NCBI GenBank assembly: GCA_963702095.1
Contig: OY969706.1
Span: forward strand, 2,208,001-2,272,000
DNA from: Candidatus Bathyarchaeota archaeon
GTDB lineage: Archaea; Thermoproteota; Bathyarchaeia; Bathyarchaeales; Bathycorpusculaceae
Length of the DNA stretch: 64,000 nucleotides
Direction of reading: 5' to 3'
Within the stretch, counting starts at the first letter, position 1. Each line of letters opens with the position of its first letter. The notes beneath the pieces were generated by a model, which saw nothing but the letters and a program-made list of their open reading frames with translations, made no database searches and was not told where the DNA came from. The translations under genes were made by a program, and so were the position numbers. This document shows positions 1 to 64,000 of the stretch, piece by piece.

Positions 1-309
1 AAAGGTGACCAAGACATCAGCTTTCAATGCTTTAGCCCGTTTAAAAAGACATTGCAGTGCAGCTCCGTACCCAAGATTTTGGTCATGACGGATAACCACT
101 GCACCTAAGCGTTCTGCAATTTCACCCGTCAAGTCAGATGAGCCGTCATCACATACAACCACGATGTTTGCGTATTTTTGGGCATCCAGAACTACCCGAG
201 CAATGGTTTTCTCCTCATTATAAGCGGGAATGCCGGCTACGACAAGAAGGCTAGTCTTGGCGACTTCTAGTTTTTTAAGTAATTTTTTGGTTTCTTGAAG
301 CTCAACCAT
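1..309 (-). CDS. Glycosyltransferase family 2 (DPM1-like), 3' end truncated by window edge
   Basis: Manual translation from ATG at 309: MVELQETKK...VVAGIPAYNEEKTIARVV...VVVCDDGSSDLT...HDQNLGYGAAL; start overlaps stop of the upstream epimerase (TAATG). Confidence 0.9.
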   Translation of the reverse strand, partial: MVELQETKKLLKKLEVAKTSLLVVAGIPAYNEEKTIARVVLDAQKYANIVVVCDDGSSDLTGEIAERLGAVVIRHDQNLGYGAALQCLFKRAKALKADVLVTF

Positions 310-1253
310 TAGCGCATCAGTTCTTCTTCAAGCAATGCCTGTAAGCCAACTTTTAGACTAACCTTAGGCTCGAAACCTAATAACCTTTTAGCCTTTGAAA
401 TATCTGCGTAGCTGTCTTTAATGTCTCCGCTGCGTGGTTTTTCATGTTTGATTTCGAGGTTCGAGCCGGATAATTCTAAAAGTGTGGTAGCTAATTGGTT
501 GATTGTGACTGCGTTGCCTGTGCCAACATTAAAAACTTCGCCTTCAACACCCTTACCGGTTGCTGATGTGAAAACCGCTTCTGCAACATCTTTGACGTTG
601 ACGAAATCTCGTGTTTGCAAGCCGTCGCCATAGATTACTAGGGGGTCTTTGTTTTTTATGCGGTCTATGAAGCGGGTTATTACTCCGCTGTAGTCGTTCA
701 TGCCCTGTCGTGGTCCGTAAACGTTGAAGAAACGCAAGACAACTGACTGCAAAAGTTGTCGCTCATGGAACCCCAAGCAGTAGTTTTCGCCAACAAGCTT
801 TGACTCTGCGTAGGGCGATAGGGGGTTTGGGGTTGTTTTTTCGTTGACAGGTAAGGTTTGGGGGTTACCGCATACGGCGCAACTCGAAATGAACACAAAC
901 CTGCCAATATTTTTGCTTGCGCTTGCTCGAAGTAAATTCAAAGTTCCAAGCAAATTAATATCAAATGTTAAATCTGGGTTTTCCACCGAAAGCGGGACAC
1001 TAACTAAAGCTGCCAGATGAATGACGGTATCAACGTTTTCAACGCACTTTTCAACAGCCTTGCCATCGCGGATATCAGCGTTAACAAAATTCACTGCACC
1101 CGAATCCAGATGACTCTGGATATTTTTCAGCTTGCCAGTGGAGAGGTTATCGATGACTCTGACGTTATACCCTTCTTTTACCAAGCGGTCAACAACATGG
1201 CTTCCGATAAAGCCAGCCCCACCCGTAACTAAAACGTTCATTGACTTAGGCAA
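309..1253 (-). CDS. galE: NAD-dependent epimerase/dehydratase (UDP-glucose 4-epimerase-like SDR)
   Basis: VLVTGGAGFIGSH, YxxxK (YAESK), RFFNVYGP, QTRDFVNV motifs. Confidence 0.85.
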   Translation of the reverse strand: MPKSMNVLVTGGAGFIGSHVVDRLVKEGYNVRVIDNLSTGKLKNIQSHLDSGAVNFVNADIRDGKAVEKCVENVDTVIHLAALVSVPLSVENPDLTFDINLLGTLNLLRASASKNIGRFVFISSCAVCGNPQTLPVNEKTTPNPLSPYAESKLVGENYCLGFHERQLLQSVVLRFFNVYGPRQGMNDYSGVITRFIDRIKNKDPLVIYGDGLQTRDFVNVKDVAEAVFTSATGKGVEGEVFNVGTGNAVTINQLATTLLELSGSNLEIKHEKPRSGDIKDSYADISKAKRLLGFEPKVSLKVGLQALLEEELMR

Positions 1254-1809
1254 AACAGAAAGTACCCAGCAGTTTATTTAGGGAGTCACTTGTTTGCATG
1301 CATTACAACCAAGTATATAGCAAATGACCTATCAGTTGCCCAGTTTTTAGCAGAGGCGTTACCTAGCTTCTGAGCTATGGCACTGATTTGTTCTGCAAGA
1401 GAGCAGCCGACTGTTCTGGCTAAGCGAACGAATCTGCTTTCTAATAACCCTTCCAACTTACCTACGACTGCAAATATGCTTTTCAGCTAGATATGCACTG
1501 CGGATGGTTTCTGCTACTTTTATCGTCAAATCAACAAGCACTCTGTCAATCCGTGGCAAAGCTTTGAACCATACGCCAGCGCGTATGGCTTTCAACTTCA
1601 GTTTGGCCAATTGTACGCTAGTGAGTATGCTGGAAGGGTTTTCTTGAGAGTTCTTTTTTAGCGTGAAAGGTACACCAGTTAAACCATCTATCCTTCTTTG
1701 AAGCCTAAAAAGTCTTGTGGTAAAACCGCAGAATTAGGCTAGAAACACCCGCAACCTAGCAGAGGCGACTTTTGGCATATTAAACCATAAAAAATGAGCT
1801 TTTGACCAG

Positions 1810-3369
1810 TTATTCGGTTGAATTAAACTTGTAGACGGCCATTTGACCGTACTGATAGACCTGAGTGAACTCAGGGGGTAATGTGGAAACTTGGTACCAG
1901 CCTTCGCCGTTTATCCACCAAACAGTGTAGACTGAGCTATTGCCAGCGACTAAAGCCTGCCTCGAGACGCCAACCATTCCATCTACTAGTACCGTTTCAT
2001 TATTAAGAAAAACCCACATGGGAGCATCCGTTTTAACTTGAATGACGACGGGTCCATGCACATAGATATTCGCTAAATTATACAAAGCGTAATGAATCAC
2101 CACAGCTGAATCATTGGAAGAGTGGGTGTTCACCCAGTTGAAGCAATTCACCAAAGCCGGATTGTCACTTATGGGCAAAGTGTTTTGGAGCATTGAGGAG
2201 GGAATAAAAGATAGGTACGGGTTGGCTGACGAGAACAAGGGGATTTGGTTTTCTGGGCTTGCTGCTAAATAGAAGCCCGATAAAGCCAGCAAAAGCACCA
2301 CATAGGATAGGGCTACTGCCTTTGGAATCAACCGCTTTAGTTTCTTCTTACGCATTGATTGGAAATGCCATAGCTTGTCTAAACCTGCAACTGCAAAGAA
2401 CAGCAGAGGATATACAAGGAGGTTTACCCAGCGATTCCAGTAGTACAAGGGTAAACTGGGAAAAACAGCGAGCAACAGCGGAGCAATGACGCACCAGACT
2501 ATCCAGTATTTTAGAATCCAATCTTTAAGGCCACGGAAGCCTATGGCAACCAAGGGCAAAATTAGGGCATAACAATACACTATTAAGCCGCCTACAAAGA
2601 GAACAAAACTAAGAGAAGGTTCAGAGCCGACATTAGCTACTGGGATAGCGATTGTATTCGTCTGTTGAGAGTAGGTTCTAAATAGAAAGAACGACCCCGC
2701 TAAAAACAGTGAAATAAGAAGGTATAGACCTTCTCTTCTGTTCTCTTTGATTAACAAACGGATGGCTTCGAGCCCCAAAACAAAAATGAGTATAACAGAG
2801 ACTAATTGGTGGCTAAACACGGTCAAAATCATTAGCGTAAAAGCGAGTGGGTACCGCCATTTTGAGTGATAAGCCTTCAGAACCACGAGTGTAGCCAGTA
2901 GGAAAATCAAGGCGAAACTTTGAGAGTAGAGGTCCCAAGAGTTACGTAGTGCGACAAAGTAGGTGCCGACGAGTAGGGCTACAAGAAATGATTTGAAACC
3001 ACTCCAGCCTAAGCCATGCCGAGCATAGAGGTACATCATTAGAGCAACACAGCCCATGAGCAGGGGTCCGAAAATTTTGATTACGGTGGTTATGTTGCCG
3101 ATTAACCAATAGGTCAAGGTTTCAAATGAATAGAACAGTTGGGAACGGATAATAGTTAATGGCCCCGAAAGTAAGATACGCCCGGACTCAATTGTGCTAA
3201 CCATGTTGAGCGTGTCTAGCCCCAAGGGGTATGGCCATGAGAGGATTTCAGGTATACTTCTTATCGACAATGGAATGAAGAACGCCGCTAGGAACCAAAC
3301 GTGCCTTTTGAGCCGAGAAGCCAGCTTGCCAAGGGCGCTATTCATTGGCTGACCCCTAGAAAGTTGCAC
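1810..3369 (-). CDS. Multi-pass membrane protein, probable GT-C fold glycosyltransferase
   Basis: About 12 hydrophobic segments, N-terminal loop YPLGLDT, soluble C-terminal tail, glycosylation locus context. Confidence 0.6.
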   Translation of the reverse strand: MQLSRGQPMNSALGKLASRLKRHVWFLAAFFIPLSIRSIPEILSWPYPLGLDTLNMVSTIESGRILLSGPLTIIRSQLFYSFETLTYWLIGNITTVIKIFGPLLMGCVALMMYLYARHGLGWSGFKSFLVALLVGTYFVALRNSWDLYSQSFALIFLLATLVVLKAYHSKWRYPLAFTLMILTVFSHQLVSVILIFVLGLEAIRLLIKENRREGLYLLISLFLAGSFFLFRTYSQQTNTIAIPVANVGSEPSLSFVLFVGGLIVYCYALILPLVAIGFRGLKDWILKYWIVWCVIAPLLLAVFPSLPLYYWNRWVNLLVYPLLFFAVAGLDKLWHFQSMRKKKLKRLIPKAVALSYVVLLLALSGFYLAASPENQIPLFSSANPYLSFIPSSMLQNTLPISDNPALVNCFNWVNTHSSNDSAVVIHYALYNLANIYVHGPVVIQVKTDAPMWVFLNNETVLVDGMVGVSRQALVAGNSSVYTVWWINGEGWYQVSTLPPEFTQVYQYGQMAVYKFNSTE

Positions 3370-3532
3370 CCGTGGGGCAAACCCTAAAGCGGCACATATT
3401 CACTCGTAAGACAGCGACATCCATAGGATACACGCCATTAACTCCCTTCATGCCCGTTATTAAATTTACGCCATAAAACGGAATTTTAAGCCGACAATTG
3501 CAAATCAAGAAGCAAACACACTGGTTAAACTG

Positions 3533-4888
3533 CTACTTTCTTAACGTCCAAACAAAATAAAGCAACAGCAAAGAAAACAAGCAGCTCAAAACCGCCAACC
3601 CAGCAACCCGCAACGGGTCCAGCCACCAAACAACATGCACCATACCAACTAAGCCATCAGCCGCCCAAGGAGCAAGGGGCAAAAAGAAAAACGGCAACGG
3701 ACAATTCAGCACCGCAAACAGCAGCACCACACCCGAAGCAGCCCAAAACAGCGCCCCCCGAACCCGCCCAACCGCAAACAGAACAATCAGAAACGGCAGC
3801 GCCCAAACAAACCACTGCTCAGAGACAATACGGTAAGTCAAAAACAACGCGGCGACGCAGAAGAGCATGGTTATGCTCAGGTCCAGCAGGGGCTGCTCAT
3901 AGCGGAGTTTGCTACTGTACCAATACACCAAGGCCAAAGCCGCCACAAAAAGCGCCAGCGACACGGCAGAAACAAGAAATTCAATGCTGCCGGTTGCTGG
4001 AAGGATTCTGCTCAGGGTTGCCCAATATGTTAAGCCGAAACTGTAGGGTCCAAGCGGGGTGACTGCGCCGAAGTTGGTGCCGCCGCTTTGAAGCAAAAAG
4101 AAGTCAGAGACAAAAGTTGCAACTGCACCCAAGTAGGGCAGAAACAGCACCAAAGAAGTGGCGGCGAAAACGCCCATGAACTTGCCCAGGCTTTTCGACC
4201 GTGCACCCGCTGGATAGGTTTTGTAGAGAAAAAACGCTATGGGTACAAGGAACATGATTGGGTACAGCTTTAGCGCAACCGCCAAACTAAACGAAACAGC
4301 GGAGAATGCAAACCGCTTTTTTACTAGCAGAAACAATGCGGCAAGCGAGAACAGTGCCGGCAGGGTGTCCCACATGCCCCAGCCCGCGGATATCCAGATT
4401 ACGTAGGGGTTGAGAAACCATAGTGCCGCTGCCACCCATGCGAGGTGCTTGTTGGGTGTTAATTCTTCGACGGTCTTGTAGAGTAGGACTGCGACCGCAA
4501 TGTCGGAGATTAGGAAGGGGATTTTGACGACAAAGTCGAATAGCATGCCTGGGACGACGGCAATGGTGTAGGAGGGATAGAAGTTCAGTGCTGACGGAAG
4601 GTTGGACATGGCTATGGTGCCTGTGGGCAGGACAGTGGAGAGGGCGCTGTAGCTGTACGCGACTGGGACCATCAGGTAGTGGTACCAGAGCGGCGGAAAA
4701 CCCTGCAAGTAAAGCGGACCGTTTTTGAGGATGCTCTCGGAGACGTTGTACCAGACGTATATGTCGAAGGGGTGGGCTGAGATGGGCATCAGAACCAACC
4801 GCACCACTATGCCTACCGCTAGGATCGTTGCTAATTTGTGTGTGGACAAGAATTTGCGGGACCACTCCAAACTCATCGTCTTCCGCAT
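3533..4888 (-). CDS. GT-C membrane glycosyltransferase (GT87/PIG-M-like)
   Basis: HPFDIYVW, FPPLW, KIPFLISD, FLNPYVIWISAGWGMWD, ALKLYP motifs. Confidence 0.8.
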   Translation of the reverse strand: MRKTMSLEWSRKFLSTHKLATILAVGIVVRLVLMPISAHPFDIYVWYNVSESILKNGPLYLQGFPPLWYHYLMVPVAYSYSALSTVLPTGTIAMSNLPSALNFYPSYTIAVVPGMLFDFVVKIPFLISDIAVAVLLYKTVEELTPNKHLAWVAAALWFLNPYVIWISAGWGMWDTLPALFSLAALFLLVKKRFAFSAVSFSLAVALKLYPIMFLVPIAFFLYKTYPAGARSKSLGKFMGVFAATSLVLFLPYLGAVATFVSDFFLLQSGGTNFGAVTPLGPYSFGLTYWATLSRILPATGSIEFLVSAVSLALFVAALALVYWYSSKLRYEQPLLDLSITMLFCVAALFLTYRIVSEQWFVWALPFLIVLFAVGRVRGALFWAASGVVLLFAVLNCPLPFFFLPLAPWAADGLVGMVHVVWWLDPLRVAGLAVLSCLFSLLLLYFVWTLRK

Positions 4889-5012
4889 TTTATCTAGCTA
4901 TTTCTTGTTTATTAAACGTACACTTGGTTTGTGGTTTGGAAAGTTATTTTAATAAATTAAGCGCAATTATTACCGTAAGCCGAAATCTGTCGGCTGAGAC
5001 GCGGCGAGTTTT

Positions 5013-6294
5013 TTGAGTAGTTACCGAAATTACATATTTGAACTTCTAAAAAAGAAAGGCCACCGAGTTGCCACGGACCCAGCGGGGGCAATACGCGAGT
5101 TTATAGAGGAAAAAAAGTTTGAGCAAAACCTAAAGCTGCTTGACCAACAGGACTTCACCCAAAACGATCTACAAAAAAACAACGCAGTAATGAATGGCTT
5201 CCGTACACTAACGAATTTTGAGCCAAAAACAATCAACTGGTTTCTACCGACCTTTGAACACGCCTATGGCGGAATCTATACCATCCTACGCTTTGCCGAG
5301 CACTTCCACAACGAAAAAGGCATAGAAAACAACTTTATCATCTGCGGAGCCGAAGAAAACGCATTAGCAAACGCCAAAGACGCAATCACCAAAGTATTCC
5401 CCAGCCTCGCAAACCAAAAAACTCTACACCTATCGGACAGCTATCTGGGTAATGTGCCAGACTCAGACATTTCCGTAGCAACCTACTGGACAACAGCCTA
5501 CCACCTGCTAAAATTTAACAGGACCAAAGGAAAATTCTACTTCATTCAAGATTATGAACCTCTCTTTTTCCTCGCTAGCTTCACCTATGGCTTGGCAGAA
5601 GCAACTTACCGTTTTGGGTTCCACGAAATAATAAATACGGTGGGGGTATGCAATGAAGTAACAAGGGGTAACGGTGGAATCGCAGAATACTTTACGCCAT
5701 GTGTCGACAGCAAAGTATTCTATCCCCCACAACAGAGCGAAGCCGAAACAGACAAACCCTTCACAATCTTCTTTTATGGTCGCCCAAACCCAAGAAACGG
5801 ATTTGAGCTCGGAATACAATCCCTAAAGCAACTCAAAGAAAAGTATGGCAACAGAGTAAAAATTTTCTCTGCCGGCAGCAAATGGAACCAAGAAATCTAT
5901 GACTCCGAAGGCGAAATCGAAAATCTGGGTGTACTGCCCTATGAAAAAACAGGGGGCTTGTACCGGAGCTGCGACTTAGGGGTCGTCTTTATGTTTACTA
6001 AGCATCCGTCTTATTTGCCGTTTGAGTTAATGGCTTGCGGCTGCCCAGTGCTCACAAACAGAAATGCAGCTACCACATGGCTACTAAAAGACAACATCAA
6101 CTGTGCTCTAGCCGAGCCAACGGTTTCAGCCGTATGTGAAAGAATCGAATCAGTAATGGCCAGATCCAGAACTACGCCAAACACTCTCGGCTAACGGTAT
6201 AGCAACAGTTGGGCAGACAAACTGGTATGACGAGATAGAAAAAATCTACCGCTATATCTGCAACAACAAGCAAGGCAGGGACAAAAAGGCTTGA
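5013..6294 (+). CDS. Glycosyltransferase family 4 (WsaF-like), with an apparent frameshift near 6160
   Basis: YGGIYTILRFA, SVATYWTTA, YFIQDYEP, PFELMACGCPV; the natural C-terminus DPELRQTLSANG...WYDEIEKIY continues in another frame to TGA at 6294. Confidence 0.8.
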
Positions 6295-7241
6295 AATGCA
6301 GGATCTGCAGCAATGATGTCGGCAACCGTCTCTTCGCAGTTAAGGAGATGTTTTTTGGCACACACGAGACATTCGACTACTTAGAATGTGGATCGTGCGG
6401 ATGCCTACAGCTAACCCAAATACCCCAAGATATTTCAAAATACTACCCTTCGGAGTACCACCAAACAAGCCATAACCTTAGTCTAGGGGATAAAGTCAAA
6501 AACTCAGCAGCAAGGATAGCAATCAAAACCCAAATTAAATTAAACAGGAGGTTTATTGGCGCAAACACGTTTCCTGCTTCAATTTTTTTTGATTTACCAC
6601 AGAAAACCCACTTGAGCTATTATTCAAGAATACTAGAAGTCGGCTGCGGTAGAGGCGAACTGCTAAAATGGATGAGGGGCATGGGCTTTAAGAATGTACT
6701 CGGAATCGACCCATATGTAGCAGAAGGCAACAAGTGTGACGTCGAAATCAGAAAGGACCCAATCGACACTATCCCCGAGGACGGCTCCTTTGACCTCATA
6801 ATTTTCGATCACTCTTTTGAACACATTTTCGAAGAAGCCCAGACGCTAAGGGAGGTAAAAAGGCTACTTTCACCTAAGGGTTCATGCCTAATCCGAGTGC
6901 CGATTAAGTCGGAGTACATTTGGCAGAAGTACAGCGTAAACTGGGTTCAAATTGACGGACCCAGACACTTTTATTTACATACGCAGAAAAGCCTCAGAAT
7001 CTTAGCCGACCAAGCCCAATTAACTATCGATAAGACAGTTTTCGATTCGTCCGAATTTCAGTTCTGGGCAAGTGAACAATGCCTCGCCGGAATTCCGCTG
7101 CGTGCAGAAAATTCCTATTGGGTTAACCCAAGTAAATCCATCTTTAATCAGATCCAAATGCAGCAATACAGGAAACAAGCAACCGAACTAAACCGCACGC
7201 AACAGGGTGATCAAGCAGCATTCTACCTAACGAAGAAGTAA
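6291..7241 (+). CDS. Class I SAM-dependent methyltransferase with N-terminal zinc ribbon
   Basis: CRIC...CGSCG, ILEVGCGRG, HSFEH, PRHFYLHT. Confidence 0.85.
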   Translation: MKCRICSNDVGNRLFAVKEMFFGTHETFDYLECGSCGCLQLTQIPQDISKYYPSEYHQTSHNLSLGDKVKNSAARIAIKTQIKLNRRFIGANTFPASIFFDLPQKTHLSYYSRILEVGCGRGELLKWMRGMGFKNVLGIDPYVAEGNKCDVEIRKDPIDTIPEDGSFDLIIFDHSFEHIFEEAQTLREVKRLLSPKGSCLIRVPIKSEYIWQKYSVNWVQIDGPRHFYLHTQKSLRILADQAQLTIDKTVFDSSEFQFWASEQCLAGIPLRAENSYWVNPSKSIFNQIQMQQYRKQATELNRTQQGDQAAFYLTKK

Positions 7242-7244
7242 AAC

Positions 7245-9748
7245 TCATGTCTTTGGTCTCTTCAATACCAAAGGTATGCTTAAGAGGGCAACCGCTAAGG
7301 GTATTACCATAGCTAAGTAGACAGGGATAAAATAGTAACCATAGGACTTCTGTGAAAACTGTAGGTAGTTTAACTTAACTGAGAAGCCGTAGTCGCCGCC
7401 GCTGAGTTTTCCGAAGGAAACAGTTTTTGCTGGTTCAAGGGTAAAGGAGTGGTTGCCGGCTTCGACTTTGCTGTAGGCTGGAGCAGTTAGGAAGGATAGG
7501 TTGATTTCGGTTGAGTCAAAAGGAACTTGCTGTATGCTTTGTGAGCCATTGTCAATGAACAAGGTTCGCTCAACGCTGGTTGCAGGTTGCCAGTTGAGGG
7601 CAGAATACATTTGCGTTATGGACGCCACAGAAGAAGTAAGGTTGCCATAGATGTTTGACCCAATCATCAACGTTACGTCGGCTCCAAGCGAACTGTTCTC
7701 TAAACTCAGCGGCTTATTGTTTACCCATGAGTAGAAGCCATTGTCTGTAAATTTGAAGGCTAAAAGGTTCCATCCGGTGGCTGAAAAATTGTTGTAGTTG
7801 ATGGCTGCCGATGACTGGTTATGCGTGGCTAAGTTGTTGTAGTAGAGGGATGCGGCATGATTGGAAACGGTGTATTGAATTAGGCTTTGCGGGGTTCCGA
7901 AGTGGAAAAGGAGGTTTTGGGATGTGTTGTTTTCTGGAAACTTGAATCCGATGAGGTAGTACCGGTCCTGTGATGATTCGTTGAAGCCATAGTTTATGAA
8001 ACTGCAACGGCCCCATACGGTAAACGCCCTCATCAGTGTAAAAGAGGTGTGTGTTGACTTTCTGAGGGGCGACGCCACTCTGCCACTTTGGGTTCACTGC
8101 TGACAGGTTTGAAGATGCAAAGTCTGGCTGCACAGCTACTCCCAAGGAGTAAATATCGGTTTTTAACAGTTCAAAGCGCCCGTAACTTTCGGTTTGCAAA
8201 CTAAAACGCAGGTTAAGGTCTGTTTCCTGATACGTTAGAGGATGACTAAAAGCAATAGGCTGCGACCAATTATTATACACGACCAATCCAGCCCAGGACA
8301 GATAGTAAGTTCCAGAAAGGGGTGAAGAATCATAACTGCTTGCTGCTGGGAAAAGGTAGAGGGGGAAAACCTGCTGGTTAGAAGCGACAATCGGCTGCGA
8401 AAGGGCCCCATTGAAACCTAAACCCAAAAGCAAGAGCAGCACGACCGCCAAAGCGACGAGAGCTTTCTTTTTGGATGTTAAAGCGTGGCTCCAGCGTCCA
8501 ATCCATGCATTGGAAGGGCTGGGAGAGGCGTCGGCGTCTGATGTACGGTTATTTGGGGCAAGGCAGAACCATGAAACCGCAACCACTGTTCCCAGCAAAA
8601 AGAGGTTAAACAGAAATATCCAGCCCGAGTAGAGTTGGGGCGAAGACACCATCAAAGGAATATCCAACTGCAGTAGCGGATAAGCAAAATAAAATAGTCC
8701 CGTCTGCACCCCGTTGCCGATTATGAAGCTTATGAAAAATATGCCTACAAAGACGGGTAGGCTGGTCAATAGCAGTTTTTTGTTGAATGAGAGTTTGGAG
8801 TTGGAGGTTAGGGCTAGCAAGACGCCGATGGGGTAGAGCCAGAGAAAATAATCCGCTAAAGGCACGGCAGACGTATAAATGAACATAAGAAGGACAAAAA
8901 ACAGTGCGGCGGGCTCATGGTACTTCAGGTTTTTTAGCAGAAGCGGAATGGCTAAGCCTAATACGGCTAAGAAGACCAGATAGGGCAACTGGGGAATACC
9001 CATCCAATACTGGAACCCCTGCACCCCAGACATGTTAATAACAGCGCCTGAAAGTGCACCCGCATAATTGTACAACTCACCCCTAAAGAAAGCAAACTCA
9101 ACCGCGAACAGCGCCCCAGCCTCAGCAACGGCGATCACCAGGGCGGAAGCTTTCTGTTTTGCACCTGCAGCGTCATAGAATACAAGCGCTGGGATAAGCA
9201 GCAAAGCATACCGGTAGATGAAGGCACTTATCAAGATGGGGAAAAACCCGACCAAGTACCGTTTGATGTTGCTTCCGCCAAAATCCACATACCGAAGCAA
9301 AGCATAGCCCAATGTGAAGAAGAATACGGGTAGAATGTCGACTTGTGTCCAGAAATAGTTAACGTAGAGGACGGCGGGGTTGAGAAGCGTGAACAGCAGA
9401 ACGGCGTCGGCGTAGGCAGGTTTTATTTTTTGGGTGATGCGGTAGAGCAAAAAAGCTGTGAGGAGAGTGAAGAAGAATAGAATCAACTTTAGTGCGACGA
9501 CTGAAGCATAGAGGTTGAAGCCAGAGTAGAGGTAGGTCAGGTATAGTGGGGTTAGAAACATGAAGGAGAAGAATCCGCACTGGCCACGCATTGTTAACCA
9601 TCACAGGCGCGGAGCTGGTTATGATGCTGCCAAGCGAAACCCAGCAGCGAACGTTGAAAGCGTCGTAGGTTGGTAGCAAAGCTAACGCTAAGTTCACAGC
9701 TATGGCGACGTATAGGAGGATGAGGGTTCGGTTCTTGATCGGTTTCAC
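7245..9748 (-). CDS. Large membrane protein (GT-C-like N-terminus, extracellular beta-rich C-domain, C-terminal anchor), split by two frameshifts (~9578, ~8020)
   Basis: Three overlapping ORFs (9359-9865, 7819-9591, 7245-8078) join into one coherent protein; GTG start at 9748 overlaps the upstream TGA; LLNPAVLYVNYFWTQVD motif. Confidence 0.65.
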
Positions 9749-10656
9749 CTTTGATAGGGGTAGAGTATCTCTTTGCGCAGAATCTTTGGCAACACTAAGT
9801 GGTGAATCAGAATCAGGACAAGCCTGAAGCCCAAATTTTTGATTCCCGAATGCTTCATAGACCACAAAGCGTTTTCCTTTTGATCCTGATACCGTGCTGG
9901 AGAATAGAGCGAGTAAAAAGTCGACAGGGTGTTGGACTTGTTTAACTTTAGGCTCACCATCGCTGTCGACTTAATATAACCGTTAACCAATCTGTTGCGG
10001 AGACTACAGTTTTTTAGGTTGCGTCCAAAAGGCTGGAAAATCAGAACTTCGTTGAGACGCACCGCCACGTAGCCGCTTTCTTTAACCCTACGGCTGAACT
10101 CTAAATCTGCCCAATCCACAAAAAAATCCGGGTTATAACCGCCACAGTGGTTGAAAACCTCCACATTAGTGAATACCCCAGAAGTGATAACTGAACTTAT
10201 GATTGAGTAGCGATCGGTAAACCCGAGTGTTGAGTTAAAGTATCCTTCGTCGTTGGTTATTATAGGCGCTAAAACCCCCACAGGCACCTCCTGCAACGTT
10301 AATTCCCTCCAGCAGCTCTTGGCTTTGCGTATCCAGTCGACGTCAAAGTTGGCGTCGTCATCGAAGAAGTAGAGCCAAAACACCCCAAGAGTCTGGGCAA
10401 AGGCGACTGATTTGTTGTAGGCTTTAGAGATTCCCAAATTCTCGTTGTTCTTGAGCAAAACAAACTTTGGATGGCTACTGCAGAACCTCTCCAAGTACCC
10501 AATCACGAACGGATCGGAGCTGTTGTCGCAGATTATTACGTAATCTACCAGTTCCGAGGCTTTTTCAAAGTTTCTGAGGCTTGGAACCTTGTTGTAAGTT
10601 ACCGTTATAATGGCGCTCTTTGCAGTTTCAGATTCACCTTTAACGTGTGACGTCAT
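9745..10656 (-). CDS. Glycosyltransferase family 2 (rhamnosyltransferase-like)
   Basis: IICDNSS, NLGISKAYN, FFDDDA, ITSG, FFVDWADLEF. Confidence 0.85.
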   Translation of the reverse strand: MTSHVKGESETAKSAIITVTYNKVPSLRNFEKASELVDYVIICDNSSDPFVIGYLERFCSSHPKFVLLKNNENLGISKAYNKSVAFAQTLGVFWLYFFDDDANFDVDWIRKAKSCWRELTLQEVPVGVLAPIITNDEGYFNSTLGFTDRYSIISSVITSGVFTNVEVFNHCGGYNPDFFVDWADLEFSRRVKESGYVAVRLNEVLIFQPFGRNLKNCSLRNRLVNGYIKSTAMVSLKLNKSNTLSTFYSLYSPARYQDQKENALWSMKHSGIKNLGFRLVLILIHHLVLPKILRKEILYPYQR

Positions 10657-10658
10657 GG

Positions 10659-11756
10659 CTAAAGCAACCTTCTAAGGATTCCCAAAGCATAAGCTACATC
10701 CAACAACACCACATAACCCCCCGACTCCAAAAGCGCAGCCAACCTCCGAGTCCTCCGCCAAAAACGCCAGAACCCAATCCGAAATAACACCGCCTGAGTA
10801 TAAAACAAGCCCACCCCCAAAACCAAAACCAACAACGGAAGCACCAAAGAACTACCAACCAAAAAAGCAACACCGAACGCCACTATTGCTATGGTTTCCA
10901 CCGTTAGGAAGAGGATACGGGCGAGTTTTTCTTTGAAGTAACCCGTTGATTTTAGCCATTTTCGGTTCGAGTATCGCCATGCGTCGAAGACTGATTTACC
11001 ATAGAGAAACTCTTTTTTGAGGAAGAAACTGAGGGTAGCAGGGTCACGGTGGCCGACTTCACAGGCGGTGGCGTTGCTGGTGACTAATTTCTGGTTTTTG
11101 CGAACTATGGAGGATAGGATGATGTCTTGGGCGGTGAAGGGGTTGGCGGAGCCTTTTGAGAACAATTCAGAAAGGACATGTTTGTTTAGTAAGTCGGCTT
11201 TTGTGAAGGCGATTTCGGCTTCAACTGCTTCGTTGGAATGTAACTCGTTTGTGGAGTTTGCGGGGTCAAACACATCCAAATTCGCGATGCGCCGCTTGTA
11301 GAAAACATATTTTTTAAAGTCGGTTCCAGCGTCGATAACCAGCTTCGAGGTCACGATGCTTAGGGGACTGGATTCAAGCAGTTCAACCAACCGCCCCAAA
11401 TACTGCGGGCTAAGAGGAACAATATCTTGCTCCAAAACAAGGATACTCTCATGGCGACAGTGCTTCATGTTTTCTTTTATTGAGCAGTAGAGACCGAGTC
11501 TTTGGGGGTTGTTTCGGTACTGAAAAGGCACACTGCCGAAGGGTACAAGATCCGCGATTTGGCTTGCGAAGTCTGCGCCGTCGTTGGCGATGACTACTTC
11601 GAAGTTGCGGTACTCCTGGTTAGCTAAAGCTTGCAATATCTGTCTGATGTCGCTGATGTCTGGGTTGTAGGTGGGGATTAAAACAGAAATGCCCTTAACT
11701 ATATTTTGTTGTTGACTCAAAAATAAGGTGTCTCCTAAAAAACCGATAAAACACAA
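10659..11756 (-). CDS. Glycosyltransferase family 2 with C-terminal TM helices
   Basis: ISVLIPTYN, VVIANDG, LEQD. Confidence 0.8.
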   Translation of the reverse strand: MCFIGFLGDTLFLSQQQNIVKGISVLIPTYNPDISDIRQILQALANQEYRNFEVVIANDGADFASQIADLVPFGSVPFQYRNNPQRLGLYCSIKENMKHCRHESILVLEQDIVPLSPQYLGRLVELLESSPLSIVTSKLVIDAGTDFKKYVFYKRRIANLDVFDPANSTNELHSNEAVEAEIAFTKADLLNKHVLSELFSKGSANPFTAQDIILSSIVRKNQKLVTSNATACEVGHRDPATLSFFLKKEFLYGKSVFDAWRYSNRKWLKSTGYFKEKLARILFLTVETIAIVAFGVAFLVGSSLVLPLLVLVLGVGLFYTQAVLFRIGFWRFWRRTRRLAALLESGGYVVLLDVAYALGILRRLL

Positions 11757-11792
11757 AGAGAAGATGAGTGCGAGAAAAAGCAGAAAGTGCGC

Positions 11793-12596
11793 TCATGCTT
11801 TAGACCACTGATAAAACAGTTTAGTTAAATTCTCGAATAAGCGGGAATATAAGATTTTCCTAAATCTACTGTAGTAGAGCCGAAGCCTAAGCAGCGACAC
11901 AACCATAAGGAACGATTGCTTTGCATATCCGCCTGATAGTTTGCTCCCGTCTTTTTCAAACCAGCTAATGCCCACTTCCTTAACTTTAAAACCGAAACTT
12001 AAAGAGGAGTAGATAACGTTTACATCGAAGGCGAAGCCAGTTATCAAAAAATCGTTTTTAATCGCATCAATTAAGCGACGGGAAAACACTTTGACGCCGC
12101 ATTGCGTATCCCGAATAGCCCACAGTCTCCAAAAAATCATTCTTGACAGGACATTAAAGGATCGGCTCAAAAAAGTCCGTTGGATGGGTCTTCCGCCTTC
12201 TATTCTGGAGTTCCGGCGATATCGGGAGCCAATTACCAAATCATATTGGCCGGCTAAATCTATCAACCGACGAAGTTCAGCCGCGGGTATGGATCCGTCG
12301 GCGTCCATAAAAGCGATCACGTCGCCTTTGGTGCGTTTTAGGGCTTCCATGATTGCGCCGCCTTTTCCTAGGCGAGAGGGAAAAACAAGGGCAACTGCGT
12401 TGGGGTTTTGGCTTATCAATTCTTCAACGATTTGTTGCGTGCCGTCTGTGCATCCATCCATAACAACGAGGACTTCGCATGTTCGGTCAAAAAGCAGGGG
12501 TTTTGAAGCCATAAGAGCGTTTAAGGTGGTTTCTATCCTAGCTGCTTCATTATAAGCAGGTATCACAACGGAGAGCTGCGGTTTAGCCTCTAGCAA
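11793..12596 (-). CDS. Dolichyl-phosphate hexosyltransferase (GT2, ALG5/DPM1-like)
   Basis: SVVIPAYNEA, MDGCTDGT, GKGGA, FMDADG, DTQCGVK, GFAFDV. Confidence 0.9.
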   Translation of the reverse strand: MLEAKPQLSVVIPAYNEAARIETTLNALMASKPLLFDRTCEVLVVMDGCTDGTQQIVEELISQNPNAVALVFPSRLGKGGAIMEALKRTKGDVIAFMDADGSIPAAELRRLIDLAGQYDLVIGSRYRRNSRIEGGRPIQRTFLSRSFNVLSRMIFWRLWAIRDTQCGVKVFSRRLIDAIKNDFLITGFAFDVNVIYSSLSFGFKVKEVGISWFEKDGSKLSGGYAKQSFLMVVSLLRLRLYYSRFRKILYSRLFENLTKLFYQWSKA

Positions 12597-12869
12597 TCAT
12601 CACCGACCCCTAGAATTTTCCTCAAAAACCAAGCTTTTTCTAGTTGAGCCTTAGAACAAATAGTTGATAGAATCCTAAAAAGCACCTTCTACAAATAATA
12701 TGCTCCCCAGCGTTGATCGGGGAATATATTGTTAGGATAAGAATGCACTCCGAAAACATAAAGGCTTTCGTTGCAGCAAATCCACAAAACAAGCGGAGAC
12801 TAAAGCGGTTTTAGAGTAAATCAACCATCTTGCTTGACGGAAAGAAAAATACAGAGGTAAAAAAGAGGG

Positions 12870-13265
12870 TTAAGCGTATTTTTTGTCGTTGTAGCAGTAC
12901 CATCTTTGATACTGGGGAATCCAAGTTAACGGTTTGCCACATGTTGGACAAAGCGGCGGCGACTGTTGCTGCGGCTGGACTGGCTGAGCGGCTTGAGCAG
13001 GCTGCTGCTGGGTTTGATAGGCACTCGGCTGGTAAGTGTTTTCTGCGACGGGTTTTAAGATTATGAAGTCCGAGGCTGCTTGGATATCTTCCCATGAAAT
13101 GCTTTGGATTTCACCATCTTCTTGTTCCACTGTTAAAGAGATGCCCATTTTTCCAACAGCAAACGCAACGTCCTTGACTTTGCCGACTAAACGACCTTTT
13201 GCGTCAATAACTTGCATCGAAACTAAAGCGTCTCTTGTTAGTGGTTTATCAGTTCCACTCATCAT
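12870..13265 (-). CDS. PRC-barrel protein with Q/P linker and C-terminal zinc ribbon
   Basis: VIDAKGRLVGKVKDV...DFIILK; CPTCGKPLTWIPQYQRWYCYND. Confidence 0.8.
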   Translation of the reverse strand: MMSGTDKPLTRDALVSMQVIDAKGRLVGKVKDVAFAVGKMGISLTVEQEDGEIQSISWEDIQAASDFIILKPVAENTYQPSAYQTQQQPAQAAQPVQPQQQSPPLCPTCGKPLTWIPQYQRWYCYNDKKYA

Positions 13266-13437
13266 TAATCACTCAGCTGTGAATAGTGCGTAGCTTGTTT
13301 AAAGAATTTTCGATTCAGCACCATTAACCATTTCTCGAACTGTAACAGCAAAAACGAAACATTCCACCGTTCAGTTAGAAAGGGCAAGTTAGCTAGTTAG
13401 CAAGGGCTAAATAGTTTAAAATCGGTTCTATACTTGG

Positions 13438-13650
13438 ATGGTTTTCATGACAGAGAATATTGAATTTTCTAACGAGGGAATGACTAAAATTAAGCAGGCA
13501 GCAAACGAATTCAAAGACACAGTGGTAAACTACTTCAAAGATAACAATGTTGAAGTTAAAGACTGGAAATTCTCCGTCGAACACAACGAGGCAAACTACA
13601 TCGTCGACGCTTCCGTCAAAATAGTGATTAAACCAAAAACCCCAAAGTAG
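13438..13650 (+). CDS. Small hypothetical protein
   Basis: 70-aa ORF with protein-like composition, preceded by a TTTAAA box. Confidence 0.65.
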   Translation: MVFMTENIEFSNEGMTKIKQAANEFKDTVVNYFKDNNVEVKDWKFSVEHNEANYIVDASVKIVIKPKTPK

Positions 13651-13676
13651 CCGCTGTTTCGGAGCAAAACAAACAG

Positions 13677-13985
13677 GTGAAAAAACAAAAAAACCCTACA
13701 CCCAACCCATTTTTTGTAGTCTGCGCTAAACTCATTGCAAGCCGCCCCATAACATTCCTCTTAGACCCTTTTATCCCCAGATTACTGACTTCTTTTTTGT
13801 CAGAGAACCTTAAGAAATGGAAAACTATGGGCTGGTTGAAAAGCTATCGCTTCAAAGTGGAGAGAGTAAGAAGGCTAACCTACATGGTAGAAGTGCATGT
13901 TTTGGTTAGTGAGCAGGAAACCAGAAAGAAAGTAATGGAGTACATTTCACAGCTTTTAGGTCCAGCACTAAAAAGCATCGTTTAA
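13677..13985 (+). CDS. Hypothetical protein
   Basis: 102-aa ORF following 13438-13650, converging on the next gene. Confidence 0.5.
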   Translation: MKKQKNPTPNPFFVVCAKLIASRPITFLLDPFIPRLLTSFLSENLKKWKTMGWLKSYRFKVERVRRLTYMVEVHVLVSEQETRKKVMEYISQLLGPALKSIV

Positions 13986-15073
13986 TCAGCTATGCCAGCA
14001 GATGAGATGTTGCTGGGTATACTTGGGCTTTTACGTACAGACGATTTTAATCCTAAAAGATTCACAAGCGGGTACCCGATTAGAACTTGAGACCAATATG
14101 TAAGCAACCGTGAAAGCGTCGTTGCCGCAACCGCCACAGCAACTGGCACACCATAGAGCGAGAACATGCTGATGAAGGTGATTTCAACCGCGCCCACGGG
14201 GAACCCAGCAGTTAAGGTTTCCACAGTAGAAGCTACACAGTAAACGGTTGCTAAATCCAAGATGCCGATTCGGTTGAAGCCTAAAGAATAAAAAACCATT
14301 AGGTAAACCAGCAAATTGAATAACCAAGCGACAACCGCAAAAAAAGCTGGTTTCACCAGCAAACGTGGATGGCCACGGTATGTTTTAAAGGCTTCAGTGA
14401 AGGAGAACAGGGTTTTCTGGAGATTCTCTTTTTCTTGCTCCAGTTTTGAGCGTCTTTTAATGATAAGGCGGAGGATTTTCATTAGGAAGTCAACGATTTT
14501 TTCTGCTGTGCCCTCTTTGAAAACCACGTAGAAAACCATCCCTAAAACCGCAAGGGTTCCAGCAGTAATCAGGACTACAATCGTTAAGAGGTAAGATGGC
14601 ACCGCGTGAGTTAACGCCAACGCAACGAAGCCGACGATTAAGCCGCCAGTGTAGACGAAGGTGCTTATTACGCGTGAACTTACGACTGTGGCAGAGGAGA
14701 CGCCGATGTCGGCTTGGGGTTCTCTTTGGGCAAGGTAGATTCTTGTGGCTTCCCCGCAGACGGTCTCGCAGGGGATAATCATTTCGACAAAGTTGCCTAT
14801 CCAGTTATAGAGCATTATGCGTCGAAACCGGATTTTCACCGCTAAAGCATCAAGCAAGTAATACCAGATTAGAGAGTCAAAGAAGATAGCTAAAACCACT
14901 GAGAGTATGGCTAAAGAGTAGAAGAGAGCGTAATCGCGCAGGTTCAGGGTACTGAGCAACGTTAAGAAACCCTGCAGGTCGCCGAAGAAAACCAAGTAAG
15001 TTATGAACGCAATCAACCCTATGAACATCAGCAAAATGGTTTTTCGTGTGAGCAGACCTGGCGAATTTAGCAT
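13982..15073 (-). CDS. UPF0104 / lysylphosphatidylglycerol-synthase TM (flippase-like) protein
   Basis: GNFVEMIIP...GEATRIY, GAVE, TLSRLLTYW. Confidence 0.85.
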   Translation of the reverse strand: MLNSPGLLTRKTILLMFIGLIAFITYLVFFGDLQGFLTLLSTLNLRDYALFYSLAILSVVLAIFFDSLIWYYLLDALAVKIRFRRIMLYNWIGNFVEMIIPCETVCGEATRIYLAQREPQADIGVSSATVVSSRVISTFVYTGGLIVGFVALALTHAVPSYLLTIVVLITAGTLAVLGMVFYVVFKEGTAEKIVDFLMKILRLIIKRRSKLEQEKENLQKTLFSFTEAFKTYRGHPRLLVKPAFFAVVAWLFNLLVYLMVFYSLGFNRIGILDLATVYCVASTVETLTAGFPVGAVEITFISMFSLYGVPVAVAVAATTLSRLLTYWSQVLIGYPLVNLLGLKSSVRKSPSIPSNISSAGIAD

Positions 15074-15194
15074 AGGTCTGTTTCTCTCGTAGGCTTAAGC
15101 ATGTTACGGGTTGACCCCAACAAGGGCTTGTTGCTATTTATGTCAATTGCCAAAGTCAGCGTAAAGGTAAACGCAAGACAACAAAAATATGAGG

Positions 15195-15725
15195 CTACTG
15201 CAAGGGGATTTCCCAGTAACTGATGATGTCGCCCTTCACCCATCTGCCGCCTAAACTGCGCACCGTCTCGTTTATGTCGTCCCATTCAGCCTTCAGAAAC
15301 ACCACGGGCTTAACAATAACCGAGTTGCCTTTAACGGTGAAACTGAGCAGTTTACGTTCATCGGGGCTGAATTCATTCTCCATTTTTGCTGCATAACGAC
15401 TCGATGGCGGCGGCGTTGGCTTGACAATTGAGGGACTAGTTTCTAGTTTAGGCTCAACTCGCAGCACGCCAGCTATTGGCTTAGGCAAAGGTGCAGGTTG
15501 GGTTTCTGCTTTTGCTATTAGTGGCAGTTCTGGGATAGGCACTGCTTCTTCCACATCATCGAAGCTGTCGCTTCTAACAACCAACTGGACCTGTTTGGCA
15601 GCTAAATCCATTTTGGCGTCGAGAAGTTCTAAATCGCTTGGTACACTGGAGGTCCAAGGCGAAGGCTTTCCTTGCAGTAGAGCAACAGATTGTTCAGGTG
15701 TCAATTTGATGATTCGCAGCTTCAT
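15195..15725 (-). CDS. Hypothetical protein
   Basis: 176-aa ORF, Pro-rich linker, C-terminal WDDINETVRSLGGRW...YWEIP domain. Confidence 0.75.
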   Translation of the reverse strand: MKLRIIKLTPEQSVALLQGKPSPWTSSVPSDLELLDAKMDLAAKQVQLVVRSDSFDDVEEAVPIPELPLIAKAETQPAPLPKPIAGVLRVEPKLETSPSIVKPTPPPSSRYAAKMENEFSPDERKLLSFTVKGNSVIVKPVVFLKAEWDDINETVRSLGGRWVKGDIISYWEIPLQ

Positions 15726-15806
15726 GTGGACTCGCTCACATGCTTTAAAGGAGCGGTTAACTTAAAAGTATTGGAAAACAGCAAAAAGGAAGAGTTTGGT
15801 TGTGTG

Positions 15807-16454
15807 TTAAGCTTGTTTTTTACTGCGCCATTCTGCAAAGTTGCCTGTGTACATACCCCATGTTCGTAGCTTTGGGGAGATTGCCCTGATTAGCGCTGGA
15901 CAAGCGATTAGTACAATTGGCAAGTTAATGAAGAAAGTCGGCACCAAAATCGTCAACGCCAACTCGGCGGTGAACAGTTGTGGCAGTACTGTGTATTGGT
16001 AGAGGATATAGCTTGTTCCCGCTAACAGGCTGATGGCTAATACAGATAGCATGGCGGCAAGGTTACGTTTGTTTCCGTCTTCAGCGGCTTTTTTGGGGAT
16101 GAGCACCCAGTTTATGAGGTAGATTAGAAGGGCAACTATGGATTCGAAGATGCCCAGAAAGCCTAAACCTTCGATGAAGGCGCCGCCGATGAAGCCGCCG
16201 ATCATTGCGCCGACCAGTCCGCTCCAGCCGAACCAGATGGGGAACACTCCGAGGAGGATTATGGGGAGATAGAGGAGGGTGAAGTTGGGGAGGGTGATGG
16301 TGTAGGAGAGGAAGAAGAATATTGTGTAGAGGGCTGCGGTTATGGCGATTATTGAGGCGCGTTTTGCGCTGCTCTGTTTGGGGGGTAACATTTTTTGGTT
16401 TCCTTTGTTGGTTTTAAGGTTTGGAAATGGTTGAATCAATAAAAGCGTTGCCAC
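15807..16454 (-). CDS. ECF-type S-component/QueT-like membrane protein (true start probably at MLPP, ~16391)
   Basis: IAITAALY, FPIWFGWSGLVGAMIGGFIG, about 6 TM helices. Confidence 0.6.
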   Translation of the reverse strand: MATLLLIQPFPNLKTNKGNQKMLPPKQSSAKRASIIAITAALYTIFFFLSYTITLPNFTLLYLPIILLGVFPIWFGWSGLVGAMIGGFIGGAFIEGLGFLGIFESIVALLIYLINWVLIPKKAAEDGNKRNLAAMLSVLAISLLAGTSYILYQYTVLPQLFTAELALTILVPTFFINLPIVLIACPALIRAISPKLRTWGMYTGNFAEWRSKKQA

Positions 16455-16560
16455 ATGTAAGACAACTGTGATACAGGCAAATTCTTTGGCGGCTCCCGCT
16501 TACACAACCAAGTATAAAAGATAAAACAGCCATTGAAAACCAGCCACACGCTGATAGAAA

Positions 16561-17580
16561 ATGACCGACAAAACCACCCTCTTCCTCATAGCAGCCGCAA
16601 TCACCCTCATAGCCCTAAACGCCACCACCGCCATCGCCGCCTACCCCGAAACCTACACCCCCAGCCCCGGCATAACCACCAACGGCGACTTATTAGCAAA
16701 AGACTTCTCAGCATACTACGTCGGCGCATACCGACTCTGGAACACCCCCACGCAAATCTACAGTTTGGGCGCACTAGGCGGCAGTGAACCCCTAACGCCT
16801 CCGCATCCAGAAGCCTACAAGTACCTCCCCAACTTCCTCCTCGTCGCCACACCCTTCCTCGCCTTACCCTATCAGCAGGCACTGTGGGCTTTTGACATCA
16901 TCCAATTCGCGCTTTTACCGCTTATGGCATACTTAATCTACAAACTCTTAAACGGCAAACACCCTGCAGTGATCTTTGCGGTGTTGGTTGTGGTGTTGCT
17001 GCTGCCATTTCCAGGGACGCAGTGGGGTTTGTTTCCAAGCTACTATTGGCAATGGGGAGAAGGCCAAGCAAAAGTTTTCCTGACTTTCCTGCTTCTGTTA
17101 AGCTTCTATTTCGGCAAACAAAACAAACCCGTCCTCTCGGGGTTGGCGTTTGCATTCGGGTTCTTTGACCCCCGCTTTGGACTACTGGCAATCCCGCTCT
17201 ACGTCATGTATAACCGCAGACACCTCAAAGCGGCAGGTCTTAGCGCCTTGGGATTTTTGGGTTTATCAAATGTGATGCTGCTCTATCCGGGGTTGGGTTC
17301 AGCGTTTCTGTCCATGGTTTTTGGCGCTGGGCTAATGACGCCGCTGTATTACTATGCGTTGATTCCACTGCTCACCCTGCTGGCGCTTATGCTGGTGAAT
17401 TTTAAGGAGTTGGTTGCGGCGTTTGATTACAAGGGAGTTTTAGCTGGTTTCACGGGCGCCAAAACGCAATTGGACAGGAGAAGTGGTGAGTCTGTTCCTA
17501 CTCCAACGGCAAGAGTAACCCCAGATAGAAGGGAGAGGGGTCTCCAACCGCTTCACAGGCTCTCCTCACCAAGCAGCTAA
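16561..17580 (+). CDS. GT87-family membrane glycosyltransferase
   Basis: KDFSAYY, YKYLP, GQ motif, hydrophobic helices. Confidence 0.75.
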   Translation: MTDKTTLFLIAAAITLIALNATTAIAAYPETYTPSPGITTNGDLLAKDFSAYYVGAYRLWNTPTQIYSLGALGGSEPLTPPHPEAYKYLPNFLLVATPFLALPYQQALWAFDIIQFALLPLMAYLIYKLLNGKHPAVIFAVLVVVLLLPFPGTQWGLFPSYYWQWGEGQAKVFLTFLLLLSFYFGKQNKPVLSGLAFAFGFFDPRFGLLAIPLYVMYNRRHLKAAGLSALGFLGLSNVMLLYPGLGSAFLSMVFGAGLMTPLYYYALIPLLTLLALMLVNFKELVAAFDYKGVLAGFTGAKTQLDRRSGESVPTPTARVTPDRRERGLQPLHRLSSPSS

Positions 17581-17634
17581 ACACTAACTTGATTGATTTA
17601 AAGCCATCGCAACTAACGGGTAGGTCGTTTTTTG

Positions 17635-17768
17635 GTTTTTTCTATAGTAGTTGTTGCAGGAAACCGCCTATACACAACAACAACCAGCGGCTTGTGCAGG
17701 CGACCCCGTTTTTGAATCAGCTATCCCCTGTAACTGCAGACTGGTTGTGGCTGAATCTACAAACAGAA
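17635..17768 (+). repeat. Dispersed repeat family C, copy 1 (inverted copy at 61423-61556)
   Basis: Shared TATAGT.GTTGTTGCAG.AAACC.CCTATACACAACAACAACCAGCGG, then 44 variable nt, then TGCAG.C.GGT.GTGG...ACAAACAGAA. Confidence 0.8.
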
Positions 17769-17781
17769 AGGACTAATTGAC

Positions 17782-19149
17782 TTATCGGCGTCTCTTAAAG
17801 AAAACAACCACACCAGCCACCACACCGACAACGGCAACAGCTAATACGCCAATGATGACAAACGCCAAGGAGAAAAGTTCAACGCTAAAAGTCAACGGTT
17901 CAGAAGCACCCATATTACCATACGTATCATTAGCGAAGATTTGGATGCTATGAGTACCACTGGATAGCCCCGTCAAAGTAAAGTTACCCGCCACCGTCAC
18001 GTTCCCCTGCCCATCAAGACAATAACCAACCCAATCCACAGCCTTATCTACACAAAAAACCAAAGGAACAGACGAATTATTAGTAGCCGTCCCATTCAAC
18101 GACGACTCCAGCGTAACATTTGGAGGAGAATGCTCTAATACGTAAATAGGATCAGGCGAACCATAACCAAACGGAGTATACACCTCACAATAGTCATTTC
18201 TTTCATGGCTATAGTCTGCTGGACCAGCCCAAGAGGAATAACCGCCAAATGTGTAGAGCTTGTCATCTACAACAGCAGAAATTAGGTCAAAACGCCCAGT
18301 GGGCATGGGTTTTCCATACGTCCAATTATCATTCACAGGATCATATACTTGCACAGCAGACGAGCTGGAAAAGAATTCTAGCCCATGCCCGCCCAACAGA
18401 TAAATTCTTCTAAGAGCATTTGCGCCTGCCACCGCACCAATCGCTGCGTCTATTACGTTTTTAGGCATAGACGCACCTATGCTCCAAGAATCATTGTGGG
18501 GATCATATATTTGGTTGAAACTGGAGTAGGGATCATCGATTTGTTCACCCATTACGTAAATTTTGCCGCCACTAACGGCAGAAACACAAAGAGGAGACGC
18601 ATAAGACATGGGTGCTTTTGTAGACCATGAGTTGTTTGTAACATTGTACGCTTGGTTTGAGAGAGAACGCGCTAATGTTCCATTCATAAAATCTCCGCCG
18701 ATCACGTAAATTTCATCCCCGACAGCGCTTCCCGTCACAAAATATCGAACTTCTGACAATGGAGCCGTAGTTCCCCACGTATCAGTATAGGGGTCATAAA
18801 CCGCGCCTTCGGCAGTCGCAGTTGCATTCTGGCTCCAGCCGCCCAATAAGTAGATTTTGTTCTGGCACACAGCAGTTGCAAAACCCATTCTGGGCATAGG
18901 CATTGGCGACTTTGTGGTCCAAGAATTATTTTCGAGGTCAAACAGATAAGTATCGTAAGGACCCATAACGTAGATTTTCCCGTCAACAACTGCTGCTCCA
19001 CCGCCGGTTATGCCCTTGGGCATCGAAGCTTTAATCTCCCAGGTATTTTCACTATCGGTGGCAGCTAAAGCAGGCTCAACATACACCAGCAAGGATGACA
19101 ATAGAAGAGCAACTGATAAAATGATGGACAAAACACTATACGCTTTCAT
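17782..19149 (-). CDS. Secreted Kelch-repeat protein with Ig-like domain and C-terminal membrane anchor
   Basis: Signal peptide, six Kelch repeats (KIYVxGG...YDP...W), GTHSIQIFANDTYGN, TM helix then KRRR. Confidence 0.9.
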   Translation of the reverse strand: MKAYSVLSIILSVALLLSSLLVYVEPALAATDSENTWEIKASMPKGITGGGAAVVDGKIYVMGPYDTYLFDLENNSWTTKSPMPMPRMGFATAVCQNKIYLLGGWSQNATATAEGAVYDPYTDTWGTTAPLSEVRYFVTGSAVGDEIYVIGGDFMNGTLARSLSNQAYNVTNNSWSTKAPMSYASPLCVSAVSGGKIYVMGEQIDDPYSSFNQIYDPHNDSWSIGASMPKNVIDAAIGAVAGANALRRIYLLGGHGLEFFSSSSAVQVYDPVNDNWTYGKPMPTGRFDLISAVVDDKLYTFGGYSSWAGPADYSHERNDYCEVYTPFGYGSPDPIYVLEHSPPNVTLESSLNGTATNNSSVPLVFCVDKAVDWVGYCLDGQGNVTVAGNFTLTGLSSGTHSIQIFANDTYGNMGASEPLTFSVELFSLAFVIIGVLAVAVVGVVAGVVVFFKRRR

Positions 19150-19255
19150 ACTATCGTCATCCTAAAACCTATTATTGGTGTAAACGATAAATAGTTTGCT
19201 AGTTGAATAAAAAAATAAAAAAGGAAAAAGGAAATTTGAATCGGTTTACACTTGT

Positions 19256-21491
19256 TTAATAGGTCCATAAGACATCTATTGAGTTGCCAGTGCCAGTCCA
19301 ATACCAGTCCGCTGAAGAGTAGTGCATCGATGAATCAGCATAGTTGTATGCCCACATGAAGTACCCATTCCAACCAGTGAAATCAAAGTAGTTGCTTCCG
19401 TAAGGCAATTGAATATTGGTGCTACCCATAAAAGTGATGAGGTCAGGACTTCCGCCCCAGGTTTGATACCAATTGATTGTAGTAGTGTAGGTGTTTTGAA
19501 CGAATACAGGAGTAAGCGTAGTGTCACTCGCCATGTAGATATAGATCGGATTTTCATAAGCGTTGTACCAACCGTCTAAAATCCAATGGTCAAAAGCGTA
19601 GCCAGAGCCAGTATCAGGATAAGCAGTTACTGTTGCGGTTGAATCTTCCATGTATTCTGGAGCGCCTGCGGGTGTGGTGTATCCTCCGGTAGCTGATGAG
19701 ATGTATAGTGTGTTATCGTGTGCCACTAGATGTATGGATGAATCGCCGATAATATGCATCTGACCGGGGCCCCACCACCCATAATCTGGAACCATCGTTT
19801 GCTGGTACCATGCAGTGTAACCTGAGGATAGAGGTATATGAAGTGTAGAGGGCATAAACGGTTGCATCGTCTATTGATTGGGAAATACATTTGCCCTCAA
19901 CTATTGCGCTGTAGTAGAAGCGATCAATGAAGTCCTTGAGCGGACGGTCCCACGATGGCTCTCCAAAAAAAGCTCCAGTGTCATTTCCGATTTGAGGCGA
20001 GGCACCGGAGAAGCCTATAAAGCAGTTGCCAGCTAAATCATGGAGCCATGCATAGACCATGTCTGAAGGGACTCCACTTTGTGTCTGTGAACATACCCAT
20101 AAGAACACGAATCGATCTTGCCGGAAGTAGTTAAATCACGTATATCATCTGATTTTATCCAAGTACCTGTGTTGTCAACGAAGCCAGGGTCTGAATAATC
20201 GTGTGCATCTGCTAGATGTCCAAAATGGAATACCATAGTAAATTCGCGAAGAAGTCACCGGCAATGCGGTTACTGTTGAAGACGCTAAACTGGATACAAT
20301 CGTTAGACAGAATAATGCAGCCCAAAGCTTGCGATTGAACAGTTTCTTGGCGCCTGATAGCGAAGCCCTTCTACTGGTGGCAATTAGTGCTCCTGTGCAT
20401 AAAATTGCTCCAAAGGCAATTGGGATAATTATCGTTAGTGACGCTTGGCCTTGGCTTGTTTCTTTGCTGGCTAAGGTTTGATTTTTATATGTACCTTCCG
20501 CCGTCATCAGACCCGTAGCGGCAATTTTGCCTGTGTCAGCCCAAACTCTAACAGCCACTCCAGTTACGTCTCCTGGATATGCTTTAGTGAAACCCAAGGG
20601 AATATTCCAGCATGGGTAGAAAGTATATATGTCAGAGTTGCGGGCGCGGCTTTGATCTGGGCAGTTAACGTAGCCTATCGCAGTTTTATTTAGAGACTCT
20701 GGATTAAGTTGGAAACCAGCCACTGAGATAGATGTTGTAACGTTATCGATGTCAATTTGATAAGTGAACTTTTGTGCAGCCGACAAGGCGTTTTTCACAG
20801 CTTGCTCTTTAGTTATTGCACATTGTACATCGGCTATTTTGTATAAAGGCCAATTATTCAGGAATAATTTTAGTCTTCCTTGATCGTAGCTGAGGACAAC
20901 GTTTTTGGATGGAGCAGTAATGCCTTTCTCATCTACGTATGTCCAGGCATAATCTATGGTTTTTTGGTCTGCATTCGTTATCTTAAGCATGACATTATTC
21001 GCAGTTTTTGTAGAATTGTTGTCTACATTTATGTCGTTGAGTGTTGAGGCAAGTTTACTGTATAGTGAGTCACCAGTGTAGGCTTGGTATTTTGTTAGAA
21101 AGTCCTTAGCCATGCCAACTGAGTCGCTGACTGTTTTTGCCTTGGCAAAGGACCCGGAATATTCGCTTAAATAAAGTAGGTGCAAAGAATCATGTATATA
21201 GGATGCGCTTATCCTAACTGATGTCTGGTTTCCTGTTAGGGTTATGTCGGTTGTAGGCTCAGAATTATCGTAAGACTTGTCAACTGGTGAATTAAGTTTT
21301 GTCGAATAGGCAGTAGTATCTATGTTTAGAATATTATTGAGTATTGTGTTAGTTTTCTCTTGAGTAGATATCGTTGATGCTTTTGTGCTTGGCAAGAAGC
21401 TGAAGATACTTGAAATTAGAAGAAGTGTTAAGAGGACTGTGGTTATGAAAAGTTTTTGTTTGGAGATTTTATTCATTCTAATTACCTCCAT
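19256..21491 (-). CDS. Large secreted/membrane protein broken by about three frameshifts (or pseudogene)
   Basis: ORFs 20175-21491, 20033-20236, 19713-20108 and 19256-19867 overlap successively; signal peptide; GYAFDHWILDG InlB-B-repeat-like segment. Confidence 0.6.
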
Positions 21492-21837
21492 ATTGTGAGG
21501 CGGAAACCTCCTGTTTTCCGCTTGATCTTTTTTGTCCTTCGATTAGGACTGGGTGGTTACTCGCCCCCAAAGCAGTTTAGCTCTGGATAGGCACCCGTTG
21601 ATTGTTTGAGAATATAAAATTAATTAACTGTTAAGAATCAATTGATACGTAGCTAGAGAAGCGATTGTTTACATATAACTATTAAAAATATTCATAGCAA
21701 AAATTAAGGATACGATTCTGACGTTGGTACATAAACTAAACGGCAAACAGGATTCGTCAAACTTATCTTGACTCAGGCAAACCGCCTGGAATTTAAATAA
21801 AAAAGGATTTTTCTCTTGGGATGATAAGTTAGCGTAA

Positions 21838-22341
21838 TCAGAGGTGCTGGCTGATCAGCTTTGCCATATCGACTGCAGAGAGGTCGTATTTGCAGTTAGG
21901 GCAGGCTTTCTGTACTTCCTGTTTAGCGCCGACTTTGAGCGGTGCACCGCAGTGGCAGCAGAAGTACGTGAGGGTTTGTCCTCGACTGGTTAATTCAGCT
22001 ACAAGCTCATCCAAAGTCAATGGCTTGGAGGGGTGTCCCTTAAGCTTTTTTCGTGCAGCCGCTACTTTCTCTTTTGCTTGAGCTACCACGGCTGGGTCTT
22101 TGCTGGTGGTGAAGAACTCGCATCTGGCGCTTTGCAGGTAGGGTTCGTCGAGTTCGGTGCCGTAGAGTTCACATAAGCCTGTATGGAAAAAGACGCATGC
22201 TAAGCAACTGTTTTTTCGGTATTCGGAGTCGAGGACTTTGTAACAGGAGGGGCAGACTTCGACTTCTTTGCCGTTTTTTACGGAGTGTAAGGCGATGCCG
22301 CGGTAGGGTTGATTGCAGACTTGACAGATTGATTTTCCCAT
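21838..22341 (-). CDS. Cys-rich multi-zinc-ribbon protein
   Basis: CQVC, CPSC, CLAC, CCHCG, CPNC. Confidence 0.75.
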   Translation of the reverse strand: MGKSICQVCNQPYRGIALHSVKNGKEVEVCPSCYKVLDSEYRKNSCLACVFFHTGLCELYGTELDEPYLQSARCEFFTTSKDPAVVAQAKEKVAAARKKLKGHPSKPLTLDELVAELTSRGQTLTYFCCHCGAPLKVGAKQEVQKACPNCKYDLSAVDMAKLISQHL

Positions 22342-22489
22342 TGTAATCGCACATTGAAGGTGAAAAAGGCTTATTTAATGTTCGCCAACAAAACTCGATT
22401 TCAATAGGGCAATATCCAAAGGGCATCAGTAAAAACATCGAGATTTAGAGCTTTTTGGCATAAACTAAATACATGGTGCTTAATACTTT

Positions 22490-23362
22490 TTGGGTATGGG
22501 TTACCAACCTCGCATAAAATCGCCTAGGAACACGGCGCACGGTTTCAAAAAGCCTCTGCGGGAGAGGAAAAAAGAGAAAAAACGCCGCCGCACAGGCGAT
22601 TATGAGCGGGAGAAGCGTGTTGTTACTGAAAAGGAGGTAAGTGAAGCCACTCTTAAGCGGCTGCATACCTTGGGCAACCAGCGATTCGGTTCCTCCCCCT
22701 ACAGCGAGCATTATAACCGCTGGCTAGCCGACGTAGAAGTAGTTCTCGCCGAATTCGAGGCGTACCCCAGCATAAAAACCGATGAAGAATTCAAAACGGA
22801 ATGTACCCAAACACTTGGCATTATCCGGGTGCAGCTTGAAGAGCGACGCAAAAAAGAAGCCACAGTCGACCAAGAAGTCAAAAACTTGGCCTACCTAAAA
22901 AAGCAAGTTGAAGACATCAACGCCCAATATGCCCTCGCCGCAAGCACAATTAAAGCCCGCAGAAAAGCTCAAACTAAACGCCTCAACAACGACATAGAAC
23001 AACTCAAAAAGGAACAGGACATTGTAATAAAGATGAAAACTGGTTTTTGGCGCGGCATCTCCAAGAAAAAGAGGGAAGAAAAAGAGATAGCCCTATCTCA
23101 GCAGTTAAACGATAAGCAGACAGAACTTGAACTCTTAACGCTCAACTCCAGAGCCGAACTTAAAATGCTCCGGGAAAACATTGAAAGAAAACGTGAGCCT
23201 GTGGTGGAGCAGATTAAGGAGTTTAAGCGGAAAATCAGGGAGTTAGAGACAGATGGTTCGCTGGAGGAGCGGTGGTTTGCCAGTGAAGCCCTCACCGACG
23301 CCGTTAACAGTTTTCTGCAGAGAAGAACCCGCGAAGCAGCTGACTCTAAAAGTCCTCTTTAA
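22490..23362 (+). CDS. Coiled-coil hypothetical protein
   Basis: 290-aa K/E-rich heptad composition. Confidence 0.75.
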   Translation: MGMGYQPRIKSPRNTAHGFKKPLRERKKEKKRRRTGDYEREKRVVTEKEVSEATLKRLHTLGNQRFGSSPYSEHYNRWLADVEVVLAEFEAYPSIKTDEEFKTECTQTLGIIRVQLEERRKKEATVDQEVKNLAYLKKQVEDINAQYALAASTIKARRKAQTKRLNNDIEQLKKEQDIVIKMKTGFWRGISKKKREEKEIALSQQLNDKQTELELLTLNSRAELKMLRENIERKREPVVEQIKEFKRKIRELETDGSLEERWFASEALTDAVNSFLQRRTREAADSKSPL

Positions 23363-23918
23363 CTAAACGGTAAAAGAACCAGTCATCTAGGCACCTTGCC
23401 TTGTTCTTCGCGTAAAAGTCCTGCGCTGAAGTGTTCCATTTCAAGACGGTGAATTCTATTCTGCCGCAGCCTTCAGTCTTGGCGATTTCTTTAACGAAAT
23501 CAAACATTTCTTTGCCCACCCCGTCGCGCCGGTACTCTTCGAGGACAAAGATGTCTTCAAGGTAGAGGGTGGGCAGCGCAAGGAAGCTGGAGTAAGTGTA
23601 GAAGTATATTATGTAGGAGACGGGGGCGCCGCCGATTTTGCCGATGTAGGCTTGATATTTTGGGGTTTCGCCTAAACAGTCGCGTCTCAACCGTTCTTGG
23701 GATTCGGGGTTTGGAGGAGAGAGCTTCTCGTATTCGGCGAGTTTATTGATTAAGCCTAAGAAGTCCTCGAAGGTTTCGGCGGTGACTTTTTTGAGAACCA
23801 AGGAATTGTTTTCTTTGTCCATGCTGCTTATTGGTTGATTAGGGATAAAAAATCTTGCTTTTTCAACTAACGCTACCGCTGGTCTTCTGCAGTGAAGGAA
23901 TGCTTTTGGTGAGCCCAT
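23346..23918 (-). CDS. GNAT N-acetyltransferase (SSAT-like; likely start MDKE, ~23822)
   Basis: LAEYEK, LYLEDIFVLEEYRRDGVG, VLKWNTSAQDFY. Confidence 0.9.
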   Translation of the reverse strand: MGSPKAFLHCRRPAVALVEKARFFIPNQPISSMDKENNSLVLKKVTAETFEDFLGLINKLAEYEKLSPPNPESQERLRRDCLGETPKYQAYIGKIGGAPVSYIIYFYTYSSFLALPTLYLEDIFVLEEYRRDGVGKEMFDFVKEIAKTEGCGRIEFTVLKWNTSAQDFYAKNKARCLDDWFFYRLVKEDF

Positions 23919-24196
23919 TACTTGTTTTCTGTCAGCATCAACGTTAACGTTGAGGTGACGTTGGGGATTTTTCTAAGTTTAAAGGTCACCAACTCTTTTA
24001 ATTCAGCCGTTGATTGTGCTGTGGCTTTAACGATCAAGTCGTATACGCCATAAGAAACGTAGGCTTCCTCTATTCCGCCTGTTTTCTTTGCTTCTTGCAA
24101 AACCTGATCTTCTAAACCTGGGGAAATATTGAATAATACATACGCGCTAGGCATCTTTTTCTCCAATAGGTATTGGCAGCTTTTCAAATAAAACAT
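23918..24196 (-). CDS. Stand-alone Lrp/AsnC ligand-binding domain protein
   Basis: AYVLFN...YGVYDLIVK...LRKIPNVTSTLT. Confidence 0.9.
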   Translation of the reverse strand: MFYLKSCQYLLEKKMPSAYVLFNISPGLEDQVLQEAKKTGGIEEAYVSYGVYDLIVKATAQSTAELKELVTFKLRKIPNVTSTLTLMLTENK

Positions 24197-24336
24197 TTGC
24201 GCAAATCAGAGTTAATCAAATTTAAATTCAGATTTTCAAAGGGCATCTAAACAGTGCATTTTTACAGTGTACGAAAAACACCCAAATATTAAATAGTCAA
24301 CCACAAACCAGTTACCTAACAGCAGAAGGCAAGATA

Positions 24337-25146
24337 GTGAAAATATCCCTAAAAGAGGAAATGCAAACTCTCCTAATCCCCCTATACGGCAGAGCCCAGA
24401 TGAGCAAAAAAGGCATCTTCAAAGACGAAGACGCTGAAAACGCCCTCGCCCAATTAGACTATGACTTCTCAACGCTCCACATAAAAGAAAAAACACAGGT
24501 AATGCTCTCCGTCCGCAGCCAATTAATCGACAACTTCACAAAACAGTACCTTGCTGAGCACCCCGACTGCACCGTGATTTACCTTGGATGCGGCTTGGAT
24601 TCGAGGGCAAAGCGGCTCGGTTTTCCAGCAAAACACTGGTATGACATCGACTATCTACAGGTCATAGAAATCAGGCGACAACTCTACGCGGAAAAAGAAA
24701 ATTACACGTATATCCCGTCATCGGTGACTGACTGGGCGTGGATGGACAAAATTGAATCCAACACCAACTCAACGCTTGTAATCGCAGAAGGTCTGTTAAT
24801 GTACCTAAACGAGCAAGACATCAAGACATTGCTGCTAAAAATACGCGACAAATTCAAGGATGCAACGCTAATCTTCGACGCGTACTCAGAGGCGACAGCT
24901 AAACAAGCAAAGAATCACCCCTCACTCAAGGAGACCGGCGCAACCGTTCAATGGGGCATCGACTCGCCAGAAACATTAGAAGCATTCGACGACGGAATCA
25001 GCCACATCAAAACCATATACCTCACCGACGACTCCGCAGTCGAAAGCTTGCCAAGAGGATACCGCATGATGTTTAAGTTCGCAGGCAAGTTTAAGGCAGC
25101 AAAAGAAGCACACAGAATATTCGTTGTAAAACTCATTAGTCGATAG
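24337..25146 (+). CDS. LCM-family SAM-dependent methyltransferase
   Basis: TLLIPLYGRA, YLGCGLDSR, IAEGLLMYL. Confidence 0.9.
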   Translation: MKISLKEEMQTLLIPLYGRAQMSKKGIFKDEDAENALAQLDYDFSTLHIKEKTQVMLSVRSQLIDNFTKQYLAEHPDCTVIYLGCGLDSRAKRLGFPAKHWYDIDYLQVIEIRRQLYAEKENYTYIPSSVTDWAWMDKIESNTNSTLVIAEGLLMYLNEQDIKTLLLKIRDKFKDATLIFDAYSEATAKQAKNHPSLKETGATVQWGIDSPETLEAFDDGISHIKTIYLTDDSAVESLPRGYRMMFKFAGKFKAAKEAHRIFVVKLISR

Positions 25147-25190
25147 GAAAAAAAATGAGCGGCAGCATCTTTGTGCTGCTATAGGTGTTT

Positions 25191-25366
25191 GAAGGAAAAT
25201 AGGTCGTCTATGGTTGTTTAGAAGACTTTAGCACTGTCATGTGCTAGTTTGAGTGATGGTTGCACTCGCCTTTTTCGATGAAGAGGACGGTGTCTCTGCG
25301 GACGCCGACTTTTTTGTGGGGTCGTCTTGGGCTAAGTTGTGGGAGCTCTTTGATGCTGGTCCTCGA
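25191..25366 (-). pseudogene. Degraded HTH-XRE transcriptional regulator
   Basis: Manual translation across indels and a stop: IKEL..HNLAQDD..KVGVRRDTVLFIEKGECN.SLKLAHDSAKVF*TTIDDLFSF. Confidence 0.75.
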
Positions 25367-25470
25367 AATCTTCCCTTCCACGGCAGAACCAGATACGAGA
25401 GAGCGAAAGCCAGAAGATAGTTCACCACTACACGTTTGCTACAGTGGCTCTTAGGAAGAGAGGGATATGC

Positions 25471-26091
25471 TTAGTTGTTGATTTGGCAGTGACGGTAATA
25501 GTTCTTGTCTATCTTTATTGCGACCAAAGGACCCTTTCTTTGGGAAAGCTCACGCGTTTTACGAAGGGCATTTTTTAGAAGCGCTAAGGTTTGCTCTCTG
25601 CTGTTTACGTCTTGACCTGCCTGTTTAGCCAGTTCAGCTTTGAGGATGTTTTCAGCGATAATTTTGGTGCCGCAAATCTCAGTGTTCCTAATCAATTCAG
25701 AGACGATAATTTCTGTTAATTCATATCTGCATGCAAGCCGGAACCACAGGGCTTCTGTTTGCTCCGCTTTCTCTGCAGTTTTGCCCAAATTAGGCTGCTT
25801 GCTTGTGCATATATCAAGGTTGAATCGTTCTTTCCATTTTTTGAGCCAGGAACCCGACCAGATGGTTAGGAAAGCCTCGGTTTCCTCGGAGTCGTTTGGT
25901 AGAGGCTGCTCCGGCGTTTCAGTGCAATCGGGGTTTGTTTTTCCAGAGGGGTTGGAGAGGAATTTTAGGTAGTTTTGGAGGTCTTGGGATGCGACTTGGA
26001 GGACTTTTTTGTCTGCGCCGGTTATGTCGAGGGTTGGTTCGGCTTCTTTTATTTTTCTTGAGAGTTTTGTTTCAAGGTCGAAGTGGTTCAT
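25471..26091 (-). CDS. Hypothetical protein
   Basis: 206-aa ORF with upstream AGGAGA ribosome-binding site. Confidence 0.7.
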   Translation of the reverse strand: MNHFDLETKLSRKIKEAEPTLDITGADKKVLQVASQDLQNYLKFLSNPSGKTNPDCTETPEQPLPNDSEETEAFLTIWSGSWLKKWKERFNLDICTSKQPNLGKTAEKAEQTEALWFRLACRYELTEIIVSELIRNTEICGTKIIAENILKAELAKQAGQDVNSREQTLALLKNALRKTRELSQRKGPLVAIKIDKNYYRHCQINN

Positions 26092-26257
26092 GTAATTTGT
26101 CTCCTTTCTTGTGTCTGGTTTCTAAATACTCTTTTCAGGTCGCCATATAACTGGCTTAGGCTCTAACACACAATATATCAAATTTAGACATACTTTATTC
26201 CTGCAGAAACAGCCATAGTAAAAATGCAGTGGCACCGAAGAAACTTGGCTTATTTTC

Positions 26258-28078
26258 TTACGGCACTTTATGCAGACTCCACGTCACAGCATCATTGCCT
26301 ACTGCGATAAAAAGCCTAAAGCTGTTCCAGAGTTTTTTGGCTGTTAAATTGCCTGAGAATACCATTGCAAGTCTTTGAAGAATGTGCGTGTTGTCTGGTT
26401 CGCTTAGCCATTTTAAGTCTACTTCAAGGGTAATTGTTGAATCAGCTTGTCTTCCTTCTATAACTCGTATGTACTCGACGTTTGTTTTGTTGGTTTTGAA
26501 TACGAAACTAGTTATGGTTTCATCGAGTTTTAGGGTGCATTGGATAGTTTGTGTACCCAGCAATCGCAGGAACTGTCTCATTTCTAAGACCTCATGCACG
26601 CCCACCTTTCGGGTGTAGGCTTCCACTCTTGGGTCTATGTATGCCTCAAGAAAGGTAGCTATGTGTTTTTCAAAATTATCCTTCTGCAGCGCGTTTCCAT
26701 TGTTGGCCATGAAACCCAGATTGATGATTCTTTCCTGAGCGAAATCTAATATTGCCTTTTTTTGTTTGACGCGCATTTGAGAAACCTTTTCGTGGTCGAA
26801 GAATGTGTCGAGGTTCCAGAATTTCGCCATACAATGCGTAGCCAACTCTTCAATTTTCTCCTTTGACAAATACTTAGCTGTGTAAACTGAATGCATTTCA
26901 TCAAAATTGTCCCAATTCCTTTCAAAAATTAATCCTTGCGCATCCAGCTCTTTGTAGAAGTCCGTGCCAGGAAAAGGCGTTGCAACGCCAAAAGCGGCTC
27001 CAGTTAAACCAATCTCTTTGGCATAAACCGGAAACATCCGGATCTCCGCTTCAGTCTGGTCAGGTAAGCCTATAACGAATGTTCCGCCTGCTCTGCCGCC
27101 ATTTTCCCGTATGTTTTTGACTGCTTCGCCGTGAACCTTGCTGGTTATGCCTTTCTTTGTTGACTTGAGGTCTTTAGCATTTGGGCTTTCGATGCCCATT
27201 TCAAAGCGGCGTATGCCAACCTGGCACATTTTCTTTACAATCTGAGGATGCGCCGCCATAGCATCCGCTCTCACTAGGGCGCAGAATTCCATGTTTAGGT
27301 CATGTTTCATCATTAAATCGCAGAGGCGGTCGACTTGTTGGGGGTTACCCATAAAGTGCGGGTCTGCAAACATGACGTTTACAGGTTTTCGTTTATGATA
27401 ATCAGACATCTCCAGAAGCTCTTCCATGACGTTCTCTGGTGATCTGGTTCTTAGACAGCCATGACTCATGCTTGGTTCGCAGCAGAAACTGCACATGCCA
27501 TTACAGCCCCTGTACATGGTTATCACGTCGCAGTCTGTTACTCGGTCTTGGCTTTTGTAGGGGTACTGCCTCAGATACCGAGCGGGAAAAGGCAAAGCAT
27601 CGAGGTTTTCTATGGGTTTTCTTGCTTGGTTGTGGACTATTTTCCCGTTCTTCCTGTAAGATAGTCCTAAAATATTCTCGAAGGCGCCTGTTTCTACCAG
27701 CTCTTTCATGGTGGCCTCGCCTTCTCCGCGGACTACAGCGTCGATTTGGTGGTGAGAAAGCATCAGGTCAGGAACGTTTGTGGGGTGGTAGCCGCCTACT
27801 ACGACAGGCAGATTGTTTTGTTTAGCGGTTTTTGCAAGGCTTAGACTTTGGTTGTGTTCTGTGGCGGATAATGTGATGCCTACTATGTCGGGGCGGTAGA
27901 TTTTGAGGATGTCTTGGAATTTTCTGCTGTCCAGTTCAAGGTCCACTATGTTGACTTGATCCACAGCGTCTTTGAGGTAGGATGCTATGTACTCTAAACC
28001 GATAGGTATCGAATCAAAGGAAAAGCTCAAGCCTTTCCTTCCAGCAGGCTTCACCAGCAGGACTCTCTTAAACGCCAA
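26258..28078 (-). CDS. B12-binding radical SAM protein with C-terminal extension
   Basis: PIGLEYIA, VVGGYHP, RGEGE, RGCNGMCSFC, GIES, TPFPGT. Confidence 0.9.
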   Translation of the reverse strand: MAFKRVLLVKPAGRKGLSFSFDSIPIGLEYIASYLKDAVDQVNIVDLELDSRKFQDILKIYRPDIVGITLSATEHNQSLSLAKTAKQNNLPVVVGGYHPTNVPDLMLSHHQIDAVVRGEGEATMKELVETGAFENILGLSYRKNGKIVHNQARKPIENLDALPFPARYLRQYPYKSQDRVTDCDVITMYRGCNGMCSFCCEPSMSHGCLRTRSPENVMEELLEMSDYHKRKPVNVMFADPHFMGNPQQVDRLCDLMMKHDLNMEFCALVRADAMAAHPQIVKKMCQVGIRRFEMGIESPNAKDLKSTKKGITSKVHGEAVKNIRENGGRAGGTFVIGLPDQTEAEIRMFPVYAKEIGLTGAAFGVATPFPGTDFYKELDAQGLIFERNWDNFDEMHSVYTAKYLSKEKIEELATHCMAKFWNLDTFFDHEKVSQMRVKQKKAILDFAQERIINLGFMANNGNALQKDNFEKHIATFLEAYIDPRVEAYTRKVGVHEVLEMRQFLRLLGTQTIQCTLKLDETITSFVFKTNKTNVEYIRVIEGRQADSTITLEVDLKWLSEPDNTHILQRLAMVFSGNLTAKKLWNSFRLFIAVGNDAVTWSLHKVP

Positions 28079-28241
28079 GATGAAACACCAAGTTAACCCA
28101 CCGACAAATACAGTAATGCATAAAAATTAATCGCGTCCACGGAGCAGTTTAGCTTGGAGAATTCATCAAAGGCTGAATCAGCCATGGTGAGCCGCCCATT
28201 TCTTTGGCATACAGGGAGAAACCCCGAGTATTGTAGCGGAA

Positions 28242-28363
28242 TGGTGGCGGGGGTGGGACTTGAACCCACGAAGGCCTGCGCCAGAGGATCTTAAGTCCTC
28301 CTCCATATCTTAGGGGCAATAGGTTAATCTGGCCCTATTTAGACCTGGCTCGGATACCCCGCC
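28242..28363 (-). tRNA. tRNA-Leu(TAA) with 34-nt intron at position 22/23 (28305-28338); CCA encoded
   Basis: GGCGGGG/CCCCGCC acceptor stem, GAGGA-CTTAAGA-TCCTC anticodon arm, long variable arm, GTGGG-TTCAAGT-CCCAC; BHB-like junctions restore the D arm GGTCTAA|GGAG. Confidence 0.92.
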
Positions 28364-28554
28364 ACCAGCACCCCGATAAAGTCCAATCTGGCATAGTTAA
28401 AGTTTTTTGCATTCCAGAAGTAAAATGGCAAAAATCTACTCACCCATTTTTGTTCCTAATAACAAGGGCAAAAAAACGCTGGAGATGAACCGGCTAAAAC
28501 CCTAAAAATGTGAGCGCCCGGTGCAAAACCAGCAAGACCTAGACCTAAAAAAAA

Positions 28555-28827
28555 CTATTGTTGGGGCATTGCTTTTAGCTTCTCGATTTCTTTGTTTAAG
28601 TGGTCAACTGCTGCCTGTAGCCTATTCTTTTTGCGTTCAAGTATCTCAATCATTTCGTCTTTTGTGGGTTTAATCAATGGCTCGCCGCAAACTGGGCAAC
28701 GTGCCATCATCATTTTCATTTTCCAGCCCATAGGACCCATGGGACCCATTCCCATACCCATTCCAGGCATCATTCCGTGACCGCCCCATTGGCCTTGACC
28801 GCCCATTTTCTCCCATTCCAAAAACAT
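28555..28827 (-). CDS. Small Gly/Met-rich protein with CPxCG and C-terminal coiled coil (DUF5320-like)
   Basis: GMGMGMGPMG, CPVCG, LQAAVDHLNKEIEKLK; GGAGGTG ribosome-binding site. Confidence 0.75.
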   Translation of the reverse strand: MFLEWEKMGGQGQWGGHGMMPGMGMGMGPMGPMGWKMKMMMARCPVCGEPLIKPTKDEMIEILERKKNRLQAAVDHLNKEIEKLKAMPQQ

Positions 28828-29220
28828 TCACCTCCAAAGCCGTCAACACTTCATTAACCATGACGGTTCCAGGTTCACTTATGCTTATGTGGCTACAAAA
28901 TTGAGGTTACAGGTCAACTAGTTTTTTGGCGTTAAGTTAGGGGTTAATGGTTTGTTTTGGTTTTAACTCGGCCTTTGTGGACTCTTATGCTGTGTTCTTG
29001 GAGTTGTTTTGGATCGGCAAACCTTGCTGAGCAGAAGGGGCACTTAAACGTTTCATATAACATGGCATCTGAAGAGACCATTTTGATTTATAATTCTTTA
29101 TGACATAGAAAAGATTCTTCTATATAGCCACCGCTAATCCGGTGCTTAACTCTTTGTTATTAGTTTTTGTAGTCGAGTGTTGCCCACAAAGGATTTAATG
29201 CGATGTATGCACGTTGTTTC

Positions 29221-29376
29221 TTGCAGGTTGAGGAACAGGCTTCACGGAAAAGCACCTGTACAAACCATAAGCGGCTATTAAAGAACCAATCTAAGATAAC
29301 ATCAAGGAAAGGACTTGGTAAGCACTTCTGGTTAAGTATGTGCTAAAGAAACGTGGGGTTTAGACTCAACCTGCAA
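29221..29376 (+). ncRNA. Putative BHB-closed rod-shaped ncRNA, family A copy 1
   Basis: 12-bp terminal stem TTGCAGGTTGAG/CTCAACCTGCAA, GAAC/GTTT central helix with AGG and AGA bulges; TATA-like TTTAAT about 25 nt upstream, T-tract downstream; homologous to 32591-32740. Confidence 0.7.
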
Positions 29377-29431
29377 CTGACTGTTTTTTGAACGATTTTT
29401 TTGTCGTTTCCTTGAATTTTTTAATGGAAGC

Positions 29432-29570
29432 AGTTTGAGGAAAACGCCTCAACCAGCCAGCAACCCAGCGGGATAACAGAATCCAAAATACAGTCGTCTG
29501 CCAAGTCCGCTGGAAGAAGAAGAGTAAGGGCAAGCCTGCCTTCATCTAACACTAGAAAAACAAAAGCTCA
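29432..29570 (+). repeat. Dispersed repeat family D, copy 1 (inverted copy at 45352-45492)
   Basis: Identical CGCCTCAACCAGCCAGCAACCCA and TCTAACACTAGAAAAACAAAA blocks, ungapped similarity between them. Confidence 0.85.
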
Positions 29571-30413
29571 GACAATTTTGCTATTTTCAAGCTTTTTTAG
29601 CATGCTGCCTGTGCGGTAACCTTCCAAATCAAACGTCACGTAAGTAAACCCCAACCCCTTGAGCGCCAAAACCACCCGATCCATAACTGATTCATCAAGG
29701 AATAGTTTGCGCTCTTCTTCGCCGACTTCTATGCGGGCTAATCCGTCGTGGTCTCGAACCCTCAGCTGGCGAACAGGCACGATCTCCTCGATGGCTTGCT
29801 CAGCTTGGTAAATGCGGCTCAGTTTCTCAGCGGTTATAGGCTGATTGAACGGTATCCGTGAAGCCAGACATGCGTGTGAGGGCTTATCGTAGACCGTTAA
29901 GCCGAGGTTTTTGGCTACTTGGCGGATTTCGTCTTTGCTAAATTTAGTTGCGACCCAGGGGCTGTAAACGCCGTGGGTTTCCTGTACCGCCCTAAAGCCG
30001 GGTCGGTGTTCGCTTAGGTCGTTGAAGTTGGTGCCTTCAAACACCACTGAGTAGCCGTGTTGATGGGCGAATTTGAGGAGGTTTTGGAGAAGCTCCTTTT
30101 TGCAGTGGTAGCAGCGGTCTGTGGGGTTTCGGCGGAAATCTTCGTTTTCCAATTCGTGGGTGTGTATGACGTAGAGGTCTATGGCTATGTCTTTGGCAAG
30201 TTGCTGGGCATTCCGCAAATCCTTAGGCGTGTAAGTGGGCGATTGCGCGATGATGGCTACTGCTTTTGAACCCAGAACTTGATGTGTGATTGCCGCCAAG
30301 GTGGCGCTGTCTACGCCGCCTGAAAACGCGATGACGACGCCGTCTTTGCCCTTATCAGCTATGAATGCCTTGAGCTCTTCTATTTTTTGTTCTAAGGATT
30401 CCACGTTAATCAC
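29568..30413 (-). CDS. larE: ATP-dependent sacrificial sulfur transferase LarE
   Basis: AFSGGVDS PP-loop, RCYHCK, HRPG, ACLASRIP, LRVRDH, GYRTGSM. Confidence 0.93.
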   Translation of the reverse strand: MINVESLEQKIEELKAFIADKGKDGVVIAFSGGVDSATLAAITHQVLGSKAVAIIAQSPTYTPKDLRNAQQLAKDIAIDLYVIHTHELENEDFRRNPTDRCYHCKKELLQNLLKFAHQHGYSVVFEGTNFNDLSEHRPGFRAVQETHGVYSPWVATKFSKDEIRQVAKNLGLTVYDKPSHACLASRIPFNQPITAEKLSRIYQAEQAIEEIVPVRQLRVRDHDGLARIEVGEEERKLFLDESVMDRVVLALKGLGFTYVTFDLEGYRTGSMLKKLENSKIV

Positions 30414-31665
30414 CTACTTTTTTGGGATAGGCAGCTTGGGCTTTAGTTACGGCTAAGTCGAGGAGTTCACGCAGCGGCACCTTGGTTTTCTCCGCCAACC
30501 TTTTGAGGTCCTCATACTCGGGTTTTATACGGATGACTTTGCCCTCTGAATCCTTGGAGATTTTAACGCGCACCGATTCTCTGTTGCCCATAACCACTAA
30601 ATCAACCATAAGCAACTCCCTGCTGATGATGTGTCGTTGGCAATAGTAAACCCTGACACCCAAGGTGCCTGTCTCCGCTATGAGGAGTTTTGAGAGATAA
30701 GCAACGTCTCTTTGGTCAGCAACGATTTTTACGATGTGTCCGGGACGGTTCTTTTTAGTTACGGTGGGGATTACGCTGACGTCTTTGGCGCCTGCCTCTA
30801 TCAGTCGGTCGATGGCGTAGCCGAGGACTTCGCCCGAGGCGTCGTCGATGTTTGTTTCTAAAACTGCGATCTCTTCATGGGAGGATTCTTCTGCGAGGGG
30901 TGTGCCGAGTGTGAGTCGCAGAACCGCAGGCATCCCTGGGAACTCTTTGGTTCCAGCGCCATACCCCACTTTGAGGGGCATAATCTGGGGGTAGAAACGG
31001 TTGACTTCAGTCGCCAAATTCACCAGTAAAGCCGCGCCGGTGGGGGTTGCAAGTTCCTTTTCGATTGGTCCGCCGTGGAAGGGGAAGTTTTTGATTTGCA
31101 GAATCGCCAGTGTAGCTGGGGCGGGAGCGGAGACTATGCCGTGGGAAAACTTGAAGGTGCCACCGCCAACCGCCAGAGGAGTCGAGTAAACCTTGCCTTC
31201 GAAAACGTGTAAATCATCCAGTGCGACGGCGCAACCCAGGATCTCCGCGGCTGTATCGACCAGCGCTACTTCATGGAGGTGTGCTTCGTCGAAACCGGTT
31301 TTGTGCAAGTCAGCTTCTACCGTCACTATGGTGTGGATGACTTTGGAGGCGTATTCTCTTGCGTTATTGGACATGTAAATGTTGGCTGCAGCGTTCTCCA
31401 CTATCTTGATTAGTTGGTTGCCGTGGCGTTTTTCTGTGGCGGTGGAGGTTACGTTGATTTGAGTGGCGCGGAATTCCCCCCGCATCACCTCGTCGATTGC
31501 TATGTCGATGTGTTCGTAGCCGTACTCTGGGTTCTCCAGCACCTTAATGGCGGTTATGACACGTTCGACGTTGGCGCCTAAATCCAAAAGCGCCCCAAGC
31601 AGCATGTCACCTGCAACTCCTGAGGCGGTGCAGTCGATAACAAGAATTCTTTTGTTTTCACCCAT
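30406..31665 (-). CDS. larC: Nickel-pincer cofactor biosynthesis protein LarC
   Basis: SGVAGDMLLGAL, HLHEV, PAPAT, TPTGAA, ETNIDD, KKNRPG, ETGTLGVR, KPEYED. Confidence 0.95.
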   Translation of the reverse strand: MGENKRILVIDCTASGVAGDMLLGALLDLGANVERVITAIKVLENPEYGYEHIDIAIDEVMRGEFRATQINVTSTATEKRHGNQLIKIVENAAANIYMSNNAREYASKVIHTIVTVEADLHKTGFDEAHLHEVALVDTAAEILGCAVALDDLHVFEGKVYSTPLAVGGGTFKFSHGIVSAPAPATLAILQIKNFPFHGGPIEKELATPTGAALLVNLATEVNRFYPQIMPLKVGYGAGTKEFPGMPAVLRLTLGTPLAEESSHEEIAVLETNIDDASGEVLGYAIDRLIEAGAKDVSVIPTVTKKNRPGHIVKIVADQRDVAYLSKLLIAETGTLGVRVYYCQRHIISRELLMVDLVVMGNRESVRVKISKDSEGKVIRIKPEYEDLKRLAEKTKVPLRELLDLAVTKAQAAYPKKVGD

Positions 31666-31682
31666 AGTGTATCACAAAACCC

Positions 31683-32534
31683 ATGGTTTACCAAGCAAGC
31701 ATAATAGATATATTGTTAAGGCTTTTTTTAAGTATTGTCTGTTCTATGCAAACAATAAAAGAAATCCTCGACAAAGTTTCATGTGGAGAGCTTTCGGTGG
31801 CTGAAGCCGAGAAGATGCTCAAGTTGCTCTCGGTCGAGGAATTGGGCTGCCTAGCTAAACTCGATGGCAACCGTGAGTTGCGCAAGGGTGTGCCCGAAGT
31901 GGTTTTGGCAGAAGGCAAAACACCAGCGGACGTCGCTGAAATCTGCGATGTGATGCTTGCGAATTGTGGCAGAGTGATCGTGAGCAGAGCAGACAAAGAC
32001 CACCTTGCAGCTGTAAAGGCTATTCGAGCAGACGATTTAACGGTAATAATCAATGAAAAAGCAAGGATGGTGGTGCTCAAAAGGAAAACCTACCCTCAAA
32101 GAAGCAGCGGCGGACGCATGGGCATTTTGACGGCGGGTACCTCAGATATCCCAATTGCTGAAGAAGCAAAAATCATCGCAGAAGAAATGGGCTGCACCGT
32201 CTACACCAGCTACGACGTCGGAGTCGCAGGAATCCACCGACTGCTTGAACCCATAAAAGAACTCATCACAAACGATGTTGACGTGGTTGTGGTGGTGGCG
32301 GGCCGTGAAGGCGCGTTGGCGTCGGTGGTCAGCGGACTGGTGGATGTTCCAGTGATTGCGGTGCCCACTTCGAATAGCTACGGCTTCGGCGCGGGGGGCG
32401 TGAGTACGTTGATGGCAATGCTGCAGTCCTGCTCGTTGGGATTGGCAGTGGTTAACATTGATGGCGGGGTGGCGGCGGGGGCAGTTGCGGCTTTGATTGC
32501 CAATCGGGCTTCAAAATCCCGAAAAAAAGCATAG
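31683..32534 (+). CDS. larB: Nickel-pincer cofactor biosynthesis protein LarB (AIR carboxylase-like; likely start MQTI, 31746)
   Basis: GVPEVVLAEGKT, AGTSDIPIAEEA, DVGVAGIHRL, AVPTS, VVNIDGG. Confidence 0.95.
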   Translation: MVYQASIIDILLRLFLSIVCSMQTIKEILDKVSCGELSVAEAEKMLKLLSVEELGCLAKLDGNRELRKGVPEVVLAEGKTPADVAEICDVMLANCGRVIVSRADKDHLAAVKAIRADDLTVIINEKARMVVLKRKTYPQRSSGGRMGILTAGTSDIPIAEEAKIIAEEMGCTVYTSYDVGVAGIHRLLEPIKELITNDVDVVVVVAGREGALASVVSGLVDVPVIAVPTSNSYGFGAGGVSTLMAMLQSCSLGLAVVNIDGGVAAGAVAALIANRASKSRKKA

Positions 32535-32590
32535 TTACTAGCAGGCAACAGCAACAAACTAATATATTCGATGCATGAGCGTAATATTTT

Positions 32591-32740
32591 TGCCGGTTGA
32601 GGAACACGCTTCACGGCAACATGCGATCTGTGCCTTCAGTAATTGCTAAAGACCGTCCAGAGATAATATCAAAGGAGAGCGGCTTTGCCAAGTGCTAAAG
32701 ACAGTCGGTGATTGCAGTGGGGTTTAGACTCAACACGGCA
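32591..32740 (+). ncRNA. Putative BHB-closed rod-shaped ncRNA, family A copy 2
   Basis: TGCCG-GTTGAG/CTCAAC-A-CGGCA stem, GAAC/GTTT helix with ACG and AGA bulges, apical GAT-AAT-ATC hairpin; AATATATT box about 25 nt upstream. Confidence 0.7.
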
Positions 32741-32767
32741 CACAATATTTTTATTTCCTTCTTGCGT

Positions 32768-32875
32768 TGGTTTGCTGGGGCTCTGGAACCCGTCTAAGGA
32801 GAAAAGAATGGAAAATGCAACTAAACCATTCTCAACCGCAACTGCATTAACTATATCCAGAGCCCACTCAGCCCA
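32768..32875 (-). ncRNA. Putative BHB-closed ncRNA, family B copy 1
   Basis: Minus strand: TGG-GCTG-AGT-GGGCTCTGGA...TCCAGAGCCC-CAGC-AAA-CCA, a canonical BHB; homologous to 53852-53950. Confidence 0.7.
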
Positions 32876-32935
32876 CATTTTTACTTTCAATTTATCCCAA
32901 AAAAGGGAAAGGGGAGATTGATTCGTGTTTGTGTT

Positions 32936-35591
32936 TTATGCTCGTTTCCTGAGTATGAGTAGTCCAACGACTGCTATTGCAATGATTATAGCGATTGTTG
33001 CACCGACTATGTACATCATGAGGTCTGAAGTTGTTGCATAGTTTACTGCGTTGACGGTTGGTGTGGGTGTTGAGGCTGATTCGTCGACTGCGAAGCTTGT
33101 TTCTGCTGATGATGGCCAGTAGCCGTTGGTTCCAGCGAATGATGCGTAGAGGAGGTATTGGCCTGAAATGTCTGGGACCCATCGGTAGCTGTATGTGCCG
33201 GTTAAGTCAGTTTGTGTTTCGCCGATTTGTCGGTAGTTGCCGTTAGCATCCACCACTGATAGAGTCACAGTGACACCGCTAGCATTTGCGGGTATGGGTT
33301 TCTGCTGGTAGACGTATCCCATCCAGTCTTTCATGCTGCTATCAGAAACGCATGCGACGCCGTCGGGGAATCTTACTGCTTGCTCATCTTGTGTTGTGCC
33401 GCTAGATAAGTCAGTGACTGCGCCTCTGATGACGATGCTTTGTCCTGGTGCTGCTCCCAGATCAGGTGCAGTTACTGTGGTTTTGCTTGCTCCTCTGCCA
33501 ACAACGTAGACTGAGCTGTCATAACTGTTGAACCATGTAGAGAAACCGTCTGCAATTGCGTAGCTTGTGCTGCCGAATTCCATTGTAGCAGAAGAGATTG
33601 TCCAGATTTCTTTGCCGTCAGTTGCGTTAACTGCACGTGCTAAGCCGCCCTTGTAGATGGGAGACGTCCATGTATGTTCACTCGTAACCAAGTAGACTAC
33701 ATCATTGCCGATTGCGTTGACGAATGTTGGTATGTTGCCGTATGGCCAGTTGAAGCCGCTGTTGGTACTGTTACCTTCGCCGCCGTTACCATAAGTCCAG
33801 AGTAGATCGCCTGTTTTCATGTCGTAGCAGTAGAGTATGCCCGCCATTGCCATGCTGTAGAGTTTGCCGTAAGCAATTTGGCCTGATAATACGCCTGCAC
33901 TGGGGCTGCCGTAGTAGTCGAAGGCTGCTTGAGGCTCAGATTGCCAGATTTTTTCACCTGAATCTAAGCTGTAAGCTACCCACATGACGCCTTCTTTTAG
34001 CGATTGTAGGAATACACGGCTATCCCAGTCCACTCCGGCTTGGATGACAGTGTAGTTGTTTGCTGGAGGGTCTAATGTCTTCCACCATGATACTGAGCCG
34101 ATTGTGCCTTTAGTTGAGTCGAGGTTGACAAAGAAGTACGTGTAGGGAGTGCTGCTTGGTGTTGGGAATAAGTTGTTTTCGCCGTTTGAAGGGAATGTAC
34201 CGTTGTAGCATAAGATACCGTCTCCGTATTTGGACATAATTATATTTGTCGGGTTAGTTCCCGCTGTTTTTGTCGGCATTGTGTTTAGCCATGGTACAGA
34301 TATGTTCCAGTCATAGCACCAAGATGCCCCGCCGTCCAAATTCCCGAATTTAGGTGCTGCAGCAGTAATTCCCTCGCCATATATGAAAACTTTAGTTAAG
34401 TTCCACTGACATAAACACCAATCAGGGTTTTCAGCAGTGCCTGCATTAGCCAAGACATATTGTAAGTATTCGCCGTCTGAACCCATAGCCTTTGCACCTG
34501 ACGGAACATTGGTTATGTTAACTACGGCTTTGTCCTGTGTCCGCATCGTAGCCAAGCCAAGTAGTGCCGCTCTTAGCATATAGAATCGGTTGGCAAACGC
34601 CGTGTTCATTTTGTGTTTGTACATCCATGATATAGCCGAAAGACAACGCTGGTATGTCTTTTTCCCAAAGTACTTCGCCTGTACGTAAATCGACGCACGC
34701 TAGTGGCCCTTGACCGCCGTTGTTGCTAAATCCAAAGTTTACGGGTTCTTTGTAGTAGATTTTGCCATTCAATATTATGGGGTTGTCGTATCTGATGATG
34801 TAAGCTGAGCCGTCAAAGTATGTGTTGCCTTGAATTTCATAGTTGTCTCCGCCGACTACACCACCGGCTTGCAGAGCTTTAGTCCACATAACGTGGCCAG
34901 TCTGAGAACCGATAGCATCGCCTGGGAACATTGCCTCGCCGCCCATGAAGCCCATCTGGGCTGAACCAGAAGAGGCGTAGCCACCATAGTTGGGTGCGCC
35001 AGTGCCTAGCCAGTTCGATGAGATGCTCCACCAATCGGTGTTCTCACCATAAATTGGGCGAGTCCAGTATTCAGAAGGCAAAGGATAGCTTGTGATGGCT
35101 GCGGGTATAGGGTCTTCTTGTACGGTTAGAGTAGTGGATGCACTGCTTGGCAAGTAAGTGTCATTTACGTAGGCATTGCCTGCGTCTGAAGCGTATGTTT
35201 CTCCGGGGTAGGTGAAAGTTAAATTATAGGTACCGACTTGGTCTGGAGTGAAAGTGGCAAGCTGAGCAGCGGTTGTGTCTCTGATGGTATCAAAAGTCTG
35301 CGTTGAAACCTCACCGTTAGGCGCAGTAATAGTAAGCTTATAGTTATGGAACCTGAGATTGTCTGTTCCGTACTGTGATCCGAAATAGTAGTTAGTGAGC
35401 ATCAAAAAGACATTCGCTTGTTGCCCAACACCGACTGGGTTAGGCGCAACGGAAATCAATGCATATGTTGGCCACTCGGTTGGAGGATCGTGTGCTAAAG
35501 CTGTTGGCAATAACGTTGCAACTGTTCCAATAGATATGGTTAGGATCATAGCGATTGCGATAGCGATTATTTTCGTTTTAGATAGTTTCAA
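32936..35591 (-). CDS. Secreted PQQ-like beta-propeller repeat protein with C-terminal anchor, one frameshift (~34530)
   Basis: Signal peptide, PNPVGVGQ, LPSEYWTRPI, DLRTGEVLW, YDMKTGDLLW, FAGTNGYWPS; two overlapping ORFs join. Confidence 0.85.
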
Positions 35592-35760
35592 GTTTTTTAT
35601 TCTCCTTAATAGTTGTGGCTCGTTATTTCTTTGCCACTAGTATTTAATAATTTCTATAAAAAGCCAATTTACAGTAAATAATAAATACTTAAAGCACTTT
35701 TCGGTTTAAAAAATACAACAAAAAAAGCTAGCTACAAACCCACCCATAAAGATATTAGGA

Positions 35761-36834
35761 ATGGAGAATCGTCTTTGTGACATAAAACGGGGGAAAACAA
35801 CGAAACCTCTGGACGAAAATGACACTTTGATTCTGAAGAATCTATTAATAGATTCTCGGATGAGTTTCAAAGATCTCGCCGAAAAATGCGGAATTTCCTC
35901 AACTGCAATAATAAGAAGGTACTCCAGATTAAGAGAAGAAGGAATTATTCTAGGCCATCAAATGCATCTTAATCCGCTAAGCGTTGGGTATGAGAGTATA
36001 GCAGAGGCAGGGATACTTACCGATCTATTAGACAGAGAAAAGGTTAAAGAGGCATTAGAGCAAAAAGGGAATTTCTGGGCGGGACCGATTTCGCTTGGCA
36101 AATATGACATTTATGGAAACCTGTTTGCGAAGAAAATACAGGATTTAAACGAATTAATCCAGCGAATAGATGTAAAACCGTACGTAAAAAGTTTAGATGT
36201 CTTAATTTTTTCGGACCTCTGGAATAGCCCATGGCACCCTGAAAATCTTTTGGTTAAACCTGATGAAAAATTAGATGCAAGCTCAAGGCTAGACAAAGTG
36301 CGGAAAGAAAATGAGCCTGTGGCTATGGATGAAACAGACGTTTATGTCATAAGGGCACTGAATAATGATTCCAGGATGTCTTTTAAAGAAATAGCGAGCA
36401 ACCTCAACGCTGCAGTTTCTTCAATTATACAAAGATACCATGCTCTTAAAGAACAAAATGTTTGGACACTTTCAACACTAAAAATTGACATGTTTAAACT
36501 TGGGTACAAGGCAAATGCTGATATTTACATAAGAGTCACCCATCGAAGCGCTCTACCAGACATTGAAACACAACTGCTTGAAATACCCAATTTAACTTTC
36601 ATTGCAAAATTCGTCGGCGGAGCGTACGATCTAAGAGTGGCGGTTGTTATCTCCGATTTTGAAGATTTCTTTGACCTAAAAGAACGAATTCTAGCTATTC
36701 CCAATATTGGGAAAGCGGAGTTCTATTTATTTAGAATAAAAGCGGGTTATCCTTGGCTATACGATCTTATAGGCGATATAATTATCAGGCATTTGCTAGG
36801 ATATGAGAGACCCTCTCTGACTTCAAGGAACTAG
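35761..36834 (+). CDS. Tandem (double) Lrp/AsnC transcriptional regulator
   Basis: Two LDExD..IL..L..DSRMSFK.LA HTH units, each followed by a G.YD ligand-binding domain; divergent from the beta-propeller gene. Confidence 0.9.
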   Translation: MENRLCDIKRGKTTKPLDENDTLILKNLLIDSRMSFKDLAEKCGISSTAIIRRYSRLREEGIILGHQMHLNPLSVGYESIAEAGILTDLLDREKVKEALEQKGNFWAGPISLGKYDIYGNLFAKKIQDLNELIQRIDVKPYVKSLDVLIFSDLWNSPWHPENLLVKPDEKLDASSRLDKVRKENEPVAMDETDVYVIRALNNDSRMSFKEIASNLNAAVSSIIQRYHALKEQNVWTLSTLKIDMFKLGYKANADIYIRVTHRSALPDIETQLLEIPNLTFIAKFVGGAYDLRVAVVISDFEDFFDLKERILAIPNIGKAEFYLFRIKAGYPWLYDLIGDIIIRHLLGYERPSLTSRN

Positions 36835-37086
36835 ACACTTTTTAGTCGAAAACTTTTGCGATTTTTGTGCTATGACTGGAGTGGGAGAAGTGAAGGAAAA
36901 AATTAGCAAAGTCTTACTCTACTCTTTTTGTTAATAGCTATTTATTTTATGTTTTTTCAATAATAAAATTGTTTCTTGGGGTGGGTTGGGTTTGTGGTTG
37001 GTTGACGGGCAAATTTCCTCTTTGATGGGCCATGCTATTGCGCTTGCATTTTGCTGTTCATCGCTGTCGCTAAGAAAGCACTTGAT

Positions 37087-37259
37087 ACATGCTTTCACAT
37101 ACACACCGAGACGGTTTCAACATGGAACCATGCACCGCATGTGAAGAAAAACGGTTATCCCACACCGAAACAGGCAAAGGAAAACGTTGCAACCGCAAAA
37201 AGAAGCCGCCCCACGTGCAGTCTTTTGGCAATTCTAAAACCCTCACACCCACATAAAGA
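37087..37259 (+). repeat. Dispersed repeat family E, copy 1 (direct copy at 55240-55411)
   Basis: Shared CACACCGAGACGGTTTCAACATGGAAC, TCCCACACCGAAACAG, AAAACGTTGCAACC, TGCAGTCTTTTGGCA. Confidence 0.9.
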
Positions 37260-37337
37260 GACATAACAATTTGCGCTTCAACTGAGGGCAGAAGAAGTAG
37301 GCTGTCGCGGATTTTCGCTGCTTTCGATGGAAAAAAG

Positions 37338-37381
37338 TTAGTCCAGAAACCTTGACTAAGGCTTAGTCCAGAAACCTTGAC
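37338..37381. repeat. Tandem 19-bp repeat, 25-bp period
   Basis: TTAGTCCAGAAACCTTGAC at 37338 and 37363. Confidence 0.85.
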
Positions 37382-37651
37382 AAAAACGCTTTTACCCGCA
37401 GAAAACAAAAGTTTTTTCGGTGAAAAATGTGCCGACCAACCATTATGTGATAAACTCCAGATTGATGAAACGAGTGGAAAAGAAAGGTCGAGTTTTCTGT
37501 TTAATCTGCCATCAACCCATCTTGGTGGGGCAAAGGGTAGCCGCCAAGAAATGCACAGCCATACGCCATGAAGAATGCTACCAACGCTCCTTCCTATAAC
37601 AACCGCATAGTTGGCATCACAAATAAGAAGTCCCAAACCTAAAAGTTTGGT

Positions 37652-38038
37652 ATGACAAAAGCACAAGAAAAACAGCAAACCATCGACGAAATCCTCTCCA
37701 GCCTAACCCTCGACCAGAAAACTCTAATCCAAAACCTCCGCCAACTCGTCAAAGACGCCGTGCCCCAAACGCATGAAAGCGTGAAACAGGGCAAAATCGT
37801 CTATAAACTGGAAGACAAAGACTTCGTCTGGATCAGCCGTTTCCAGACACATATGGACCTTGAATTTGCCATGGGCGCAAGCCTCTCGTCGGATATGCTG
37901 CGGAGCCGTGGAATAGCCGAACAAAACGAAAACGTTCGCCATGTCTCCGTCAGCGATTTTCCACAGCAAGAAGCTGAACTGCGTAGACTACTCAAAAAGG
38001 CTGCAACCCTGGGTTTTGAGCATTGCCAAACCGGTTAA
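37652..38038 (+). CDS. DUF1801 (YdhG-like) protein
   Basis: LRQLVKDAVPQTHESVKQG..VY, HMDLEF..GA, VRHV. Confidence 0.8.
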   Translation: MTKAQEKQQTIDEILSSLTLDQKTLIQNLRQLVKDAVPQTHESVKQGKIVYKLEDKDFVWISRFQTHMDLEFAMGASLSSDMLRSRGIAEQNENVRHVSVSDFPQQEAELRRLLKKAATLGFEHCQTG

Positions 38039-38208
38039 CCAGCGATTTCTGTTGGGAAAAGACTGGACTTCGCATCTAGGAAGTGGACTTTGCAAACGTT
38101 GTATACCGCAGTTCGCAAAAAAGCGAACGTTGCTTAACAAATCATGCGAATTTGCCTTGTTAGAAAGCATTATCTTCTATAGCAAGATACTGAGCGGTAA
38201 GTGGTGCT

Positions 38209-38553
38209 ATGGAATCAGTTTGCATAGGATGTAGATTCGGCTCAGTTATTGTCGAGATAGCGGTACCCGAAAAATGCGACTTACTAAAACTTACGAGGAG
38301 AACCGAGGCATTCACCGCGGATTTACCGGCTGCCATCAAGCAGAAACCCATCCACTACTCACTCAATTTTGACGAGGAGAATTCCTTAGATGATGAGCCA
38401 AGCTTTACAGTGAACTGCATATGCATCTTAAATGTGAACAAAAAGGATTGCTCAAAATTCGAAGAAGCAGCAGGAAGAAACCCAAGAATTAAACACCTTG
38501 AACATCAATCAGCGGAAAGGAGGAGAAACATTGAAGTTATCAAAACCCATTGA
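38209..38553 (+). CDS. Hypothetical Cys-containing protein
   Basis: 114-aa ORF, CIGC...C. Confidence 0.5.
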   Translation: MESVCIGCRFGSVIVEIAVPEKCDLLKLTRRTEAFTADLPAAIKQKPIHYSLNFDEENSLDDEPSFTVNCICILNVNKKDCSKFEEAAGRNPRIKHLEHQSAERRRNIEVIKTH

Positions 38554-38755
38554 ATACAATTTACCAATAATAGAGTGCCGATGCGGGGCACAGATTCTGG
38601 TTATTTCAGATGTTGAATTAATGAGTAAAGCCATCGAAGCCCACGTCAGGGAGCATAGAGAGAAGGCAAAGGGGCGCAGGGAAGCTGAATTCGAAGCTGA
38701 ACGGGTTCGCGAGGACTTGATTGCAAAAGTTTTCACTAAAGTCTGCGAGATCTGA
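38498..38755 (+). CDS. Small putative zinc-binding protein (CxC...HxxxH)
   Basis: IIECRCGAQIL...AIEAHVREH; likely TTG start near 38531. Confidence 0.7.
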   Translation: MNINQRKGGETLKLSKPIEYNLPIIECRCGAQILVISDVELMSKAIEAHVREHREKAKGRREAEFEAERVREDLIAKVFTKVCEI

Positions 38756-38971
38756 TTCGCTTCAGCCCCCTTTTTAGCGGGTAAAAGGGTCCATCAGAAA
38801 CCGTGGTTTTAAATCTGTTAATCCATGGAACTGAGGTGTATTGCCAGTTAATATTTACAGTTTCACGGCATAACCCAAGCTGTAATGAAATGGCAGCTTA
38901 AGGGTTCTTTGAATTTTTTCTGTTAATTAAATTCTTATCTCCAGAACGCGCCACTGTGAAAAGCTGATACT

Positions 38972-39100
38972 ATGGCTATTTGTCCTCACTGTGGCAAAGA
39001 TGTTGCCAACCCGACGAAGGAGTTGAAAAATCAATTCTTCTGCATTAAAGGATACCATTGTAATCAATGTGAATCCAACTTTAAACTTACAGATTGTTAA
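38972..39100 (+). CDS. 42-aa zinc-ribbon microprotein (CPxCG)
   Basis: Manual translation MAICPHCGKDVANPTKELKNQFFCIKGYHCNQCESNFKLTDC. Confidence 0.75.
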   Translation: MAICPHCGKDVANPTKELKNQFFCIKGYHCNQCESNFKLTDC

Positions 39101-39127
39101 ACCTGACAGATAAAAAAAGGAAGGAAG

Positions 39128-39967
39128 CTATTTTGCGTACGCTTCCACCAGATCACGTGCGGTAACGATGCCGACCAATCTTCCTTCTCGAGCAACCGGA
39201 AGCCGCCTGATATGTTTGAGTGCCATTATAGCTGCAGCCCGATGCACACTTATATCGGCAGAAACAACCACCAACGGCGAAGAACAACTTGGCCCCACTT
39301 CGGGGAACAAATCTTTGCCTTTCGCCAAGAAGTTGGTGAGCAAGTCACGTTCTGTAAAGATGCCGAATGGTTCTCCTTTGCGCGTGATGATGACGCTTCC
39401 GATTCTCTGTTGTCCCATCATCTTGGCCACATTCAACACCGATGTTTCTTCGTCTGCGCTGACTACTTTCTTAGTCATAAACTCCTCGACTTGGGCTTCT
39501 GTTTCTGGAACATCAGGTAAACTCTTGATTAAATCCGAAGCCGTTATGATGCCAACCAATGTTCCAGCGTCAAACACTGCAAGTCTGCCTTTTCTGCTGG
39601 TCATAAGCTGGGCTGATTCTTTGAGTTTAGCCGTCGATGAAATCCCAGCTAACGGGTAAGACATCACTTCTTCGACTTTTTGGTCGCTCAAAAGCAATCC
39701 GTAAGCCAAAACCTTACTTAGCAAATCCCGCTCGGTAATTATGCCCACGGGAGTCTTATACTTCATGACGATTAAGCTGCCGATGTGTTTTTCACCCATC
39801 AGTCGCGCTGTGGTTTCTAGTGAAGTCTCTGGAGAGGCTGTTGCGATGTTTTTGCTCATTAAGTCTTTTGTTTGGCGGTAGAGGGGCAGGTTGCGTTTGT
39901 ACTGTTCGTAGGCGATGTCGATTACGCTGGGCAAAATTCGTTTAGTTTCAGTTTGAGGATTCGCCAT
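39128..39967 (-). CDS. Four-CBS-domain protein
   Basis: GIITERDL, GIITASDL, GIFTERDL, GIVTARDL. Confidence 0.95.
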   Translation of the reverse strand: MANPQTETKRILPSVIDIAYEQYKRNLPLYRQTKDLMSKNIATASPETSLETTARLMGEKHIGSLIVMKYKTPVGIITERDLLSKVLAYGLLLSDQKVEEVMSYPLAGISSTAKLKESAQLMTSRKGRLAVFDAGTLVGIITASDLIKSLPDVPETEAQVEEFMTKKVVSADEETSVLNVAKMMGQQRIGSVIITRKGEPFGIFTERDLLTNFLAKGKDLFPEVGPSCSSPLVVVSADISVHRAAAIMALKHIRRLPVAREGRLVGIVTARDLVEAYAK

Positions 39968-40250
39968 TTCTCATCCCCAATTAAGTAATGGACGATACAA
40001 GCATATTAAACTTCTATAACGCCGTAAAAACTACGATTGGCACTGTTTGTTGCTATGCCAACTCTATTGAGTTAACCCTTTTGCCATTCGCGTCGTTGGG
40101 AAGCGTTGAGGTAAAGAAGTTAACAAACCATCTAAAGAACAAAAGAATCACAACCTCAATATCCAAGCCTACAACTGCAAGAATTGCCATAACTACTTCA
40201 CAGGCAAAGTTAACGAAACACTCTATGGGAAAACCTAAGGCTCCAAGAAT

Positions 40251-40769
40251 TTACCAACAAGTTTTAAAAAAGATAGCAGAATCTCCTTCTAAAGACTGCA
40301 GTTGAATTTCATAGGTCCTCAAAAACACCATTTTCTCATGAAGGCTAACTAGCAATACGGTATAAGAGTTTGGGGGCAGCACAATTTCGTTTTCTTTATT
40401 TGCTGAAAACCCATTCACTGAAACATCAGAGATGATAGTTTGTGAGGAACCATTGTTTAGGACTGTAACTAATAATGTGTCGGACGCTTCGTTTGACTGC
40501 ACACCGGTTATTGTTAACTTTTCAGGGGTTAAGACGGGAGAAGATGCATTTGTGGTTGGTGATTGCGATGACAGGCAATTAATTATTGTTGTATTCGATG
40601 GGAAAGAATACGCCAACTGGACTGTAGGTGCAATGGCATCGGTTATATCGTCAGCGGAGTCATCGGTTTTTTGTGTTAATACTCCTGCAAACGTGACGCT
40701 TAGGAAAACCGAAGATACGATGAGGAGAATCACCAAGCTCTTTTGTCGCATACAGTCATCTGAATACAA
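40251..40769 (-). CDS. Membrane-anchored secreted protein (pilin/Ig-like C-domain)
   Basis: N-terminal TM helix; EKLTIT...VTVLNNGS...ISDVSVNG. Confidence 0.65.
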   Translation of the reverse strand: MYSDDCMRQKSLVILLIVSSVFLSVTFAGVLTQKTDDSADDITDAIAPTVQLAYSFPSNTTIINCLSSQSPTTNASSPVLTPEKLTITGVQSNEASDTLLVTVLNNGSSQTIISDVSVNGFSANKENEIVLPPNSYTVLLVSLHEKMVFLRTYEIQLQSLEGDSAIFFKTCW

Positions 40770-41202
40770 GTTAATTTTTAGTAATTATATAACTTATGAA
40801 TTTTAAATAAATATTTGAAGCGATAAAAAATTCTCTTGAAAAGCTAAACAACTCGAAGGATAGTTAGAGAACTAGTTTCTATGAGTGAGCCCCCTATTTC
40901 TTTGGGAGATTGGTTGTTGAGGGCAATAGAGCCTGTGGGGGTTTAGAGGTTGCTCTAAATTGAAGTGAAACGTTACCTGCGGTGTTTCGCAGTGGAAACA
41001 TTTGGCTCAAATGACCCCCCGGGTTTAGATGGAGAGGTTTTGCTTAATTATTTAATTGAATTTGCCGAGTAGAATTACTTGCAGGTTTCTTTTGCAAGTG
41101 CCAAGAAAATAGGCGAGTAAATGCCCGCACATGTGTCTGTCGCTGAAGGTGACTTACAAATTCTTATTGCCTCTCTTGGTGTCAAATAAGCAGGTTTAGA
41201 AC

Positions 41203-41568
41203 TTGAATTTCGAACATGAAGAAACCCTCATTATGGTCAACAATTTACTGGGCATTCATAATCGTGTCTCTTTAACTAGTAAACGGCTAGTTTTCGAGGA
41301 GGGCAGCGGCTATCTCTTAGTTTTTTGGAAGCAGTATCATCAGCTACGAATAGAAGATATTGAAGAAGCCTCTGTTGACAGGGATTGCTTCATAATGGAT
41401 TGCATCAAAATAAAATTGAGGAATGGAGCAAGTATGCGTGTTCAATTCAAGTTGGCAGATGGTGAGGCTCTGTGCGCTGACCCAGAATTAGACCAATACT
41501 GTAGTATCGCTGAAAGATGGGCTCACGCCATTAATGAGCAAGTGGGCAAATACGCCTTGATTGCATGA
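41203..41568 (+). CDS. Putative PH-like domain protein
   Basis: VSLTSKRLVF...IEDI...AERWAHAI. Confidence 0.6.
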   Translation: MNFEHEETLIMVNNLLGIHNRVSLTSKRLVFEEGSGYLLVFWKQYHQLRIEDIEEASVDRDCFIMDCIKIKLRNGASMRVQFKLADGEALCADPELDQYCSIAERWAHAINEQVGKYALIA

Positions 41569-41637
41569 AAGCCTAAACCAATATTTTGCTAGCCTTACTA
41601 TGAAAAAAGAGGCAACTGCGCATCAACGCTGACAAGC

Positions 41638-42435
41638 CTATTTCTGCCGTTTAAACTGGCCAGATCCGCCCAAATCAACTATGCTAGTAACAACACCTTG
41701 GCTTACCTTATCAAGGACTTCTTCGGCTTGTTTCCAATTATCCGCTATGACTTCAACACGGTACTTTGGAGCTGCGATAACAGAGAAATGAATTTGCGAA
41801 TCTTTGCTTCCATGGGCTTTCTTTGTCTCTATGAATGCATCTTGGATACATTTAACGCCGTTTGGGCGAGAGCAACGTACTTCAAGAACGCCCCAAACTT
41901 TGACCGTTTTAACCCTGATCCGTTCCTCGGCAACTTGAAATGCGGCCTTGGCAAGATCCTCAGGAACGTTTAACTTGGTCAAGGCTGAGGTGCCTTCCTT
42001 TAGGGTTCTTTCAAATCCGTCGTAGAGACCATAGTTCTCTTCAAGTACAGCGCCGACTTTCTGGTACACTTCTTCCTTTGTCAGACCAGTTCGTTCAGCC
42101 AGCACATGTAGCAATGCGTCTCCTTTGCGGTCTTTTTTCCAGAGTTTGACTTTTTCAATTCGTTCCCGCTTTGTGACACGCCTCAACGATAAATCAATGT
42201 GTCCTTTTTCGACGTCAACCCGCAGTACTTTAAGAACCATCTTTTGGTTTTCCCTAACAAAGTCACGGATGTTCCTTATACGGGCGCTGGAGATTTCGGA
42301 GATATGGAGAAAGCCTCTCTTGTTATACTCATCAAGATTAGCGTATACTCCGTAATCCATCACGGTTTTAATAGTTGCCATAACCAAATCGCCGGGCTCT
42401 GGCCACTCAAGTTTTTGCTCAGACATATTCTTCAT
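41638..42435 (-). CDS. eif2a: Translation initiation factor 2 alpha subunit (aIF2alpha)
   Basis: PEPGDLV, S1 domain LHISEIS...IRDFV...GHIDLSLRRV, AAPKYRV. Confidence 0.95.
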   Translation of the reverse strand: MKNMSEQKLEWPEPGDLVMATIKTVMDYGVYANLDEYNKRGFLHISEISSARIRNIRDFVRENQKMVLKVLRVDVEKGHIDLSLRRVTKRERIEKVKLWKKDRKGDALLHVLAERTGLTKEEVYQKVGAVLEENYGLYDGFERTLKEGTSALTKLNVPEDLAKAAFQVAEERIRVKTVKVWGVLEVRCSRPNGVKCIQDAFIETKKAHGSKDSQIHFSVIAAPKYRVEVIADNWKQAEEVLDKVSQGVVTSIVDLGGSGQFKRQK

Positions 42436-42459
42436 CCAAAAATTTTAATTTTAATATAT

Positions 42460-42990
42460 TTAACGCGCTAGTGCTAAAGCCACCCTTAGGTCGTTTTTCA
42501 TTAAACCAACAGTACCCTCTTCAAAGTGACGTTTCGCAGCCACTGCAAGCGCCTTTGTTTTACAGAGATAGGCAGCTTTTTCAGTGCATTCAGTTATAAC
42601 TAACGACGAGACTTTACCACACTTTTTCTGGCAATGGCTGTTTGCACAATTCACTATTGCCAAGTACAGTTCTTGTATGTCAAAGGGAGGCATGTAGTCT
42701 TCTGAGACATGCTGAATTTTCTGTTTACTCATCTCTTTAAGTGCGTTGTCGGTGAACTGTTTACTTATCAAGATTGCAGAATCGTAGCTGTCACGTTTGA
42801 TTGCCTCCGCCATGTTCTTGACGTCGTTTAGGCATATGTACCCGTTAGTTAATGGTTCCATTGTCCTTAGCAGTACTTTGTTGTTAGAATTATCAAGTGC
42901 TGTTACATCAGTAAAGTTGGAATTCTTCTGTTTTTTTACGCTTTTGTAACCGCGTACAGCCATTATGAAGTTAGTTTTGTTTTCACTCAT
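42460..42990 (-). CDS. Restriction-endonuclease-fold (Mrr-like) protein, probably catalytically degenerate, with Cys-rich tail
   Basis: RGY...DVTA...AILIS..FT..A pattern; no clear (D/E)xK. Confidence 0.5.
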   Translation of the reverse strand: MSENKTNFIMAVRGYKSVKKQKNSNFTDVTALDNSNNKVLLRTMEPLTNGYICLNDVKNMAEAIKRDSYDSAILISKQFTDNALKEMSKQKIQHVSEDYMPPFDIQELYLAIVNCANSHCQKKCGKVSSLVITECTEKAAYLCKTKALAVAAKRHFEEGTVGLMKNDLRVALALAR

Positions 42991-43010
42991 TTTCTCACCT
43001 AATTTGGCTG

Positions 43011-43190
43011 TTAGAGTTCGCCGGGGTCGCTTTCGTCGAAGACAAAATCTTCTAACCGCAGTTTACCATCGGTGGTTGCCACTACTTTGTATTGGGCTTC
43101 ACAGATTGGACAGATGACCACTTCGCCAAGTACTATTCCATCTTTTTTGAATGTGTTTCCGCACTCAGTGCATTTAGTGTTGATTTTAAC
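43011..43190 (-). CDS. LysW-like zinc-ribbon protein without a standard start codon
   Basis: VKINTKCTECGNTFKKDGIVLGEVVICPICEAQYKVV...LRLEDFVFDESDPGEL*. Confidence 0.7.
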   Translation of the reverse strand, partial: VKINTKCTECGNTFKKDGIVLGEVVICPICEAQYKVVATTDGKLRLEDFVFDESDPGEL

Positions 43191-43199
43191 GGTCCCTCC

Positions 43200-43505
43200 C
43201 TACATTGTCAGATAATTGTGGTTTCTAAGCCAATCTGACTGGTTCTTTCGGTACCGCCAAAATATATCGCCCCTAGTGTCGATCTGGAAGTCCCATGGCG
43301 AAACCAAAACTATGTCGCCTTCTCTTATCCAGACGCGTCTTTTCAGTTTACCTCTGACCCTGCAGAGACGTTCCTTTCCATCTTGGCATTTAACCATAAT
43401 TCTGTCGGCACCCAGCATTTTCACAGCTATGCCCAAAACATCGTTTGGTGAAGGGAGAACCATACTGTCCAAGTTGCCTTCATTTGTTACTTTGCGTTTA
43501 CCCAT
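43200..43505 (-). CDS. eif1a: Translation initiation factor 1A (aIF1A)
   Basis: MLGADRIMVKCQDGKERLCRVRGKLKRRVWIREGDIVLVSPWDFQ. Confidence 0.95.
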   Translation of the reverse strand: MGKRKVTNEGNLDSMVLPSPNDVLGIAVKMLGADRIMVKCQDGKERLCRVRGKLKRRVWIREGDIVLVSPWDFQIDTRGDIFWRYRKNQSDWLRNHNYLTM

Positions 43506-43867
43506 TTTTATTTTCCAGGTGTGGTTTTAAACCACTTTATAATCAGAATAATCAGGAGAAAAAGCAGTTTGCATTCGGGACTCTTCCTCTAAAGAATTCT
43601 AATAACACATAAATGGCTTCAGCGCCTATATTAGGGTATATGTGCTCAAATTTTTTTTGAGCTTAAAAAAACAAAAAAGGCAGAAACAACCGTTTTTCTG
43701 GGAAAAGACCCAAAAATATTTTTCAATCGAAAAGACGCCGATAATTTCAACCTTTATTAGACTGATGAGGTATACTGTTGCCTGAAGAGTTTCTCTTATC
43801 CTCTTGGAATCGCCTGATTGAGTAATTGATTCTTTTCTAAACAAAACAATGAGAGGTAAATGAATTT

Positions 43868-43999
43868 ATGTGTATGTTAAGGGTTGGTCTCGTTAAGAAC
43901 TGTCGCAGGTGTAAATCTTCAGTTAGACCTCACTGTGACTTCAGAAAGAAAACCACAAAGAAAAACTACGTAAACACCGTCAAAAAGAAAGAAGCGTAA
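43868..43999 (+). CDS. 43-aa basic Cys-rich microprotein
   Basis: MCMLRVGLVKNCRRCKSSVRPHCDFRKKTTKKNYVNTVKKKEA; GAGGT upstream. Confidence 0.5.
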   Translation: MCMLRVGLVKNCRRCKSSVRPHCDFRKKTTKKNYVNTVKKKEA

Positions 44000-44031
44000 G
44001 CCTCTACCTCACTTTTTTAGAGCAAACTTCC

Positions 44032-44148
44032 ATGAGCAAACCTATCCAAAAACGCTTTGATAGGGCAGAATGCAGAGGCTGCATGTACAAAGAAAGCCCA
44101 TATTGCTGGAATCAATGCACATTAAACATTTGGAAATCCATGACCTGA
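44032..44148 (+). CDS. 38-aa Cys-rich microprotein
   Basis: MSKPIQKRFDRAECRGCMYKESPYCWNQCTLNIWKSMT. Confidence 0.5.
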   Translation: MSKPIQKRFDRAECRGCMYKESPYCWNQCTLNIWKSMT

Positions 44149-44228
44149 CCCAATACTAGGTACTATTGTGCCATATCGTGCGTTAACTCGCTGGTCTTCA
44201 CGCAAGACGACAAAAAGGATTAAATAAT

Positions 44229-44474
44229 CTATGAACTGTTTTTGGAGCGTACCCTAAAGGGAGCAGGAATTTTTTCTCGCTCAAGCAGCGCATAGGCACT
44301 GACTCGTCTTCTTTCAGTATTTGTCTGAGGTAATGCAGCTATATTGGAGAGCTTCACGACCCAACCTTCTTGAGCCAACTCATTTATTTCCTTTTCAAAC
44401 CTTGACTTCACCGTTGTTCCAAAAGAGAATTCTCCTGATTCATCTTCCCAATAGACAACTTTGTATTCATTCAT
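44229..44474 (-). CDS. DUF4177-like small protein
   Basis: MNEYKVV...FEKEINELAQEGWVV...ALLERE. Confidence 0.75.
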   Translation of the reverse strand: MNEYKVVYWEDESGEFSFGTTVKSRFEKEINELAQEGWVVKLSNIAALPQTNTERRRVSAYALLEREKIPAPFRVRSKNSS

Positions 44475-44548
44475 AATGGAATCCACACACTCTGCATCTT
44501 TTTTAGGATTAAACACTTTGCTCTCAAATTGATTGCATCTGTTTTGAA

Positions 44549-45025
44549 TTAGGGAAATGCACAAGGTTTCCGAGCGAATCTTTTTCGGTAGCATTCTTTG
44601 CAAAACGGGTGCTTGTATCTTTTTATTTTTGCCGCCTCAAAGGTCTTCCCGCATCCTCTGCATTCAACTTTTCCAGCTTGTTTGGGGTCGAGAAGCTTAA
44701 GTCTTTTCTCTATCTCCGTTTTTACTTCAGCGTCTCTCTCGTTCAATAACGCCTTTTTCAGTAGCTCTATTGCATAGTCTACGCTTTTTTCTCCAAAGAG
44801 CTTTCCAAAGGTGTTTAGGCTTTTTCCCTTAACCAAATCAATTTTGATTGGTAACATACAAACAAAATTCGCTGGATACTCACATGCCTTACTGTAATCT
44901 AACACAGCAAAACGGTAGGTGGGCCCTGAATTTCTTGTTCCCATGTCGAACCTAAAAGCCTGCAATCTACAGTCCATTAAACCAACTGCTACTGCTACTT
45001 CCAGCTTTCGCGTCGCCTGGACCAC
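44549..45025 (-). CDS. Hypothetical protein with C-terminal zinc ribbon
   Basis: CRGCGKTF...FCKECY. Confidence 0.7.
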   Translation of the reverse strand: MVQATRKLEVAVAVGLMDCRLQAFRFDMGTRNSGPTYRFAVLDYSKACEYPANFVCMLPIKIDLVKGKSLNTFGKLFGEKSVDYAIELLKKALLNERDAEVKTEIEKRLKLLDPKQAGKVECRGCGKTFEAAKIKRYKHPFCKECYRKRFARKPCAFP

Positions 45026-45213
45026 GCTTGCTTTTCACCATCAGGGCTTGAGTGGGCTGTTTCGGTTCGGTTTTCAGAGCCTGCTCGGGGGGTTCTATGT
45101 TTAGCTAAGCATTCGCGGCAGTAAACAGGTCTATCAGGTTTAGGTTTAAAGGAAACCGTTGTGGTTTTCCCACAATCACTACATTTTATTACTGTTGAAA
45201 CTCTTTCGGACAT
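44995..45213 (-). CDS. CxxC-x17-CxxC domain protein
   Basis: CSDCGKTTTVSFKPKPDRPVYCREC. Confidence 0.9.
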   Translation of the reverse strand: MSERVSTVIKCSDCGKTTTVSFKPKPDRPVYCRECLAKHRTPRAGSENRTETAHSSPDGEKQAWSRRRESWK

Positions 45214-45351
45214 AACTTTGTAATCCTGTTAATCTTGAGCTAAAAAATAGCCGAAATTAACTTGACCATAAAAGGAATACTTTGACATAAACATTTGGTT
45301 ACCTACAAGGAAAAATCTCATTAATTTATAGGTAACAATTTTCTGAGGGGT

Positions 45352-45492
45352 GGGTTTTTGTTTTTCTAGTGTTAGAAGAAGATAATCTCGCCCTTACTCA
45401 TCATCTTCCCATGGGCTCGGTAGGCGGCTGTGTATTATGTTTTGCAATGGAAATGGGTTGCTGGCTGGTTGAGGCGGATTCCACAAGCAGAA
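45352..45492 (-). repeat. Dispersed repeat family D, copy 2
   Basis: Reverse complement aligns with 29432-29570. Confidence 0.85.
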
Positions 45493-45850
45493 CCAAAAGA
45501 ATTGTATTATACTGATAAGCAAAATTCCAAATCACCATATTTTTGATTTAAATAATGGAAGCTGCAAAACAGAGCCCTTGGGTGCGAGAGAGGTTCCCTT
45601 TTGGGAGGTGCACTCGCTGCCTTGAATGATTCAGTCGGTCATAGAAGGGTTTGTATATATAGTTGGCTTCTACAAGTTGCAGCTAGTTGAGCGAGTAGCA
45701 GTTCGGATTCGCGAGAGCAAAGGAAATCAAAACGTGAATCTTGAATATTACAGTTCACATACCGTTTGGTTCTGAGCGCATATTCAGAAAAGGATAGTCG
45801 AGCAAACTAGCAAGCTCAAGCGTTATCGATGCAAAAACTTATCTTTCGAA

Positions 45851-46474
45851 ATGAATGCATACAAATTAATGAAATTTACAAAAGAAAAACTATCAGGAAC
45901 CTTATTTATCATAGCCGTTGCCCAGTTTTTACTTTGCATTATTATTGCTGAGGCCACGTTTGGAGGTTACAGCACTCGCGATAATTACGTCAGCGACCTT
46001 GGAGTAGGACCGTCATCAATTGTGTTTAATTCCTCGGTGTTCTTTTTAGGATTGTTAATCTTTTTAGGAACATACCTCCTAAAAAATAGCCCCAATAGAA
46101 CTTTAAGGATACCATTATTCCTGATGGCTTTGAGCGCAATGGGTGTAGGAATTTTTACAAAAGATTTTACCCTTGCTCACGCGGCAGTTTCTTCTGCTGC
46201 GTTCTTCTTTGCTGGGCTTTCAGCAATAGCATCTGCATTTATCTTGAAAAAACCATTATCTTGGGTAAGCGTAATCTTAGGGCTAATAACTCTTAGTGCA
46301 TTAGCTCTTTTTTCCATCGGCATTGTTGTAAGCGGGTCAATGACGAGCACGGTTGCATACGATAGCCTTTTTTACTTGGGCTTGGGTCCTGGGGGAATGG
46401 AGCGAGTGATAATTTATCCAGCTATGGTGTGGCTAGCATTATTTGGGAGCCAGTTAGCGCAACCAAAAAGTTAG
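45851..46474 (+). CDS. DUF998 membrane protein
   Basis: YSTRDNYVSDLG, GVGIF...H, GGMER. Confidence 0.85.
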   Translation: MNAYKLMKFTKEKLSGTLFIIAVAQFLLCIIIAEATFGGYSTRDNYVSDLGVGPSSIVFNSSVFFLGLLIFLGTYLLKNSPNRTLRIPLFLMALSAMGVGIFTKDFTLAHAAVSSAAFFFAGLSAIASAFILKKPLSWVSVILGLITLSALALFSIGIVVSGSMTSTVAYDSLFYLGLGPGGMERVIIYPAMVWLALFGSQLAQPKS

Positions 46475-46553
46475 GAAGCAGCAGTTGTTAGTCAGCTATT
46501 TTATCTATTGTTTAAAAGCTTAAATAAAGAATGGTTCAATCTCCACTTGGCGG

Positions 46554-47045
46554 TTGGTTGGTGTGTCAAGGTCTGGGCAGAATAATATTTACGTTTTAAT
46601 TCTTGTTCTAAGCATAATCGGCGCCATTCTTTTTATCTTCACTGAATTCGGTGGATACACCGCGTATTACTCCTATTCCGTTAACATCGAGTCGGTTTTT
46701 AGAAACCCTGACTTGCTGCTTTATGCGCCAGTTTATGTTTTTACTGCTTTCTTGTTCTTGATAAACATTTTACTGCCGATAATTGAACTAAAAAACGTGA
46801 AATTGTCTCTTCCATTAACACCTGCACAGTTAGGTTTCTACACTTCAATTATCATTCTAATAATAACCGCTGCCAGCGGCGTTATATTTGCGGTTCGTCT
46901 ATCTAATGCTTGGGATTGGTGGTTTAACTCGGGATTTTACGCTGGGATAATTGGGGGGATACTCCTTCCGATCCTGTATCGCATAAGTATGAAAAACCCT
47001 CATCAAGCAACCCCGCCCGATCTTCCCCCGCCTCCCCCACCTTAA
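46554..47045 (+). CDS. Membrane protein with Pro-rich tail
   Basis: Four TM helices, WWFNSGFY, PPPPP. Confidence 0.7.
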   Translation: MVGVSRSGQNNIYVLILVLSIIGAILFIFTEFGGYTAYYSYSVNIESVFRNPDLLLYAPVYVFTAFLFLINILLPIIELKNVKLSLPLTPAQLGFYTSIIILIITAASGVIFAVRLSNAWDWWFNSGFYAGIIGGILLPILYRISMKNPHQATPPDLPPPPPP

Positions 47046-47254
47046 TCTGCTACAGGCTACGCAATTTCACTCTTTGGATCCCAGTTCTGCTCAAACTACC
47101 CTCATAACGCTCTCAAGAATTTGTTTTGTTTTGTCAATACCTAAAACAAAGTCCTTGAGTGTAGGGAATGCTCTTTAGAGAGGAGTTCTGAGGTCTTTTT
47201 GTAGGAGAAGCGTTTGTATATTTGGTAACTGTTTTCTGTTATCTAATTGGATTT

Positions 47255-47332
47255 GGGCGAGTAGCTCAGTACGGATAGAGCACCAGCCTCCTAAGTTGGG
47301 GGTCGAGGGTTCAAATCCCTCCCCGCCCGCCA
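47255..47332 (+). tRNA. tRNA-Arg(CCT), CCA encoded
   Basis: Cloverleaf: CCAGC-CTCCTAA-GTTGG anticodon arm, GAGGG-TTCAAAT-CCCTC; A6-C67 mismatch in the acceptor stem. Confidence 0.95.
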
Positions 47333-47354
47333 CCAAATATGCATTAATATTTGT

Positions 47355-48911
47355 CTATGTTGACTTTTTTCCTTTGGTCTTTATCCTTACGGTAGGAATA
47401 ATACGCTTTGTCACTTTTTGCATAAAGAAAGAAAGATCGCCAGATGACCGGTTTCTCAACAATCTTAAGAAAAAGGAACCATAAAGGAATTCCTTCTTAG
47501 CTCTATACCTAATGAATTCCATATAGGCTTTTTTCTGCAGGACAATCATTTCTTTTGAGCTAAATTGTGTAGTATTCATTGAAGAATCCATTGTTCTAAG
47601 CTTTGAGAGATCAAACTTTTCGCCTATAAGACCTATAGACTGAGCTAAAGCATTCAATTGAGTACCCGGATAAGGGGCAGCAATGAAAAAGTTAGCGCTA
47701 TCTAAATCCGCATCCTTTGAGAACTGAATAGTTCTCCGAATGCTTTCAAACGATTCCCCCGGAAAGCCTATAACAAAGAAGCCATGAGACCATATTCCCA
47801 AAGTCCTACAGTAGCCAACTACTTCCTTGACCTTTTCCAGATCTAATGGCTTATGAATGATTTCTTTTAGTACTCTTGGGTCTCCAGATTCAATTCCAAG
47901 ATTTAATTGGAAACATCCAGAATCTTTCATTTTTTTTAATAGAGCAAAATCTAAAGTGCTAACTGCAACACCGTTTGGCGTAGTCCATCTTATGCCTAAA
48001 TTCTTAGAAAGTAATAAGTCACAAATTCCCATCATATTTTGTCTTGATAAAGTGAGATTATCATCCTCAAAATGAATTTCGTTAATTCCGTATTCTGCAT
48101 GTAATTTTTCAATCTCTTTCACTACATTTTCAGGACTGCGACGTCTCCATTTATGTCCCCAAACAGTATGAATTGAGCAAAATATGCAATTTCCCGGGCA
48201 GCCTCTACTAGTAATCATAGGCATGAATCTTTTCCTACGCTGGCTTCCATGTGCCTGTCCTAATGAAATGTAAGTCTCAATCGGCAGAAGATGCCATGCT
48301 GGAAAAGGCAGGGCATCTAAATCTTCAATAAACGTCCTATGTGCAGTCTTTACTATTTTTCCTTGCTGTTTATACATCAAGCCATTAATACTGTGCAAGT
48401 CGACACCAGATTCTAAACCAGTCAGTAATTCTGAAAATGTTAATTCGCCTTCACCTAAAACTACAAAGTCTATGTTACTATTGTTTAGGACGTACTCTGG
48501 CATGCTAGAAGGGTGAGCGCCACCTACTACAACCAGAATATCTCTATCAATTTCCTTAACAATCAAAGCTATGTTTTTCATCTCTTCATCCATAAGGCTA
48601 AACGGGCAAGTAATACCCACTAAACTGGGGCGAAACTTTGCAATCTCTGATTTAATCATTTCTTTAGGTAATCCAATTCTAATTAAGTCACCTTTCGCTT
48701 GCCTAAACCTAAAGCCAAGTGCGATGGTATCAAGAATCTTGACTTTATGCCCCAATTGTTCAGCTACTGACCCTAAATATGCCAAGCCTAAAGGCGGCGT
48801 GACAGCAGTAACTTCGTTTTCTTTAACTGTTAGGGGGGGTTGAATTAAAAGAACCTTCATGGTTCTGTCATAGCAGGCTTTTAGGCTAATAAATTCTTTG
48901 AAAGAAAACAA
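47355..48911 (-). CDS. B12-binding radical SAM protein (AT-rich; likely start MKVL, ~48860)
   Basis: PPLGLAYL, GGAHPS, GEGE, SRGCPGNCIFC, EDDN, GIESG, PYPGT. Confidence 0.92.
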   Translation of the reverse strand: MFSFKEFISLKACYDRTMKVLLIQPPLTVKENEVTAVTPPLGLAYLGSVAEQLGHKVKILDTIALGFRFRQAKGDLIRIGLPKEMIKSEIAKFRPSLVGITCPFSLMDEEMKNIALIVKEIDRDILVVVGGAHPSSMPEYVLNNSNIDFVVLGEGELTFSELLTGLESGVDLHSINGLMYKQQGKIVKTAHRTFIEDLDALPFPAWHLLPIETYISLGQAHGSQRRKRFMPMITSRGCPGNCIFCSIHTVWGHKWRRRSPENVVKEIEKLHAEYGINEIHFEDDNLTLSRQNMMGICDLLLSKNLGIRWTTPNGVAVSTLDFALLKKMKDSGCFQLNLGIESGDPRVLKEIIHKPLDLEKVKEVVGYCRTLGIWSHGFFVIGFPGESFESIRRTIQFSKDADLDSANFFIAAPYPGTQLNALAQSIGLIGEKFDLSKLRTMDSSMNTTQFSSKEMIVLQKKAYMEFIRYRAKKEFLYGSFFLRLLRNRSSGDLSFFMQKVTKRIIPTVRIKTKGKKST

Positions 48912-49015
48912 TCAAATTATCCTTTCGCAGTTGTTAGTCACCAAATAATGGGTCAACCATTCAAAAAAACATTGACATAGATAAGATCACTCAAGCACAA
49001 TTTTACAATTCAATT

Positions 49016-49088
49016 GAGATAGTAGATAGTATAAATAGCACCAGCAAAAGTTGAAAGATCGAGGAGCCAGAGCCCTCCCCGCCCGCCA
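49016..49088 (+). pseudogene. Decayed copy of tRNA-Arg(CCT) / att-like direct repeat
   Basis: 16-bp exact match CCCTCCCCGCCCGCCA (49073-49088 = 47317-47332) preceded by relics AGTAG, GCACCAGC, AAGTTG, TCGAGG. Confidence 0.8.
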
Positions 49089-49184
49089 AAGAATTTTAAC
49101 TTTTAATAAACAAGCCTTAAAATCCAAATTAAGAGAAGGAAGATTTAAGCCCTCATCAGCATTTAATAAAAAGCAGGTTTCGGG

Positions 49185-49424
49185 ATGGTTCATAGAAGAG
49201 TAAGAGGCGGAAAATACAAAATAAACTATGTTGGTCAACCCAGTCCTTTCGTGGTGGGCGACGAATTAGAAGTCAACATTACCGATATATGTCCAAGTGG
49301 GGATGGCATGTCAACAATTCGGGGCTATGTTATTGTGGTGCCGAAAGCCAAGCCGAGGGATCGCATAAAAATAAGGGTTACACAAGTCGGCGAGAAAACC
49401 GCGACTGGCCAAATAATTCAATGA
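49185..49424 (+). CDS. Single TRAM-domain RNA-binding protein
   Basis: VGDELEVNITD...GDG...GYVIVVP.AKPRDRIKIRVT. Confidence 0.9.
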   Translation: MVHRRVRGGKYKINYVGQPSPFVVGDELEVNITDICPSGDGMSTIRGYVIVVPKAKPRDRIKIRVTQVGEKTATGQIIQ

Positions 49425-49447
49425 TTTTTTTCCAAGTGCCCACCAAA

Positions 49448-49651
49448 TCAGGGAGCTTTTGCTTTTCTACTCGTTCGTAACCTAACCAGGTAAGCCACGT
49501 TCATTACTAAAGAGACCCCAATAAGGAGGCCTTCCAAGAAACTGGAAATTAAGATACCGCCAATTTCAAAGGACAAGAATTGCCCTATCAAGATGCCGAG
49601 GGCGATGGAAATCATGCCGATTGACAGCATCGTTTCGTCTTTAAGAGGCAT
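49448..49651 (-). CDS. Small two-TM membrane protein
   Basis: Hydrophobic 67-aa ORF, FLEGLLIGVS. Confidence 0.65.
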   Translation of the reverse strand: MPLKDETMLSIGMISIALGILIGQFLSFEIGGILISSFLEGLLIGVSLVMNVAYLVRLRTSRKAKAP

Positions 49652-49727
49652 ATTGAGATCACAGGTTAGGGTTTATTTGGGGTTCCTTAATAACAGTTTC
49701 TTTAGAGCCAAAAGAGCGTTTGGAGAG

Positions 49728-51035
49728 TTAGTCGAAAATCTCGATTTTCTCTACCTTTCGGGACTCCGCCTCTATAAGCATGTAATAGGCAACGATTAGG
49801 GCAAGAATCATCGCTATCCCTATAATCAATGCTTCACGGGGCATCCCAACCAGCAACGCAATCAACCCCACAATACCAGCTATAGAGAGTGCTGGGTAGA
49901 GGGGGGCACGGAAGGTTGCAGCGGCTTTTTTGCGTCTGAAATGGATCAGGGCAAAGCTTGCGATGAGGTAGCAGAATAGGATGCCGAAGTTGCTGATGGA
50001 AGCCATCACGTAGATGTTGCCTGAAAAAAGCATCACTATGCCGATGACTGCGGAGATTATTACGCCGTTAACTGCCACATCTCTTTTTTCATTGTATTTG
50101 CGCACGAATTTGGGCAGTAACTTGTCTTGTCCTATCTGAAACAGCACCCTAGAGGAACCCAGAATCATCGCCAACGCCGCTGATGTGGTTGCTATTAAGG
50201 CGCCCACGGAAACCAAGGTGAAGAGCCATGTGGGGGCACCCGCCGACCGCAGTGCAAACGACAGTGGATCAGAGGACACCGTGTATTGGCTTGCAGGCAT
50301 CAAAAACAGGAGTGCAATGACCACCAAGATGTAGAGGACCATACTTATAACGACGGATGAAACGATGGCTTTTGCCGCGCCTGACCCGCCGCCTTTAACT
50401 TCTTTAGTTATCGTTGAAATGGCTTGGAAACCGGAATATGCGAAGAATATTACGACGCTGGCGGCGAAAATGGAGCCTACATTAGCTGATTGGAAACCAG
50501 AGCTAAAGTTGGCAGCTCCGATGGATTGGTTGCCGAGGGCAAAAACCAACGCGAAAACAATAAAGATAATCAGGATTACGATTTTTATTATAACCAAACC
50601 GAAGTCAGCTTTTGCAGCTTTACTCACCCCTAAAATATTAACTACTGAGAGAGCCAAAATCAGCAGTATGGCAAATATAGTCGGGTAGACGCTGCTGCCT
50701 AGCCCTATGAGGTTGGTGAGGTAGGAGCCGAAGCCCAATGCTATAGGCGCAATCGAGGAAGCATAAGCAAAATACAGCATTATACCCGTTATGAAGCCTA
50801 ATTCGCTTCCAAACGCTTCGTAAGCATAGCTGTAGGAGCCGCCTTCTGCGTTGGGCATGATGGAGCCTAACTCACCCAACTCCAGCGCCACAATCAAGGC
50901 TATGACGCCGACGATGACAAAAGCGATGAGGGCTGCTGAACCAGCCAACGCAATGGCGGTTCCACTTAAGACAAAGATGCCTGCGCCGATTATGGCTCCG
51001 AGCCCAACGGCAGTTGCTACTTTAACGCTAATCAT
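49728..51035 (-). CDS. APC-family amino acid permease
   Basis: GAIIGAGIF, GGSYSY, FFAYSGF, 12 TM helices. Confidence 0.93.
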   Translation of the reverse strand: MISVKVATAVGLGAIIGAGIFVLSGTAIALAGSAALIAFVIVGVIALIVALELGELGSIMPNAEGGSYSYAYEAFGSELGFITGIMLYFAYASSIAPIALGFGSYLTNLIGLGSSVYPTIFAILLILALSVVNILGVSKAAKADFGLVIIKIVILIIFIVFALVFALGNQSIGAANFSSGFQSANVGSIFAASVVIFFAYSGFQAISTITKEVKGGGSGAAKAIVSSVVISMVLYILVVIALLFLMPASQYTVSSDPLSFALRSAGAPTWLFTLVSVGALIATTSAALAMILGSSRVLFQIGQDKLLPKFVRKYNEKRDVAVNGVIISAVIGIVMLFSGNIYVMASISNFGILFCYLIASFALIHFRRKKAAATFRAPLYPALSIAGIVGLIALLVGMPREALIIGIAMILALIVAYYMLIEAESRKVEKIEIFD

Positions 51036-51332
51036 GCCTTGATCCCAGCGAGTACCAAGTTAGAGGTTTTACTGTATTAACGTACTCTTTGCATGTAAAC
51101 TTATCATAGACCCATTCGATTTAGCCGCCAACAGGCCAATAAATCTGTCTTGCCCACCAAGCATCCACATCAAATAAGCGTCCAATTTTATCCCCACTGT
51201 CCAGCAGAATTCGGGCAAAATAAAGCACAACTATTAGCAACACTTATAGCGTATGCCCTACCAAAACAGTACCATAATGGGAGAGGGGATTAAAAATCCT
51301 ACAAATAAGTGGCAGCAGTGTAAACGTTAGCT

Positions 51333-51623
51333 TTGAGAGTGTTCTTGGAGAAAACGTGTTTTGGGGGGGCTTCTGTGTCTGGCGCCTCATTCGATAACAC
51401 GCACATAATTGAAGCCGCGGAAGAGAGAGGCATCCGCTTCTGCCCCGTATGTGGAGGCAGAATGAAGACATGCTGTGAAGTCCACCGCCAATACAACTTG
51501 GCAGGGCATAGACCCAACGGTGTCCACAGGGCACCTGAAGAGTGGATATGCTTAAACTGCGGCATCAGAGAATACAAAGAGTTGGCTATGCGGGTTATGT
51601 GTGGACGAGCAGGTACCGTCTAA
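51333..51623 (+). CDS. Zinc-ribbon hypothetical protein
   Basis: FCPVCGG...WICLNCG. Confidence 0.55.
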   Translation: MRVFLEKTCFGGASVSGASFDNTHIIEAAEERGIRFCPVCGGRMKTCCEVHRQYNLAGHRPNGVHRAPEEWICLNCGIREYKELAMRVMCGRAGTV

Positions 51624-51624
51624 C

Positions 51625-53724
51625 TTAAGATAGCAGTGCCCGTTCAAAATCCTGCATAATCTCTTTCTCGTAGGGCGGTCGAACCTGCAGAACATCCTCT
51701 ATGTAGGCGCGTAAGGGTTCAGCTACACTCCACGCTTGAGCAATGCAGCCCCTCGGCGTATACGGGGAATCGCCGTCGCAGATTTCGTTGATGGTGCCTA
51801 AACCGCCCCGCCTAACCTCACCCGTGAACAATGGCATAATAAAATTGTTTTGCGCATATTGCACGCTGTTGGCGCCATAGCCTTTCGCTTTCAGATAAGC
51901 CGTTGCCAACGGTCCAGTGAGCCAAGCCCAAATCGAGCCGTTATGGTAGGCTCTGTCGCGGTCCGAACGGTCACCCTCATATCTGCCCTTGTAGCGGCTG
52001 TCTCTGGGTGAAAGCGTTCGCAACCCAGCCGGCGTCAAAAGCTCGGAAGTAACAAAATCCACAACAAGGTTAGCCCTCTCATTATCAACCATAGAGAAGT
52101 CAAGCGCGCAGGCAATGAGTTGGTTGGGTCTAGTTGAGAGATCAACTTGCCCAGCCTCATTGACGACATCGTAGAGGCAGTTTCTGTCACTGTTCCAGAA
52201 TTTCTCGTTAAAACTCGATTTTGCCTGCTCAGCCATACCAGAGTATTCTTCAGCTAATTTTTTCTCTCCGAATTTAGTGGCTAACAGCTGCATCGTTCGC
52301 AGGGTATTGTACCATAAGGCTTGGACCTCTACAGCTGTTCCAGCTCGGGGCGTGAAGGGCATGTCATCGACCACAGTATCCATCCATGTAAGCTGGGGTC
52401 CATGCGCGAGCAATCCGTCTGGGTCAACGTGGATGCGGTTGATTGTGCCCTGTTTGTGGTTTTCCACGATGTCTTTTAGCATGGGCCAAAGCACGTTCTG
52501 GACGAACGCAAAGCTTCCAGTGTATTTGAGGTACTGCAAAACAGAGTTGATGTACCAAAGTGTGCCGTCGACGGTGTTGTAGAGGGGTTCACCTGTTTTG
52601 TCATCAATCAGATTCGGCACAAGCCCCCGGTTGCAGTACTGCATGTAATCGGTGATGACGCTTTTTGCATCGTCGTATCTGCCAGTGGTAAGCATCAAAC
52701 CGGGCAGCGAAACAAAGGTGTCGCGCCCCCAAGAGCCAAACCATTGATAGCCAGCAATGACAAAACGCCGATTATTGGTGCCTTTGACTATGAAGTCGTT
52801 TGCCGCCTGCAGAAGCCAACTTAAACCATCAGTAGCCTCCACCTGTTTATGCATACTGTAAAACTTTTCAACCATAGCTTCTCTTCGCTGCATCTCCAAA
52901 TTAAGGGAATTCTCTACAGCCGCAATGTTAGCTCCTAAACTGTCCGAGCCCCTCCACGCCTCCACCGAAGTGTCACCTACAACAGCGGTAACTGCAAATT
53001 GGGCAGTGCTGTTTTTGGATACTTGGAACTCAAAGTACCCCGGCTGATAGCTTTGGTCCATGCTTGATTCGCCCCGGTTGGCTTCTTCACGGTAAAATAT
53101 GCCCTCAATCCAGACAGGTTTCGCGACGAATTTGCCGTCAAGCGCCCTTAGGACTACAGTAGAGGTGGGGTTTTGAAAGGTTAACTCGTCGGCGTTTTCT
53201 CTTTGTGTTTCACTAATGGAAACAGGTTTTTGTTGTCTGTTTATCACTTCATGGTAGTGCCTGTACGAGACCAAGGGGTACATGCGTATGGTAGCCTCCG
53301 CGTCAGATTGATTCTTGACCGCATAGAAGGCTGCGACAGCGTTTTGTTCATTGGGCAAAAAAACAGTTTTGGTTAACTCGACTGGGCCAGCAGTGTATGT
53401 GTGGGTGGGGAAGGGTGAGATGGAGAACTCTTTTAGCAGCGTGTAGCCGTTGGGGTAGATGGTGTGTTGGAAATCGTTTGCGCCCAACTGGTAGGTTTGC
53501 CCGTTCACTTCGACGTCTTCGTCGATTTTTGACAGAATAACCGTTCTTTCCCCAGGAGGCCGCAGGGCTGCAACGAGCAGAGCATGGTATTTTCTGTTGT
53601 TGAGGTTTAGGGCTGTTGAAGAAGCATAGCTTCCTAACCCATTAGTTATCAACCACTCGTTTTTGTTGGCGTCGTCAAAACGTGAGAGTTCCTCTTTGGT
53701 AAAAATGATGGATGGTAGCCTCAT
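51625..53724 (-). CDS. Glycogen debranching enzyme (amylo-alpha-1,6-glucosidase)
   Basis: EWLITNGLGSYAS, AGYQWF..WGRDT, LTWMD, YHNGSIW, GCIAQAWSVAE. Confidence 0.95.
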   Translation of the reverse strand: MRLPSIIFTKEELSRFDDANKNEWLITNGLGSYASSTALNLNNRKYHALLVAALRPPGERTVILSKIDEDVEVNGQTYQLGANDFQHTIYPNGYTLLKEFSISPFPTHTYTAGPVELTKTVFLPNEQNAVAAFYAVKNQSDAEATIRMYPLVSYRHYHEVINRQQKPVSISETQRENADELTFQNPTSTVVLRALDGKFVAKPVWIEGIFYREEANRGESSMDQSYQPGYFEFQVSKNSTAQFAVTAVVGDTSVEAWRGSDSLGANIAAVENSLNLEMQRREAMVEKFYSMHKQVEATDGLSWLLQAANDFIVKGTNNRRFVIAGYQWFGSWGRDTFVSLPGLMLTTGRYDDAKSVITDYMQYCNRGLVPNLIDDKTGEPLYNTVDGTLWYINSVLQYLKYTGSFAFVQNVLWPMLKDIVENHKQGTINRIHVDPDGLLAHGPQLTWMDTVVDDMPFTPRAGTAVEVQALWYNTLRTMQLLATKFGEKKLAEEYSGMAEQAKSSFNEKFWNSDRNCLYDVVNEAGQVDLSTRPNQLIACALDFSMVDNERANLVVDFVTSELLTPAGLRTLSPRDSRYKGRYEGDRSDRDRAYHNGSIWAWLTGPLATAYLKAKGYGANSVQYAQNNFIMPLFTGEVRRGGLGTINEICDGDSPYTPRGCIAQAWSVAEPLRAYIEDVLQVRPPYEKEIMQDFERALLS

Positions 53725-53851
53725 CTTTTAGATCAGATCCTTGCGGATAAACTGAATACGTGCGTTGATAAAAGCCTATGTTGGCACTAAAAGTTAGCAA
53801 TACACTGCCGCAACTGTTTCAGTGCTAGAAAATTTCTGTTTGCCGGTTTTT

Positions 53852-53950
53852 GGGTATATTGAGGCCTTGGAATAATTAAAGTAAGAAAGATGGAAATGCA
53901 AACCCTATTCCACCGCGAATAGTTAATTCTTCCAAAGCCCTTTCAACCCC
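53852..53950 (-). ncRNA. Putative BHB-closed ncRNA, family B copy 2
   Basis: Minus strand: GGG-GTTG-AAA-GGGCTTTGGAA...TTCCAAGGCCT-CAAT-ATA-CCC; TTATAAAT box about 30 nt upstream. Confidence 0.7.
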
Positions 53951-54277
53951 TTGAACAGTTCTGAGCAGCATTTTTCAGTATTTATAATTTGCGACTCACC
54001 TCTTTTATTATGCCTTTTATTTAGGTAAAAGGGGCTAAAACGTTTAATCTTCGTCAATATTAATCAATTAGGCATCTTTTTTAGCAATTAAACCGACATT
54101 TTCACATCCCTCAGAATTCCCTGCGCCATTACTTTGATGATGACTTGGAACGGTAAGATGAGTTCCATTTAACCCATTTGTTAGTAATAAGCTAAGAAAG
54201 CCGAAACTTAGCTTAGTAACCAAACCTAATCTTACAGGAAACCTTTTATCAGAAATGCAGGCTAATCAGAGATTGGA

Positions 54278-55165
54278 ATGAGGAAAATATCGTTAGTAAT
54301 CCTTACAGCAATTATATTGTTAACAATAGCTGAAACACAGCTTAGCAATCAAGCACACGCAAATCCATACAGATATGTCCCACATGTTACCAATATTCCG
54401 CCACCAGCAGGCACACAAGCACCAATAATTTCCATACACACACCACAGAATGGTTCAGCTTATCCAAAAAATATCATCCCGCTAACCTTTGAAGTAATTA
54501 TTCCTAAAACAAATGGAGAGAAATCAATAGGTCAGATAAGTGAGTTATATTATAAAGCCAGTTGGGAACCAAAGGAAATCCAAATTATTGATAGACCATT
54601 TTTTGAGAACACTTCATTCTCAATAGACCTCTATGTTATCTCAGGAGGTAATCTCTCACTCAAAATCTACGCAGTTGGCAATGGTGGTTACGAGAACCGA
54701 ACTGAACTCACAGACTTTGAAAGGCACCAGTATTATGACCAATTTGAAATGAATAGCTCCTCAGCTGTTAGCTTTACTCAAGACTTTCTTCCCCCTAAAA
54801 TCACTGTCCTCTCACCACAGAACAGAAGTTATGAGACTTCAGATGTTGAGTTAAATTTTACAGCTAATGAGGTATTGTCCCAAATTCAATACAGCATAGA
54901 TGGTAAGAAAAACCAAACTACTACAGGGAACATAACTCTAACAGGATTAACAAATGGAGCACACAACATAACTTTCTATGCATCTGACTTAGCAGATAAC
55001 AAGGCATTTCCAGAAACTATTGGCTTTAGCGTAAGAAAACCAGAGCCTTTTCCGATCTTGATTTTTGTAGCTGTTATTGCAGTCTTGTCTGTGGTGATTG
55101 CAGCTTTGGGAATGGCTTTTTTTAGATGGCATCGGAAAAGCTCCAAGGCGGCAACCTCCGCTTAG
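54278..55165 (+). CDS. Secreted Ig-like domain protein with C-terminal anchor
   Basis: Signal peptide, PKITVLSPQN...YSIDG...GAHNITFYASDLADN, TM helix. Confidence 0.85.
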   Translation: MRKISLVILTAIILLTIAETQLSNQAHANPYRYVPHVTNIPPPAGTQAPIISIHTPQNGSAYPKNIIPLTFEVIIPKTNGEKSIGQISELYYKASWEPKEIQIIDRPFFENTSFSIDLYVISGGNLSLKIYAVGNGGYENRTELTDFERHQYYDQFEMNSSSAVSFTQDFLPPKITVLSPQNRSYETSDVELNFTANEVLSQIQYSIDGKKNQTTTGNITLTGLTNGAHNITFYASDLADNKAFPETIGFSVRKPEPFPILIFVAVIAVLSVVIAALGMAFFRWHRKSSKAATSA

Positions 55166-55239
55166 AAATGGACTGTTTTATGTGCGCTTATGCTAGTTCT
55201 ACCGATAGAAATTGTATGTCAATTTTTTAAGCGTCTCCA

Positions 55240-55411
55240 ACATGCTTCACATCCACACCGAGACGGTTTCAACATGGAACATGCACCGCGTGTGGAGGAA
55301 AAAGCACTTCCCACACCGAAACAGACGCAGAAAAACGTTGCAACCCCAAAAAACAATCGCCCCCAGTTGCAGTCTTTTGGCACCCCACAAAACCCCACAC
55401 CCACACAAAGA
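55240..55411 (+). repeat. Dispersed repeat family E, copy 2
   Basis: Aligns with 37087-37259. Confidence 0.9.
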
Positions 55412-55465
55412 CAAAAGAACACAGCCAATCCAGCTAAACAAAAAAACAAAACAAGCAACGGTTCT

Positions 55466-55552
55466 CCATGCACAGGCAGAGCATATCTGAAACGCCTAAC
55501 TTTTTCGAAACATGTGTGTCTCATCTAAATATCGCTCAGACACTACATTGAC
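55466..55552 (-). other. 3' arm of the 23S rRNA processing stem
   Basis: CCATGCACAGGCAGAGCATAT...GAAACATGTGTGT...CAGACACTAC is the inverted complement of 58577-58667. Confidence 0.85.
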
Positions 55553-55559
55553 TCGACAT

Positions 55560-58570
<3,011 letters not shown>

Positions 58571-58576
58571 CGGGCC

Positions 58577-58667
58577 AATGGTAGTGTCTGTTTGGCGTTT
58601 AGTGAAACACACATGTTTCAAATATATAGTGTTTTGGCGTCGTTGTATATGCTCTGCCTGTGCATGG
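58577..58667 (-). other. 5' arm of the 23S rRNA processing stem (near-BHB: CGCC-AAA / AGCG-ATA)
   Basis: Long inverted repeat with 55466-55552. Confidence 0.85.
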
Positions 58668-59167
58668 TGTCATTTTGAGCGCCAGTAGCGCCCATTCACC
58701 GCTTCACTCCTCATCGTGTTATGGTGGGGAGTTGCATTTACTTGTGTAACCCATGTTACTGGGATTGCATAAGAAGCAGACTCGGCGAATATAAGTGTTA
58801 TGTTACACTTCATCCGCGATTGTCGTCGGTGCCTTATCAGCTTCCGAAGCGCTTCTCCGCATGTGCACCCACATTTTTTTTGGGCAGCATCCCTTAACGA
58901 TAGGGAAACAAACTAAGCATCAAACCCTCAAATAAACCTGTCGCACTAGATAGAACAACAGAACAATATTTTGTTCCAGTTAAGACCATTTAAAAAGAAT
59001 TTTTTTGGGGCTTTTTGAGGCGCTTTTGTTTAATTTCAATCTCCAAGTTCCCGCCTAAACCAGATGTGTGCTAGCGTATAGAAAGCCAAGAACGTGTTTA
59101 TGTTCAAAAAGCGGTTGTTTACTACCCCATTTAGTAATGGTAAATAGTAAGGAACCCCTCTATATTC

Positions 59168-61039
59168 TTGAATGAAATGAGATTAAGAACGCAATTCTTA
59201 ATCAGTCTTCTCGTTTTTGCTTTTTTAGTCGCTGCTTTTGTCTCTTCAGTTCTCTATACGAACGTTCAGTTAGCGCAGCTTCGGGTTAACCGGGATTTGG
59301 CTGAAATGGCGGAGGACAACGCAAGCAACCTTGACTATTTTTTCATGCACTACATGGAGCAACATAACCTAACACAATGGCAAAATCTGGTCTCCCATAT
59401 TAGCCTTGAATTTACCAATCTTAATTCTACTAATCCCAAATTAGTTAACATAGTTATCATAGATTTGAAAAAAGTAAATGACACATTCCACACCAATGCG
59501 CCAGCGATTAATAATACACAATTAAACCAGAGTTCCAATATAGCCCCCTTTCAGGTTCTCTGGAGTACCATTGAAAATCAAACACAACGGCTATCTACAG
59601 ACGCTAAACAACTCAGTGAATGGTTACAGGGGCAAGAACGGCAGATGAATCAGATTAATCTGCTCATGATTTCATCTTTGATAACGTCATTTTTAGCGTA
59701 TTTTGTATTCATGTATCTGCTAGTTTTCAGGCGAACTCTAAAACCGATAAAAGATCTAAGCATAAAAACAAAAAGGACCAAGGAAGTCACTCTACAGATC
59801 CCCCTCACCAGTCAACCCAACGATGAAATCGGAGATTTGTCCAGTGATTTTGATGAGCTCATGGGAGAGCTCAAACAGACAGCAGCCTCCAAAGAGGTGC
59901 TTGAAAAAGAAATTTCTGAGCGTAAAAAAGCTGAGGCTGCATTAGTGGTTGCGCAAGCTCAATTGAAGGATTACGCAAATAATTTGGAAAAAATCGTTGA
60001 GGAAAGAACGAAGAAGGTAGTTGAAAGCGAACAAAGTTATCATGAGTTGTATGAGAGTTTCGGGGAAGCCTTCATTGCGATGGATTGGGAACTCAACATT
60101 ATCCATTGGAATAAGGCAGCGGAAAAAGTGACGACTGTTAAAGCGGAACAGGCGCTGGGGAAAAAAATCTATGATGTTTTTCCCGAAATGCAATCGGTTG
60201 ACGTTACGCCTTATTTTGAGGCTTTGAAGGATAAACAGTCCGCACGCTTCCAAATGAACACTATAAGCAGGGAGACAGGTCGCCTAGCAACTTTTGAAAT
60301 CTCAACCTATCCCTCTACACAGGGCATAATAATCATCGCTGAAGACATAACCGAGGAAGAGAAAACCAAGCGACTATCAGCCATTGGTCAAACGGCAAGT
60401 ATGGTTGGACACGACATTCGCAATCCCCTGCAAGCCATAACCAGCGATGTTTATCTTATCCGAGAGGAATTAGCGACAATCCCGGAATGTGTTGAAAGAG
60501 ACGGTTTACAGGAGAGTCTAAACACTATTGAAGAGAACATTTTCTACATAAACAAGATTGTAAGCGACCTGCAGGATTACACACGACCCCTTGCCCCCTT
60601 GAGCAACGAAGTTAAAGTTAAAGAATTATTGGAGAGCATCCTTGCGAGCACAAAAATTCCCAGTATCATCGAGGTGCAACTTCAAAGTCAAGACGACTTA
60701 GTCATAAACACAGACGGCGATTACCTCAAAAGAATCCTAAGTAATCTATTCATAAATGCGGTGCAGGCTATGCCTAACGGCGGAAAATTAACAATGCAAA
60801 CCAGAAAGATCCGCAACAAAGTGCAGTTCAGCGTCAGAGACACCGGTGTAGGTATGCCTCAGGAGACAAAAGACAAGATTTTCACGCCCTTGTTTACCAC
60901 GAAGTCGAAGGGGCAGGGGTTGGGGTTGGCGGTGGTTAAGCGGCTTGTGGAAGGGTTGAAGGGCCAAATCACCTATGAAAGCCAAGAGGGGAAGGGTACA
61001 GTGTTTTATGTGGAGTTGCCGCTAAAATTAGTCATTTAA
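59168..61039 (+). CDS. Membrane sensor histidine kinase (HAMP, PAS, HisKA, HATPase)
   Basis: Two TM helices, DEIGDL, WNKAAE, GHDIRNPL, NAVQAM, DTGVGM, FTTK..GQGLGL. Confidence 0.95.
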   Translation: MNEMRLRTQFLISLLVFAFLVAAFVSSVLYTNVQLAQLRVNRDLAEMAEDNASNLDYFFMHYMEQHNLTQWQNLVSHISLEFTNLNSTNPKLVNIVIIDLKKVNDTFHTNAPAINNTQLNQSSNIAPFQVLWSTIENQTQRLSTDAKQLSEWLQGQERQMNQINLLMISSLITSFLAYFVFMYLLVFRRTLKPIKDLSIKTKRTKEVTLQIPLTSQPNDEIGDLSSDFDELMGELKQTAASKEVLEKEISERKKAEAALVVAQAQLKDYANNLEKIVEERTKKVVESEQSYHELYESFGEAFIAMDWELNIIHWNKAAEKVTTVKAEQALGKKIYDVFPEMQSVDVTPYFEALKDKQSARFQMNTISRETGRLATFEISTYPSTQGIIIIAEDITEEEKTKRLSAIGQTASMVGHDIRNPLQAITSDVYLIREELATIPECVERDGLQESLNTIEENIFYINKIVSDLQDYTRPLAPLSNEVKVKELLESILASTKIPSIIEVQLQSQDDLVINTDGDYLKRILSNLFINAVQAMPNGGKLTMQTRKIRNKVQFSVRDTGVGMPQETKDKIFTPLFTTKSKGQGLGLAVVKRLVEGLKGQITYESQEGKGTVFYVELPLKLVI

Positions 61040-61267
61040 GTATGTGGCTTTTCAAAGTTTTTGATGAAACAATTTTATGGGATTTTAGCTCGAAAAAATA
61101 GGAAAGAGGGTAGCTTTTTGTGTCCTTAATGGCAAACGGAATACCTATTTGCCAAACACCCTACACCTTCCCTACATAAGCTAGATTGTAAGTTCAATGG
61201 TTAATTGAGGAGTAACTTTTATTTGCTTAAAGTTTTATGTGTTGTGTGTTCTGGGCGATATCTGGGT

Positions 61268-61341
61268 GCCTCGATAGCTCAGCCCAGTAGAGCGGCTGCC
61301 TTGTAAGCAGCAGGCCGCGGGAGCAAGGCCCGCTCGAGGCT
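61268..61341 (+). tRNA. tRNA-Thr(TGT) with non-canonical D and T loops
   Basis: All four stems perfect (GCCTCGA/TCGAGGC, GCTC/GAGC, GCTGC-CTTGTAA-GCAGC, GCGGG/CCCGC); T loop AGCAAGG. Confidence 0.85.
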
Positions 61342-61422
61342 CTCAAAAAAATAAAATTTGATATCAGCATTACTGATTAAAAACAATATAGCAACACGGA
61401 AACAGAGTCAAATATTGTTTTT

Positions 61423-61556
61423 TGTTCTGTTTGTGTTTTGCTCCACTACCTGCCTGCAATCGCCCTCAGACGCTAAAACCCAACAGCAATGCACCGCCAG
61501 TTCCGCTGGTTGTTGTTGTGTATAGGGGGTTTTCTGCAACAACAACTATAAGAAAA
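61423..61556 (-). repeat. Dispersed repeat family C, copy 2
   Basis: Reverse complement aligns with 17635-17768. Confidence 0.8.
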
Positions 61557-61667
61557 ATGCAAACCATCCAAACTTTGATCTGCTGTATAAGGAAGGGGGT
61601 CAATGCAGAGCGATGGGTTTGCTAACCCAATGTTTCGCGGTTTTAGCTGCCATTACAGGTTTTTACT

Positions 61668-61916
61668 TTATGCTTCTGGCTCTTCTTCGCCTTTAGCCGC
61701 AAGCTTCTCTTTAATCGCTTTTGTGTCAGTAATCGTTAATTTGTATTTGCGGGCTTGTGTTGAAACGATTTCGTTCTCAAAAAGCTTCTTTAATGATTTG
61801 AAGACTTTTTTGGAAGGCTCACCGGTTTTGTCAGTTAATTCCTGAAGAGATAATTCTTTGCCTTCAACTTGGAGGGTACTTACGACTTTTTCGTCGACTT
61901 TGTTGAGCTTCACCAT
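61668..61916 (-). CDS. Small winged-helix DNA-binding protein
   Basis: MVKLNKVDEKVVSTL...LSLQELTDKTGEPSKKVFKSLKKLFENEIV...RKYKL. Confidence 0.7.
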   Translation of the reverse strand: MVKLNKVDEKVVSTLQVEGKELSLQELTDKTGEPSKKVFKSLKKLFENEIVSTQARKYKLTITDTKAIKEKLAAKGEEEPEA

Positions 61917-61975
61917 AGATACCACTGGTAGTTTTAATTCTCTATCTGCATTTGGCTTTTTGTATTTTGCGGTAA

Positions 61976-62284
61976 CTAAGGCGCAGTATGCATATAGCTT
62001 TGTGGCGGCTGGCGTTCGTGTGTCCGGAAATGGTGTGCGTCGGCTTCTCCGAGGGTGTTTGATATGAAACCGCATTCCATGCATTTGTAGCGTCCATCAG
62101 GGGTGGCTTTGGCGTGAGTTCGACTTCGCAAGCCAGTGGGTTTGCTGCCTTGGTCAACGGGTTCCGCGTCATGTTTGCTTTTGGTTGCTGCGTTGACTGT
62201 TCGAACTTTTTTAGACAAGAAATTCACCAACCATTCTGGGAATTGGCTGGTATCTAAATGTATGTGACTACAACAGAGCAACAT
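61976..62284 (-). CDS. Small C2H2-type zinc finger protein (start uncertain)
   Basis: YKCMECGFISNTLGEADAHHFRTH. Confidence 0.65.
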   Translation of the reverse strand: MLLCCSHIHLDTSQFPEWLVNFLSKKVRTVNAATKSKHDAEPVDQGSKPTGLRSRTHAKATPDGRYKCMECGFISNTLGEADAHHFRTHERQPPQSYMHTAP

Positions 62285-62466
62285 TGGATTTTTCTACCGG
62301 TTATACTCCTTTTGCCCTTGCAGAAACCGCTGAATTCGCAGGTTACACATGAGCCTTTAACGCCTAATTCAAAGAATTCGATGACTTATCACGGTTTTAT
62401 TTTGTCTTACACCCAAAAGAGAGGCATAAGCCGAATTTCAGATGCGGACAATCGAAAAAGGAAAAG

Positions 62467-62694
62467 CTATTCAGAAGCCCTTGAAGCCTCGTCTCTGGGT
62501 TTTACGATGCCCTTTCTCTCAGGAGCAACTTTTAACCCGTGATATTCATACATGATTCGAAGAGCGTCGCGGATGGCTTCGTTGCGGCTATTGTAAACGC
62601 CTTTTTCGATCAGGGTGTTTAGTAAATCCAGGTACCGCTTGGTTAAACGGATGGTTATACGTTCACGTTTGTTACCTTCAGACATATCCATCAC
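62467..62694 (-). CDS. Ribbon-helix-helix (CopG/Arc/MetJ) regulator
   Basis: RITIRL...LNTLIEKGVYNSRNEAIRDALR. Confidence 0.9.
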   Translation of the reverse strand: MMDMSEGNKRERITIRLTKRYLDLLNTLIEKGVYNSRNEAIRDALRIMYEYHGLKVAPERKGIVKPRDEASRASE

Positions 62695-62827
62695 TTTTTC
62701 GTTGGCTGCTTAATGGTCAATTTTTTGGGCGCTTCAGATATAAGTGCTTGTCAGACAAACATTCACCATCTATCAGCCCACATGTTGCAAAGCACAAAGC
62801 CCAAAAAAGATTAAAACATATCGGCAA

Positions 62828-63463
62828 TCAAGCGCTCAATTTACCCAGCAGTACACGGAAACCACTTTCCCTAGCCAAAACCTCACAGTTCCCAAACGCA
62901 GCAAGGAACGCTTCAGGAAGGGTTTTGGCGCCGATTTTGCTGCGGATAACCATCTGGAAACTGCCGCCTCCAACCAAAACCTGGGATGCACCAGAAATGA
63001 TGGCTTTAACCGTATCCATGCCTGCGCTTACCGGCGGATTAGAAAGTACACAGTCAAAGCGGTTTTCCGCGACGGGTTCATAGAGGTAGCCATACCGCAC
63101 CTCAGCGTTGCGTATCCGGTTAGCTTCCAAGTTCTGCCTTGCCAACCGCACAGCCCGCATATTCACATCAGACATAACCACATGCAAATGGGGGTTTGAA
63201 GCCGCCGCCGCAATTCCCACTGCGCCGTAGCCGCAGCCGATGTCAAGCGCCATGCCCTTTTGAGGCAAAACCATCGCGTCTATGAGCACGTGGGTTCCTA
63301 AATCCACTTTACGCTTAGAAAAAACGCTCGACGAAGTCAAAAACTCAAAGTTGCGTCCCCGCAGGTTAGCACGCACTAACCCGAAGCGGTCATTGCATTT
63401 GGGCGCAGATGTATAGTAGTGCTCGACGTCTCTACTGCTTTTCTTGCTCATCGCCGCCTGCAC
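62828..63463 (-). CDS. RsmC/MTS-family methyltransferase
   Basis: VFSKRKVDLGT, LDIGCGYG, SNPP. Confidence 0.9.
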   Translation of the reverse strand: MQAAMSKKSSRDVEHYYTSAPKCNDRFGLVRANLRGRNFEFLTSSSVFSKRKVDLGTHVLIDAMVLPQKGMALDIGCGYGAVGIAAAASNPHLHVVMSDVNMRAVRLARQNLEANRIRNAEVRYGYLYEPVAENRFDCVLSNPPVSAGMDTVKAIISGASQVLVGGGSFQMVIRSKIGAKTLPEAFLAAFGNCEVLARESGFRVLLGKLSA

Positions 63464-64000
63464 CAGTCTTCCAGACTCGGGGGTAAATGTTGCGTGGCAT
63501 CAGCACCCGCGCCAACGTTGAAACTACACCATGCCTCAAATCAAGCATTTCCTGCGTGGAAACCTTTGCACGACCCAAAGCAATTGCTTCACCTTTAAGC
63601 GTGAAAATTGCGACTACATTGCTTTTTTCTATGCCACTGTCCACCTGCAAAACGCCGGGCGCGGTCAAGTTGGCTCCGTGGCAGAGGGCATCTACCGCAG
63701 AGTCGCGGACGACGATTTTGGGCAGCCCCATAAGCGCGGTTTCCATGGGTTCGATGAATTTGCAGAGGTATGATTGGTCTTTGGTGCGTTCGTACTCGCT
63801 GAACCAGTAGGCGACGTCGTGGAGGGTAACGCATTTGACACTGGTTTCTTGGAAGGGCCTGCGCGGGTTCTGCGGAGCTCTTGCATGTGGCCGCCGACGC
63901 CGAGGATTTCGCCGATGTCGAAGCAGAGTTTGCGGATGTAGGTTCCGCCTTCGCAGCCGACTTTGAAGAGCACGTTTCTGCCGTCGCGTTCGATGTAGTC
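63432..64000 (-). CDS. cbf5: H/ACA pseudouridine synthase Cbf5 (3' part, TruB plus PUA), 1-nt frameshift near 63855
   Basis: [34 protein letters not shown], then in a shifted frame VTLHD...[18 protein letters not shown]...TLKGEA...YPRVW. Confidence 0.93.

What the first reader, a model, noticed from the sequence alone, without database searches (positions are those of the whole stretch)
32768..32875. Family B: second, unrelated family of BHB-closed small RNAs (32768-32875 and 53852-53950, both minus strand)
Seen: copy 1 reads TGG-GCTG-[AGT]-GGGCTCTGGA...TCCAGAGCCC-CAGC-[AAA]-CCA and copy 2 reads GGG-GTTG-[AAA]-GGGCTTTGGAA...TTCCAAGGCCT-CAAT-[ATA]-CCC. Both have canonical helix, 3-nt bulge, 4-bp helix, 3-nt bulge geometry, with compensatory changes in the outer and central helices. 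The G-U pairs only work on the minus strand. Interiors share TTAA, GCGGT..GAAT and TTGCATTT(T)CCAT(T)CTTT. Copy 2 has TTATAAAT about 30 nt upstream. Inference: EndA-excised circles of about 95 nt (32772-32866) and 86 nt (53856-53941). The conserved pyrimidine-rich segment could be a protein-binding or base-pairing element. A second family with the same processing signal argues for a general BHB-based circRNA system rather than chance.
Basis: partly seen in the sequence, partly recalled or inferred. Interest (0 to 1): 0.85.

Follow-up and report, generated by a model that had tools for sequence, protein, structure and literature searches.

The report
BHB-closed RNA family behind surface genes
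A folded RNA element of about 100 bases, repeated some 30 times in this Bathyarchaeia genome just after genes for membrane-anchored surface proteins, has the conserved shape cut by the tRNA-splicing enzyme and a stretch antisense to those genes' ribosome-binding sites, so it may be an undescribed archaeal regulator.

Summary
Both sequences read as described. Each can form helix, 3-nt bulge, 4-bp helix, 3-nt bulge, helix on the minus strand. They are not a family of two. Copy 1 is one of about 27-31 copies in this 2.94-Mb archaeal genome. The family occurs in 21 of 24 other genomes of the genus and in a second family of the order, almost only in records labelled Bathyarchaeota/Bathyarchaeia. 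No Rfam 15 family matches, and four literature searches found no description.

The inner helix and an internal hairpin covary. The bulges stay 3 nt. In a sister lineage the outer helix is 8 bp with compensatory changes. G-U pairs outnumber A-C three to one, which fits an RNA on this strand.

Of 141 elements, 129 lie 39-99 nt after the stop codon of a surface-protein gene that ends in a membrane anchor. Two EndA-domain genes and RtcB are present.

The exposed pyrimidine-rich interior is antisense to the ribosome-binding region of that gene family. The two motifs change together between lineages. This signal is strong in one sister genome and weak in the window's own genome.

Cleavage, circles and expression remain untested because no RNA data were available. 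Verdict: a real, apparently undescribed structured RNA family. EndA processing is plausible, and a regulatory role is a lead.

The parts
32768..32875 (-). Copy 1, whole element (108 nt): outer helix, central helix, two 3-nt bulges, inner helix and interior
   Evidence: Covariance-model score 129 bits, but this copy was in the model's training set.
32866..32875 (-). Copy 1, 5' side of the BHB: outer TGG (32873-32875), central GCTG (32869-32872), bulge AGT (32866-32868)
   Evidence: In paralogs only GG of the outer helix is conserved.
32856..32865 (-). Copy 1, inner helix 5' strand GGGCTCTGGA; pairs with 32778-32787
   Evidence: Both-sided changes in 8 of 10 pairs and 9 of 10 pairs.
32804..32833 (-). 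Copy 1, internal hairpin: GAGAATGG (32826-32833) pairs with CCATTCTT (32804-32811); the 14-nt loop contains TTGCATTTT
   Evidence: Hairpin pairs covary in 5 of 6.
32796..32815 (-). Copy 1, pyrimidine-rich segment TTTTCCATTCTTTTCTCCTT; its reverse complement reads like a Shine-Dalgarno site, a spacer and an ATG
   Evidence: The motif's mean predicted unpaired probability is 0.74, against 0.44 for the whole molecule (137 elements).
32768..32787 (-). Copy 1, 3' side: inner TCCAGAGCCC (32778-32787), central CAGC (32774-32777), bulge AAA (32771-32773), outer CCA (32768-32770). Paralog homology ends here.
32899..32904 (-). T-run between the upstream gene and copy 1, read as the terminator of the surface-protein gene
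   Evidence: A run of 5 or more T lies upstream of 133 of 145 elements. Paralogs without an element still have it.
32936..34624 (-). Upstream gene, C-terminal part (562 aa): PQQ-like propeller, C-terminal membrane helix and basic tail. Its stop codon is 60 nt before the first base of copy 1.
34518..35591 (-). Probable N-terminal part (357 aa, with signal peptide) of the same family gene, in another reading frame
   Evidence: Full-length paralogs are about 840-900 aa. The split was not examined further.
53852..53950 (-). Copy 2, whole element (99 nt), a stand-alone divergent member. 5' side: GGG (53948-53950), GTTG (53944-53947), bulge AAA (53941-53943), inner helix 53930-53940. 3' side: inner helix 53862-53872, CAAT (53858-53861), bulge ATA (53855-53857), CCC (53852-53854).
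   Evidence: Scores 73 bits, but was in the training set. Ortholog in G007.
53980..53987 (-). TTATAAAT, a TATA-box-like sequence 29 nt upstream of copy 2; identical in the G007 ortholog

Best explanation
These are two members of a Bathyarchaeia-specific family of structured RNAs of about 100 nt. Each element lies about 60 nt past the stop codon and T-run terminator of a gene for a large, C-terminally anchored PQQ-propeller surface protein. A few, such as copy 2, stand alone behind their own TATA box. The ends of the RNA pair into a canonical bulge-helix-bulge.

My best reading has three steps:
1. The precursor is made either by read-through of the gene's terminator or from a promoter of its own.
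2. The tRNA-splicing endonuclease EndA cuts it in the two 3-nt bulges. This releases a 95-nt piece from copy 1 (32772-32866) and an 86-nt piece from copy 2 (53856-53941). RtcB may close the piece into a circle.
3. The released RNA exposes a pyrimidine-rich stretch that is antisense to the Shine-Dalgarno and start-codon region of the surface-protein mRNAs. It would therefore mask their ribosome-binding sites and tune or cross-repress translation within the paralog family.

Shown here: the family, its structure and covariation, its genomic linkage, the presence of the enzymes, and the complementarity with its lineage-level co-variation. Inferred: transcription, cleavage, circularisation and the regulatory effect.
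For: Family and distribution:
- 26 BLAST relatives of copy 1 in the own genome and 31 covariance-model matches.
- Matches in 21 of 24 other genomes of the genus, plus G040 of another family.
- In a class-wide draw, 11 of 151 genomes had it. These were family f1 (7 of 15) and f7 (3 of 5). None of 130 genomes in 29 other families had it.
- 75 of the 80 listed rows of the genome-contig scan are labelled Bathyarchaeota, Bathyarchaeia or similar.

Structure:
- In 32 elements from 24 genomes, 95% of cells pair, against 87.6% in shuffles. 14 of 22 pairs change on both sides, and 0 of 500 shuffles reach the observed values.
- In 121 elements, 9 of 10 inner-helix pairs change on both sides.
- Bulges are 3 nt in all 32 elements.
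- In 20 elements from other genera and families, the 8-bp outer helix is 75.6% paired and 4 of 8 pairs change on both sides.
- In 148 elements the outer helix averages 3.69 bp, against 3.13 bp for permuted partners; 0 of 1000 permutations reach it.
- G-U to A-C counts are 123:41 and 40:9.

Genomic linkage:
- 129 of 141 elements lie 39-99 nt after an ORF ending in a membrane helix and basic tail.
- In the own genome, 20 of 26 paralog C-termini carry an element.
- The paralogs are only 30-65% identical in protein, while the elements are about 76-93% identical in DNA.

Stand-alone gene: copy 2 and its G007 ortholog share the TATA box and the element. Similarity stops right after the 3' CCC.

Enzymes: two EndA-domain genes, RtcB, and 9 of 50 predicted tRNAs with introns.

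Antisense relation:
- GGAGA occurs in 30 of 57 family translation-initiation regions (TIRs), against 50 of 368 ORFs in the same loci, a set that includes the family genes.
- A perfect complement of 8 nt or more to the adjacent element occurs in 21 of 57 family TIRs, against 13 of 283 others.
- Lineage f7 uses GAAGG in 10 of 17 TIRs and CCUUC in 11 of 20 elements. It has GGAGA in 1 of 17 TIRs and UCUCC in 0 of 20 elements. The other set has UCUCC in 116 of 145 elements.
- In G040 the best complement per family TIR has a median of 13 nt, and 10 of 11 reach 12 nt. For 132 other ORFs the median is 7 nt, and 6 of 132 reach 12 nt.
- The longest perfect complement is 22 nt and is confined to the TIR.
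- The motif's predicted unpaired probability is 0.74, against 0.44 for the whole molecule.
Against: - No RNA evidence of any kind was available. Expression, cleavage and circles are all unobserved.
- The central helix (GCUG/CAGC), the GG/CC outer pairs and the AAA bulge are almost invariant in sequence. They therefore give no covariation. EndA should not need this invariance, so another reader of the motif is possible.
- In the window's own genome the outer helix is only 2-3 bp. Copy 2's central helix is thermodynamically marginal.
- A T-run that looks like the gene's terminator lies between the gene and the element, so read-through is an assumption. The distance from T-run to element varies (mostly 22-37 nt, up to 94 nt), so a fixed promoter geometry is not evident.
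- The antisense signal is weak in the window's own genome. The median best complement is 8 nt against 7 nt, and 2 of 7 family TIRs reach 10 nt against 4% of 2130 other ORFs.
- With a start-agnostic 300-nt zone the enrichment falls to 16 of 86 against 6 of 119 at 10 nt or more.
- Both motifs are low-complexity (purine-rich against pyrimidine-rich). Start codons were called by simple rules, and related sequences are not independent.
- Copy 2 lacks the CUCC core.
- The leader and the element's own interior show no co-evolution; 82 of 200 permutations reached the observed energy.
Confidence: 0.5

Rival explanations
1. The element is a cis-acting structured part of the surface-protein transcripts and is not cut by EndA. 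Read-through transcripts end in this stable stem. The stem might protect the 3' end, bind a protein that reads the conserved bulged helix, or fold back on the mRNA's own ribosome-binding site. In this reading the BHB-like geometry is a protein-binding platform or a coincidence of that fold.
For: - Fixed position and orientation after the gene in 129 of 141 elements.
- Near-invariant sequence of the bulges and central helix, which EndA should not require.
- Complementarity to the family's TIRs would also allow 5'-3' pairing in cis.
Against: - A T-run of 5 or more T separates gene and element in 133 of 145 cases. It is also present behind paralogs that have no element, so most transcripts probably stop before the element.
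- Stand-alone copies exist with their own conserved TATA box.
- The best complements are between different paralogs, not within one gene and its own element.
- The exact spacing of 3 nt, 4 bp and 3 nt, with the pre-tRNA handedness, is kept in 32 of 32 and 20 of 20 elements.
Confidence: 0.25
2. The element is a selfish dispersed DNA repeat (MITE-like) or a DNA-level recombination site. It is one of several repeat families in this genome and has no RNA function.
For: - It is multi-copy and has a 10-bp inverted repeat near its ends.
- The window holds at least three other dispersed repeat families, with 44-95 BLAST hits each in the genome.
- A few copies sit away from the gene family.
Against: - 91% of copies lie at one position and in one orientation relative to one gene family, across many genomes.
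- The ends are not inverted repeats of each other beyond the 4-bp helix, and the alignment of flanks showed no target-site duplication.
- Pairs are kept through G-U three times more often than through A-C. That fits RNA, not duplex DNA.
- Compensatory changes occur in three helices.
- The pattern was not found in viral contigs.
Confidence: 0.07
3. The functional strand is the opposite one. The reverse complement of the element carries a strong Shine-Dalgarno site, an ATG and a short ORF (window ORF 32712-32921 on the plus strand, which internally contains an ATG-led 37-codon frame), so it might encode a small peptide.
For: The reverse complement reads as a near-ideal TIR in both lineages.
Against: - Indels that are not multiples of three shift the frame between close copies.
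- By my reading of the printed sequences, ORF lengths differ widely and the predicted peptides of the two lineages are unrelated.
- The G-U bias puts the structure on the element strand.
Confidence: 0.05

Closest known systems
Archaeal BHB substrates of the splicing endonuclease EndA and the ligase RtcB: tRNA introns and 16S/23S rRNA processing stems
   Same: Two 3-nt bulges on opposite strands, 4 bp apart, between two helices. The handedness is that of pre-tRNA. The enzymes are encoded here. Excised pieces of known substrates are circularised (passages read in PMC7714728 and PMC12558985).
   Different: The element is not inside a tRNA or rRNA. It is a free-standing multi-copy family tied to protein-coding genes. 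The sequence of its bulges and central helix is nearly invariant. Cleavage was not shown here.
BHB intron in the 5' UTR of HVO_1309 of Haloferax volcanii (PMC7714728, abstract and passages read); Cbf5 mRNA intron (cited there)
   Same: A BHB in a protein-gene transcript, outside tRNA and rRNA.
   Different: Those are single loci, and the excised piece has no known role. Here there are dozens of conserved copies per genome, downstream of genes, with a conserved interior.
Non-coding RNAs matured through a BHB: the C/D box sRNA in the tRNA-Trp intron (passage in PMC12558985); the permuted SRP RNA of Thermoproteus (recalled, not read here)
   Same: A functional small RNA is released or rebuilt by EndA and ligase at a BHB.
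   Different: No C/D boxes and no Rfam match. It is not an intron of a known gene.
Antisense small RNAs that mask ribosome-binding sites, including 3'-UTR-derived bacterial sRNAs and Methanosarcina sRNAs (recalled, not read here)
   Same: An accessible pyrimidine-rich seed complementary to the Shine-Dalgarno and start region of target mRNAs. The element lies at the 3' flank of a gene.
   Different: Proposed release is by the tRNA-splicing enzyme rather than RNase E. There is one copy per paralog of a gene family. No expression data exist.
Miniature inverted-repeat elements and other dispersed repeats
   Same: Short, multi-copy, with an internal inverted repeat.
   Different: Fixed position and orientation behind one gene family, no target duplication seen, and RNA-type covariation.

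Membership tests
Canonical BHB (hBHBh') substrate of archaeal EndA | Two 3-nt bulges on opposite strands | tested here: met
   Copies 1 and 2. 32 of 32 elements from 24 genomes. 20 of 20 from other genera. 20 of 22 own-genome copies; two have a 2-nt 5' bulge.
Canonical BHB (hBHBh') substrate of archaeal EndA | Bulges separated by exactly 4 base pairs | tested here: met
   GCUG/CAGC pairs in 99-100% of cells. The helix is invariant, so there is no covariation, except that copy 2 and its ortholog keep the pairs through U-A, U-G and G-U. In copy 2 only 2 of the 4 pairs form in the minimum-energy fold.
Canonical BHB (hBHBh') substrate of archaeal EndA | A helix on each side of the motif | tested here: met
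   The inner helix is 10-11 bp and covaries. The outer helix is only 2-3 bp in the own genome. It averages 3.69 bp against 3.13 bp for permuted partners. It is 8 bp with compensatory changes in lineage f7.
Canonical BHB (hBHBh') substrate of archaeal EndA | Handedness as in pre-tRNA: 5' strand runs outer, central, bulge, inner; 3' strand runs inner, central, bulge, outer | tested here: met
   Read directly.
Canonical BHB (hBHBh') substrate of archaeal EndA | Endonuclease and ligase present in the organism | tested here: met
   Two tRNA_int_endo matches (97.8 and 75.3 bits). RtcB at 600 bits. 9 of 50 predicted tRNAs carry introns.
Canonical BHB (hBHBh') substrate of archaeal EndA | Cleavage in the bulges, with a circular or ligated junction observed | not testable with these tools
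   No RNA run was listed. The junction pattern scan gave one unrelated hit.
Any described RNA family (Rfam 15) | Match to a covariance model | tested here: not met
   Nothing at gathering score. Nothing on the element strand above noise at E up to 10.
C/D box or H/ACA guide sRNA | C and D boxes with a K-turn, or a pseudouridylation pocket with an ACA box | tested here: not met
   No box C motif in either copy by reading. No snoRNA-type Rfam hit on the elements. The box definitions are recalled.
MITE or dispersed mobile repeat | Terminal inverted repeats at the very ends, target-site duplication, insertion in varied contexts and orientations | tested here: not met
   The ends are not inverted repeats beyond 4 bp, and no duplication was seen. 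129 of 141 elements are in one context and orientation.
Y RNA / Ro60 particle | A Ro60 (TROVE) protein in the genome | tested here: not met
   No TROVE match in the own genome, which is 90% complete.
Trans-acting antisense sRNA masking a ribosome-binding site | Accessible seed complementary to target TIRs above background | tested here: inconclusive
   Seed unpaired probability is 0.74. The signal is strong in G040: 10 of 11 against 6 of 132 at 12 nt or more. It is moderate in the scan set: 21 of 57 against 13 of 283 and 16 of 86 against 6 of 119. It is weak in the own genome: 2 of 7 against 4%.
Trans-acting antisense sRNA masking a ribosome-binding site | Seed and target change together | tested here: met
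   GGAGA with UCUCC in one set, GAAGG with CCUUC in f7. Within-lineage complements exceed cross-lineage ones: 7.87 against 5.97 nt and 6.79 against 6.38 nt. The samples are small and related.

The most novel reading that the evidence does not exclude
Each paralog of a Bathyarchaeia surface-protein family carries behind it a gene for a small RNA. The tRNA-splicing endonuclease cuts this RNA out of the transcript, and RtcB closes it into a stable circle. The circles are antisense to the ribosome-binding sites of the whole paralog family. Transcribing one paralog would therefore dampen translation of the others. That would be an RNA-based dosage or mutual-exclusion switch for the cell surface, built on the tRNA-splicing machinery.
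Probability: 0.2. Interest if true: 0.88.

Novelty: new variant of a known kind. Interest (0 to 1): 0.72.

Why it matters
Known substrates of the archaeal splicing endonuclease are tRNA introns, rRNA processing stems and a very few single mRNA sites (passages read in PMC7714728 and PMC12558985). A conserved multi-copy family of BHB-bounded RNAs linked to one gene family would widen the role of that enzyme to making regulatory RNAs.

It would also give the first candidate regulatory RNA for Bathyarchaeia, a widespread group that is mostly uncultured. It would tie that RNA to the cell-surface proteins that dominate these genomes.

The hypothesis is directly testable. The predicted cut sites, the circular junction and the target sites are all stated to the base. 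The covariance model can be used to annotate the family in other genomes.

Tried and rejected
- Known RNA families: Rfam at gathering score on the whole window and at E up to 10 on both loci gave nothing on the elements.
- Protein coding on the element strand: rejected. Close copies differ by indels that are not multiples of three, and many copies read ATG GGC TGA.
- Y RNA idea: no Ro60/TROVE gene.
- Integron attC idea: the core sites as I recall them are not at the ends, and the upstream genes are paralogs rather than diverse cassettes. The motif is recalled only.
- Leader against own-interior pairing: no co-evolution; 82 of 200 permutations reached the observed energy.
- Promoter geometry from the T-run: the spacing is too variable, and paralogs without elements keep the T-run, so I read it as the gene's terminator.
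- Downstream terminator: a run of 5 T within 30 nt occurs in only 23 of 145 elements, against a 6.9% background.
- Expression: no RNA holder was listed by the look-up of sequencing runs.
- Circular junction: a scan of metagenome contigs for the predicted junction gave one hit. It is an unrelated sequence with no model match. That collection may hold no transcript data, so this says nothing either way.
- Viral contigs: 0 matches to the family pattern.
- Strict BHB descriptor: 182 hits against 107-119 in shuffles. It is a poor discriminator and caught only 9 of 28 copies.
- A 23-of-25 match to the reverse complement of the core at G000:C1:968683 precedes only a 10-codon frame and is unexplained.
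- NCBIfam gave no sorting-signal model for the C-terminus.
- Literature: searches found no description of such an RNA in Bathyarchaeia. One search was badly posed. Supplementary files were not consulted.
Full report
OBSERVATION. On the minus strand copy 1 (32768-32875) is TGG-GCTG-[AGT]-GGGCTCTGGA...TCCAGAGCCC-CAGC-[AAA]-CCA. Copy 2 (53852-53950) is GGG-GTTG-[AAA]-GGGCTTTGGAA...TTCCAAGGCCT-CAAT-[ATA]-CCC. TTATAAAT lies 29 nt upstream of copy 2. The minimum-energy fold of copy 1 is exactly helix, 3-nt bulge, 4 bp, 3-nt bulge, helix. In copy 2 the weak central helix forms only in part. The window is archaeal. It holds a 23S rRNA gene at 55549-58575 without a 16S gene beside it.

A LARGE FAMILY, NOT A PAIR. 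Copy 1 has 26 BLAST relatives of 60 nt or more in its own 2.94-Mb single-contig genome, at about 76-93% identity. The similarity stops exactly at the 3' end ...CAGCAAACC. A covariance model built from 22 own-genome copies finds 31 matches in the own genome. It also finds matches in 21 of 24 other genomes of the genus and in one genome of another family, with 1 to 29 per genome. In a class-wide draw, 11 of 151 genomes have it. All belong to two families of one order (f1, 7 of 15; f7, 3 of 5), and none of 130 genomes in 29 other families has it (stricter filters were in use). Of the 80 rows listed, 75 are labelled Bathyarchaeota, Bathyarchaeia or similar. The other five are short or differently labelled metagenome bins. 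Copy 2 is a divergent member with one ortholog, in the closest relative G007.

STRUCTURE.
- In 32 elements from 24 genomes, 95% of cells form standard pairs, against 87.6% in column shuffles and 25-55% when partners are slid. 14 of 22 pairs show changes on both sides, including 8 of 10 in the inner helix and 5 of 6 in the internal hairpin.
- In 121 elements from the pattern-scan loci, 9 of 10 inner-helix pairs change on both sides. The first pair is A-U in 55, G-C in 52 and G-U in 11. That set was selected by a pattern that fixes the ends, so it says nothing about the central and outer helices.
- Both bulges are 3 nt in all 32 elements. The 5' bulge is AGU 14, AGA 11, AAA 5, AAU 2. The 3' bulge is AAA 30, AUA 1, AAG 1.
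- The central helix GCUG/CAGC and the GG/CC outer pairs are almost invariant, so they neither support nor contradict pairing by covariation.
- Copy 2 and its ortholog are the exception. They keep all four central pairs through U-A, U-G and G-U.
- The outer helix is short in the own genome (2-3 bp). Over 148 distinct elements it is longer than with permuted partners: mean 3.69 against 3.13 bp, and 6 bp or more in 11.5% against 3.6%, with 0 of 1000 permutations reaching these values.
- In 20 elements from other genera and family f7, an 8-bp outer helix is 75.6% paired, and 4 of 8 pairs change on both sides.
- G-U pairs outnumber A-C mismatches 123 to 41 and 40 to 9. That places the structure on the element's strand, the same strand as the upstream gene.

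CHANCE. One BHB shape is not remarkable. A strict descriptor finds 182 in the genome, against 107, 115 and 119 in block shuffles. Only 9 of 28 family copies pass it. The case rests on conservation across genomes.

CONTEXT.
- In the own genome, 18 of 27 copies follow mutually homologous ORFs.
- 20 of 26 detectable paralog C-termini carry an element within 250 nt, and one more has a degenerate copy.
- Across Bathyarchaeia loci, 129 of 141 elements lie 39-99 nt after the stop codon of an ORF that ends in a hydrophobic helix and a basic tail such as RKRP.
- The window's example has a PQQ-type propeller match. The paralogs share only 30-65% protein identity, much less conservation than their 3' elements show.
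- A run of 5 or more T lies between stop codon and element in 133 of 145 cases, usually 22-37 nt before the element. Paralogs without an element keep it, so I read it as the gene's terminator.
- Copy 2 stands alone. Its TATA-like box and the element are conserved in G007, and similarity ends right after the element. That looks like an independent small gene.

MACHINERY AND INTERNAL CONTROLS. The genome has two EndA-domain genes, with open frames of 208 and 186 aa. This fits the two-subunit type (inference). It also has RtcB. ARAGORN predicts introns in 9 of 50 tRNAs. By eye, the flanks of the window's 23S gene form a long processing stem with a bulge-helix-bulge-like site of the same handedness (sequences; not tested further).

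THE INTERIOR.
- The most conserved interior feature is a pyrimidine-rich stretch. UCUCC occurs in 116 of 145 elements. Its predicted unpaired probability is 0.74, against 0.44 for the whole molecule.
- Its reverse complement reads like a ribosome-binding region. The surface-protein genes have purine-rich initiation regions of the type AAGGAGAAAA...ATG.
- GGAGA occurs in 30 of 57 family initiation regions, against 50 of 368 ORFs in the same loci, a set that includes the family genes.
- A perfect complement of 8 nt or more to the adjacent element occurs in 21 of 57 family regions, against 13 of 283 others. At 10 nt or more the counts are 9 of 57 against 1 of 283.
- With a start-agnostic 300-nt zone the contrast shrinks to 16 of 86 against 6 of 119 at 10 nt or more.
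- In lineage f7 both partners differ. GAAGG is in 10 of 17 initiation regions and GGAGA in 1 of 17. CCUUC is in 11 of 20 elements and UCUCC in 0 of 20.
- Complements are longer within a lineage than across lineages: 7.87 against 5.97 nt, and 6.79 against 6.38 nt.
- In G040 the best complement per family initiation region has a median of 13 nt. 10 of 11 reach 12 nt, and the maximum is 22 nt. For 132 other ORFs from 200 kb of the same genome the median is 7 nt and 6 of 132 reach 12 nt. Among those with signal-peptide-like starts, 5 of 47 reach 12 nt.
- The similarity is confined to the initiation region.
- In the window's own genome the signal is weak. The median is 8 against 7 nt, and 2 of 7 reach 10 nt against 4% of 2130. 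By duplex energy, the GGAGA-bearing family regions fall within the best quarter of the background, at roughly the 4th to the 23rd percentile.
- Starts were called by simple rules, the motifs are low in complexity, and the sequences are related. I treat this as a strong lead, not a result.

MECHANISM. I commit to the following model.
1. A precursor is made by read-through of the gene's terminator or from a promoter of its own.
2. The precursor pairs its ends into a BHB.
3. EndA cuts between the second and third bulge bases (rule recalled). This releases 32772-32866 (95 nt) and 53856-53941 (86 nt).
4. RtcB may circularise the piece. The conserved CAGCAA plus the next base would then become a 7-nt loop capping the inner helix.
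5. The exposed pyrimidine stretch pairs with the ribosome-binding regions of the family's mRNAs.

Shown here: the family, the fold, the linkage, the enzymes and the complementarity. Inferred: every RNA-level step.

RIVALS.
- An uncleaved cis element of the transcripts (0.25).
- A selfish repeat or DNA site (0.07).
- An antisense small ORF (0.05).
Evidence for and against each is given in the fields above.

KNOWN RELATIVES AND NOVELTY. No Rfam 15 family matches. Searches of the paper library found no description of such an RNA. The passages I read list tRNA introns, rRNA intermediates and one 5' UTR as BHB-derived circles (PMC7714728, PMC12558985). They also report circular rRNA forms in Bathyarchaeia (PMC12918454, passages). 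I therefore rate this a new variant of a known kind: known processing signal and known type of regulator, but a new family, a new genomic arrangement and a new lineage.

LIMITS. No RNA run was listed. Supplementary files of papers were not seen.

Noticed in passing
window 28235-28374 (-): A tRNA-like gene that ARAGORN and Rfam at gathering score both missed. It has a T-arm, an acceptor 3' strand and an encoded CCA. By eye it also has an anticodon arm reading UAA (Leu), with an insertion of about 35-40 nt in the 5' half. This is probably a non-canonical intron. The whole gene also sits inside a BHB-like shape in my descriptor scan.
   Followed up: partly
window 17627-17769 and 61417-61581; 29429-29583 and 45351-45502; 36965-37281 and 55223-55442: At least three other dispersed repeat families, each with 44-95 BLAST hits in the genome. 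One copy lies in the 3' flank of the 23S rRNA gene.
   Followed up: partly
window 32936-35591 (-): The surface-protein gene upstream of copy 1 appears split into two overlapping frames (357 aa and 562 aa), while its paralogs are about 840-900 aa. This is a frameshift, a pseudogene or an assembly error.
   Followed up: partly
window 55300-55548 and 58576-58740 (-): The flanks of the 23S rRNA gene pair over more than 100 nt. By eye they include a BHB-like site with AAA and AUA bulges. The 16S gene is elsewhere, at G000:C1:2048161-2049650.
   Followed up: partly
G000:C1:968683-968707 (+), outside the window: A 23-of-25 match to the reverse complement of the element core lies directly after the stop codon of a 395-aa ORF. 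Only a 10-codon frame follows it. Unexplained.
   Followed up: partly
G000:C1 about 1864700-1864900 (-), outside the window: One family paralog is followed by a degenerate element. The closing helix is recognisable but the interior is different.
   Followed up: no
G000:C1:2279303-2305672 (-), just outside the window: Seven elements about 4 kb apart, all on one strand, each behind a paralog. This is a tandem array of surface-protein genes.
   Followed up: partly
elements of other genomes, e.g. L040, L045, L047, L052, L065: The purine-rich leader 10-15 nt upstream of many elements contains GGAG (57 of 145) or a GCAWTG motif (20 of 145). No co-evolution with the interior was found, and its role is unknown.
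   Followed up: partly
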